From contig OX597830.1 in assembly GCA_951406725.2 (NCBI GenBank), forward strand, positions 23,746,001-23,810,000: a stretch of DNA of 64,000 bases, in the 5' to 3' direction. The notes beneath the pieces are model-generated. The model worked only from the letters and a program-made list of their open reading frames with translations, ran no database searches and was not told the origin of the DNA. The position numbers and the translations under genes are program-made. This DNA is from Octopus vulgaris (taxonomy: Eukaryota). Shown piece after piece: positions 1-64,000 of the stretch. Position 1 is the stretch's first letter; each line of letters starts with the position of its first letter.

Positions 1-69
1 GTTTTGCGGGAAGTGGGGAGTTGCTTACATCAACCCCAGTATTTAATTAGTATATATATTCTGTCTTAA

Positions 70-460
70 GGTGGCGAGCTGGCAGAATCCTTAGCACGTC
101 GGGCGAAATGCTTAGCGGTATTTCGGCTGCCGTTACGTTGTGAGTTCAAATTCCGCCGAGGTCGACTTTGCCTTTCATCCTTTCGGGGTCGATAAATTAA
201 GTACCAGTTAAGCACTGGGGTCGATATAATCGACTTAATACCTATGTCTCTCCATGTTTGTCCCCTCTATGTTTAGCCCCTTGTGGGTAATAAAGAAATA
301 GGTATTTCGTCTGTCTTTACGTTCTCACTTCAAATTCCGCCGATGTTCTTTCATTCTTTCGGGTCGATAAATTAAGTACCAGTTGCGTACTGGGGTCGAT
401 CTAATCGATTGGCCTCCGCCCCCAAAATTTCGGGCCTTGTGCCTAGAGTAGAAAAGAATA
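70..460 (+). mobile_element. tRNA-derived SINE family N (Nin/Deu-domain-like), dimeric: head + 184-bp unit with tail A + unit with tail B
   Basis: Head GGTGGCGAGCTGGCAGAA, B-box-like GAGTTCAAATTCC, central GTCGACTTTGCCTTTCATCCTTTCGGGGTCGATAAA..AGTACCAG; more than 15 copies in the window. Confidence 0.85.
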
Positions 461-476
461 TGTATTAGATTTTAAA

Positions 477-690
477 GTGGCGAGCTGGCAGAAGCATTAC
501 CACGCCCGACGAAATGCTTAGCAGTATTTCGTCTGTCTTTACGTTCTGAGTTCAAATTCCGCCGAGGTTGAGTCTGCCTTTCATCCTTTCGGGCTCGATG
601 AGTTAAGTACCAATTACGTACTGCGGTGGATCTAATTGATTGGCCCACTTCCCCAAAATTTCGGGTCTTGTGCCTAGAGTAGAACAGAAT
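477..690 (+). mobile_element. SINE family N monomer with tail B
   Basis: Same head and core; ends GGGTCTTGTGCCTAGAGTAGAACAGAAT. Confidence 0.85.
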
Positions 691-697
691 ATATATT

Positions 698-833
698 CTA
701 TCGACCTCGAAAGGATAAACGGCAAGGTCTACCATGGTGGAATTAGAGCACAGAATGTAAATGCCGACAATGACGGACGAAATGCCGATAAGCGTTCTGT
801 CCGGCGTGTTCGCGACTCTGCCAGCTCGCCGCT
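698..833 (-). mobile_element. Diverged SINE family N copy, inverted relative to its neighbour
   Basis: Reverse complement of head (CTGCCAGCTCGCCGC) and core. Confidence 0.7.
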
Positions 834-1064
834 TTACGTACACACAAGCACACATTAAATACTAGTAAACACACACACACACACACATACATAAAACGAG
901 TTTGTGTATGTGTAGACGCATGCACACACACACATACACACGTAAAAGTTTTGTGAAGCTTTTGCAATTATAATAAAAGTATATATGTATGTGTATACAC
1001 ACACATGTATATATATTATAAATTCCCCATATTTACAGAAAGATAGAAACACGGATATATATAA

Positions 1065-1095
<31 letters not shown>

Positions 1096-1361
1096 CATGT
1101 ATGTATAAATATATAAATACACATATATAGGCATATGTATATCTTTACATATATATATATATGTGTATATATAAATATATGCATATTGATATGTGTGTAT
1201 ATATATATATATGTGTGTGTGTGTATATATGTATGTATATATATATACATAAATATATGTATATTTATATGTGTGTATATATGCATGTGTATATATATAT
1301 ATATATATATACATACATACATGCATATACACACATACACACTACACACACATATATACAT

Positions 1362-1437
<76 letters not shown>

Positions 1438-1873
1438 GTGAATGTATATTTTGGCACATGCGCATTAATACATATCTCCGCGCTTAAGATACGAATCATC
1501 ATTTACGCAGAACTTATCTTTCTACATTCTTCCAATTTTAATGCTTGTAATGTCGCGTCCTTTTACAAATCTACAAGAAGCGATCAGCTGTATTCTCGCT
1601 GACTCCTTCCATAATTTTTGATATGCTGCGATAAAGCGTCTGCACACTTGCTTTTATCAAAAAGATTATTACGAAAATAAACGTTACTTCTCTGGTGATT
1701 AGACTGGTATTTTAATCCGTCTACGTAACGAACATATCTCTTGTAAGAACTTGAAAATTTAGCTTAGTTTTGCTTAGATACACGCGCACACACACACGCA
1801 TGTACACACGCACACGCATATACACACACACTCATGTACACACACACACACACACTCACATACATATATAAAT

Positions 1874-1928
<55 letters not shown>

Positions 1929-2402
1929 TGTATATTTATATTATGTATGTGTGCATGAATACATATATAAATAAACCTGTATGCATAAATATATATATAT
2001 ATATATATACATGCATGCATATGGACATATACATGTAGTATATATATATATATACATATACATACATGTGTTTACATATATATATGTATATATATATATA
2101 TGTATACATATATGTATATATATAAATTTATATTTATATATATGTATGTATATATATTTATATATATATATATATGTGTGTGTATGTGTGTGTGTGTGAT
2201 TGTGTGTGTGTATGTATGTATGTATGTATGTATATATATGTATGTATACGTAAATTCAAATATATTTGTACATTCATATATACACAAATAGAAATATATA
2301 TGTGCATATATGTATATATACGAACGTGTATATGCACGTGTACGTATATATACAAAATATCGATGCGTGTATACATATTCATATAGTTATACACGTATAG
2401 CA

Positions 2403-2450
<48 letters not shown>

Positions 2451-2477
2451 TTACATTTTGTTTCAAATTTCGGTACA

Positions 2478-2680
2478 CATTTCGGTACAAGGGTTTCGGA
2501 AGAGTGGACAGGTCGATTACATTCAACCCCAGTGCGCAACTGGTACTTATTTGCATCGACTTCGAAAGGATGAAAGTGAAACTCGTCCTGGTGGAATTTG
2601 AACTCACAATGTGAAGACGGACGAAATGCCGCTAATCATATCAACCGGCGTGCTTAACGCTTCTCCCTGCTCATCGTCTT
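2478..2680 (-). mobile_element. Diverged SINE family N copy
   Basis: CTGGTACTTATTT..CGAAAGGATGAAAG..GGAATTTGAACTC. Confidence 0.75.
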
Positions 2681-3159
2681 AACGTGTGCCTTTATACTGA
2701 CAGGGATGACAAACGTCGGATATTGAACAGGACGTCAATTATTTATGTTTAAGTTACATCCCAGTCAGAGAAGATCAAGATCAAATTCCATGAAGTCATT
2801 CTAGATTTCGTTAACACACAAAGTTAAAATCTATTGAGACAATTGATATTTCTTTTTTGCCAGAATCTTTTTTCTTTTGGGTCTTTAATTTTGCATTCCC
2901 AGAATTTGGCTCTCTCTAATCTTTCTTAATTCGATTGAATAATCATCGCACGGTATCTTTTGGAGTTGCTCATCTTGTTTCTGTTGTTGTTGTTGTAGTT
3001 GCGTAGCGCCAGTCCTGTGTCTGATTGTGAAACCCCATGGTTCTTCATTAGCCGCTGGAACTCTAGGCTCGATCCATATATCCATTGCTGAAGATAATCC
3101 ATAATCCATATACGATGCATTACATACAACCTCGCACGCACACACACACACATACACAA

Positions 3160-3368
3160 TATCATGTTGATTCGCTAGCTTCTGCACGCATTTTCTTTCT
3201 CTCCTTGTTTCTTTCCGTGTTTCTTTTCTGTGTATCTTTCTGTTGAAGAGCGTAGGCTCGAAATGTAAAAGACTTGTTTTATTTTTATTCCTGAGCGCCA
3301 TACTAATACAATTGTTTGCTTGTATTCCACCTGCCTTCGTCTTTGTTTATTTTCATAAAGCTTCCCGT
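3160..3368 (+). mobile_element. Penelope-like 3' fragment (family P4) with minimal type I hammerhead-like motif at 3235-3272
   Basis: TCTTT-CTGTTGA-A-GAGC gtag GCTC-GAAA-TG-TA-AAAGA; ends on (TA)n; homologous to 6169, 24732 and 24976. Confidence 0.7.
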
Positions 3369-3406
<38 letters not shown>

Positions 3407-4536
3407 GGTGATAAATAAATAAAAATATATGCATACATACAAACATATATGTACGTACCTACATCTACATGTATATATACATGCATATATAAATAATTAT
3501 ACGTGAGTACAGGACATCACAATAAGACGTAGAAACGGAAAAACAAAAAAAACAAAAAACAAGAAAACGAAAAACGAAAAACAATTACAGGACGAGCTAC
3601 ACAAGGACAAAACCCCCGTCATCAGCTGTCGCTAGTGGAGTCAGGCATGTTTCGAAGGCAGAGACAGAACACTAATCCAATAGGCCTTCCTGCGAGAGAA
3701 TTAAAATAAAATTCCAAGCAGCGGGGCAAAATGAGTACGAACACGAACAAGACGTAACAATAAAACTGCAAAAATAAAAATACATGTACAAAAAATACAA
3801 TTAATTACAAAACGAGAAAATAAAAAGAGAATACAATACAGGGAATCAAACACACAAGAGGACGAACGAAAAAGCCTTTTTCTGGCATAGACAAACAATA
3901 AAACTGCAAAAATAAAAATACATGTACAAAAAATACAATTAATTACAAAACGAGAAAATAAAAAGAGAATACGATACAGGAAATCAAACACACAAGGGGA
4001 CGAACGAAAAAGCCTTTTGCTGGCGAAGACGAAGGATATTGTATCAGCGCGTGGAGGCAGTCTTTTCAGTAGTAAGAATCACGTGTAAAAGAAATTTTAT
4101 TTTATAAGCTGGCAGTAAAGAAGAAGGAAGGAGGAGAGGGACACGCGGCGGAGAGAGAGAGGAGGAGTGGGAGGGAGAGAGAGTGAAGAGGTTAAAGCAA
4201 AGGGAGAGAATTCCGCATCTTAAATATAATAATATAAAAAAAGGAACCAAGAAGTGGAACGAAACGACGAATCGGAACGAACCTGATGCGGGCGCTGTCA
4301 GACAATAAGGTGATAAATAAAAATATATGCATACATACAAACATATATGTACGTACCTACATCTACATGTATATATACATGCATATATAAATAATTATAC
4401 GTGAGTACAGGACATCACAATAAGACGTAGAAACGGAAAAAACAAAAAAAACGAAAAACAAGAAAACGAAAAACGAAAAACAAGAAAACGAAAAACAATT
4501 ACAGGACGAGCTACACAAGGACAAAACCCCCGTCAT
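3407..4536 (-). mobile_element. Non-coding (TA)n-flanked element (family P2): ~902-bp unit plus ~230-bp terminal direct repeat (pseudo-LTR-like); permuted hammerhead motif at 3613-3672
   Basis: 3407-3622 repeated at 4309-4536; internal ~138-bp duplication 3756-4032; (TA)n on both sides. Confidence 0.7.
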
Positions 4537-5213
4537 ATATATATATATATATATATATACTACAATATATACACTGACACGTAATACACACGTATTTATA
4601 TGACGCACACACACATAAAATAAAAATTAAGCAGAAAATGGAGAAATATTGATCAACAACAATTGATTAACATCGATTATTACTTTTTAATGCAAAACTT
4701 TATCCCATCTAACAGCCGTTTCTGCTTCCAATGTTCTCCAGTGTTGCCATTGAAAATGCTGAGAATAATATGCGTCATATTTTGCAACACATCCGATCTG
4801 GAACTTGGAGTTTCATCAGAGTGAAGAAAAATACATAAAAGAAAAATACAGAAAAGAAAAGGAAAGAGCGTTGAGAAGAAGAACGAAAGCTTGATATATT
4901 TAAATCACACCATTTTACAGTATAACGCTTCAGAACGTTGAGTAAATGACTAAACTAGAAATATTAATTGGTGCGCTAATCTTTCTTTAGGGGTAACAGG
5001 GTGTATAAATAATAAAAAAGGTAAAATAAATACTTTACCATAACGGGATACACCAATAGGTCTAGAAAAAGAGGGAGCGATAGTGTCATAACGTTTTGAA
5101 TTAATCATAATAGTTCTTAAGATTATGTTAATAGTAATAATTAATAGTTATTTCTAACAAAATGCCCATCAATTAATTATAATTATTTACTTACTGATAT
5201 GTCTATCTGTCTA

Positions 5214-5244
<31 letters not shown>

Positions 5245-6024
5245 CCTCTCTGTATATACTTGCCCCAGCAAGGCCGTAGCACTAGAGCTGAGTAAAAAGA
5301 AATTGTAAATGATATTTGTATGTATGTATGTATGTATGTATGGATGGATGGATGGATGGATGGATGAATAAATGGATGGTTGGTTGCATGGATAATGTAT
5401 GTATAATGTACGTATAATGTATTATATTGTATGTATGTATGTATGTATGTATGTATGTATGTATGTATGTATGTATGGATGGATGGATGGATGGATGGAT
5501 GGATCGATGGATCGATGGATGGATGGATATGAATGCATTTATGTAAGCATGTATGTATTTATGTATTTATGTATATGTATGATCCATTTATCCAAAGCGC
5601 TTTCAGAAACATAACTGTACATTTTATGTAAAATTCATGCGGTTCAGTTCAGTGTTACCGCACAGGCATATTCCAGCCTCTGCACTATCTTGTCTATTTC
5701 TGTAGTTCTTTTGAAGACCATACAAAACATTCTGGCATGTATGGGATAAAAATATATGTGGTGCAGTGTTGTTCTGTGCAGATGCTGCAATCCCTCGTGT
5801 ATATTTCTGCTGGGGAATATACTGCATATAATGAGATGTAATGCCTGACTGTGAACGAGATATAAAGGAGCAAAATTAATATCAAAACTGTAAGCTTTAT
5901 GTACATGGTGTACTTCGCTAACGTGTTATAGTGTGATACATCCACACATACATTAGATGCAGGCGTGGATGTGTGGTAAGACGTTTGCTTTTAAACTACA
6001 TCGTTCCAGGTTCAGTCCCACTAT

Positions 6025-6076
<52 letters not shown>

Positions 6077-6168
6077 GTTTTGACCGCATTGGTCCCTCTT
6101 AGCGTGTTGGTATCTACGAATAGTAGTACCCTCAATATAATATAAATGAATATATATATATATATATA

Positions 6169-6369
6169 TGACCTCGTGAATACTACCTGCAATTTCTTTT
6201 CCTCTGTCGTCCTGTCTCGGGATCTTTCTTTCTCCTATGTTTCCGACGAAGAGCTCCGCTCGAAACGTCAAACCCTCCTTCTTCCCTTCTTTCCTGAGCG
6301 TCCAATAATACTTTATTTGTTCCACATCCTTGCGTTGTTGTCTTTTTGTTTTCTTGTTTGGATTAACTT
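6169..6369 (+). mobile_element. Penelope-like 3' fragment (P4-related) with minimal type I hammerhead at 6239-6273
   Basis: GTTT-CCGACGA-A-GAGC tcc GCTC-GAAA-CG-TC-AAAC; (TA)n on both sides. Confidence 0.72.
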
Positions 6370-6394
6370 TATATATATATATATATATATATAT

Positions 6395-6840
6395 AAAGTT
6401 ATATATAAATGCATTGCGAATAAGCCCGCCATTTTCATAGATATGTAAAGATAAACATTCGTACATGCTACGACGAATTCTACGGTTGGCTATCGAGCTT
6501 GTAATGTTATGTTTTCTCTTATATTTCTTGAGTTTGTTGCACTGATGAACATGAAATGCATATTCTGCATTAAATGCAAAATCACATGTGATATGTAACT
6601 GAATTCTCTTTTAAAATGATGTGTTTTGAAGTTTTGCATTCGGTAAAATTTTGTTTATTTTTAGTAGTTTTGACCGCATTGGCCCCTCTTAGCGTGTTGG
6701 TATCTACGAATAGTAGTACCCTCAATATAATATAAATGAATATTTTCAAAGAGGAAGAATTTACGGACTTTTTCTCTTGCGAGGTTTTTCACGCTGACTA
6801 CTGATAATTTCTTTTAAAGATTTTATCCTCAATTGTTAAT
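6395..6840 (+). mobile_element. (TA)n-flanked element with decayed hammerhead-like motif at 6542-6597
   Basis: CTGATGA-ACATG...CATGT-GATA(GAAA)-TGTA; segment 6662-6743 is duplicated at 6072-6152. Confidence 0.45.
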
Positions 6841-7001
6841 ATATATATATATATATATATACATATATTTTATATGCAGAATTTAAGTTAGTTGAAATAT
6901 GTTTGTGACTTATTGGCAAATACACTCCAGTTACCGTGGAGAATATATCTCTCTTATGGTAAGAAAATAGTGTGAAAATACCCGGTAGGTTCATATATAT
7001 A

Positions 7002-7043
<42 letters not shown>

Positions 7044-7440
7044 TGTTTGTCGCACATCACAGCTCGACAAGCGGCCTTGATGTGTTTATGTCCCCCTGAA
7101 ACTTAGCGGTTTGGCAAAAGAACCAGATAGGATAAGTACCATGGCCGCAGTCTAATGACTGACACGAGTAAAAGATAAAAGATATATACATACATAATGC
7201 ATCCATGCGTACATACATGCTTACATACATACATATATACATTCATACATACATACTTACATACATGTATATATACACACATGCTTACATACATATATAC
7301 ATTCATACATTCATACATTCATACATTCAAACAGGCATACATACATACACACATACATGCATGTTTACATACATATATACATTCATACGTTCATACGTGA
7401 ATACATTCATACATGCATACATTCATACATGCATACATAC

Positions 7441-7528
7441 AACGCTCTTCTACCCTGACTATGAATTTTCATTCTTATCTACCTATCATCATAGGTGCAT
7501 CGAGTTATGTATCAACAAATTTGCGCAA
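7441..7528 (+). pseudogene. R4/Dong-like retrotransposon C-terminal fragment
   Basis: Reads LFYPDYEFSF / PIIIGASSYV (frameshifted); homologous to LLYPDYKFWFILVIIGALGYV at 56.95 kb; follows a degenerate (CATA)n. Confidence 0.55.
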
Positions 7529-7935
7529 TAAGCTAGAAATACTCGGTTTCACGGGAAAAAATGGCTGAAATTGATGGGTGAGCGTTTGGCTCAATCAGAT
7601 GCACAAGGAGACATGTTACTGTTGATTTGAGGGTTCGATTCTGGCTAGGGTTAGCTCATTACTTTTCGGTCATTTGTCTGTATTTAAAAATTGTCGCTTC
7701 AAATCGGAGAATATATATTATTATGATATATATTATCATTCAGTTTATATAAGTTCACAAATTTTGGTTGGTAGGGATATACAATCCAAGTGGTCGCATG
7801 TACCGGTTATTAATGCCGGCTAACCTCCGCGAGTGTATAAAAAACTGCAGTTAGTTTGATTTACTAACCCCAGTCTATCTTCACATCGGTAAATACATAT
7901 GTCTCTATTGAGTTTGTACGTTTTTTGTAGAGAAA

Positions 7936-8065
7936 ATAATGAATTTATAAAAAAGGAGAATATAGATTTATATCCAGTTTGATTCAGCAGTTAATTACTG
8001 AAAAGAAGTAATTAACTGCTGAATAAAACTGGATATTAATCTCTATTCTCCATTATTATAAATTC

Positions 8066-8070
<5 letters not shown>
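7936..8070. repeat. Fold-back inverted repeat, ~63-bp arms, ending on (TA)n
   Basis: ATAATGAATTTATAA..CAGCAGTTAATTACT / AGTAATTAACTGCTG..TTATAAATTCATTAT. Confidence 0.85.
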
Positions 8071-8110
<40 letters not shown>

Positions 8111-8451
8111 GTCTAATGGTGTCTGTCTGTGTGTTTGGGCCGTTTGAATGGAAATTCCCATAACGATGTTATTTTTCCTGCAGCTTTTGCATTTTTTCAC
8201 GTGTAAAATTTCAACAAAATCGATAGAATAATCTCTAAGGAAATGTTTATTTACATTTCTGTCCTCTTGAAGCCCTCTTGAATTAAATAAACACCTTATG
8301 CATCACTCCCACCACAAACTTGACCTATATCTTTAATTTCATCGAGATCGGATCAATAATGAAAAAATTACGGCAATAAATATAATTCTTATGGGTATCT
8401 GCATATTGATTTTATAAACGTCTGCTCATGCGCAAAAACTGTTACACTAGA

Positions 8452-8845
8452 TGAGTTGAACAACATCCCCCTGGAGCAGCTTCCTGGACAGTGGTGCACC
8501 TACAAATCGATTGACACCGTTGTCAACATTACTGATGCTACGGAATATGCTGTTGAAGTATTGAACACTCTGGCACCATCAGCTCTACCACCACATGATT
8601 TGCAGCTAAAGACAGGCGCTCCAGTTATGCTGTTGAGGAACTTGGATCCGCCCAAACTTTACAATGGCATGCGACTAATCATCAAAAGATTGATGCCAGA
8701 AGTCATTGAGGCGACAATTCTAACAGGAAAGGCAAGTAGCGATACTGCTTTTATCCCCAGAATTCCACTGATTCCATTTCAAGCGGCTACAATTCCCAGT
8801 CAAATTCTGTTTCGGCATGAGCATAAATATAGCCCAAGATCTAGC
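8452..8845 (+). pseudogene. Helitron RepHel PIF1-like helicase fragment
   Basis: LPPHDLQLKTGAPVMLLRNLDPPKLYNGMRL..IPRIPLIP, then frameshifted FKRLQFPVKFCFGMSINIAQ. Confidence 0.92.
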
Positions 8846-8957
8846 TGAAATTTTGTATGTGCAATTATTTATATCTCTATAGATTAAGTGGCAAATTACA
8901 GCTCTGAACTAATTGTGGTTTCTGATTTACAGGTGTTTGAACTGAGTCAAGTGGGAA

Positions 8958-10006
8958 ATGGAGCCTGTTGAGTGTCGAGCAGTGATCCGGTTTTTGTATT
9001 TGAAAGGACGCACACCACGGGAGACTTTTGATGAAATGAAAGTAACTTATGGTGATGATGCCCCATCATATGACCTTGTAAAACGCTGGCATCGTGAATT
9101 AAAACATGGTCGGAACTCTGTGGAAACAGCTCCCAGATCTGGTCGCCCCCTTCTGCCATTCATGAGGCATTTGTCCGTCAAGTTGAGGCTGCCATTTTGG
9201 AAGATCGACGCATAACTATTCGCCAAATAGCCCATTAGGTCAAGATTAGTACCAGGTCTGTGGAAACTATCATTCATGACCATTTGCATATGCAAAAGGT
9301 GTCTGCCAGATGAATTCCCAGGCTGCTCACACCTTTCCAGAAGCAAGAACGCGTCGAGTGCTCGAGGATGAATTTGGAGATGTGCCAAGAAGATGAGTCA
9401 AAATTTTTCAAAAGACTGATTACACAGGATGAAACCTGGGTCCATCACTATGATCCAGAGACCAAAGCCCAGTCAATGCAGTGGAAGCACCGTGACTCAC
9501 CTCCTCCAAAGAAGGCAAGGGTTCAGCCCTTCGCTGGCAAGGTCATGCTCACAGTCTTCTGGGACCAGGACGGAGTAGTGATGACAGATTTCCTGGCAAA
9601 GGGTACCACAATTACAGGAGCCTATTATGCTTCACTTTGAGGCAATTAAGAGAAGCTATCAAAATCAAGAGGCGGGGCTAGATCAGCAAAGGCATCCTCC
9701 TCCTGCAGTACAACACTCCAGTCCACAACTCGCGTGTCGCCAGATCAGAAGCACAAGCGTGCGGCTATGAACTCCTCCCCCACCCCCTACTCTCCTGACC
9801 TTGCACTCTCTGATTTTCACCTCTTCCCATCCATGAAGTTGTTTTTGAAAGGAAAGCGTTTCCCAGATGATGCAGCCTTGATTTCTGAAGTCACGTCGTG
9901 GTTGGAGGACCAAGCTGGGGTCTTCTACAAAAACGGTCTCCAGAGCTGCATCAAATGAGGGGAGAAATGTGTAACTCTGGGTGGTTCCTATGTAAAAAAA
10001 GACTAA
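8958..10006 (+). pseudogene. Mariner (DD34D-type) transposase pseudogene; element ~8850-10035, no TIRs seen
   Basis: HTH MEPVECRAVIRFL..RSGRP, (W)IPRLLT, TQDETWVHHYDPETK, KVMLTVFWD, PPYSPDLALSDFHLF; frameshifts and stops. Confidence 0.95.
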
Positions 10007-10066
10007 TAACTGTGCCAAGTTTCGTTGCTCTACTAATAGTGGTTTCGTCTCTAATTTAATATTATA

Positions 10067-10125
<59 letters not shown>

Positions 10126-10478
10126 AAGAATGAAAACAGTAAAATTACCACCGGGTGTAACACTCATTCATTCTTCCAGAATCTATAAAATAATTTACCC
10201 ATCAAACTCTTTGAACACATAGTATCCATTGGACTAATGATTATGATTCTTTGTTTAGTTTTGTTCTGCAAAATAGTACGTTTCCGTTGCAATAAATAAA
10301 ATTTTTTTAAATTGTAAAATCTTTATGAAGGAAGACATTTTAGAAAAGTTTGAAGAATATTTTATTATGAGCTCATTTTATTATGAGCTCATTTTTCTGT
10401 TCAGAAAATTCAAGAAATATACGGTGAGGTAATTTTCTTTGTTTCGTATATTCCGTTTGATAATTTGCCATAGTTCTA

Positions 10479-10581
10479 TTATGACGTCATAAACGGCCGC
10501 CTTTTCTTATAAATAGAAGGCGTAATTCGATTTTGTCTTCATAGCATTGATATATTTCACCGACTTTTAAGATAGGTAAGT
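10479..10581 (+). promoter_or_regulatory. Candidate Pol II promoter (CRE + TATA) with short non-coding first exon and splice donor
   Basis: TTATGACGTCATAA 10479-10492; TATAAATAG 10508-10516; predicted start ~10540; AG|GTAAGT with GT at 10576. Confidence 0.5.
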
Positions 10582-11197
10582 AATTGATTCTACTCACACA
10601 TGTGCACACATACACACATGGACGCACGCGCACACATACACAAAAATATGCACGCAATTTTGTAGTAGCGTGTATCGATCTTGAGAGCTGTCAATACTCA
10701 AACAATGGTCCTTAGTGTAGGAGAAAATATAAGTTCCAAAGGAATAGGCTTGCTACGATTTTTCACCCATTTTCCGTAGTGACCTCCCTAGAAGAAATTA
10801 GTTTAGTATTTGCTCAGCCCATTCGTGTTTGAATGCGAGTGAGTCCCCTACTGTTACTCTCGAAGGCCGTTTGTTGTAGTCGATTCATTGTAAGTCAGCC
10901 TGCACAGAGTACGGTTGGTTAGTTGGATCATAATGTGCTCTAGTAACGGTTATGCTTAGATAATGAAACCGCAGGAGGAAGATAAGTTTCCTGAATAGAT
11001 TCAGTTATATCACATTAGTGTATAATATAAAAAATTATATATAAATATTTGTTCATGTGAACCTGGTTACAAAATCTACCGTTTAAGTTCGACGGGACTT
11101 GAATAAGAATTATTCATTTATATCAGAAGTTATTAAAGAGTAAAATTATGTAGTCGGTTTTATGAACCTTTGAGTTCATGCTGGTTGGTGTCATAAC

Positions 11198-11427
11198 TAT
11201 TTCTTTACTACCCACAAGGGGCTAAACACAGAGAGGACAAACAAGGACAGACAAACGGATTAAGTCGATTATATCGACCCAGTGCGTAACTGGTACTTAT
11301 TTAATCGACCCCGAAAGGATGAAAGGCAAAGTCGACCTCGGCGGAATTTGAACTCAGAACGTAACGGCAGACGAAATACGGCTACGTATTTCGCCCGGTG
11401 TGCTAACGTTTCTGCCAGCTCGCCACC
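11198..11427 (-). mobile_element. Full-length SINE family N (tail A) with target-site duplication
   Basis: Flanked by CTGG(T/C)TGGTGTCATAAC on both sides. Confidence 0.9.
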
Positions 11428-11679
11428 TGGCTGGTGTCATAACATAGTTGCAAGGTGTACGTGCTGTACTAGGTAACCGTATTGACTCTTAACCAGGCTC
11501 TTTCAATGCAGGAAACCTGGGAGTTACAACTATGAAGCATTTTTATAATTAAAAAATATATATATATTTCATATATATTTTAGTATTTTGTGAGTTGTTT
11601 GTGTTTGTGTGTAAGACATATGATCGTATATCTGCCTGCCTGTATCTGTATGTCCGTGTGTGAAAGTGCATGTACGTGT

Positions 11680-12946
<1,267 letters not shown>

Positions 12947-13287
12947 TGTGTGTATGTATATATATATATATAAACACACACACAAGTGTGTGTGTGTGGG
13001 GTGGTGGTATTGGTGTGTGCTTATGTTTACTTAGAAAGTAAAGACGGGTGAATTTCCGATTCGCAGTTTGTCCAGCGTGCTAACGATTCTGACATCCAGC
13101 AGCCATTGAATTACTCAATAAGCGTAATATAGGTTAAGAATAACATATTTAGGTTAAATCAGAGGCTAATGTAATCGGAAAGAAAAGCAATCACATTACA
13201 TCCATTTACATCTTAATCTTAATTCATAACTATCGTATTTATCAAATTTTCTCTACAATTTACCAATACATTTTAGTTACGAAACTG

Positions 13288-13461
13288 AAGACGTGGCTGT
13301 GGTAAGAAGTTTGCTTCCCAAACACATGGTTCCAGGTTCAGTTTCACAACATGGTACCTTGGGTCAAGTGTCTTCTAATCTAGCCTCGTACCGACCATAG
13401 CCTTGTGAATGGACTTGGTAGACAGAAACTGAAAGAAGGCCGTCGTGTGTGTGATTATATA

Positions 13462-13493
<32 letters not shown>

Positions 13494-13619
13494 AAATATT
13501 AGGGAATAAATCCAAATTTACAAGGAAAAATCAGATTTAAGATTGAATCCAATTTTATAGTAAAATATTATATTATATCAAATTAGAGACAAAACCATAA
13601 TAGTTTTGTCTTTAATTTG

Positions 13620-13656
<37 letters not shown>

Positions 13657-13851
13657 ACTTACATAATATCAAGGTTTGTTTCATTCTTTTGTTGTCTTAA
13701 TATTTCTATCAATATACATATATATATATGTGCGTGTGTGTGTGTGTGTGTATGTGTGTGTGTGTGTGTCTGTGTGTTTGTATGTGTGAGTGTGTGTCCC
13801 TCACCACTGTTTCACAACCAGTGTTGGTGTGTTTACGTCCCCGTAACTTAG
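13288..13851 (+). mobile_element. SINE family M with an insertion in its microsatellite, 3' end replaced by LINE sequence
   Basis: Head 13288-13446; body resumes ~13795 and ends at CCCGTAACTTAGCGG. Confidence 0.7.
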
Positions 13852-15022
13852 CGGGAGCCATCATCAACAACAAATGGTGTTTTGCCCTCAAGAGAGCAAT
13901 AAAAGCTGAAGCGATTAGGTATAGCAAAGCGCTATCAATAGTCAGAAACAGAATAGAGAGTGAGTTAGTTAAAAAGCTAGAAGAGGCAATTAGAAGTGGC
14001 ATCGCATCCGATGTTTTGGCTGCGAGGTTGGCCCTCGACCAACATTTCAACGCCAAACACGAAGAATGTACTGTCAGGGCTAGGGTGGCGGAGGTACAAC
14101 AGAAGGCTCGGGTAACGGAGGCGCAACAGGGCAACAAAGCTACCATTCGGTCTCTGGTGGATGAACAGGAGCGCGAATTATTCGAGCCCGGTAAAATGTA
14201 TGAGACCTTTCAGCAGCATTTTGCTCGACTGTTCGGGACGAGTGGCGAGCGAGAAAGCAGGGTGGACTTCAATGTCTACTTGCATAGCCTGCTACGACTC
14301 TCGGCAACAGAGGCAGAGTGTTGCGAAGATGCCATCACGGTGACGGACGTGCGGGACGCGATGGCAGAATGCTCGAGGGACAAATCGCCGTGTTTGGATG
14401 GTCTGCACTACGAGCGTTAGAGTTGTATGCCAGACTTGTTTGGAGACGTCTTGGCAGTAGTGTACTGCAACTGGTAGCAAAACGGGAGCCTCCCCGGTTT
14501 TGTGAGCCGAGAAGCTGTAATGCCGCTGAAGAAAGATCCAAACAAGGGGAACGTAATAGATAACTTTAGGCCCATTACTCTGCTCAGTGAAGATTTGAAA
14601 ATTTTGGCCAAGGTATTTGCCAACAGGTTGGCGTTTGTCCTAGAGAAACTTGTCGACAAGGCTGTCGCGTCCGTCATCTACTACCGTCTGACCGTCGTGC
14701 CTTGTCTTGACCCCACCATCACCAAATTGGAACGCATCCTCTTCCCCTTCTTGAGGAAAGGAAACGTTCCGAAAGTCGGGCGATCCGTTTGCTGCCAACA
14801 CCTGCTAAAAGGAGGGTAGTAGTGGCTCGAGAGTCAATACGTACAGATGCGACGAGAGAAAGCATCCCTGACGGACCGAAAGTGCAATGTCGAAAGGTCT
14901 CGTTAGAGGCCCGTTCACGCGAAATACCGAACGGATGGTTCTGTACAACGTAGCTATCCAGCTGCGGAAGACGGGACCGAAACCAGCCGCTATGAGGACA
15001 GCCTCCAAGTATCGACGGTCTA
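13852..15022 (+). pseudogene. Tx1/L1-clade LINE ORF2 remnant, rearranged with an inverted segment 14815-15022
   Basis: KSPCLDGL, NFRPITLLSEDLKILAKVFANRL on +; GFGPVFRSWIATLY..VRQGCFLSSHLYVLTLEPL on -. Confidence 0.9.
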
Positions 15023-15782
15023 CCCAATGCCTTAGATAAAAAATAACGACGGAATCTGAGCTTCCATAGTGTTAACTCACTGATATTGCATACTTAACTT
15101 GAAATGTATCTGGTCTTTTTAACATTAGTTGTTTGCGAAACAAAACGTCTGATGACTGCGATTTCAAGGACATGAAATTGGAAACTTTAGGAAATTGAAT
15201 CATCTCAAATGAAACCCTTTCAATGTTTATTTAATATATTATATTTCATCACATTTTAAAATAGTTTTTTATACTAATGCATTTGTTTCTGTTAGACCAT
15301 TTAATTAAGTTGACTTTATTGGCATATGCAATTAACAGTATTGTGTAAACATTCGGTCATTTGGTATGCAATTAAACGTTACCTTTCTGAGATTATGTGT
15401 GTGTTGTGTGTACGTGTGTGTGTGTGTCTGTGTGTGCGTCCGTGTGTACACGTATGTATGTGTATGTATGTGTGAATATACACACACATTTTTATATTTG
15501 CTTCTACGTATACATGTGTATATAATAAGTACGTATATATGTATACACTCTCTCTCTTTAACAAACACACACATGCATTTACACACTCACACATATATTT
15601 ACACACAAACTCATACATTTACACACTCACACATACATTTACACAAAAACACACATACACATACACACACAAATGCAAACACATTCATACTTACACACAC
15701 ACGCGCACTCACACATACATTTAAGCACAAACATACACACACACACACAGACAAACGCACACAAACGCAAACACATTCACAC

Positions 15783-15826
<44 letters not shown>

Positions 15827-15851
15827 ATACATTTAGACACAAATATACAAT

Positions 15852-15882
<31 letters not shown>

Positions 15883-16193
15883 ATACATTTAGACACAAAC
15901 ATACAATCACACACACACACACTCACACATACATTTAGACACAAACATACACGCACACACAGGCACAGACACACATACACACACACAGATATATATATGT
16001 TCGCAAAGATATGAGTGTCTTCAAAGTTTTGTTGTTTGTTGGCTTCGCCAGACTGTAAAATGGCGGACGGCACAAACTGGCAAATGACGGTCAACTTTTT
16101 CCGCGTAAAAATGTTTGACTCTTTACTTAAACGTTTTCATATGATCTTTCGATTAATGCTTAACTCTTTTTTCACGTATAACACTTCATAAAC

Positions 16194-16234
<41 letters not shown>

Positions 16235-16359
16235 GTCAAAGTACACAGATATATAAAACGGAAATGAGCTGAAAGACCGCAGACTGGCCAGTGGCATGTA
16301 TACGAATAACACAGACATGAATTGGTTTAACAAATATACATACATAAATACATACACAA

Positions 16360-16950
16360 ACATACATACAATTATATACAGATATGTATTTATATGCGCA
16401 CATAGATATATGCACGTACAACTACACACTCGCACACAAATATACCTATATATATACATACATCCATACATGCAAATCCACACACACGCACCTACATACA
16501 TACCTATAATTATATACACATACATATGTATTTAGATGCGCACATAGATATATGCACGTACAAATACACACTCGCACACAAATATACATATATATATATA
16601 CACACACATACTTATATACATACATCCATACATGCAAATCCACACACACACACCTACATACGTACCTATAATTATATACACATACATATATATTAGATGC
16701 GCACACAGCTATATATATGCACGTACAAATACACTCACACACATATACCTATATATATATACACACATACTTATATACATACATCAATAGATGCATATAC
16801 ACATACACACACACCTACCTACATACATACAATTATATACACATACATATATTTAGATGAGCACACAGCTATATATATGCACGTACAAATATGCACTCAC
16901 ACACACATACCTATACGCATACATCCATTCCTGCAAATATACACGCACAC
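16360..16950. repeat. ~4 copies of a 140-165-bp microsatellite-derived higher-order repeat
   Basis: Recurring TTAGATGCGCACA..TATATGCACGTACAA and CACCTACATACA..ATAATTATATACAC. Confidence 0.7.
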
Positions 16951-17056
16951 ATATATATATAGCTAGACGCGTACACACATACATATGCACATATACACAC
17001 ACAAATACACACACACTCACACACATACACACAAACTCACGTACACACACACACAC

Positions 17057-17100
<44 letters not shown>

Positions 17101-17191
17101 ACACACACACAAACAGGTGTATTTCGACAAACCATTATCGTCTAAAGTATATTCGTTTGTTGAATTCTCCTCACGGCTACTAAAATTCCAA

Positions 17192-17321
17192 TTATTACTA
17201 TTATTATTACTATTATTATTACTATTACTAGTATTACTATTATTATCATTATTATTATCATCATCATTATTATTATTATTAATTTTTATTATTATTATTA
17301 TTATTGTTATTATTATTGTTA

Positions 17322-17365
<44 letters not shown>

Positions 17366-17378
17366 ATTATTATTATTG
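17192..17378. repeat. (ATT)n microsatellite
   Basis: Seen directly. Confidence 0.95.
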
Positions 17379-17673
17379 TCTCCCCTGTTTTTATCTTGGT
17401 TTCAACTCTTTAATCTGTGACTTTCTCTTTTTTTCTTTCATACGATACAGGAGAAGCTTGTAGAAACTATAGAAAACATAACGTATGCAGAAATTTATCC
17501 ATTTATTTATTTATTTATTTATTTATTATTTCACATTGATTTTTCTTTGATATTTTTTTTTCTACTTTTCGGTGTATTTTAAGACTTATATTATTTAGTT
17601 TAAGATGGTCTGTTCGAATATTGAAAGGATTACTATTCCGTAGACTTATCTTTAACCTACAGCGATTGTTTGT

Positions 17674-17727
<54 letters not shown>

Positions 17728-18006
17728 AGATATATATATATAGACAGGAAGGAAAAAAGAACAAAAACTCACCTATATCATCAGACGCGATCAAGTAAAT
17801 CTAGTTATTTTAACTGTACTGTAGAGATAAATCGGTTAAGTAAAACTATATATGATTAGGAGCAACCGTAACACGACCACTGCTGCGGAGATTGAGATCG
17901 AGCAAATGAAAGAGCCCCTAGGAGGTCACTTGAACGATTACAAATAGCAGCCAAATATATCTCAAACTACATTCAGCTGTATAAAAGAATGCAGTTGGGT
18001 TTAAGT

Positions 18007-18393
18007 GGATGGAAGCACTCCGTCGGTTACGACGACGAGGGTTCCGGTTGATCCGAATCAACGGAACAGCCTGCTCGTGAAATTAACGTGTAAGTGGCTG
18101 AGCACTCCACAGACACGTGCACCCTTAACGTAGTTCTCGGGGATATTCAGCGTGACACAGAGAGTGACAAGGCCGGCCCTTTGAAATACAGGTACAACAG
18201 AAACAGGAAGTAAGAGTGAGAGAAAGTTGTGGTGAAAGAGTACAGCAGGGATCACCACCATCCCTGCCGGAGCCTCGTGGAGCTTTAGGTGTTTTCGCTC
18301 AATAAACATTCACATCGCCCGGTCTGGGAATCGAAACCGCGATCCTATGACCGCGAGTCCGCTGCCCTAACCACTGGGCCATTGCGCCTCCAC
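18007..18393 (-). mobile_element. tRNA-derived SINE family R, tail variant 1, full length
   Basis: Head GGAGGCGCAATGGCCCAGTGGTTAGG..GGTTTCGATTCC; TSD TGGGTTTAAGT 17996-18006 and 18394-18404; nearly identical to 45165-45555. Confidence 0.92.
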
Positions 18394-18568
18394 TGGGTTT
18401 AAGTATTGTTGAATGATCAGAGTTGAATGGTCGTTCATCATTCGTGTGTGGTATATTGTTGTCTGTTTACGTTCCGAGATCAAATCTCGTCTATGTTAAA
18501 TTTCACTTTGATTTTTCCGGGATCGGCGAAATAAAAACTTCCAGTCAATCATTAGCGTCGATTTGATT

Positions 18569-18608
<40 letters not shown>

Positions 18609-18611
<3 letters not shown>

Positions 18612-18763
18612 TGGCTGTGTGGTAAGTAGCTTGCTTACCAACCACATGGTTCCGGGTTCAGTCCCACTGCGTGGCACCGTGGGCAAGTGTCTTCTACTGT
18701 AGCCTCGGGCCGACCAAGGCCTTGTGAGTGGATTTGGTAGACGGAAACGGAAAGAAACCCGTC

Positions 18764-18845
<82 letters not shown>

Positions 18846-19068
18846 GTGTGTGTGTGTATGTTGGTGTGTCTGTCTTTGTCCCCAACTTCGGTTGACAACC
18901 GATGCTGGTGTGTTTACGTCCCCGTAACTTAACGGTTCGGCAAAAGAGACCGATAGATTAAGTACTAGGCTTAGAAAGAATAAGTCCTGGGGTCGATTTT
19001 CTCGACTATATGTGGTGTTCCAGTATGGCCACAGTCAAATGACTGAAACAAGTAAAAGAGTAAAAGAG
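18609..19068 (+). mobile_element. SINE family M, full length with internal (TA)n(TG)n
   Basis: GAGTGGCTGTGTGGTAAG..GGTTCAGTCCC..GGGCAAGTG head; (GTAAAAGA)n end. Confidence 0.9.
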
Positions 19069-19191
19069 TATATATCCATCCACTAAAATTTGAGGCCTGG
19101 TGACCAAGTTAGAAATAAATACTATTACGATCATGCAGATACTCAGTTCAAATCCCACTGAAGTCAAATTTACTTTCACGTCATTCCCCAC

Positions 19192-19385
19192 GACGAAATG
19201 CGTAGCCGTATTTCGTCTGCCGTTACGTTCTGAGTTCAAATTCCGCCGAGGTCGACTTTGCCTTTCATCCTTTCGGGCTCGATAAATTAAGTACCAGTTA
19301 TGCACTGGGGTCGATGTAATCGACTTTATCTCCTTGTCTGTCCTCTCTGTGTTTAGCCCCTTGTGGATAGTAAAGAAATCGGTAT
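19192..19385 (+). mobile_element. 5'-truncated SINE family N (tail A)
   Basis: Core and tail ending GTAAAGAAATCGGTAT. Confidence 0.85.
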
Positions 19386-19725
19386 AGGTCACACTTCCAT
19401 GTCACACGTCACACACACACGCATAAAACATACACACATGCGCACGCACACACACACATAAGCACACACACACATACACAAACATACACACAGCGCACGC
19501 ACACACGCGCACACACATAAACACACACACACGCACGCACAAACACAAGCGCCGTCCACACCGATACACGCTCACGGGTGTAGGTCACACGTCCACATCA
19601 CACGCCATACACACATGCACGCACATACACACATAAACACAAAAGCAAATATCGAGAAATGGTGGATGCAGCAATTCGCAGCAACGGCGCATTCTCCTGT
19701 ACCTGACCTGATATGCCAACTTATA

Positions 19726-19838
19726 TACTAACCTATTTACATGTTTTCAGGTCTACTCTCTTCCCCTAGCATAGCATAATTCAATTGAAACACTCAAGTC
19801 TACAATACACATAGGACAATCTAACACTCACGGTATAC
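19726..19838 (+). other. Candidate internal exon 19751-19832 (probably UTR or non-coding)
   Basis: TACTAAC branch point 19726-19732; TTTTCAG|G acceptor at 19750; weaker donor ACG|GTATAC. Confidence 0.3.
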
Positions 19839-20022
19839 ATATATACATGCATACATACATATTTACACATACGTATGTCTGTCTATTTATCTATCTGTCT
19901 GTCTGTCTATCTATCTATTTATATACACTATATATATACACACACACATATATATACATTTGTGTGCATGTGTTTGTGTGTGTATGTGAGTATCTATCTA
20001 TATATATATATGTATATATATA

Positions 20023-20415
20023 CTAGCAGTATCTCCCGGCGTTGCTCGGGTTTGTTCCGACCCGCTGGAATTGGAATTTTTGAAAAGTAAAAATTTTGCA
20101 TTATGTAGCTTGTTATACTCTTCAAGTAAACAATTTTCTGGTTGAAATACACCGAAAAGTGGCGATACAACAGTGAAAAAATCGTAAAAAAAAAAGAAAT
20201 TTTCATAGAAAAAAGCACCTTTTCGATGTAAATAAATTTTGGTGTTAACATGGTCCGATTTGAATTTTATTTTATACGGAAGGAAGAACAACCCTTCTTC
20301 TATCATACTTTCAATTTTGGTCAACTTGCGCCGCAGGGTCTCGGAGGAGATTGTGTTAGTTGAAGGCTACCAAACCTGCCGCACACAGACAACTTCATCT
20401 TTATATAGAGAGAGA
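20023..20415 (-). mobile_element. Complete non-autonomous Helitron
   Basis: 5' TC(TCTC)TATATAAAG; 3' hairpin CCCGAGCAACGCCGGG then CTAG; inserted between A and T; no TSD. Confidence 0.85.
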
Positions 20416-20524
20416 TAATGCACATACATACATACATACACACATGTATGTATGGATGTATGGATGTATATATGTACATCTGTCCACTTCTTGCCATATT
20501 TTTATCCTTCACTTCCTACACACA

Positions 20525-20573
<49 letters not shown>

Positions 20574-21070
20574 ACACACGCACGCACGCACGCACGCACA
20601 CATACACACACACACCTTCTTAGCTTACAATTTCTTTCTTTCAACAATTGACAATTGAAGTACGCTCGCCAATGAATACTACAAAATGTTAGCAACAGAT
20701 CTCTGTTTCCTTTTTTTTTTTGAGGATTGGTTTAAGCATTAATAGGAGAAAGTAGCAGAATATGTGACGTTGAATAAGAGTTGCAAAAAGAGGATATGAT
20801 AGTGGTATACACTTGCAAAGAGAAAGTAGGAGAAAGTGTGGTAATAGCAGGAGTAAAGCATTTGAAATGAGAGAGGCAAATCGTAAAATATTGAGTTTTC
20901 TGGAATTTTTGCTTAATTGGGGGTGAAATTGAAAAAAATGTATATGCCTTGACCCAATCGAATCTACTTCGAAAAATCATAGGTAAATTCCAATTGAAGA
21001 AATTCTATATTGTACAATTGTATTAAAAACAAACTATGTCAGAGGCAGAGAAAATCTGCCTTTTATCATA

Positions 21071-21153
<83 letters not shown>

Positions 21154-21626
21154 TATATATGAGGGGTTTAGTTCACTGGTGATCGAAACAGATATGCTGT
21201 GTAAGTGCTATAACTGGTCATCAGCTAGGTTCCAAGTTCTCATCTAAGGCTGGATCTAAGGATCCGTGCTAGGCTTCCTAGTTAAGCAGGTATATATATA
21301 TATTAAAGGGAAAAGGACAACAAAAACCAAGGCAGGACAAATACCTCAAGTCATTTAGAATATTTAATTAAAGTAGGGTGAATTTGGAGTAATTAATTAT
21401 TGGATATCTTATAGCTCTCTCTCTACACAGTGTATTCCATCATCAGAGACAAGGTGAGCATGTATGAAAGTTCTAGATAGGGAATTCACAGTTTATAAAG
21501 GAATAAAACAGTAGAAAGAATAAAGAGAGGATAGAGACAGGAGAATAATGTTCACAGCTCATATTTTTCCAGAGGGCATAGAGGTTGGTTCGCATTTCCG
21601 TGAAGGTATAAGTCCTTAATGTATAA

Positions 21627-21838
21627 GGCGGCGAGCTGGCAGAAACGTTAGCACGCCGGGCGAAATGCGTAGCCGTAATTTCGTCTGCCGTTACATTCAA
21701 ATTCCGCCGGGGTCGACTTTGCCTTTCATCCTTTCGGGGTCGATTAAATAAGTACCAGTTACGTAATCGATTTAATCCGTTTGTCTGTCCTTGTTTGCCC
21801 ATTCTGTGTTTAGCCCCTTGTGAGCAGTAAAGAAAGAG
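21627..21838 (+). mobile_element. SINE family N (tail A) with imperfect TSD
   Basis: AGGTATAAGTC(C/T)TTAA on both flanks. Confidence 0.88.
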
Positions 21839-22573
21839 GTATAAGTCTTTAAGTATAATCCCAGGTAAACTCTGGTAATATTTTGGCGGTATTTCAAATG
21901 TGGCGTTCATGTTGAAAGAATAGAATTAAGTGGTTAGCCAGTAGGGAAATGGTCCACGTGGGTACATAGAGTGAGAACGACAGACATTATGAGAGACAGA
22001 TCAGATATGAGTTTGATTGAGTAAATAGAGGAGAAGGGAGAAAGAGAGATAGGTGTGGGGAAAGAATGAGAGTGAAGTAAAATAAAATCAAAATCAAAAA
22101 TAGAAAAAAAAAAAATAAAGATTAAGATAGGATGTCAGTATTATTTTTCGTTAGGGTCGGTTCGGGGTGAGAGGTCGGGCATTAAGGTTTTGGTAAAGTG
22201 AAGGAGGGAAGGCATTTATGGGTATTAATTAAATAAGATGAATTCTAGATTCGGTGTGGTCAGAAAGAATATTTAGTTCAGTGGTCAGTAAGGATAGCTA
22301 AAAATAGATACTTAAGGGAGTATATATAAGATTATAAATTTGCTGCGCAAGGTCACTCTTTCGAAGCAAATGATGTTAAAACTTAAGTAATTAAGTCATT
22401 CGGCCGCCAACACTTTTTTCTGCAAAACAAGGGTAGCTTATCCTGTTCAGGCTATATTATTAGCATTATCCTGCGTTTGAGAATTTAAAATAACTTCTTT
22501 AACTTTCTAAGACATCTCAACGATTCTAACGTAAATTCGTTTGTTTGTTTACGTTCATCTTAATTTCAATTTA

Positions 22574-22641
<68 letters not shown>

Positions 22642-22828
22642 CTGTGATAACGATCCCTATTATTCACCCCCCTTTTTTTAATCCCTCCCTTTTTTTGTCC
22701 TTTTTCTTTCCTTTACGATCCCTTTTGATCGAAAACCACTACTCTCTTTTTTTTTTACCCCAAAAGAAAAGCTCTACCTTGTAATTTGTTCTATCTGTGT
22801 GCAGCCCTGTGTGGCTAATAAAGAAACA
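22642..22828 (+). mobile_element. LINE-like 3' end inserted in (TATC)n
   Basis: T-rich UTR, AGCCCTGTGTGGCT hairpin, AATAAA; (TATC)n on both sides; homolog at 48588. Confidence 0.7.
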
Positions 22829-22879
<51 letters not shown>

Positions 22880-22900
22880 ATATATATATATATATATATA

Positions 22901-23087
22901 GCGCAGGAGTGACTGTGTGGTAAGTAGCTTGCTTACCAACCACATGGTTCCGGGTTCATTCCCACTGCTTGACACCTTGGGCAAGTGCCTTCTATTATAG
23001 CCTCGGGCCGACCAAAGCCTTGTGAGTGGATTTGGTAGACGGAAACTGAAAGAAACCCGTCGCATATATGTATATATATGTGTGTGT

Positions 23088-23130
<43 letters not shown>

Positions 23131-23349
23131 TGTGTGTATATGTTTCCCCCTCCCAACATCGCTTGACAACCGATGGTGGCGAGTTTACATCCCCGTAACT
23201 TAGCGGTTCAGCAGAACTTATTCGATAGAATAAGTACTAGGCTTACAAAGGATAGGTCCTGGGGTCGATTTGCTCGACTAAAGGAGGTGCTCCAGCATGG
23301 CCGCAGTCAAATGACTGAAACAAGTAAGAGAGTAAAAGAGAGTAAAGAG
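22901..23349 (+). mobile_element. SINE family M, full length
   Basis: Same structure as 18609-19068. Confidence 0.9.
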
Positions 23350-23680
23350 TATATATATATATATATATACATTATGATATTTTTAGGTATACATGTCTAT
23401 CTATTTGTCTGCATGTCTTTCTATATATGCATATATCTGTGTGCTTATATAGATATATATATACATATAGCAATATTAAATCTCTGAGCGGTTGTCCTGG
23501 GGCTGAAAATAGCAGTAGCATCGTCTTCTATGGGATCGCCACATTTAGTTGGCAATTATATTTTACGATATATATATATATATTTATAATTAATAGATAT
23601 AAGGGTAGCAAAAAATTCTAGAAAAAATTCTCCGCTACCAGCGGTCCAGTGAGAAAGAAAATATAGTCAAAGACTATATA

Positions 23681-23913
23681 ATATACATTCAAAAATATAA
23701 GGAATGGCCATAATAGGACATTCGACTCACTAGAAAGAGCAGCCAAACTCAAACCGCTAATAGTTGTTATTCTGAAATTGAAAGAGAAATAAAAACGTTT
23801 TTATTTCTCTTTCAATTTCAGAATTACAACTATTAGCGGTTTGAGTTTGGCTGCTCTTTTCTAGTGAGTCGAATGTCCTATTATGGCCATTCCTTATATT
23901 TTTGAATGTATAT
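23681..23913. repeat. Near-perfect spacerless palindrome, ~116-bp arms
   Basis: Centre AAAAAC|GTTTTT at 23796/23797; one mismatch and one indel between arms. Confidence 0.95.
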
Positions 23914-24272
23914 ATATATATATATATATATATACGCGCGCGCACGCACACTGACGCATACCCACACATACGTATAAATGCATATAAAACTAGACCATTA
24001 TTTCCAGCCACTATTTCATAATCAACCTTCTCGTCGGTAGTTTTTCTGTATATTATGTTATGGAAGTGACACTAGAATGGCTTCCTGCTGCCAAATAGGC
24101 AGGAAAGACTAACACAGCCGCACATAAACATATAGCAGAGATATTTAGATAATCGGACGAGGTATAATACACTCACACACACACACACACATACACACAC
24201 ACACACACACGCACGCTGACACACACTTTGTCTCTCTATCTCGCTATCTGTCCATCTATCTATCTATCTAAA

Positions 24273-24351
<79 letters not shown>

Positions 24352-24457
24352 ACCCGTTTATATCCATTCTTTTAGTTGCTTCAGTCAATGAAGTTCGGGT
24401 ACGCATACATATGTACACACGCGCATACTACCAAAGATACTCAAACACACAAATGTA

Positions 24458-24492
<35 letters not shown>

Positions 24493-24536
24493 TGTATATG
24501 TTCGCTTGTATTTGAGGCAATAGCAAATTATATATG

Positions 24537-24587
<51 letters not shown>

Positions 24588-24639
24588 GCGATTACATACA
24601 TACATGCATGCATACACGTACACGTACACACACACATAT

Positions 24640-24918
24640 GTATAGAGAGAAAGTAGCTAGTTAGAAAATCTCTGTAAGAAATTAAATTAGTAATGATACT
24701 GAGAAGCAATGTTTATCATTAATGTCTATCAGTCGCCATGATAGATCGGTAACCACTACACACATTTTTTTCTCTCCTTGTTTCTTTCTGTGTTCCTTTC
24801 CGTAGAAGAGCATAGGCTCGAAACGTAGAAGACTTTTTCAATTTCCGAGCGTTATACTAATACATCTGTTTTATTTTCTACGCCACCTGTCTTCGTCTTT
24901 GTTTATTTCGTGAATTCT

Positions 24919-24978
<60 letters not shown>

Positions 24979-25174
24979 ATCATGATTCATCGTTAGCCAC
25001 TACACACATTTTTTCTCTCCTTTTTTTCTCTCCTTGTTTTTTTCTGTGCCCCTTTCTGTAGAAGAGCGTAGGCTCGAAACGTAAAAGACTTTTTCTATTC
25101 CTGAGCGTTATAATAATACATCTGTTTGTTTTGTACACCACCTGTCTTCGTCTTTTGTTTTTTTCGTAAACTCT

Positions 25175-25177
<3 letters not shown>
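24640..25177 (+). mobile_element. Two consecutive Penelope-like P4 3' fragments (to 24921; 24976-25177) separated by (TA)n
   Basis: Hammerhead-like motifs at 24796-24831 and 25052-25087; both end CTCCC-(TA)n. Confidence 0.72.
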
Positions 25178-25254
<77 letters not shown>

Positions 25255-25524
25255 ATTATATATCTTATATATATGATATATATATACGTATAAAATATTT
25301 CATATATATAAAAAATTATATATATAAAAAATATATATATATATATTTACATATACCCGTGTATATATAAATACAGAGACATACTTAAATATATATAAGT
25401 ATATTATTGTCTATGATAACATCAGAGGCTTAACATGCGTAAGAGACCCATAAAGGTAAAAATTATATATATGTAAATTATATATATAAATTATATATAT
25501 ACATATATATTTATACATATATAC

Positions 25525-25595
<71 letters not shown>

Positions 25596-25944
25596 CACAC
25601 ACATACACACATACGCGCACACACACATATATATATACGCACTTACACATCTCTACGTTTACATACACGATGCCGCACCTGTATGATAGTTGATATCTCG
25701 TTCCTATTAAGCTCGATTTTATTTACAGTGTTCCCAGCTCCGTTGTAGCTCATTAATCGGTCTTAAACTTGATATTCCTTCGTTCACATTAAGGATTCCC
25801 CGCTTACTCGTGTTGCCTGATTGTATGATAAAATAATTCTTAACAACATTGGGAAATATAATTCTACTTGTGTATTGGGGTTGGGCAAACATGCCTGTTC
25901 CGCTTTTAAGGAAAAATTAGACGCAAGTCTTAAACGCAGAGCAA

Positions 25945-26625
25945 TTTGCGAGCGTCGGCTTTGCTTTTCATCCGTTGGAGGACAATAAAGTTAGTACCAG
26001 TTGAACACTGGGGTCAATATAATCAACTTGCTCACCTCTAGAATTACTGGCCTTGTGCCAAACTTTGAAAGTAATATTTACATACAGAGTTAAGGTGGCG
26101 AGCAGGCAGAATCATTAGGACGCCCCCCAAAATCTGCTTCGCGTCATCTCATTTGTCTTTACGTTCTGAGTTCAAATTTTGCTGAGGCAATAAAATAGAT
26201 AATAATTTGAGCACTGGGGTCGATGTAAAAGACATCGCGTCCCCTAGAAGGAGCAAGAAGGCGATATTTCGTCCGTCTTTTCGTTCTAAGTTGAAAATCC
26301 GTCTCGGTCGACTTTGCATTTTATCCTATGGAGATCGATAAAACACTAAGGTCGGCGGACTCAACTTCTCCATTCTCCGAAATCGCAGGCCTTGCGCTGC
26401 AATTCGAAACCAATATTTATACATCAAGTTTAGAGAGAAAGCCGGGCTAAATGCTTAGCGGCATTTAGTCCGTCTTTAGATGTTCTGAGTTGAAATTCCG
26501 CCGAGGTTGACTTTGCCTTTCATCTTTTCTGTATCGACAAAATATGAACCAGTCGATCACTGTGGTCGATGTAACTGATTTATCTCCCCACCCTAGATTG
26601 CTGGCCTTGTGCCGAAATTTGAAAA
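25945..26625 (+). mobile_element. Cluster of old, degenerate SINE family N copies
   Basis: Repeated TTCTGAGTT..AAT, CACTGGGGTCGAT and GGCCTTGTGCC motifs. Confidence 0.65.
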
Positions 26626-26837
26626 AAACAGGCTTTGTTTTTACCTCCAAACGATTTTCCCTCAAACAGTCTGCAATTTGAATGTTTGCGTATATATGTT
26701 TATGCTATATATGTGTTAGCAAGTAGTATGCATATAAGGCATGTATGTATTTACATTCATGTATGCATAATGTATATATGCATGTAAATATTTACCCTTA
26801 TGTATGTATGTATGCCTGTAGTTATTTTTGTCTGTCT

Positions 26838-26900
<63 letters not shown>

Positions 26901-27312
26901 CATACTTGTACACGTGCACACAGACAGGTGTATATATACACTCACGTTCACACACTTTCTCTCACATATGCTGCGCATGTATATAAACATGTATTTTGTA
27001 TATATAGATATATATATGTACTCACGCACTCTCACACACACATATATACTCACATACTTACATGCTCACACATACTCATACATAAATACCCACATATATT
27101 AGCCTGTCAAGATTAGGGGGTTTAGCAAAATGTTTTAATCTCTAATCTAAACAATTCTTGCTACTCTTTATTCATTATTCAGACTTTTCTGTTTAAAAAG
27201 TCACCATACAGGAAATTCTCTTTGCAGAAAGAAGATCTTATAAGTCTTTAAGTTTCGGTGAAAAGGGTTTTCTTCGTTTTAGTAAATCCTGTAAGTATAA
27301 TCGAAATAACTG

Positions 27313-27417
27313 CAACAACAACAACAACATCAACAACGACAACAACAATGCCGACAAGAACAACGACGACGACGACGACGATGATGATGATGATGATGAT
27401 GATGACGATGATGATCG

Positions 27418-27457
<40 letters not shown>

Positions 27458-27522
27458 AATGAGGATGAGGATGAGGAGGAGTACGAGGAGAAGGATTATG
27501 AAGACAATGACGATGGTGATGG

Positions 27523-27574
<52 letters not shown>

Positions 27575-27808
27575 AATGAGGATGAGGATGAGGATGAAGA
27601 GGAGCACGAGGAGAGGGATTATGAAGACAATGACGATGATGATCATGATGATCATGATGTCTATGATGGATGATGATGATGATGATAATGAAGATGAGGA
27701 GAAGCACGAGGATTATGTAGACAATGACGATGACGATGGTGTTCATGAGACGGTTGCTACTGCCGCTGCTGCTGCTGCTGACGATGATGATGATGATGAT
27801 GGTGATGA
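27313..27808. repeat. Compound (CAA/GAC/GAT/GAG/GCT)n trinucleotide array with an internal ~120-bp duplication
   Basis: GAGGATGAGG..GGATTATGAAGACAATGACGATG occurs twice. Confidence 0.9.
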
Positions 27809-28534
27809 TACAAACGAAAAGAGAATCAAAGAATCTAGCGTCTTTTTAAATCTTAATTTGAACTTTAAGATCTGAAAAGATATACAGATGAGGAATGGAC
27901 TTCGAAAGGATCGATGGCAGTAAAAAAGGAAAATATATGTTTGAAGAAAATAGCCCTAAGTCTAACAGTTATATACAGCCACCAAGAAGATAGATAAAAC
28001 CAAAGTTAAAAGTGTTTATTAGCAAAAAATATATATATACCATATGTTAAAGCAAGATGAACTTGAATAGGAAAATACGAGAAAAACACAGAGAATATAG
28101 TTCTCTGATTCTAAAATCAAAGTCATATAAACACACACATACATGTATACATTCATACTGGCATACATATATATATAGATATATGTATACACCTAGATAT
28201 AAACACACATACATGCTACAGGAATGGACTGAAGAAGAAGGTAGTCAACACCACGGGAAAGTATAGAGTTATAAATATTTATTATTTAAATTACATCTCC
28301 TAACTGATATAATTTATGGTTCCTGTCACTGGTTTTTGTCTGTAGATATGCTCCCAGTCACCTACACGTCTGGTTCTAATCCGAAGAATGGAGAAAAAGA
28401 AAGAAAGAAAAAAATGAAAATCAAACACAAGAGACTCTCTTGAGACAAACTGAGAGAGAAACCTTCACCCTTGTGAGAAAATACCTCCAGGAAAGTTACA
28501 AGGTGTTTGTGATGTGAGGTTGACTGTATTTTGC

Positions 28535-28627
<93 letters not shown>

Positions 28628-28660
28628 AATATATATATACGTAAATATATATATGTATGT

Positions 28661-28756
<96 letters not shown>

Positions 28757-28809
28757 TATATATGTATCCAAAGAGAGCTTTTGCTTGATTTCTTTTTCAC
28801 GTATGTATG

Positions 28810-28844
<35 letters not shown>

Positions 28845-28885
28845 ATCTATATATGTATATGTGTATGTGTATGTATATCTATATA

Positions 28886-28928
<43 letters not shown>

Positions 28929-29229
28929 GTATAAAAATATATACACAATAATATTTACATATAAACACACACACATTCGTATATATATACACATACACAT
29001 ATATAAATTGCATACATTTATGGACATATATATATCTAGATGAGAATTAACTTTTATAAGATTATTCAGCCTGAGTTATAATGTATTAAGTCATAATTTT
29101 GATCCACCTAAAATCGTGTTTGTAGGTTTGGGATTAGTACTATCTATTTGAAAAAAAATCTTGTAATACTATTTCAAGTATATGGCTTGATTCTTTCTAT
29201 ATAAATTTTAAACGCAGCATAACTTTACA

Positions 29230-29445
29230 ACACGCACTTACTTAAATACATGCGTCCATACCTACATATATATTTATGTAAGTAGGTATATATACATATA
29301 CATACATAAATATATCCGTTTGTCAGTGAACAGGTCGCGGTCTTAAAGCGACGAAAATATTTGGACAAATTAAACTTAAATGTTGAAGTGAATCGTACGG
29401 CTTTTGTGTGTTTCTTAAATGGCTTACAAACACCTTCCACGCTGC

Positions 29446-29448
<3 letters not shown>
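29230..29448 (+). mobile_element. (TA)n-terminated element with decayed type I hammerhead at 29319-29369
   Basis: TTTGTC..gTGAAcA-G-GTCGC..GCGAC-GAAA-ATAT-TT-gGACAAA. Confidence 0.5.
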
Positions 29449-29488
<40 letters not shown>

Positions 29489-29497
29489 TACATATAT

Positions 29498-29661
29498 ACG
29501 ACGGGCTTCTTTCAGTTTCCGTCTACCAAATCCACTCACAAGGCTTTGCTCGGCCCAAGGCTATAGTAGATGACACTTGTCCAAGGTGCCACGCAGTAGG
29601 ACTGAAACCGGAACCATGTCGTTCGTAAGTAAGCTACTTACAACACAGCCACTCCTACTCC
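29498..29661 (-). mobile_element. SINE family M head half
   Basis: Reverse complement of the M head, ending at its microsatellite. Confidence 0.85.
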
Positions 29662-29708
<47 letters not shown>

Positions 29709-29712
<4 letters not shown>

Positions 29713-30224
29713 CAGTATCGCCCGGCGTTGCTCGGGTTTGTAAGGGAAATAACTATATAAGCATTTTTAGAGAGTTACTTCCTTTATAGATGCCAATTCG
29801 GGCCTTTTTAGCCATTTCTGTTTTGGTGTCTTCAAGCCATGAAGTCGTTGTTCTAAAAGAACGCTGGTCTCCTTGACAACGCATTACGACGTTGATTTCC
29901 TTAAACTCCCTTCCCCACAGCTTCACGAGGGAGGGAAGAAGGGGAGAAGCAAACACAGGTGCAGGTGTTTGAGCGTGGACGCCAACTCCGCCGCCATCGA
30001 CACACGAAAAATTATGCATTAAAATGGAATAAAAAATGATGTTAAATTATTTTTTAAATCGTAGACTCATCGTAGACGCGCGCTAATAGCCAGACGGGCT
30101 TGATATTAATCACGACTATAAGATACCCGAATTTGGTTAAACTGCACCGCAAAATGTGGGAGGAGTTAGGAATCTAAATCGTAGGAGACAGACACTCACA
30201 CAACTACAGTTTTATATATATAGA
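29709..30224 (-). mobile_element. Non-autonomous Helitron
   Basis: 5' TCTATATATATAAAA; same 3' hairpin as 20023; homologous to 63625. Confidence 0.82.
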
Positions 30225-30451
30225 TATATATATATATATACGAGATAGTATCAAAAGATTCTCAGACTAGCTATGTTTAATAAAAAGTAACTTATCATGA
30301 CTTTCGAAATCGTCATTTTACGCTGCAATACACTAGATCCAGGGATCTGACCTGGAAGTTGTCTTCCGTAAGCGAGTCGAAGACTTTCTATGAATCACCC
30401 TGCATCCCAACAACGGTGTTAAAACGGCGACCTTTGAGCTGTATTTTCATC

Positions 30452-30599
30452 TTATTTCGTTGTTGCCCACAAGGGGCTAAACATAGAGGGGACAAACAAG
30501 GACAGACAAACGGATTAAGTAGATTATATCGACCCCAGTACGTAACTGGTACTTATTTAATCGACCCCGAAAGGACGAAAGGCAAAGTCGACCTCGGCG

Positions 30600-30603
<4 letters not shown>
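30452..30603 (-). mobile_element. 5'-truncated SINE family N (tail A)
   Basis: Core and tail on the minus strand. Confidence 0.85.
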
Positions 30604-30648
<45 letters not shown>

Positions 30649-30803
30649 AACGAGAAAGAAGCAACAAGAATGGATTATTGTTTTTAGTACAATTGTTTCA
30701 TACAAAGACAGGCTTTATTAAAAGTTGCAAAAGTTTTCTGGTGCATCTAAGTTAAGTACCACATTCAAGTAAATTCATTGGAATTGACTTGAATCTTAAT
30801 TGC

Positions 30804-30855
<52 letters not shown>

Positions 30856-30904
30856 AATATATATATATACTATGTATGTATGTATGTATGTATATATACA
30901 TTCA

Positions 30905-31101
30905 TATATGGGTACAGGGCACCAAAAAGACGTGAACAAAATTAAGAACGAGAACATAAAAAAAACAAAAACATGGAAAAACGAACATTTTTTCGAACAA
31001 CGAAAGTAACAAATAGAGAAGCGAGACAGTCAACATAAAGAACATTCCCTTCATCTTTTTGTTCCTTGTTTTATCTACTCCGCATTTCGAAGGTAGGAAC
31101 A
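30905..31101 (-). mobile_element. Microsatellite-anchored element (family P3) with decayed permuted hammerhead-like motif at 31047-31101
   Basis: Minus strand TGTTCCT-a-CCTTC-GAAA-TGCG...AGGAACA-(aaaa)GATGA-AGGG; A-rich organisation like P2. Confidence 0.45.
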
Positions 31102-31820
31102 TGTCGTCTCATCGTTGTTGATCTTCGAAAAGAATCACGAGATTTCGCCGCCAATGATTTTTCCATTGTAGATCTTATCTTTCAGTCGCATCACCTGAAT
31201 GAGGTGTCTCCGCCATTTTATTCGCTTTTGAAATTTCCTATACGGCTACAGCACATTGGATGTAGAGATAGAACATGACATCCCGTCTGACACTATTACA
31301 AATTTCGTTAAATTATCGCCCTGGACTGTACTATCGTTTTTATTTATCAATACGAACGAATGAAAGGCACGGATGACACCGGCGATATTTTAAATAAGAA
31401 TGAATAGCTTCGGAATAACTATCGCAAATCACATACATAAATATACAAATATACATGTATACATATCTCTATGCTGTGTGTATATATGTATCATGTATTA
31501 CATGATACATATATACACACTACATACATATAAGTTTGGATATTTCATCATTTTATATCGGTGCATTAAAACGTGTAGTACATACACACCTACAGACACG
31601 TAGACACACACATACACACACACACACACACATACACACACATACATACACACAAACAAACAAACAAACAAACAAACAAACACACACACATATATATATG
31701 TATTCTTTGATTCTTTTAAAAATTTCAGTCATGCGGCTGCGGTCATGTATACGTAGAGGTACCTGTCTCAATAACTATTTTGTTATTTGTCTTTTTGTCT
31801 TTGTCTGTTTGTCGTTCTCT

Positions 31821-31874
<54 letters not shown>

Positions 31875-32804
31875 TTATCTATCTGTCTGTTTATCTTTCA
31901 ATCTATTTCTCTGTGTGTGCGTGTGTGCCTGTAGCTAGGTTGCGGTGTAGTTATGTACGTATGTATGAAATAGTATTGCAAAACAGTAAAATATATTAAG
32001 GAAGCAGGAAAAAACAAAAAAGACAAAAACATACGCACAAATATATAAAACGCTCGTAGATAAGTATGTATCATACGACTTCTGTATCGGTTGTCAGTAG
32101 ACAGCAATTATCATAAGCTGATTGAATAGTGTTAGTATTTTATCGAGCAATGATTGTTAAGAAAAAGAAGCTCGACTGAAATGACAAAGGTGAAAGTAGT
32201 AATAATACCAGAAACGAGATATTTTATTCGTAACTGGACTTAGTCTAATATAGACATATGGAAGGACAGAGCTTTAGAGACGTGTAATAATTTATGTATA
32301 ACGTTACATCGTTAAATAATGTGAAACGACGGCAGTGTTCTCCAAGTTTGGAGAGAGAGAGAGGGAGAGAGAGGCGGGGAAGTACAATATATGATTCAAT
32401 AGCTTTTATGAACGCCATTGTAGCGGAAAGAGAAATACGCCATGTTGTACAGGACATAATTTTATATTGACGTTGTTTTTGTCGCCGTTCTTGTTGTTTA
32501 GTCCCAGGTCGTCATTTCTCCACAAGGCATATAGACAAAAAGCGTTCCAGCCATAGTTATCCTATATTTTGCTTTTGTTTTTTTTTTATTTTGCTTTTGT
32601 TTGAGACATATGTTTGCATTGTGTGATGTTTTAAGACGGTGGTAGCCGTTGTGCTTTTTGTTCGTTATATTGCTGCTTTTGTTGTTGTAGTTGTAGTAGC
32701 TGATGTTTACTTCTACATCAGTTCTAAGCAGAAACCCCTGATCAATCACGTCACAACCGTGACCATTTCACCTTTTTATTCAAGCATAACACATTGGATT
32801 CTAA

Positions 32805-33000
32805 TTTTGGCACAATTTTAGGGGGAAGGTTTTAATCGATTACATCGACCCCAGTGTTCAACTGGTGTTTATTTTATCGGCCCCGAAAGCATAAAAAGCA
32901 AAAGCAACCTCAGTGTAATTTAAACACAGAACGAGAAGACAGACACAATACCGCTAAGGGTTTCGCCTGGTGTGCAAACGATTCTGTCACTGGTTGCCTT
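32805..33000 (-). mobile_element. Diverged SINE family N
   Basis: ATCGACCCCAGTG..CTGGT..CCCCGAAAG. Confidence 0.7.
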
Positions 33001-33182
33001 ATGTAGGCATGAGATATTGAAAACAGGATTAGACTTTCCAATTTATTTTTTATGAAGTTGTTATTATGGTGGGGTACAAAGAAAACGCGAAATGCGCCAA
33101 TCCCAAACCAACTCTTTGTCTTTAGTCCCCACTAAAACCCGATATGACTTTCTTGCCAACCCAAACCCAATATATATATATG

Positions 33183-33252
<70 letters not shown>

Positions 33253-33258
<6 letters not shown>

Positions 33259-33897
33259 AAATGGGACAAGAACGGAAAATTTCCAGATAGACGATACAAA
33301 AACACGGACGGGTCATTCGAAGCCTTTAATTTTCAGTCAAGAACCGGATCATCCTCGCAATTTCGGCTGATTAATGTTGAGATTGCTCCAATCTGGCCAG
33401 CCCCAAGGAAAAACTAAGCTAAGAGCAATAGATGCCTTGCAAAAAAGCTTCGAATGTATACGAAACAAGGACGGAAAAACGGACAATATTACACGAATAT
33501 AAATACAAAAATAATAATAAAACAGTAAAATAGTAATAACATACATAACAACAGGCGTCTTTCGACTGGAGACGAATTGATTTCAGTTGGCGTGTTGGGA
33601 ATTAAGCCTTACAGCAGAGGAAAAGTGTCGATGTGGCAGCGACTGCGGCCAAACGCAAAAAGGCCAGCAGACGGCCAAAGGTCACGCGAGAAGAGAAGAG
33701 AGAGAAAAAGAGGAACAAAGGAGTTAAGGAGGGGGAGAAGAGAGAGAGCGAGAAAGAGCAAGAGAGAGTGTGTAGACGGAAGAATCAGGGAGTGGCGAGA
33801 AAAAGGGAGAGACATGGACAAAGTGAAGTGCAAAGTAAGAAAGGCAAAGAAATGTGAGAGAGGGTGGAGAAAGAGTGTTGAAGAAGTCGTACAACAT
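33253..33897 (-). mobile_element. Diverged single copy of the 760-bp family P1 unit between (TA)n tracts
   Basis: Reverse-complement homology to the 35650-37588 units. Confidence 0.85.
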
Positions 33898-33918
33898 ATA
33901 TATATATATGTATGTATG

Positions 33919-33964
<46 letters not shown>

Positions 33965-34009
33965 ATATATATTTCATAAATCTCTGAGCGAGGTATACAC
34001 AGTAGCTGC

Positions 34010-34982
34010 ACGACATCCTATAAGTTTTACGAGTTAGCAAAGATGTGTGTAATGTAGCGTTGTCATGGTGGAGCACGATTCCTTTCCGATTTGTCAATTC
34101 TAGCCATTTTCTTTGATCACTTCCTCCAGTTTCATTAGTTGTTGACAGTAAACATCTGAACTGATCGTCTGGTTAGTTCGAAGCCGCTCAAAATATACAA
34201 CACCTTTGAAATCGCACTAAATTGACAGCATGGCTTTTTTTGATACAATTCAGATATCGATGCGGTTCGTGCTGGTTCATTACGCTTAGACCATGATCGT
34301 TTGCGATTGATGATATTGTAGACATTCCATTTTTCATCGCCAGTGATGATTCGTTTCAAAAATGGTTGATTTCATTGTGCTTGAGATGCATATAGCAAAT
34401 ATTGGTTTGTTATGTTAAGTGAATCTCTTAAAATTCATGTGGAACCCTTATTATCAAGCTTCTTAACGAGTCCAAGACATTTTTAAAGATTTTCAAATGT
34501 TCTTTGTGATACATCTAACGTTTCTGCAATCTCTCGCTCAGTTATATGGCAATAAGATTCAATTATGGCTTTGATTCGGTCATCATTAACTTCAGTAGGT
34601 CGACCAGAAAATGTTGGTCAACTTTGAGTGAAAAAATCTCCAGAACGGAATTTTAAAATCATTTCTGACATGTGCGTTCTGTTAAGCAATCAACATCATA
34701 AGCTTCACATATCTCTTTGTGAGCCTCAGCAACATTCTTGGCTTTACGGAAATAAAAAAAGCAAAATATGGCGAAAATGTTTGTTTTTGCACTGTATGTT
34801 AAAATTGACACTGAACTAACAGCTGTTAACAAAATTACGTGAAATTTGCTTCTAAAGTAAGCTAAAAGTTACAGCTACTAAATGTCAAAAGGAAAAAATC
34901 ATAAAATTGACGAAAGTCATTGTAAAGAATCGTAACTCTATCTATTTGCGAAAAACGAAATTACTTTCTTGTCAAACCAATA
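34010..34982 (-). mobile_element. Decayed mariner element, 3' truncated
   Basis: TIR-like TATATTGGTTTGACAAGAAAGTAATT; KRIITGDEKW; NRKGIVLHHDNA. Confidence 0.9.
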
Positions 34983-34986
34983 TATA

Positions 34987-35025
<39 letters not shown>

Positions 35026-35064
35026 CCCTAGGAAGACATATATATATATACATATATATATACG

Positions 35065-35114
<50 letters not shown>

Positions 35115-35132
35115 TACACACAAATATATACA

Positions 35133-35172
<40 letters not shown>

Positions 35173-35536
35173 TACCCAAGTAGAGAGATATGAAACATCC
35201 AAATGTACAAGAATAGAGACAGGGATACGCACGTCAGCATATATATATATACATACATACTCGTACACATGCACCACATGCAAACACTCATAGACGTGAC
35301 TAGAAAAATGTACGGTGAACATTTTTAATCAACACACATTGGTGAAGGTCAAACGAACCTAGGAAATAGATAGTTGGAGCCATTTTTCAACACACCTAGA
35401 TGTAACATCTGTAAGGAAGCCATTTGTTTACTCTGAACATCGAGTCTAATTTCTAAGTTTATTGAAAACGTATAGATTGCATGACAAATATACACATGTA
35501 GAAAAGAAAAAAAAACTGTGTGGAATACCCTATCTC

Positions 35537-35638
<102 letters not shown>

Positions 35639-35649
35639 AAGATAAAAGG

Positions 35650-37584
35650 GTCGAGGCTAGACACATTTTTTTCTCTCTTTGCCCCAAGGCATTTTTCTAA
35701 TGCGCCAGCTCGAAGTTCACCCGTCCTGTCGAAAAGACGCCTGTCTGTGACGTCCTGTTTTTGTTATTATTATTATCATCATTATTGTTTTTCCGTATTT
35801 TCGTATTCTTATTCGTGTTATCATTATTGTTTTTACGTATTTTTGTATTCTTATTCGTGTAACATCGTCCGTTTTCCCGTCCTTGTTTTGTATATATTCG
35901 AGGCTTTCTTCCAAGGAATCTAATGCGCTTGGCTTAGATTTTCCTTTGGGGCTGGCCAGGTCGGAGCAATCTCAAGATTAATCAGCCGAAATTGCGAGGA
36001 TGATCCGGTTCTTGACTGAAGATTGAAGGCTTCGAATATCCCGTCCGTGTTTTTTGTATCATCTTCTAAATGATTTGCGTTCTTGTCCCAGTTTGTATTT
36101 TTTTTTACATATACATATATATATATAGCGACGCCCGTACCCTTTTTGGTCTTGTATGTAAGTACATATTTTCTTTAAACTTGGTACAACTCTATAACAC
36201 TGTCTCTCTCTTCCCCCTCTCCTACATTTCTCTGCCTTTCACACTTTGCACTCTACTTTGATCTGTCTCTTTCTCTCTCTCTCTCTCTTCTCCTCCTCCT
36301 TTGTTCCTTGTTCCCCTTTTTTTCTCTCTTCATCTGTCCCTCTTTTCCTCTCTCTTCTCCTTACACGTGGCTAACTGACGGACTGCTGTCCTTTTCGTGG
36401 TCAGCAGCCGTCGAGGCTAGACACATTTTTTCTCTCTTTGCCCCAAGGCACTTTTCTAATGCGCCAGCTCGAAGTTCACCCGTCCTGTCGAAAAGACGCC
36501 TGTCTGTGACGTCCTGTTTTTGTTATTATTTTCATTATTGTTTTTACGTATTTTTGTATACTTATTCGTGTTATCATTATTGTTTTTACGTATTTTTGTA
36601 TTCCTATTCGTGTAACATCGTCCGTTTTCCCGTCCTTGTTTTGTATATATTCGAGGCTTTCTTCCAAGGAATCTAATGCGCTTGGCTTAGATTTTCCTTT
36701 GGGGCTGGCCAGGTCGGAGCAATCTCAAGATTAATCAGCCGAAATTGCGAGGATGATCCGGTTCTTGACTGAAGATTGAAGGCTTCGAATATCCCGTCCG
36801 TGTTTTTTGTATCATCTTCTAAATGATTTGCGTTCTTGTCCCAGTTTGTATTTTTTTTACATATACATATATATATATATAGCGGCGCCCGTACCCTTTT
36901 TGGTCTTGTATGTAAGTACATATTTTCTTTAAACTTGGTACGACTCTATAACACTGTCTCTCTCTCCCCCCTCTCCTACATTTCTCTGCCTTTCACACTT
37001 TGCACTCTACTTTGATCTGTCTCTTTCTCTCTCTCTCTCTCTCTTCTCCTCCTCCTTTGTTCCTTGTTCCCCTTTTTTCTCTCTTCATCTGTCCCTCTTT
37101 TCCTCTCTCTTCTACTTACACGTGGCTAACTGACGGACTGCTGCCCTTTTCGTGGTCAGCAGCCGTCGAGGCTAGACACATCTTTTCTCTCTTTGCCCCA
37201 AGGCATTTTTCTAATTCGCCAGCTCGAAGTTTACCCGTCCTGTTGAAAAGATGCCTGTCTGTCACGTCCTGTTTTTGTTATTATTATTATCATTATTGTT
37301 TTTACGTATTTTTGTATTCTTATTCATGTTATCATTATTGTTTTTACGTATTTTTGTATTCCTATTCGTGTAACATCGTCCGTTTTCCCGTCCTTGTTTT
37401 GTATATATTCGAGGCTTAGATTTTCCTTTGGGGCTGGCCAGGTCGGAGCAATCCCAAGATTAATCAGCCGAAGTTGCGAGGATGATCCGGTTCTTGACTG
37501 AAGATTGAAGGCTTCGAATGTCCCGTCCGTGTTTTTTGTATCGTCTTCTAAATGTTTTGCGTTCTTGTCCAAGTTTGTATTTTT

Positions 37585-37588
<4 letters not shown>
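35650..37588 (+). repeat. Tandem array (~2.5 x 755-760 bp) of non-coding family P1, one permuted hammerhead motif per unit
   Basis: Units start at 35650, 36410 and 37165; motifs at 35966-36031, 36719-36784 and 37448-37513. Confidence 0.92.
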
Positions 37589-37652
<64 letters not shown>

Positions 37653-37662
37653 TATATACATA

Positions 37663-38506
37663 TACAGATGTGATAGCTAAATTGTCGCCACAACTTCAAT
37701 TTCGCGCATGCACATAGTTTGTTTTTGATATTGTCGACTACAAATTATAGTAGGGTCGGTTGAGCATCTTCTGTGAGAAAAAACAGCACCATGACACTAT
37801 TCGCTCTGCCAGAAATTTGGAAACAACATGCTGTACTGCTTGGCTTTCGCGCCAGAAGTTCCAATACGAACATTTCAGAGTGTTTGGGTGGCAATCTGAG
37901 GAAAGTGCAATCTGAGGGAGATAAACATCAAACATCCAGTCAACATCCTGGTGTTTGGAATGATCACTAGTAATGACGACGGTAGGCCTCCATTCATCTC
38001 CCCACCCGGCCTCAGACTCAACACAGTGGCCAACATCAAGTGCCTGAAGGAGGTAGTGCTGTCCTGGGTCAAGAGGGTGGCTGCTGGAAGACCCTGTGTC
38101 TAGCAACAGGTCTGTATACCATGTTACAGAGGAAGGAGAACACAGTCATGATTGTCAGACAATTTCTGAAACCACATCACCCCTAACATCTGGTCAGCTA
38201 ACTCCGTAAACTGCAACCGCCTTATGTGTGGGCCGCAGTTGAGCGAGAAGCCAACAAAATTCCCTGTAACACCAAAGATGAACTGAAGACAAAGATTATG
38301 GGAGCATTCACCAACACCAACAAGGAGACCATCCAGAAAAGTTGCAGGAGATTCTGAAGTCGTCTGGAGGCCGTGGTTGAAGATATTGGCGATTTTATCG
38401 AATAAATTTACTCTTGGAGTAAAGAAGATTTGGTAAATATATCTGTTAAAATGAGATGTCAGTGTTATTTTCATTTTTGTGTAATTTAGACGACAGTTTA
38501 TTCACC
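37663..38506 (+). mobile_element. Internally deleted DD37D (maT-like) Tc1/mariner element, copy A
   Basis: KHPVNILVFGMITS, decayed QQD..PC and W..NS..CN motifs with ~37-aa spacing, SRLEAVV..GDFIE*. Confidence 0.8.
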
Positions 38507-38865
38507 ATATATACATATATATATAATATATTCACACCGACATATATATATATATATATCTTTGTGTGTGTGTGTGTGTGTGTGTGTGTACATGTGCATC
38601 TGTGTGTGCGGTAAGATGTTTGCTTCCCAGTCATAAACCTCAGGGTTTCGACCACTGTATGACGCCAAGGACAAGTGTCTTCTTCTATGATCTCGAGTCG
38701 ACCAAAACCTTGTGAGCCAATTTGTTAGACGGAAACTGAAAAGAAGCCCGTTTTACCTATGTGTTTGTGTGTGTGTGTGTGTATGTGTGTGTGTGTGCGT
38801 GTGTATTTGTGTTTGTCCCCGACCACTGCTTACAAACCAGTGTTGGTTTATTTACGACACCATAA

Positions 38866-38933
<68 letters not shown>

Positions 38934-38936
<3 letters not shown>

Positions 38937-39737
38937 CAAGATGTGATAGCTAAATTGTCGCTACATTGTCGACTACAAATTATAATAGGGTCGGTTGAGC
39001 ATCTTCTGTGAGAAAAACAGCACCATGACACTATTCGCTCTGCCAGACATTTGGAAACAACATGCTGTACCGCTTGGCATTCGCGCCAGATGTTCCAATA
39101 CGAACATCTCAGAGTGTTTGAGTGGCAATCTGAGGACATTGCAATCTGAGGGTGATAAAAATCAAATATTCAGTCAACATCATTGAGCTTAGAGTAATCA
39201 CTAGTAATGACGACGGTAGGCCTCCATTCATCTCCCCACACGGCCTCAGACTCAACACAGTGGCCAACATCAAGTGTCTGAAGCAGGTAGTGCTGCCCTG
39301 GGTCAAGAGAGTGGCTGCTGGAAGACCCTGTGTCTAGCAACAGGTCTGTATACCATGTTACAGAGGAAGGAGAACACAGTCATGATTGTCAGACAATTTC
39401 TGCGACCACATCACCCCTAACATCTGGTCACTTAACTCCGTAAACTGCAACCTTATGTGTGAGGCGCAGTTGAACGAGAGACCAACAAAACTCCCTGTAA
39501 CACCAAAGATGAACTGAAGGCAAAGATTATGGCAGCATTCACCAACATCAACAAGGAGATCATCCAGAAGAATTGCAGGAGATTCTGAAGTCGTCTGGAG
39601 GCCGTGGTGAAAGTCATTGGCGATTTACTGAATAAATTTACTCTTGGAGTAAAGAAGATTTTGGTAAATATATCTGTTAAAATGAGATGTCAGTGTTATT
39701 TTCATTTTTGTGTAATGTAGACGACAGTTTATTCACC
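38934..39737 (+). mobile_element. DD37D element copy B (part of a local duplication)
   Basis: Shares the deletion, stop codons and 3' flank with copy A. Confidence 0.8.
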
Positions 39738-39804
39738 ATATATACATATATGTATAATATATTCACACTGACATACATATTTATATATATGTGTGTTTGT
39801 GTGT

Positions 39805-39836
<32 letters not shown>

Positions 39837-40180
39837 TTATCCCCGCAACATCACTTTACAACCGATGCTGGTGTGTTTACGTCCCCATAACTTAGCAGTG
39901 TGGCAAAAGCGACCGATAGAATAAGTACTAGGCTTATAGAGAATAAGCTCTAGGTCGATTTGTTCGACTACAGGCGGTGCTCCACAAGGCCGCAGTCAAA
40001 ATGACTGAAACAAATGAAATAATAAAATACATACATACATACATACATACATACATACATACATGCATACATAAATAAATACATGCATACATACATACAT
40101 ACATGCATGCATACATACATACATGCATACATACATACATACATACATACATACATACATACATACATACATACATACAT

Positions 40181-40481
40181 GTAACACACTACCTAAATAC
40201 CAATCTTGAGAACTTAGTCTTCTCAAAACCAGAAAGGAGAAAACTGATTCGAATACTATAGATCCAATCCATCGCTGGAACTGTTAAAATCCATAATGCT
40301 TTGCAGAAGTTTATCATTTAAGCATATATGAGCATGTCTAGATATGCAAGTATATGCATGAGAAAAGATACATAAAATAAATCATGTTTATGCTTTTGGA
40401 ATTCCAATGGCGGAGACTTGGATCTAGGTTAGAAACCGGCTCTTTCTCTATTGGCAAAAATCTCGCAATAAAACTGAATAA
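40181..40481 (+). mobile_element. R4/Dong-like retrotransposon 3' end inserted in (CATA)n
   Basis: VTHYLNTNLENLVFSKPERRKLIRIL*IQSIAGTVKI..QKFII* (stop 40319-40321), UTR ending AATAAAACTGAATAA; (CATA)n on both sides. Confidence 0.75.
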
Positions 40482-40590
40482 CATACATACATAATATATA
40501 TATACATACATACATACATACATATTCATATATATAAATACATATGTATATACGTGTGTGTGTGTGTATATGTATATATATATATATATA

Positions 40591-40624
<34 letters not shown>

Positions 40625-40784
40625 GCACACACAAACGCATACATTCACATATATACAAATATGTTTGCGCATGCGTCTGTGTGTGTGTATTTATATGCAC
40701 ATTAGTGCGTGTACAAAAATGCACATGGACGCTAGTAATTTCTGATGAAATAGAAAACAGACTTCTCCTTACACACGCACACAC

Positions 40785-40825
<41 letters not shown>

Positions 40826-40952
40826 CATATGTGTATAGATATATATGTATGTATACATATATATATATACACACACATGCGTGTGTATGTTTATGTATGT
40901 AGTATATATATAAATATACATATATTTATATATATATACATACATATCTATA

Positions 40953-41004
<52 letters not shown>

Positions 41005-41494
41005 CACACACGCACGCATACGCATCCACACTCACTCACCTACACACACACACGTACACATACATATATATATTCTTATACAAATATACAAACACACGAA
41101 TGGCGATACACCATCAATACAGGGTTATTCAAAATGCTTTCAAAAATCCATGAATAACGAGTGGATTGTTGATAATACTGTTGTGCATGTCACCCCTACA
41201 CACACACACATTCACAGATATACATATACATGTGCATGTACAAACGTGTAAGCACTCGATAAAGATGGTTATGTGATACTTATATCACAAATAATTTTGA
41301 AATGTAGGAAGCTGTAATTTTTTTATCAGCCTGCTCTATTGAAACACTCTTTAAAATGCCACTGTGCTTTCTTCATCGTGAATAATGTGTAGGACTTGTA
41401 ATTCTTTAGGAAAAAATAAACAGCATGCGCTTTCTATATATATGTATATAAATTTAAATATGTATATATTCGAGTATAAGTATACATAAATTCA

Positions 41495-41529
<35 letters not shown>

Positions 41530-41654
41530 GTGTGTACGTTTGCATATATGTGTATGCGTAGAAGTATGTATTTGTAATCGTCTTTTCTAGAAGTTGCTAC
41601 GTGTGTATATTTTACTTAAAAATGCTTATGTGAATTTATATGCCTTTTTAAATG

Positions 41655-41716
<62 letters not shown>

Positions 41717-41867
41717 TGTATATATATATATGGTGTGTGTGTATGTGTGTATGCTTATATATGTGTTTGTGTAAATTGTGGTCGTGGATAATCAGGGCTT
41801 CACAGGCGTCTTGATATACATGTATATACATACGTACACTTAAACAAAACTAAATACACAAACACAC

Positions 41868-41928
<61 letters not shown>

Positions 41929-41964
41929 CATATGTATATATATATATATATATATATATTTATG

Positions 41965-42008
<44 letters not shown>

Positions 42009-42625
42009 CATGGTGCATGTATGTATGTATGAATATAATTACATATACATTATATATAAAAATATTTATATATACATCACTTTCTTACTTGCTTTCCCTA
42101 AATACCTATTTACACTCAGGCATACAGTTATACGTGTGTGAGAAAACCATTTATATATACACATATAAAATACTCTCCTTTTCTAAACATTGCTTACATA
42201 AGCATACATACACATACACACAAATTCATGAGTATATACACATGTATACATACATATATATATATATAGATTCATAAACATTCACTGGTGACTAATTATA
42301 TACGTTAAGGGATCTTTAGAATTTCACTTAAAATAAACAAGGAAGTTGACGGGTGAGAGAAATTTAAATAGAAACACTGTTTGTGACTGGGGTTTTTTGC
42401 TTCTTTTTCAACTAGCAACGTTGGATGGACTGTATGGGAATGGCGAGAGTTGGTGGAAACGGTGTTACTGTTTGAGTTGGGGTAGGATAGTATTGGAGAT
42501 ATGGAGCGATGCGGGATGTGAGAGAGTGTGTGGGGAGGTATAATGTGAAACGAGGGTGTTTGATGTCAGTAACTGAATGCTGGCAGCGTGAATGGAAATA
42601 ACATCATCGCACGTATGAATGGATC

Positions 42626-42656
<31 letters not shown>

Positions 42657-42889
42657 ATGTATGTATGTATGTATGTATGTATGTATGTATGTATGTATGT
42701 ATGTATGTATGTATGTATGCATGTATGAATGTATGTATGTCTGAGTATTATATAAATGCTTCACTATACATATATATATATATACACACACACATATGGG
42801 CATGCGTATACTGAGATATAGACGTATAAACGAATAAGTGTTTACATATCTATCTATCTATCTATATAATTGATATATACATACATACA

Positions 42890-42937
<48 letters not shown>

Positions 42938-43217
42938 AGTTATATGCATATGTATTTGTATATATATGCATATATGTATATGAATATATATGTACGCATA
43001 TATTTGCCTAGTCGTACATATATCAACAAATAAATAAATATATACATACATACATACATACATACATACATACATACATACATACATACATACATGTATA
43101 TAAACAGACACAGTACAGATAGAGATAGAGACAAACAGAAAGACATACAGACAGACAGACTGACAGGGAGATAAACCTACAAACAGGAAAGGAGGATCAG
43201 AGAGACAGGAATACTTA

Positions 43218-43750
43218 ATACATACATACGTACATACATACATACATACATGCATACATACATACATGCATACATACATACATACATGCATGCATACATA
43301 CATACATACATACATACATACATACATACATACATGCATACATACATACATACATACATACATGCATGCATACATACATACATACATACATACATACATA
43401 CATACATACATACATACATACATACATACATACATACATGCATGCATACATACATGCATACATACATACATACATACATACATACATACATACATACATA
43501 CATACATACACATGCATACATACATACATACATACATACATACATACATACATACATACATACATACATACATACATACATACATACATACATACATACA
43601 TACATACATACATACATACATACATACATACATACATACATACATACATACATACATACATACATACATACATACATACATACATACATACATACATACA
43701 TACATACATACATACATACATACATGCATACATACATACATACATACATA
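43218..43750. repeat. Very long (CATA)n microsatellite (~530 bp) with CATG variants
   Basis: Seen directly. Confidence 0.97.
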
Positions 43751-44238
43751 TATATATACTCAATCTTAGACCATTATTTTACTTTCATACATATCATTAT
43801 GTATATACCTGCAAGCAAATCTATTTACAAATGTATTCTCAATGCAAGTGCTAATGTGTACATACTATGTTTACACACATATATATACATATACGCAGTT
43901 AAGCATTCACGCTTGTGTATATATGATATGCATTCGTTCCTTTAGTTGACTGCGTGGCTAAAGATACAATTTTGTTTCTTGCAAATGTATATATTTGCGT
44001 TTATGTGTGTATATACTTCAAGCTCCTTTAGAGTAAACATGAAATCTTATCTCTTTATATGATGTTATTACTGATACGCATGTATGTAATGTCTGTATGG
44101 GTGTATTACAATTTTATGTATAGATAAATGTATCCTATATTTGCATATATGTTCGTGTTCATATATATACAAGCATATATACATACATATATACATGCAC
44201 ACACGCACTTATACCACAGGCATAAACTCACACACACA

Positions 44239-44281
<43 letters not shown>

Positions 44282-44341
44282 ATACAAATACCCGTATATG
44301 TGTGGTTTTTAAATATATATATGTATGTATGTATGTATGTG

Positions 44342-44377
<36 letters not shown>

Positions 44378-44416
44378 TAGATAGATATATAGATAGATAA
44401 ATAGGTATATATATAG

Positions 44417-44523
<107 letters not shown>

Positions 44524-44849
44524 CAGATAAAGATATAGATATAGTTTTATATTATGCATATGTATACATATTTGGTTACAAGGAAGATTTGTTCTCTTTA
44601 AAAAAATGTCACGTTAAATCGACCGAACTTTATATACAATAATATATTCAGAAGCGATACGGGGTCTACTTATATATCTAACATAACTGAATAAGGAAAT
44701 AGAGCGAAAGACCTCCTTTCGCTATCGTCTGTAGCCATTATCGGAGTTGTGCTTGAGTGTTTCTGATTCGTCGTAAATATTCAACATTCAACGTCAGCAT
44801 TTTGTTGTAAATGGACTCGTATTTGCGAGGCCATTTCAGGTTGTGGAAT

Positions 44850-44985
44850 GAATGGAAACTGCCTTGGCAAATAGAGCCATATCGTCTGGATACCTTCGAT
44901 TAGTAGTATGCAAGCATGCTGTCTTCTTCCTGTACTGCTTGTGGCATTATCCACTCAGTGTAGATTTTGAACAAGCAGGAAAAAA
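44850..44985 (-). pseudogene. RTE-clade LINE reverse-transcriptase fragment
   Basis: CLFKIYTEWIM..TNRRYPDDMALFA resembles LFNIY.E.IM..NLRYADD.AL.A. Confidence 0.65.
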
Positions 44986-45164
44986 AGAATACAGCCCTGC
45001 CGAACTCCTTTCTTTTTTTTTTTTTTGAACTTTTTTGTGTTCTCATTATTTACTCATTATTATTTCTCATCATTTATTTACCTCATCATTTCTCCTATGT
45101 GGGAAGTGTTATAGAGAAAAGTATAGTGTGAAGTAAAGCATAAGATGTGATGTGAATTATAGAA

Positions 45165-45555
45165 GTGGAAGCACTCCGTCGGTTACCACGATGAGGGTTC
45201 CGGTTGATCCGAATCAACGGAACAGCCTGCTCGTGAAATTAACGTGTAAGTGGCTGAGCACTCCACAGACACGTGCACCCTTAACGTAGTTCTCGGGGAT
45301 ATTCAGTGTGACACAGAGAGTGACAAGGCCGGCCCTTTGAAATACAGGTACAACAGAAACAGGAAGTAAGAGTGAGAGAAAGTTGTGGTGAAAGAGTACA
45401 GCAGGGATCACCACCATCCCCTGCCGGAGCCTCGTGGAGCTTTTAGGTGTTTTCGCTCAATAAACACTCACAACGCCCGGTCTGGGAATCGAAACCGCGA
45501 TCCTATGACCGCGAGTCCGCTGCCCTAATCACTGGACCATTGCACCTCCACTACT
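45165..45555 (-). mobile_element. SINE family R, tail variant 1, full length
   Basis: 14-bp TSD TGTGAATTATAGAA at 45151-45164 and 45556-45569. Confidence 0.93.
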
Positions 45556-45926
45556 TGTGAATTATAGAACCAAACAAGGCACGAGCCATTTGCCAGCTCA
45601 TGAGCAAAATACGGACGAGAACAAGTATAAGAACTACAATGTAGGCGTGTCTTTTATTATGGAATTATCCGGCCAACATCTTTTACTCGTTCAAGCCATT
45701 AGACAGCGGTCATACTGAGGCACCTCCCTGATTAACCCGTAGCTTTATAATAAATACCAAATCAGTGACTGACTTACACCCGCAGACATACTGATCTGAA
45801 CAAGTATATAATTAGTAGTGCGAAGTAGTCATGGGAAAATAAGCAAACATTAGGTTAGTTCAAACGTATTTGATCTAACCTAAAATTTTAGTCAGCCCAG
45901 GGTTATCTCTCTTCGGTATTCTCTAA

Positions 45927-46341
45927 GGCAGCGAGCTGGCAGAAACGTTAGCACGCCGGGCGAAATGCTTAGCGGTATTTCGTCTGCCGTTACGTTGTGA
46001 GTTCAAATTCCGGCGAGGTCGACTTTGCCTTTCATCCTTTCGGGGTCGATGAATTAAGTACCAGTTACTCACTGGAGTCGATGTAATCGACTTAATACCT
46101 ATGTCTGTCCTTGTTTGTCCCCTGTGTGTTTAGCCCCTTGTGGGTAATAAAGAAATAGGTATTTCGTCTGCTGTTACGTTGTGAGTTCAAATTCCGGCGA
46201 GGTCGACTTTGTCTTTCATCTTTTCGGGGTCGATAAATTAAGTACCAGTTACGTACTGGGGTCGATGTAATCGACTTAATACCTATGTCTGTCCTTGTTT
46301 GTCCCCTGTGTGCTTAGCCCCTTGTGGGTAATAAAGAAATA
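45927..46341 (+). mobile_element. SINE family N dimer (head + 2 x 184 bp) inside a single TSD
   Basis: TSD GGTATTCTCTAA at 45915-45926 and 46342-46353. Confidence 0.92.
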
Positions 46342-46584
46342 GGTATTCTCTAATGAAGATGGCGTAAAAAGCTAGAAATGTATCTAGGGCTCCACAAGAG
46401 GGAGCCACTGGACTGGCAATGGTATTTTTACATCTATTAGTATAAAGCGAGAATTTTTTTCCTCCGCAGTAGTCTGCATTGAACTTACCTTTAGAAATTA
46501 TATGGCAGAAGCATATTTGAACTAACTTAAGGTTTGTTTGTAAGTAAATATACGTGCGATAAAGCCAACACACACAAATCCGTT

Positions 46585-46958
46585 TATCTGTCATTGAAGA
46601 ACATTTATTTACCTAAGGAATATCTTTTCAGCGAAGCTAGTTATTCTTCCCAAGAGGTGTCCCGGACTGCGGCAGATTGCTCATGTTACCGGAAGCTAGC
46701 TGCCTTGTGCGTCTCATAACGTGGTAAGACTTAAAGCTGCGTATGAAAATATATACATGTGTGATAAAGTCAACGCACACACATCAGTTCATTTGTCGTT
46801 GACAGCATTTATTTATCTAACATATAACTTTCTAACGAAGCTAGTTATTCTTCATAAGATGTGTGCCGAACTGCGGTGAATCGCCCACGTTACCGGAAGC
46901 TAGCTTTAATGTGCATCTCACAACGCCGTATGTCCTAAATCCATGTAAATAAATATGT

Positions 46959-47009
<51 letters not shown>

Positions 47010-47220
47010 TGTGTGTGTGGGGGGATAAAACTAATACTCATGTCCGTCTATTTGTCGTAGAAGAACACTTATTTATCTCATATATATTTTCTAACGAGGT
47101 TAATTACTCTTACAAAATGGTGACCAATCTGTAGCAGATCGCCCACGCTTACGGAAGCTTGCTGTCTTTTACGTTTCACAACACAGTCATATCAAAATCG
47201 ACGCTAGGAAATATATGTAC
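46585..47220. repeat. Three diverged ~170-bp direct repeats of unknown origin
   Basis: Shared ATTTA..CGAAGCTAGTTATTCTT..CTGCGGCAGAT..TTACCGGAAGCTAGCT..CTCACAAC. Confidence 0.75.
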
Positions 47221-47482
47221 TATTCTTTTATTTGAATCCGGAATGCAAAGACTGACGAAAAGCCCCTAAGCATCTTTCCCGACGTGATAACGATTCTACC
47301 AGCTCACCGCCTTATGATAATAACTAGAGGGACCCGCGAATATTTCACGGATTTAATGGTTAGCTTATTGGGTTATTTCGGAAAAAAAAAACTATCTAAG
47401 TCTAAAACCGTAGCCTTGCGTTGTGCCTGCTAATCCTTGAAAATTGAAGAAAATTGGAATACTTTCTCGTATCTTAGCAATT

Positions 47483-48060
47483 CGGCAGAAACATTAGCAC
47501 GGCGGGTCAAATGCTTAGCAGTATTTTGTTTGTCTTTACGTTCTGAGTTCAAATTCCTCCTTTCGGGGTCGATTAAATAAGTACTTGGTAAGCAGAAACT
47601 GAAAGAAGCCCGTCGTATATACATATGTGCATGTGCATGTATGTGCGCGTGTTTGTATCTGTTTGTCCAACATGTGTTTTAACCCCTTGTGGGTAGTAAA
47701 GAAATAGGTATTTCGTTTGTCTTTACGTTCTGAGTTCAAATTCCGCCGAGGTCGACTTTGCCTTTCCTCCTTTCGGGGTCGATTAAATAAGTAGCAGTTA
47801 CGGACTGGGGTCGATGTAATCGACTTAATCCGTTTATCTATCCTTGTTTGTCCTCTTTGTGTTTAGCCCCTTGTGGGTAGCAAAGAAGTAGGTATTTCGT
47901 CTGTCTTTATGTTCTGAGTTCAAATTCCGCCGTGGTCGACTTTGCCTTTCATCCTTTCGGAGTCGATAAATTAAATACCAGTTACTTACTGGGGTCGATG
48001 TAATCGACTGGCCCCCTCCCCCCAAATTTCGGGCCTTGTGTCTAGAGTAGAAAAGAATAT
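47483..48060 (+). mobile_element. SINE family N multimer (tails A, A, B) with an embedded family M fragment
   Basis: Junctions at 47706/47707 and 47890/47891; 184-bp unit. Confidence 0.85.
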
Positions 48061-48520
48061 TTCCTTTGGGTGTTCATTGGAAGATTGTTTTCTCGGAGTG
48101 TTTTACGAGGGTTGATATCTTATCGCGGAGCTTTACAGTACTTTTAGATGTACAAAGGTTACAATGCATCGCATTACCTAATTAGAAACATGCCTTAGCT
48201 TACATGTTCCATCTCAGATTGAGTGGGATGTTCCCGGGTTTAAGTTACAAGATGTAGCATGAAAATGCGTGGGTCAATTACACACACAAACATGTGTGTA
48301 TGTGTGTGTGTGCATGCGTGCGTTTACGCAAAGAAAGGGAAGTAAAACAGATTGTTAAATGTAGATAGGTAGGTAGATAGTTATATGTGTGTGCGTGCGT
48401 GTATGCGTATAAAGAGATAAATACAGGGGGGATAGATAGGTAGATAGATAGATAGATAGGTAAGTATGTAGGTAGGTAGATAGATAGGTAGATAGATAGA
48501 TAGGTAGGTAGGTAGATAGA

Positions 48521-48556
<36 letters not shown>

Positions 48557-48587
48557 TAGGTAGGTAGATAGATAGATAGATAGATAA

Positions 48588-48768
48588 GTTTCTTTATTGG
48601 CCACACAGGGCTGCACACAGATGGGACAAGTTACAAGGCAGAGCTTTTCTTTTGGAGGATGAAAAAAAAAAAACAGAAAACAAAAGAAACAAAAAAAAAG
48701 GTGGCGTAGGTTTTCGATCAAAAGGGATCGTAAAAGGGAAAAAGAACAAAAAAAAAAAAAAAAAGGGA
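48588..48768 (-). mobile_element. LINE-like 3' end inserted in (GATA)n
   Basis: Homologous to 22642-22828; GATA-type repeats on both sides. Confidence 0.72.
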
Positions 48769-49476
48769 GGTAGATAGGTAGGTAGGTAGATAGGTAGATA
48801 GATAGACAGACAGCGAGATAGGCGGACAGACAGATAGATAGGTATGTAGGTATGTGGGAAGGTAAGTAGGTAGATACGCATTTAAATGAATACATATGTT
48901 TAACTTATGATACATATTGTGCTTTTAAGCGTGAAACATTATACATAACGTTTGGAATAAGATATTAGTTTAGGTTATCCAGAAGTATGGTTTTTGCGAT
49001 GTTTCTTTATATTTTCATAGTAGACATGTAGAACAAGATATATAATGTCTCAGTTTGTAAATGTCTTTTGCTGTACATACTTATAAATATCGTATTTGTT
49101 GACATTGCTTATATCGTGAGTCTGGTTAACGCATCTTGCTCCGAACTTTCTGAAAGGCCCAGCGAACTATCATGCGCAGAACCTTTCATTCTTATCTCAT
49201 AATAAATATACTCGCAGTAGGAGTTTAAAAGGTGGTGAATATAAACTTATACTGGCCAAATATTCTTAAATACTTGATATTTGTACGAGATGGTACCAGA
49301 CAATCGCCAGGCCAAGTATAAAACAAAATAATTACCCATAGGCGAAGGAAGCATATCGTTCCGGGTAGAGTCCCACTGCGTAACATCTTGGGCAATTGTC
49401 TTCTATGATAGCTCCGGGCCGACCAACGCCTTGTGAGTGGATATGGTAGACAGAAGCTGAGAGAAACCCCGTCGTA

Positions 49477-50134
<658 letters not shown>

Positions 50135-51453
50135 ATCACACCGGGCGAAATGTTTGGCGGTATTTCGCCCGTCTTAACGTTAAGAGTTCAAATTCCGCAG
50201 AGACCGACCGTGCTTTTTTATCCATTTGGGGTCGATAAAATAAGTGCCAGTTGAGTACTGGGGTCGGTGTTATCACCTGTCTGCCTTCCCCAAAATTTCA
50301 GGCCTTGTGCCTTTAGTAGAATGGATTATTTTTTTCGAAGTAAACCCTGATCAATAAGACCTTTGAGGAAAGGCAGTCTAACTGTGACCACCCATCCTGC
50401 TTAACAATATCTAGGATTACATTATTTAAAGCAGTTTAGACGTATTTATAACTGTGGAATCGAGGACTATTACTCAGTTATTTCTAGCAATTTGTGTGAA
50501 CAGAAAGAGACCGCTACGTGCCGTGGCGGATAGTTTCCCTAATTAGAATATAGTACGCACCAAAGATAAACATTATTTTCAAAGCTGGTTGCTCAGACGA
50601 CAAATGTAATCTTGGATCGTTCAACAGCCGCTCTTACAAAAGAGATACAGAAAAAGGAATAATAGATATGGAAACAGACACTCTGCCCCCTCTGTCTGTC
50701 CCTCACTCTCGCTATGTTTGTCTCTATCTGTCCACCTCTCTCTCTCTCTCTCTCTCTCAACCGTGTTTGTACAATTTCAACTACAAGACTTATATTTGAA
50801 ATCTTCACTTCCAGATTCGATACTGTCTTAAGATATTTTTATATTGTAAAGTCCATTTAACAAGCCATTTTTTTCATACTTAAAATGTAAAATAATGTAT
50901 GTATGTATGTACGTATGTATGTATATATGTATGTATCTATCTATATATATATGTATATAAACACTCGTGTATATATATGTATGTGTGTGTATAATTATGT
51001 ATACTTATATATAAGTACGTACTTATATACATTTACATACATACTAATACACACACGCATGCACACACGCACGTACACACACATACACACATATACACAT
51101 TTGCACGCATTTATACGAAGTTATACACTTTTAAAACAATTTTATGTGTGAAGTATACGAGACCGTGAGTATATGTTAATGCGTATATTTGTATGAATGC
51201 TTATCAATGAATGCTTATCAATGTGATATATATGTATATATATATATATAAAAAGAAAATGAGCATTTCTAAGGCTACACACTGTGTCTCAAGTATTGTT
51301 GATCATTGTTTTGGTATATTTGAGATGAAATTTAAGAATAGAAAAAAAGGATATCGGAACAAATAACTACTTTAAAGATACAAATATTAAATTTAGTTCA
51401 AAGGAGCACTAATAGAGTTTGATAAACAAGGAATAAAGCTGAAAACAGATACG

Positions 51454-51521
<68 letters not shown>

Positions 51522-51530
51522 TATGTATGT

Positions 51531-51719
<189 letters not shown>

Positions 51720-51814
51720 TACATATATATACATGCATATATAATTATATATATATATATGATTATATACCATGTATATACACATACACACACACACATA
51801 AATACATTTATACG

Positions 51815-51875
<61 letters not shown>

Positions 51876-52704
51876 GGGGAGAGAGAGATAGCCATTCAAA
51901 CATTCTCTCATCGGGGAGCGTAATAGAAAACAACATGAATATATAAACATTTGTTTGTTTTTTTTGTACATATTTAGTAGAAGCCAAGGAAAAATATGTT
52001 TGATTGTTATCGATTGAGACAATTATTTATAATCTTTAGATAATTATTGTTTGTCTAAATAGTTTGAATAATCTGCAAATTGAAAACACCAAACATTTTT
52101 AAACAAAGTACAAGGTTAGTAATTGTGAGGTAGGATGTATTGACGTATCATCGTATCACATAGCAACGTATTAATAAGAAACCGTCTGTCCGTGTGATAA
52201 ACTAGGAGATATTGTACTCTAATGTATACGGTGAATAAATATGACAATAACCATTACGTCGTGTTTATAGGAGTGTGCATATATATGTATACATATATAT
52301 CTCTGCCTCTCTCTCTCTCTCTCTCTCTCTCTTTTCTATCTCTCTTTATATATGTTTATATAGAGTAAAATACAGTGAGCCTCATATCACAAGGACCTTT
52401 GGTTTCCTGTTAGTGTAGGTTGCCTAGAGTTATTCGTTCAGAAGGTTACAGTGCTGGCTCTCATATACATTCGTTTGTTTGTGACATATTTCAAATTTTT
52501 AAAACATAACCACTGCAGTTACTATGGAGAAAGAAATTCACTATTATGGTAAAAGGTGTACAAAAGCAACATCTGCCCAATGTTGCCCTTTGTTGGATTC
52601 CCATATGTATAATATATATATATATATGGATATATATTTTCATTTTTCATTTTATCTAGTTTCAGCTCACGAGCTGTGGCCATGCTGGGGCAATGCCATT
52701 CATA

Positions 52705-52861
52705 GAAAGTTGTGGCGAAAGAGTACAGCAGGAATCGCCACCACCCCCTTCCGGAGCTTCGTGGGGCTTTAGGTGTTTTCGCTCAATAAACACTCACAAC
52801 ACCTGGTCTGGGAATCGGAACCGCGATCCTATGACCGCGAGTCCACTGGGCCATTGCGCCT

Positions 52862-52865
<4 letters not shown>
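52705..52865 (-). mobile_element. SINE family R, 5' part only
   Basis: Homology to 18225-18393. Confidence 0.85.
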
Positions 52866-52905
<40 letters not shown>

Positions 52906-53049
52906 TTACATATATATTAGTAAATTTTCTAGTTAAACTTTGTATAAGAGATGAATGAAAGCAGTATTTATACGGAGAAGTAAGGTTTATCGCCACTTCA
53001 ACATGGCTGTTTCATAGGATTTGATGTTACTACTATGTTAAATATATTC

Positions 53050-53235
53050 CTTCATTTGTTTTAGTCATTTGACTGCGGTTATGCTGGTGTACCGCCTTTA
53101 GTCGAGCAAATCGTCCCCAGCACTTATTTTTTTGTAAGCCAAGTACTTGGGTAAGTGTGTTTTACTATAGTCTCTGACCGACCAACGCCTTGTGAGTAGA
53201 ATTGGTAGAAGAAAACTGAAAGAAGCAAGCACGTC

Positions 53236-53295
<60 letters not shown>

Positions 53296-53520
53296 GTATG
53301 TTTGTATGTATGTTTGTATGTATGTATCTGTGTTTGTCCTCCCAACATCGCTTGACATTGCTGGTGTGTTTACGTCCCCGCCACTTAGCGGTTCGGGAAG
53401 TTAGACCGATAGAATAAGTACTAGGCTTATAAAGTATAAGTCCTGGTGTCGATTTGCTGACTAAAGGCGGTGCTCCAGCATGTCCGCAGTGCCTTGCCTC
53501 AAACTAGTAAAACAATAAGA
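53050..53520 (+). mobile_element. 5'-truncated SINE family M preceded by an inverted M tail (53050-53148)
   Basis: Tail sequence present in both orientations. Confidence 0.75.
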
Positions 53521-53673
53521 GCATATGCGTTCACATATGCGTGCATTGCGTGCGTGTATATATGCTGGTAAGTATGTACGTATGCACGCATGCATGTCTA
53601 TATATATATATATATATATGCGTGTGTGCGTGTGTGTATGTGTGTGTATGTATGTGTGTTTGTGTGTGTGTGT

Positions 53674-53728
<55 letters not shown>

Positions 53729-53754
53729 TGTTTTGTGTGTGTGTGTGTGTGTGA

Positions 53755-54075
53755 AGGCGCATGGCTCAGTGCTTAGAGCGTCGAGCTTACGATCGTGAGG
53801 TTGTGAGTTCGAATCCCGGACCGGGCTGCGTGTTGTGTTCTTGAGCAAGACACTTTATTTCACGTTGCTCCAGTTCACTCAGCTGTAGAAATGAGTTGCG
53901 ATGTCACAGGTGCCAAGCTGTATCTGCCTTTCCCTTGGATAACATCGGTGGCGTGGAGAGGGGAGGCCGGTATGCATGGGCAACTAGTGGTCTTCCATGA
54001 ACAATTTTGCCCGGACTTGGCCTGGGAGGGTAACTTTCTAGGTGCAATCCCGCGGTCAGTCATGACCGAAGGGCG
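53755..54075 (+). mobile_element. tRNA-derived CORE-like SINE
   Basis: A box TGGCTCAGTG, B box GTTCGAATCC, CORE-like TGTGTTCTTGAGCAAGACACTT..CAGTT..CTCAGCTGTAGAAATG. Confidence 0.8.
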
Positions 54076-54101
54076 TCTGAATATATATATATATGCATGT
54101 C

Positions 54102-54355
54102 CTTATTCAGTTTTATTTCAAGATTCGTTGCCATAGAGAAAGAGCCAGTTTCTAACTTAGGTCCAAGACCGCTTCATTTGAATTTGAACAACATCAACAG
54201 GGTATTTTCGTATGTGTGTATGTATGTATGTAAGCATATGTGCATATTTGTATGTATGTATGTATGCATGTATGTATGTATGTATGTATGTATATGTGCA
54301 GATAAGTATGGTTTGTTTTTTATGTATACATTTTCATGCTTATAGTTGCATGCTC

Positions 54356-54386
<31 letters not shown>

Positions 54387-54720
54387 TGTATGTATGTATG
54401 GATGGATGGATGGATGGATGGATGGATGGATGGATGGATTGATGTATAGATGGATGGATGAATTATGTATGTATGAACGTATGCATGCATGCATACATGT
54501 ATGTCATTATTCAGTTTTTCAAGATTCGTTGCCAATAGAGAAAGAGCGGGTTTCGAACTTAGCTCCAAGGCTCCTTCATTGGAATTCCAACAGCATCAAC
54601 AGGGTATTTTTGCATGTATGCATGTAAGTATGTATATGTGCAGATTTGTATGCTTTACTTTGTGTATGTATTCTCATGCATATAGTTGCATATCTAGGCA
54701 TGCTCATATATCTGTATGGC
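54102..54720 (-). mobile_element. Two R4/Dong-like 3' UTR copies embedded in (TATG)n
   Basis: TTATTCAGTTTT..TTGCCA..AGAGAAAGAGC..CAACAGGGTATTTT at 54102 and 54508. Confidence 0.7.
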
Positions 54721-55427
54721 TACGTATGTATGTATGCATATATAATAGTACAATATATAAGTGATTTGTAAGTTAAAAGCGATGGGATTTAATCATCCTT
54801 TGAGTCTCATTAATTTTCTAAAAGCTCACTACACACCCTTATTCAAACAAAAATTTTAAAAATTATATATAACGAAGAAGAAATAAAACCACTTCTGACA
54901 CCTCTAAACTCCTAGAAAACGAACCCCACACACTCGACAAGCCTAACCCGGCCTTCTTACAATGAATCATACAATGGCAGATTTTTATTGAATTTTCATC
55001 CGTAAAATAAAACATGTTTATTCCATATTTAACAGAATCTATATTGTAATAATGGAAAGGTCATTTAAACAAAGGTTATTGCATATAAAATAGAAAGGTT
55101 ATATATATATCAACGGAGACCCGGGGGGGGGCTGGGGGAAAATGGTCTTTCTCTTTATTTATTTATCTATTTATTTATTTTTTGTTTATTTAATTATTTG
55201 TTATGCTAACAAGTTTTATCGCTCGCCTAGAAATGAACGAGAGAATTTGTTTAGAAAGACATTTATCTCGATAAAATGGATTGGAGATGAAATGTTTTGT
55301 TTGGAGAAGAATGAGAAAATTGAGAAAAATTAATAACAACAGATATAAAATAGTTTTATTTGCTGTTTTGTTGGGGGTCAAACATGCTTATTCCACCCCT
55401 GCTCTTTCTCTCTCTCTCTCTCTCTCT

Positions 55428-55476
<49 letters not shown>

Positions 55477-55507
55477 CACTTAGAAATGGATGCTTGGCGT
55501 TCAATTA

Positions 55508-55538
<31 letters not shown>

Positions 55539-56296
55539 TATATATATATATATGTATATACATATATCTTTATATAGATATATATATCTGTTGATTTGTC
55601 TGTCTGTCTTTATCTGTCTGTCACTCTCTCTTTCTCTATCTATCTATTTATCTACACGTGCTATACCCCTTCTCTCTCTTCTAAACTTATTAGCCATCTC
55701 TTCACATCTCATTCTTTCTCTTTCACTCTTTCCTTATTCCTTATGATATATTTTCACCCCATTACCTGAAAGCCTATCTCTCGAGCCTAATGAGGGCCAC
55801 CTACTTAGATATTCAAACTGCTAGAAATAGCAACCAAATCTGCTTTAAAACAAAAGAACACGTAGAATAAAATAGTTCTGAGTTCAAAATACTTAGTAAA
55901 TCCTAGGATTGGTCACCACTGGAACACCCTTTATCTTTTTCTTCTTAATGAAGGCTAACGTAGGATTAAACGACAATAATCTCTCGGACAGAAACGTTGG
56001 CACGTCGGACAAAACGCTTCACCTCATTTCTTTCAGTTCTTTAGGTTCTGAGTTCAAATCTCGCCGAAAAAGATTTTACCTTTTATTCCTTGTCTTATAA
56101 TGGCAGGCCTTGAACCCTGCAACTGATAGCTGTTCCTTTCAGGAGGAGAGGATTGTTATGATCTCGGCTATACGCTTTAGAAACTGACAGGCTTTATGTG
56201 TCCTAGAGCTTGAGGAAGACATCGCACCACTTTCGTGTCTACGCGCGCGTGCGTGTGTGTGTGTGTGAATGTGTGTGTATCTATAGATGTATGTCA

Positions 56297-56413
56297 TTAC
56301 TGAGTTTTATTTAAGGGCTTCTTGCCAATAGAGAAAAAACTGGTTTCTAACCTAGATCCAAGACTCCTTCATTGAAATTTCGACAACAACAACAGGGTAC
56401 TTTTGTATGTATG

Positions 56414-56445
<32 letters not shown>

Positions 56446-57032
56446 TGTATGTATGTATGTATGTATGCATGCATGTATGTGTGTACGTATGTAATTATTC
56501 AGTTTATTTCAAGACTTCTTGTCAATAGAGAAAGAACCGGTTTCTAACCTAGATTCAACGTTCCGACATTGGAATTTCAGCATCAACAGCAGTTTGTTAG
56601 TATGTATGTACATATTTGTATGTTTTATGCATGTATTCTCATGCATATAGCTACATATCTAGACATGCTCATATATATTTAAAGGATTAACTTTTGGAAA
56701 GTTTTACAGATTTTTATAGTTCCAGTGATGGATCGGATATGTATGTATGTAGTGTGCAGATTTGTATACATTGTTTTATGCAAATATATATATATATATA
56801 CATACATATAGTTGCATTTCTAGAAATGCTCATATGTACTTAAATGAAAAACATCTGGAAAGTTCCTGTGATGGATTGGATCTGTAGTCTTCGAATCAGC
56901 TTTCTCGTTTCTCAAGATTGGTATTTAGGCAGTGTGTCACATATCCCAATGCCCCAATAATTACAAGTATAAACCAGAACTTGTAATCTGGATAGAGTAA
57001 TTGCAAATTTCTCACTAGTTCAGCATAGGTAT
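56297..57032 (-). mobile_element. Stack of R4/Dong-like 3' fragments in (TATG)n, including the endonuclease-domain C-terminus
   Basis: Minus strand TYAELVRNLQLLYPDYKFWFILVIIGALGYVTHCLNTNLEK. Confidence 0.78.
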
Positions 57033-57189
57033 ATTATGTATGTAGGTATGTATTAATATATGTATGTATGTGTGTATGTGTATGTGTATGTATGTGTGTG
57101 CATGTGTTTATGTGTATGTAAAACTTGTCTGTGTACGTGTGGGAAAATATATGTTATTTTATCGTTTTTATTTTAGAGAAGGTACAATG

Positions 57190-57501
57190 CCTTTAGCCAT
57201 CGCAAATCTACCTAGAAGTTGCAGTATTGTTGTGCTTAGAATTCCTCTTCAACAATTGCAAACGTGGAAGCTTTTTCTGCGATGCTACAGCTTGAAGAAC
57301 CATAATGAAATCGAAAATCCAATGAGTGGACACTACGCATCTAGGGGTAACAGCCAGGAACTGATGCAGCTTACCAGCACGAAAATTGTCATGGATGCTC
57401 AGGAAGGGTTGGTGTCGCTTCACAACAAAAGGATTGTTCCCACGTGGCATTAATCTTTGGCGAGAAAAAATATGTTGGATACTTTTTGAATGCACCTCGT
57501 A
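57190..57501 (+). mobile_element. Mariner 3' remnant with one TIR
   Basis: GGATACTTTTTGAATGCACCTCGTA is a mariner-like TIR plus TA; the upstream coding trace is weak. Confidence 0.45.
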
Positions 57502-58170
57502 TGAATGTAAAAAAAATTATCATCAATGTGTATGCATTTTTGTGATTTTATATGCATGTCTGTAAGAGTGTTTGTGTATGTGTATGCGTGTATGTGTGTG
57601 TGTGTGCTTGTATGTATGCGGGCGTGAACGTACGTGTTTAAAGAGCAGAGATTCCACTGATAGTTCGTAACTGTATTCAGAGATGTACATCTATTTAAAC
57701 AGTTATCCATATAATTACGTAATCATATATAAATCATATATAATTAATTAATTTGAATATGATGAACAAACCGCTACATTAGGAAATAAAATCTGATTTT
57801 AATATTTCTCATTTATTTCCTGATGAAATGGTATATTCATCTCATTCAAATTAATTACGTAAATATATAAATGATCATGAGTGCATATCAACCACAGGAA
57901 ACAACTGCAGGACTTCGAATGAAATAAATAAACCTCAATGAAAATATTCTTAATATTTTGTTCTGAACATTCCTTTTCAGCCAATTTATCTATATGCAAT
58001 CTCATTGCATTTATAGTTACTGCATTGAAGTAATAACTTATTGGAGTTTAACGACATGTTAAAAATTGTGCTCTTAAATTCAATGAATATGTTTTTATAG
58101 TCCTTACGCAATATAAAAATTCAGTATATTAAATATACGCTCACACATATATGTGTGTTTGTATGTGTAC

Positions 58171-58202
<32 letters not shown>

Positions 58203-58869
58203 GTTTGTGTGTATGTGTGTATGTATGTATGTGTCCGTGTGTGTATTGGTAGATAGATACGTTCATGCATACTTAGATACACTTATACATTTGGTTCCAT
58301 ATAATGATAGAGTATATTACGCACGGTGAGTCAAGTAATACCTTTAATATAATGTTTAGGATGATATGTGTTTAAAGTTTTCTCTTCAAGAACTCACGAA
58401 TTAATGGTCGTAATCCCTCATTTTATTGTGTAACAACGTTTAAGCAAGTATACAAGTGTTCTTCCTCACACTATAAAGAGCTCCAACTGTGGTATTCACC
58501 CCAAGGTAATCTTAATGCAGAAACCCCTAGTTATCTCTGTAAGAACCCCTCAAAACACTCAATGAAGGATCTGCTTTTAGTTAGATTAAATGTCAGTATC
58601 AATAACACCGAGTTTCCAGTTGGCAACATTTAACTCCAATGAAGTGAAACCAAAGAGTAAATCTAAATATAAGTATATAATCATTGACTAATGTAATCCT
58701 AGATACACTATGCTGAAAAATAACAGCAAAGCCATAGCTGAAGTGCTTTCAACATAGTCTTACTGGATACTTTATCTGGTGTTACAGTCAACTACAACTG
58801 TAGCTTTCCGTATGGGAGGTGAACAAAACTAAAGAAACACAACATAAGCTCAGTGAAATTCTAGCCTCT

Positions 58870-60570
58870 GAACCCTAACTACCGACATCAAACTACTTCT
58901 TTTGAAGGTCAGCCTACATCCCTTACTTACACATCAACCTTCAATCGTTAGCCTACATTCACCCAGTTTCAGTCTTAAATTACCAACCTCTAGTCTTCAC
59001 TTCCAACCATTAACCATCAATTTCCAACCCATAGCTTCCAATCGCCAACATTCAATTATTTCCAACCTCCAGTATCAAACAGCTGATCTCTAACAGCCAT
59101 CCTCCGATTGCCAACCATCATCTTTCAACTGTTAAACCTAAACATCAAACTTCTAACGTTAGCTTCTGTCTTTCAACCGCTAACCTCTAGCCTCCAATTG
59201 TCAAACTTTGATTCCGAGATGTCAATTTCTAACTGCAAACTGTTAACCTCCAGCATCCATCCGCCAGCATCCAACTTCCAACATTAAACTACGACTTTCT
59301 AACCACAAATCACCAAACGTCCGCATCCAACCTCCAACCTCCAGCATCCATCCGCCAGCATCAAACTTCCAACATTAAATTACGACTTTCTAACCACAAA
59401 TCACCAAACGTCCGCATCCAACCTCCAACCTCCAGCATCCATCCGCCAGCATCCAACTTCCAACATTAAATTACGACTTTCTAACCACAAATCCCCAACC
59501 GTCCGCATCCAACCTCCAACCTCCAGCACCCAATATTCGGTCACCAATTTCCAAGCTCCAACCTCCAGCTTCCTGTTTTCAGCCTTCAATCGTCAGTATC
59601 TAACCATCAGCATCCAACCGCCAGTTTCTGAATATATCCATCTCACGTCCAATCTCCTACCTTGAATTTTTAACCTCTAGCCTCCAAACGAAAGTCTACA
59701 ATCTCCCGTTGTCAATATCAAACATCTGAGCGCTGACCTCCAACTTCTTTCAGCTCACATCTATCAACTTCCAACACCCAACGTCGAACCTTTTCCCTTC
59801 AAACATCCAAACTGCAACCTCCAACACACATCCTCCAGCATACAATATTCTAACCTCCAGCCTCTACCATTCAACTATCAACATACAACAGCCGACCTAA
59901 CTTTTACCCTCAAAGCGCTCTATCTCCTACGTCCTTCCTAATTTCCAATCTCCAATTACCAACATTCAACCATCAACAAACTGCTTATACCACAAATTTT
60001 ATCCTCCAAACCTCCAATATACAACACACGAATTCTAAGACCCCTAATCCCCGACCGTCAACACTCAAAAATTAACAGCTAACTGTCAAACTCCTAACAT
60101 CATTCTCCAAATCTCCAGGCGCCAACCTCCAACGCGCAACCTTTAAAATCTCCGACCTCCAAACTCCAACCTCCAGCCGCTATCTTTTAGCCTCCACCCA
60201 GCAACATGCAACCATTAAAATCTCCGACCTCCAAACTCCAACCTCCAGCCGCTATCTTTTAGCCTCCACCCAGCAACATGCAACCATTAAAATCTCCGAC
60301 CTCCAAACTCCAACCTCCAGCCGCTATCTTTTAGCCTCCACCCAGCAACATGCAACCATTAAAATCTCCGACCTCCAAACTCCAACCTCCAGCCGCTATC
60401 TTTTAGCCTCCACCCTCCAACATGCAACCATTAAAAAATTCCGACCTCCAGCCTTCAGCCACCAACATACATCTTTCAACATCAAACTAACAACTACCAG
60501 CCTGTATCTTCCAAAACTCCAGCCACGACAACCACACCCAAATCCCACAACTTCAAACCACCATGCCTCC
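58870..60570. repeat. C/A-rich degenerate heptamer (CCAACCT/CCAGCCT) region with 91-bp x3 (59245-59528) and 72-bp x4 (60136-60450) minisatellites
   Basis: Periods read directly from the sequence. Confidence 0.9.
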
Positions 60571-60843
60571 ATTTACTCAGCGCTATCTACAAACTTTTTC
60601 TTACATATAATACACAAAGGATAGAGCGAACCATAGAAATAATTATTACCATATTTCGTAATGTGTGTCAGTTACCTTGAATATTTCATGATTTATATAT
60701 TTATTCATCCTCCATCATATCTAAATATAATAACACACAGTTATATTGCTAGATATAATGATGTTTATAATTTCCAGTATATATGCATAAAACTAGGCTC
60801 GATAAAATACATAATATCTACATATCTACATATATATACCTAC

Positions 60844-60963
<120 letters not shown>

Positions 60964-61095
60964 TTGTATGCACTCTAACGCATAAATACATATACTTACT
61001 TATACACACATCGTACATACATGCGCACATAACTATGCAATCATACACACATACATGCGCAGCATTCAGGATTCTGAGTCCGATTATGTATGCAT

Positions 61096-61154
<59 letters not shown>

Positions 61155-61310
61155 GTATGTTGATGTATGGGCGCATGCGTACGAGTACTTATGCATATTA
61201 TACGATTCTATACATGCATACATACATATATATAAATATATATATATATTTATACATATATACATATACATACATACATACATGCATACATACATACATA
61301 CATACATACA

Positions 61311-61344
<34 letters not shown>

Positions 61345-61573
61345 CATACATGCATATATACATACATACATATATATATACATACATACATACATACATA
61401 CATACATACATACATACATACATACATACAATATATATGCGTCTAAGTTTAGCTTACATAATACTCTTGTCCATTTTTGCTAATATAAATAAATATGTAA
61501 AAACCCCAAACAGTTTATGCACCTACCTGAATTCGTCTTGGAAAGACAGATCATTGCTCATACACATACTAAC

Positions 61574-61626
<53 letters not shown>

Positions 61627-63024
61627 TATATATATGCGTGTGTATATATATATATATACATATATGTATATATGAATGTATGTATGTACATCCATCTATC
61701 CATCGTCGTACACATATACCCACCTAACCTGAACGTTGTGTGAAGTCTTTAATAATGATTTCATAAGAACACAAATGCCAAGCTAGGAATATTTCAGGAT
61801 ATCTTTGATTGCTTTTCAATGAAATGTCATAAAAATTCCGATTGCCATTTGTGTAGGATGATTAAATATTCAACAGATTTACTTTACCAGGCTGATAGCA
61901 TCGATATAAGCATGTTAACACTGCGTGCGTTTGTGTGTGCGCGTGTGTGTGTGTGTATGAGTTGTGTGTGTTGTGTGTGTGTCTGTGTTATCTATTTGTG
62001 TTTGTTCTCATCTGTATTCATCTGTATATTCTATGTGTTGTGTCTGTGTGTATAAGCGTATTTTTGTGTTTATACCAAGATATATATGCTTATACTAAGA
62101 TATATATGTATATATATATATATATGTAGTTATGTCTACACAGACACATACACATATACATAAATATATACACATATCAATTTACGCATATATATATATA
62201 TATATACACACATATGTAGGTATGTATATCTATCTATTTATCTATCTATATTCATATACTCATGTATGTATTTTTCAATACACACACACACATATACACT
62301 AAGATATAACTAAAGTGTATGTATATATATATATATATATATACATACATACATATATATATGTATATACATACATACATATATATATGTAAATATATAT
62401 TATGTAAGTGTATATATATATATTTATCATATATAGTGTATATATATGCATATGTACATAGGCATGCACATACACATATTTATAATATAATATAGTGATC
62501 GATAGAAAGATATACGCAGGCATAGATATACACATATAAGTACTCATACACGTATATGCATACATTTGTGATACACACGCACATACATACACTCACATGT
62601 TCACTCACAAAGCATTGAAAACATGACTAAACTAATTTTATTAATATTCTGTCAACTTGTTCTTACTATCGAATACTAATATTATTGCATTATGGAAGTT
62701 GGTGAAGATGATGTAGAGGTTGCAGATGACGGAAATTGCTAAGTCGTGGAATCAACGTACTGCGGCTATTTATTTTCACCTCGACAGTTACCGGGTTCGA
62801 ATCAGATTACCGCCGAGTTAACAAATTGATTTTTTTTTCTTTTCTCTTTGTCTTATCTTTTTCTCTTTTTTTTATTTTGCATTACAATGCAAGTATTAAA
62901 AGAAAAGTATTAATTTTATCCACATCCATTAATCAGCATGTTCGTTACTTACCGTGATCGAATCCCGCTACCGTCAACTTGAGCTGTTCTTTTTCTTTGT
63001 GTATTGTAAGTGTTAAACGTTTCT

Positions 63025-63446
63025 GCTCTAGGCACAAGCCCCAAATTTTTGGGGAGGGGGCCAATCGATTAGATCGACTCCAGTACGCAACTGGTACTTA
63101 ATTTATCGACCCGAAATGATAAAAGGTAAGGTCGACTTCAGCGGAATTTGAACTCAGAACGTAAAGACAGACGAAATACTGCTAAGCATTCCCCCCGGCG
63201 TGCTAACGTTTCTTATTTCTTTATTGCCCACAAGGAGCTAAACATAGAGGGGACAAACAAGGACAGACAAAAGGATTAAGTTGATTATATCGACCCCAGT
63301 GATTAACTAGTACTTATTTAATCGACCCCGAAAGGATGAAAGGTAAAGTCGACCTCAGCGGAATTTGAACTCAGTACGTAGCGGCAGACGAAATATTGCT
63401 AAGCATTTCGTCCTGCGTGCTAACGATCCTGCCAGCTCGCCGCCTT
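63025..63446 (-). mobile_element. SINE family N dimer with alternative junction
   Basis: Minus strand AAAGAAATA|AGAAACGTTAGCACG at ~63212. Confidence 0.85.
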
Positions 63447-63624
63447 CATTGGAAGAATTAAAGAAATTACCACTTTTAACCACATCCAGCTATCAGCATC
63501 TTCGTCCGTTACCGAATTCGAATCCCGCTAGCATCGACTTCAGCAACAACACAGAGGGGGACACTACAAGGACGGACACAACACTACCACGGGGACATAA
63601 AACATAAAACGAATGAGAATGAAA

Positions 63625-64000
63625 TCTTTATATATAAAAGAGAAGTTGTGTGTCTGTCTCCTACGATTTAGATTCCAAACTACTCCCACATTTTGCGGTG
63701 CAGTTTAACCAAAACCGGGTATCTTATAGTCGTGATTCATATCGAGCCCTTCTGGGTATTAGCGCGCGTCTACGATGAGTTTACGATTTTAAAAAAAATT
63801 ACCATCATTTTTTTCCATTTTAATGCATTTTTTCGCTATTATATAAGGGAGGTAACTCTCTAAAAATGTCTACGATGAGTCAACGATTTAAAAGAAAATT
63901 TACCATAATTTTTTTTCCATTTTTAATGCATTTTTTTGCTATTTTTTTGGCTATAACTCTCTAAAAATGCTTATATAGTTATTTCCCTTACAAACCCGAG
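63625..64000 (+). mobile_element. Non-autonomous Helitron, runs off the window end; internal ~100-bp duplication
   Basis: A|TCTTTATATATAAAAG start; homologous to 29709-30224; ends ..CAAACCCGAG. Confidence 0.85.

Follow-up and report, generated by a model that had tools for sequence, protein, structure and literature searches.

A motif on the minus strand of a 902-bp Penelope-like element in the window, which is the whole 64,000-nt stretch of Octopus vulgaris DNA analysed here, is very probably a real and selected RNA structure and, as family comparison and folding suggest, most likely an active hammerhead ribozyme with a split core. The predicted ribozyme (3614..3726, minus strand) comprises six helices (I, II, III, T, IV, and V). 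As read from sequence comparison across families, stems I, II, III, and T pair and covary, the 5′ strand of stem II (II5′) lies upstream of the predicted cleavage site, and hairpin V abuts II5′. The insertion bears the hallmarks of a Penelope-like element (PLE), and in the genome the same motif follows remnants of Naiad reverse transcriptase (RT). A non-circular order of the hammerhead blocks, S-G-C, has already been published as type SGC (Eckert, 2023; PMC10085705), and the four-block, six-helix split core was not found in print. If active, the split core would break the stated assumption that CUGANGA and stem II are inseparable in the best-studied small ribozyme, and would move non-circular RNA permutations from anonymous metatranscriptome contigs to animal genomes with a known carrier. 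It would also give a testable answer to why Naiads seemed free of hammerheads, which bears on the need for ribozymes in PLE retrotransposition. Residue numbers used here (A9, G10.1, and so on) follow the hammerhead numbering.

Layout and predicted fold of the motif

Read 5′ to 3′ on the minus strand, the strands follow the order IV′, V, II5′, T5′, S, G, T3′, I-CUGANGA, and IV. The upstream strand of helix IV (IV′), CCCCG (3722..3726), is predicted to pair with 3618-3614 at a pair probability of about 0.6 and with moderate family support, and is followed by hairpin V (3690..3721, pair probability about 1.0), which abuts IV′ and G10.1 without an unpaired base on either side. Next come II5′, GAAGGC (3684..3689, G10.1 being 3689), assigned by covariation and folding and located upstream of the cleavage site, and the 5′ strand of helix T, the I-II interaction helix (3676..3683), in which seven of the eight pairs with 3639-3632 can form, as against all eight in many sister copies of the 902-bp element. 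Block S (3663..3672) consists of the 3′ strand of stem III, GUGU (3672-3669), U17 (3668), and the 3′ strand of stem I, CUGUC (3667-3663), and the predicted cut likely falls between 3668 and 3667, behind a GUU triplet. Block G (3647..3659) holds the 3′ strand of stem II, GCCUUC (3659-3654), GAAA (3653-3650), and the 5′ strand of stem III down to 3647. After the 3′ strand of helix T (3632..3639) stands half-block C1 (3619..3630), made of the 5′ strand of stem I, GACAG (3630-3626), and CUGAUGA (3625-3619), and then the downstream strand of helix IV, CGGGG (3614..3618), which overlaps the strand that a preliminary description of this DNA had assigned to stem II.

In the window copy, the GCCUUC before GAAA thus has a perfect partner in GAAGGC upstream of the cleavage site, and the CGGGG after CUGAUGA pairs with CCCCG. 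The minimum-energy fold obtained with ViennaRNA includes II, IV, and V, and gives the upstream stem II a pair probability of 0.88; the folding z-score of the window fragment, under a fold model without pseudoknots, is an unremarkable -0.1. A first candidate for helix IV, pairing of the G-run with CUCUCG just upstream of stem II, was rejected once these letters turned out to belong to hairpin V.

The letters, strand, and block order given in the preliminary description for 3672-3613 of the minus strand agree with the sequence on checking, and its linker between stems I and II is short, as in the published type SGC (PMC10085705). Its argument against chance also held: a descriptor allowing all six block orders has a single match in the window, the noted motif in S-G-C order, and 60 local dinucleotide shuffles gave no SGC match and one loose GCS match. 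The upstream half, that is II5′, helix T, hairpin V, and helix IV, had not been seen. The motif reaches 3726, beyond the 3613..3672 first described, and the fragment proposed for a self-cleavage assay (3595-3700) would lose IV′ and half of hairpin V. With this upstream half present, the architecture differs from plain SGC and is unreported in the texts consulted.

The same six-helix layout with different stems is found on the plus strand at 35893..36037, in a copy of the repeat family P1 with its core at 36016. Further P1 copies include a second with its core at 36769 and a third at 37498, which is damaged; the copies at 36016 and 36769 pass a descriptor with the upstream stem II. It had been claimed that a non-circularly ordered hammerhead core is common to families with different stems, which is what we find, and that the 902-bp element is unrelated to P1. 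Their stems do differ, but the shared six-helix layout and spacings make unrelatedness doubtful. Damaged or truncated P1-type copies with mutated cores are also seen at 33260-33560 (minus strand), 37165-37585 (plus strand), and 49830-49953 (plus strand).

The Penelope-like carrier and its link to Naiad elements

The motif resides in an insertion (3407..4536, minus strand) with (TA)n on both sides, at 3369..3406 by its 3′ end and at 4535..4571 by its 5′ end. It is built of a 5′-truncated tandem copy, or pseudo-LTR, followed by one full unit of a non-autonomous, Naiad-type PLE. The 902-bp element of the preliminary description proved real: the unit occupies 3407..4308 (minus strand), with a fixed 3′ end at 3407 and an internal 138-bp duplication (3756-4024), and the predicted cut lies 261 nt upstream of this fixed end. 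The pseudo-LTR (4309..4536, minus strand) begins inside the CUGAUGA core and therefore holds no complete ribozyme, the insertion having only one. At 20-85 nt from its 3′ end the element holds a long, AT-rich, imperfect hairpin (3425-3490 and 4323-4388, both minus strand); it has weak matches to miRNA models of Rfam and could be a recognition or initiation signal.

Genome-wide, 1011 candidate copies of the 902-bp unit were found, of which the 40 scored are 96-100% identical, and a strict pattern for this subfamily gave 182 genome matches against 0 for the control. Of 30 fetched loci, 18 share one 3′ junction, just ahead of (TA)n, and 5′ ends vary; several contain partial tandems, alignment shows inversions in 2, and an 88-nt tail is present in 2, so that the fixed 3′ end, 5′ truncation, pseudo-LTR, inversions, tail, and microsatellite target of Penelope-like elements are all represented. 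With Naiads the element has in common the (TA)n preference, 5′ truncation, pseudo-LTR tandems, inversions, a tail, and a motif that also stands at the 3′ ends of Naiad_Obim and Naiad_Ovul; it differs in being only 902 bp long and non-autonomous, in a tail of 88 nt versus 30-40, and in showing no sequence match to the Naiad-RT families among the fetched loci, and the accessible parts of the Naiad report describe no hammerhead fold (PMC8557442). Non-LTR retrozymes and minimal type I PLE hammerheads are likewise non-autonomous, tandem, and PLE-derived with one hammerhead per unit, but, as far as the available portions of these reports go, they carry type I hammerheads in tandem units of 150-450 bp, whereas here a pseudoknotted four-block form occurs in units of 750-900 bp (PMC7229834; bioRxiv 10.64898/2026.07.22.740005); the latter uses type I descriptors only.

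According to the accessible text of Craig (2021; PMC8557442), Naiads lack canonical hammerheads, eight of them including Naiad_Ovul being marked "HHR_half_core," and the Naiads of cephalopods are old remnants. The same blocks as in the window motif are seen at the 3′ end of the Naiad_Obim consensus, and a pattern derived from this end has 405 genome matches versus 0 in the control. A Naiad RT remnant was found upstream of one Naiad_Obim-type motif in the octopus genome, and a database homologue of this remnant has an N-terminal GIY-YIG domain followed by RT, the Naiad order. Of 30 Naiad-RT loci, 13 are followed within 1.5 kb by a core in the same orientation, and the 17 without a full core in this 1.5-kb stretch include 4 with a damaged one; for one locus (L213) the listed core match is spurious, but a match to the Naiad_Obim pattern lies inside the locus. 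A scrambled split core would explain why Naiads have been thought to lack hammerheads.

Searches of the genome with the RT fragment and two database homologues, the last of them with a stricter first pass, returned broken copies and no intact Naiad ORF, and 14 lower-identity loci contained no long PLE ORF. A word-indexed protein search for an autonomous partner gave no match, and Pfam recognised none of three genomic fragments. Blastn found no match between the 902-bp unit and the Naiad-RT families among the fetched loci, in which other ribozyme-bearing repeats did match; no protein gene was seen in the 902-bp element, and its tentative assignment to the Naiad clade is based on the ribozyme architecture and (TA)n target that it shares with genomic Naiad remnants. 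Young non-autonomous families (96-100% identity for the best copies) thus coexist in the genome with decayed Naiad ORFs only. In DNA of other sources, viral contigs gave no match and a metagenome scan gave one 14-residue match, which was not used.

Outside the octopus genome, snippets of the published consensus file show the split-core layout by eye in Naiad_Amil, Naiad_Aacu, Naiad_Anas, Naiad_Obim, and Naiad_Ovul (corals and octopus), and in three header-less entries which by file position belong to a box jellyfish, an acanthocephalan, and a crustacean (Craig, 2021; PMC8557442). Six snippets from the nematode part of the same file (File S5), of which Nbra-1, -2, and -3 are identifiable, read by eye as plain CSG with a long I-II interaction helix, and no such core was seen in the bivalve snippets. 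This inspection covered 55 of 62 CTGATGA, 26 of 43 CTGAAGA, 19 of 23 CTGACGA, and 9 of 25 CTGAGGA words, those split between lines being missed. Two bivalve entries of File S5 have another conserved 3′ motif that by eye resembles rows of the twister ribozyme. It is more likely than not that Naiads of several animal phyla encode active non-circular hammerheads. Those of nematodes would be of CSG type, and those of cnidarians, cephalopods, and probably arthropods would have the four-block form, with a core opened between A9 and G10.1 that a four-way junction restores.

Covariation across the genome and competing explanations

The whole octopus genome was searched with a stem-free pattern, CGAAA-N18-30-CTGANGA, with the reversed pattern as control. 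The genome has 44,081 matches to this pattern versus 8,942 to the control. The first 100 genome-wide matches, which cover the first 4.2 Mb of one chromosome, were all fetched, and stems I and III are present in 41 of them (shuffle mean 2.8, max 8), the other 59 lacking block S and representing chance matches or 5′-truncated or decayed copies. An upstream stem II exists in 30 of the 41 cores (shuffle mean 7.6, max 16); in 24 of the 41, helices IV and V are found in addition (shuffle mean 2.5, max 8). As a negative control, 123 like pattern matches in 120 viral loci gave none with stems I and III, and 20 unselected 10-kb stretches (a random 200 kb of the genome) gave 2 cores versus 1 in 15 shuffles. 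Extrapolation of 24-41% of the 44,081 matches suggests roughly 10,000-18,000 largely intact copies, sampled from one chromosome end; if true, this would be among the most abundant ribozymes in the genome, with intact copies on the order of ten thousand.

For covariation, 21 representatives were picked by eye from 22 prepared, L066 being left out as 5′-truncated, and aligned with MAFFT. The upstream stem II is 97% paired in this alignment, a figure inflated by the choice of rows for intact folds and by kinship among them, with 31 double-sided cells and 0 of 500 shuffles as high; RNAalifold, unprompted, predicted the upstream stem II and no other helix. Among 14 distinct sets of stems, most positions in I, II, and III are occupied by several types of base pair, and the NUH triplets comprise AUC, AUA, GUC, GUA, and GUU. 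The pairs G10.1-C11.1 and A15.1-U16.1, CUGANGA, and GAAA were required by the filters, so their invariance is no evidence.

In helix T, the bases that extend the upstream strand of stem II at its 3′ end pair with those lying 5′ of stem I; of 30 cores, 25 score at least 5 here (shuffles: mean 4.0, max 12), and scores are 6.0 within families against 3.5 across them. Helix T is the I-II interaction helix of SGC ribozymes, placed where the upstream model needs it. Helix IV, anchored on V alone, scores at least 4 in 11 of 30 cores, with a mean of 3.25 versus 1.97 across families and 1.14 after shuffling; in both of these analyses 21 of the 30 cores are P1-like, and rows that are related cannot count as independent. 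Helix IV is pyrimidine/purine-biased, often with U.U mismatches at its start, shows a mismatch by eye in the Naiad_Ovul-type family, and is imperfect in both octopus consensus entries. Helix IV is the weakest part of the predicted fold, in part borne out by these sequence comparisons.

The strongest competitor of the active split core holds that the fold is real and selected, and non-catalytic or barely catalytic, a hammerhead-derived signal such as a protein-binding or initiation site. Covariation could be explained by selection on structure alone, and a break between A9 and G10.1 is without precedent in the literature examined, helix IV being variable as well. Against this stands the excess of about 35,000 genome matches for exact catalytic words at the right spacing, the non-G position 17 and varied NUH triplets, both partly imposed by the filter, the same core by eye in Naiads of distant animals, and the CSG order, also by eye, of nematode Naiads, since CSG examples from metagenomes do cleave, as the available text reports (PMC10085705). 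We consider this alternative unlikely.

Less probable still is the fold of the preliminary description, a plain type SGC in which stem II is GGGGG/CCUUC with an extra C after A9, and the upstream pairings would belong to a storage form without activity. Copies of P1 fail its descriptor because no stem II is possible downstream of their CUGAAGA, which led to a closer look at this stem. The downstream stem II can form in the window copy with 5-6 pairs, 2-3 of them G.U, P2/P3-like families retain a G-run after the core that allows about 4 pairs, and HRIMA-1 likewise has one extra base after CUGAUGA in its published description (PMC10085705). However, it passes in 1 of the 41 cores, compared with 30 for the upstream stem II, and in P1-like families it would consist of 0-1 pair; in the 21-row alignment it is 50.5% paired with 6 double-sided cells and no double-sided excess, 259 of 500 shuffles being as high. 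In the window copy its pair probability is 0.00 and its duplex energy -5.3 versus -8.0 kcal/mol for the upstream one, and it is the upstream strand of stem II, not the G-run, that helix T extends. By covariation and folding, the stem II first described is probably wrong.

Most improbable is an active core with IV and V as dispensable flanks, a nicked hammerhead held together by II, T, I, and III or acting between tandem copies, for although helix IV is least conserved, many copies are 5′-truncated within V, and other PLE hammerheads reportedly cleave as dimers, in many families 0-2 unpaired bases separate IV′ from V and V from II5′, IV and V recur together far above the shuffle maximum of 8, and all strands are present within one copy of these 750-900-nt units.

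Relation to known hammerheads and proposed mechanism

By sequence the split-core motif has the hammerhead core of CUGANGA, GAAA, and NUH, and stems I, II, and III with covariation, along with the pairs G10.1-C11.1 and A15.1-U16.1, both imposed by the filter. It lacks the circular C-G-S order of hammerhead types I, II, and III, its order being S-G-C. In the predicted fold A9 is not joined to G10.1 directly or via 1-2 bases, as in an uninterrupted block C (PMC10085705), and this interruption lowers membership of every described type, not the claim of a hammerhead-like working. Rfam returned no match in the window at the gathering score, and no hammerhead model was among its 23 weak matches.

As far as its available text goes, Eckert (2023; PMC10085705) reports that type SGC cleaves in vitro and is known from metatranscriptomes only, none coming from the genomes of known organisms, that the I-II interaction helix is needed for SGC-3 cleavage, and that SGC and CSG ribozymes cleave at rates of 0.004-0.2 per min. 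Type SGC, represented by HRIMA-1 and its variants, shares with the window motif the order S, G, I-CUGANGA, the short S-G linker, the interaction helix, and the cyclic order. In type SGC, however, II5′ directly follows CUGAUGA(U), whereas here it lies upstream of the cut, and IV and V join A9 to G10.1. Type CSG, known from two metagenomic sequences in the same report, has II5′ upstream of S and G and an interaction helix in common with our motif, but carries I-CUGANGA contiguous with II5′ at the 5′ end, where ours has I-CUGANGA at the 3′ end. Block C was assumed to be uninterruptible, and the descriptor required CUGAUGAG or CUGAUGAUG with a downstream stem II, according to that text (PMC10085705), so split-core motifs would be missed. 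Given that current descriptors and Rfam models miss the split core, ribozyme counts in invertebrates may fall well short.

The PK hammerhead also places the core in a pseudoknotted frame with an extra helix, and its A9.G12 stacks over G10.1-C11.1 (Zhan, 2024; PMC11300833). There, however, A9.G12 and G10.1-C11.1 form a short stem, a pseudoknot replaces helix II, the accessible text describes no break between A9 and G10.1, and its "helix IV" differs from the one named here. Within the mostly open-access full texts consulted, figures aside, we found no account of a split-core fold or of Naiad hammerheads (cf. PMC3088659, PMC13725137, PMC6765202, PMC10162972), nor a hammerhead in which a domain separates A9 from G10.1.

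We propose that in the split core the chain is opened between A9 and G10.1, and that IV and V would meet stem II and the A9.G12 pair in a four-way junction. In such a junction C11.1-G12 and IV′-V may run straight, A9-IV and V-G10.1 would cross over, and IV and V, by the usual stacking rule, may be stacked on each other beside the stack of stem II and A9.G12, so that the normal hammerhead geometry would be held. A viroid hammerhead tolerates one extra base after A9. The fold could then be regarded as a circular permutation of the S to G to C cycle of SGC and CSG ribozymes with its opening in block C: were A9 joined to G10.1, a chain opened after T5′ would be of type SGC and one opened after block G of type CSG. 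If this is true, the forms of this cycle would have interconverted by tandem duplication.

As for a role in transposition, two cuts in a tandem of pseudo-LTR and unit could release a unit-length RNA, the ends of which may stay bridged by II, III, T, and IV. A Naiad-type RT/GIY-YIG protein would then copy this RNA from an internal start into (TA)n. Both the tail and the fixed 3′ end would follow from internal initiation of reverse transcription, which the accessible account of a Poseidon PLE demonstrates (PMC11167929).

At five loci, members of different ribozyme-bearing families adjoin one another at common (TA)n tracts, as expected from a shared target. Elsewhere in the window, short hammerhead-like motifs in the ordinary C-G-S order occur at 3236-3280 and at about 24795-24830 and 25055-25090 (all plus strand) in a family of 256-bp tandem repeats; their stem II has 4 bp, letters of the core are changed, and they resemble the minimal type I hammerheads of PLEs, although Rfam does not report them. 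A 1-kb repeat is duplicated with 88% identity at 37589-38607 and 38867-39836, and about 14450-14600 reads by eye like the reverse-transcriptase coding sequence of a LINE.
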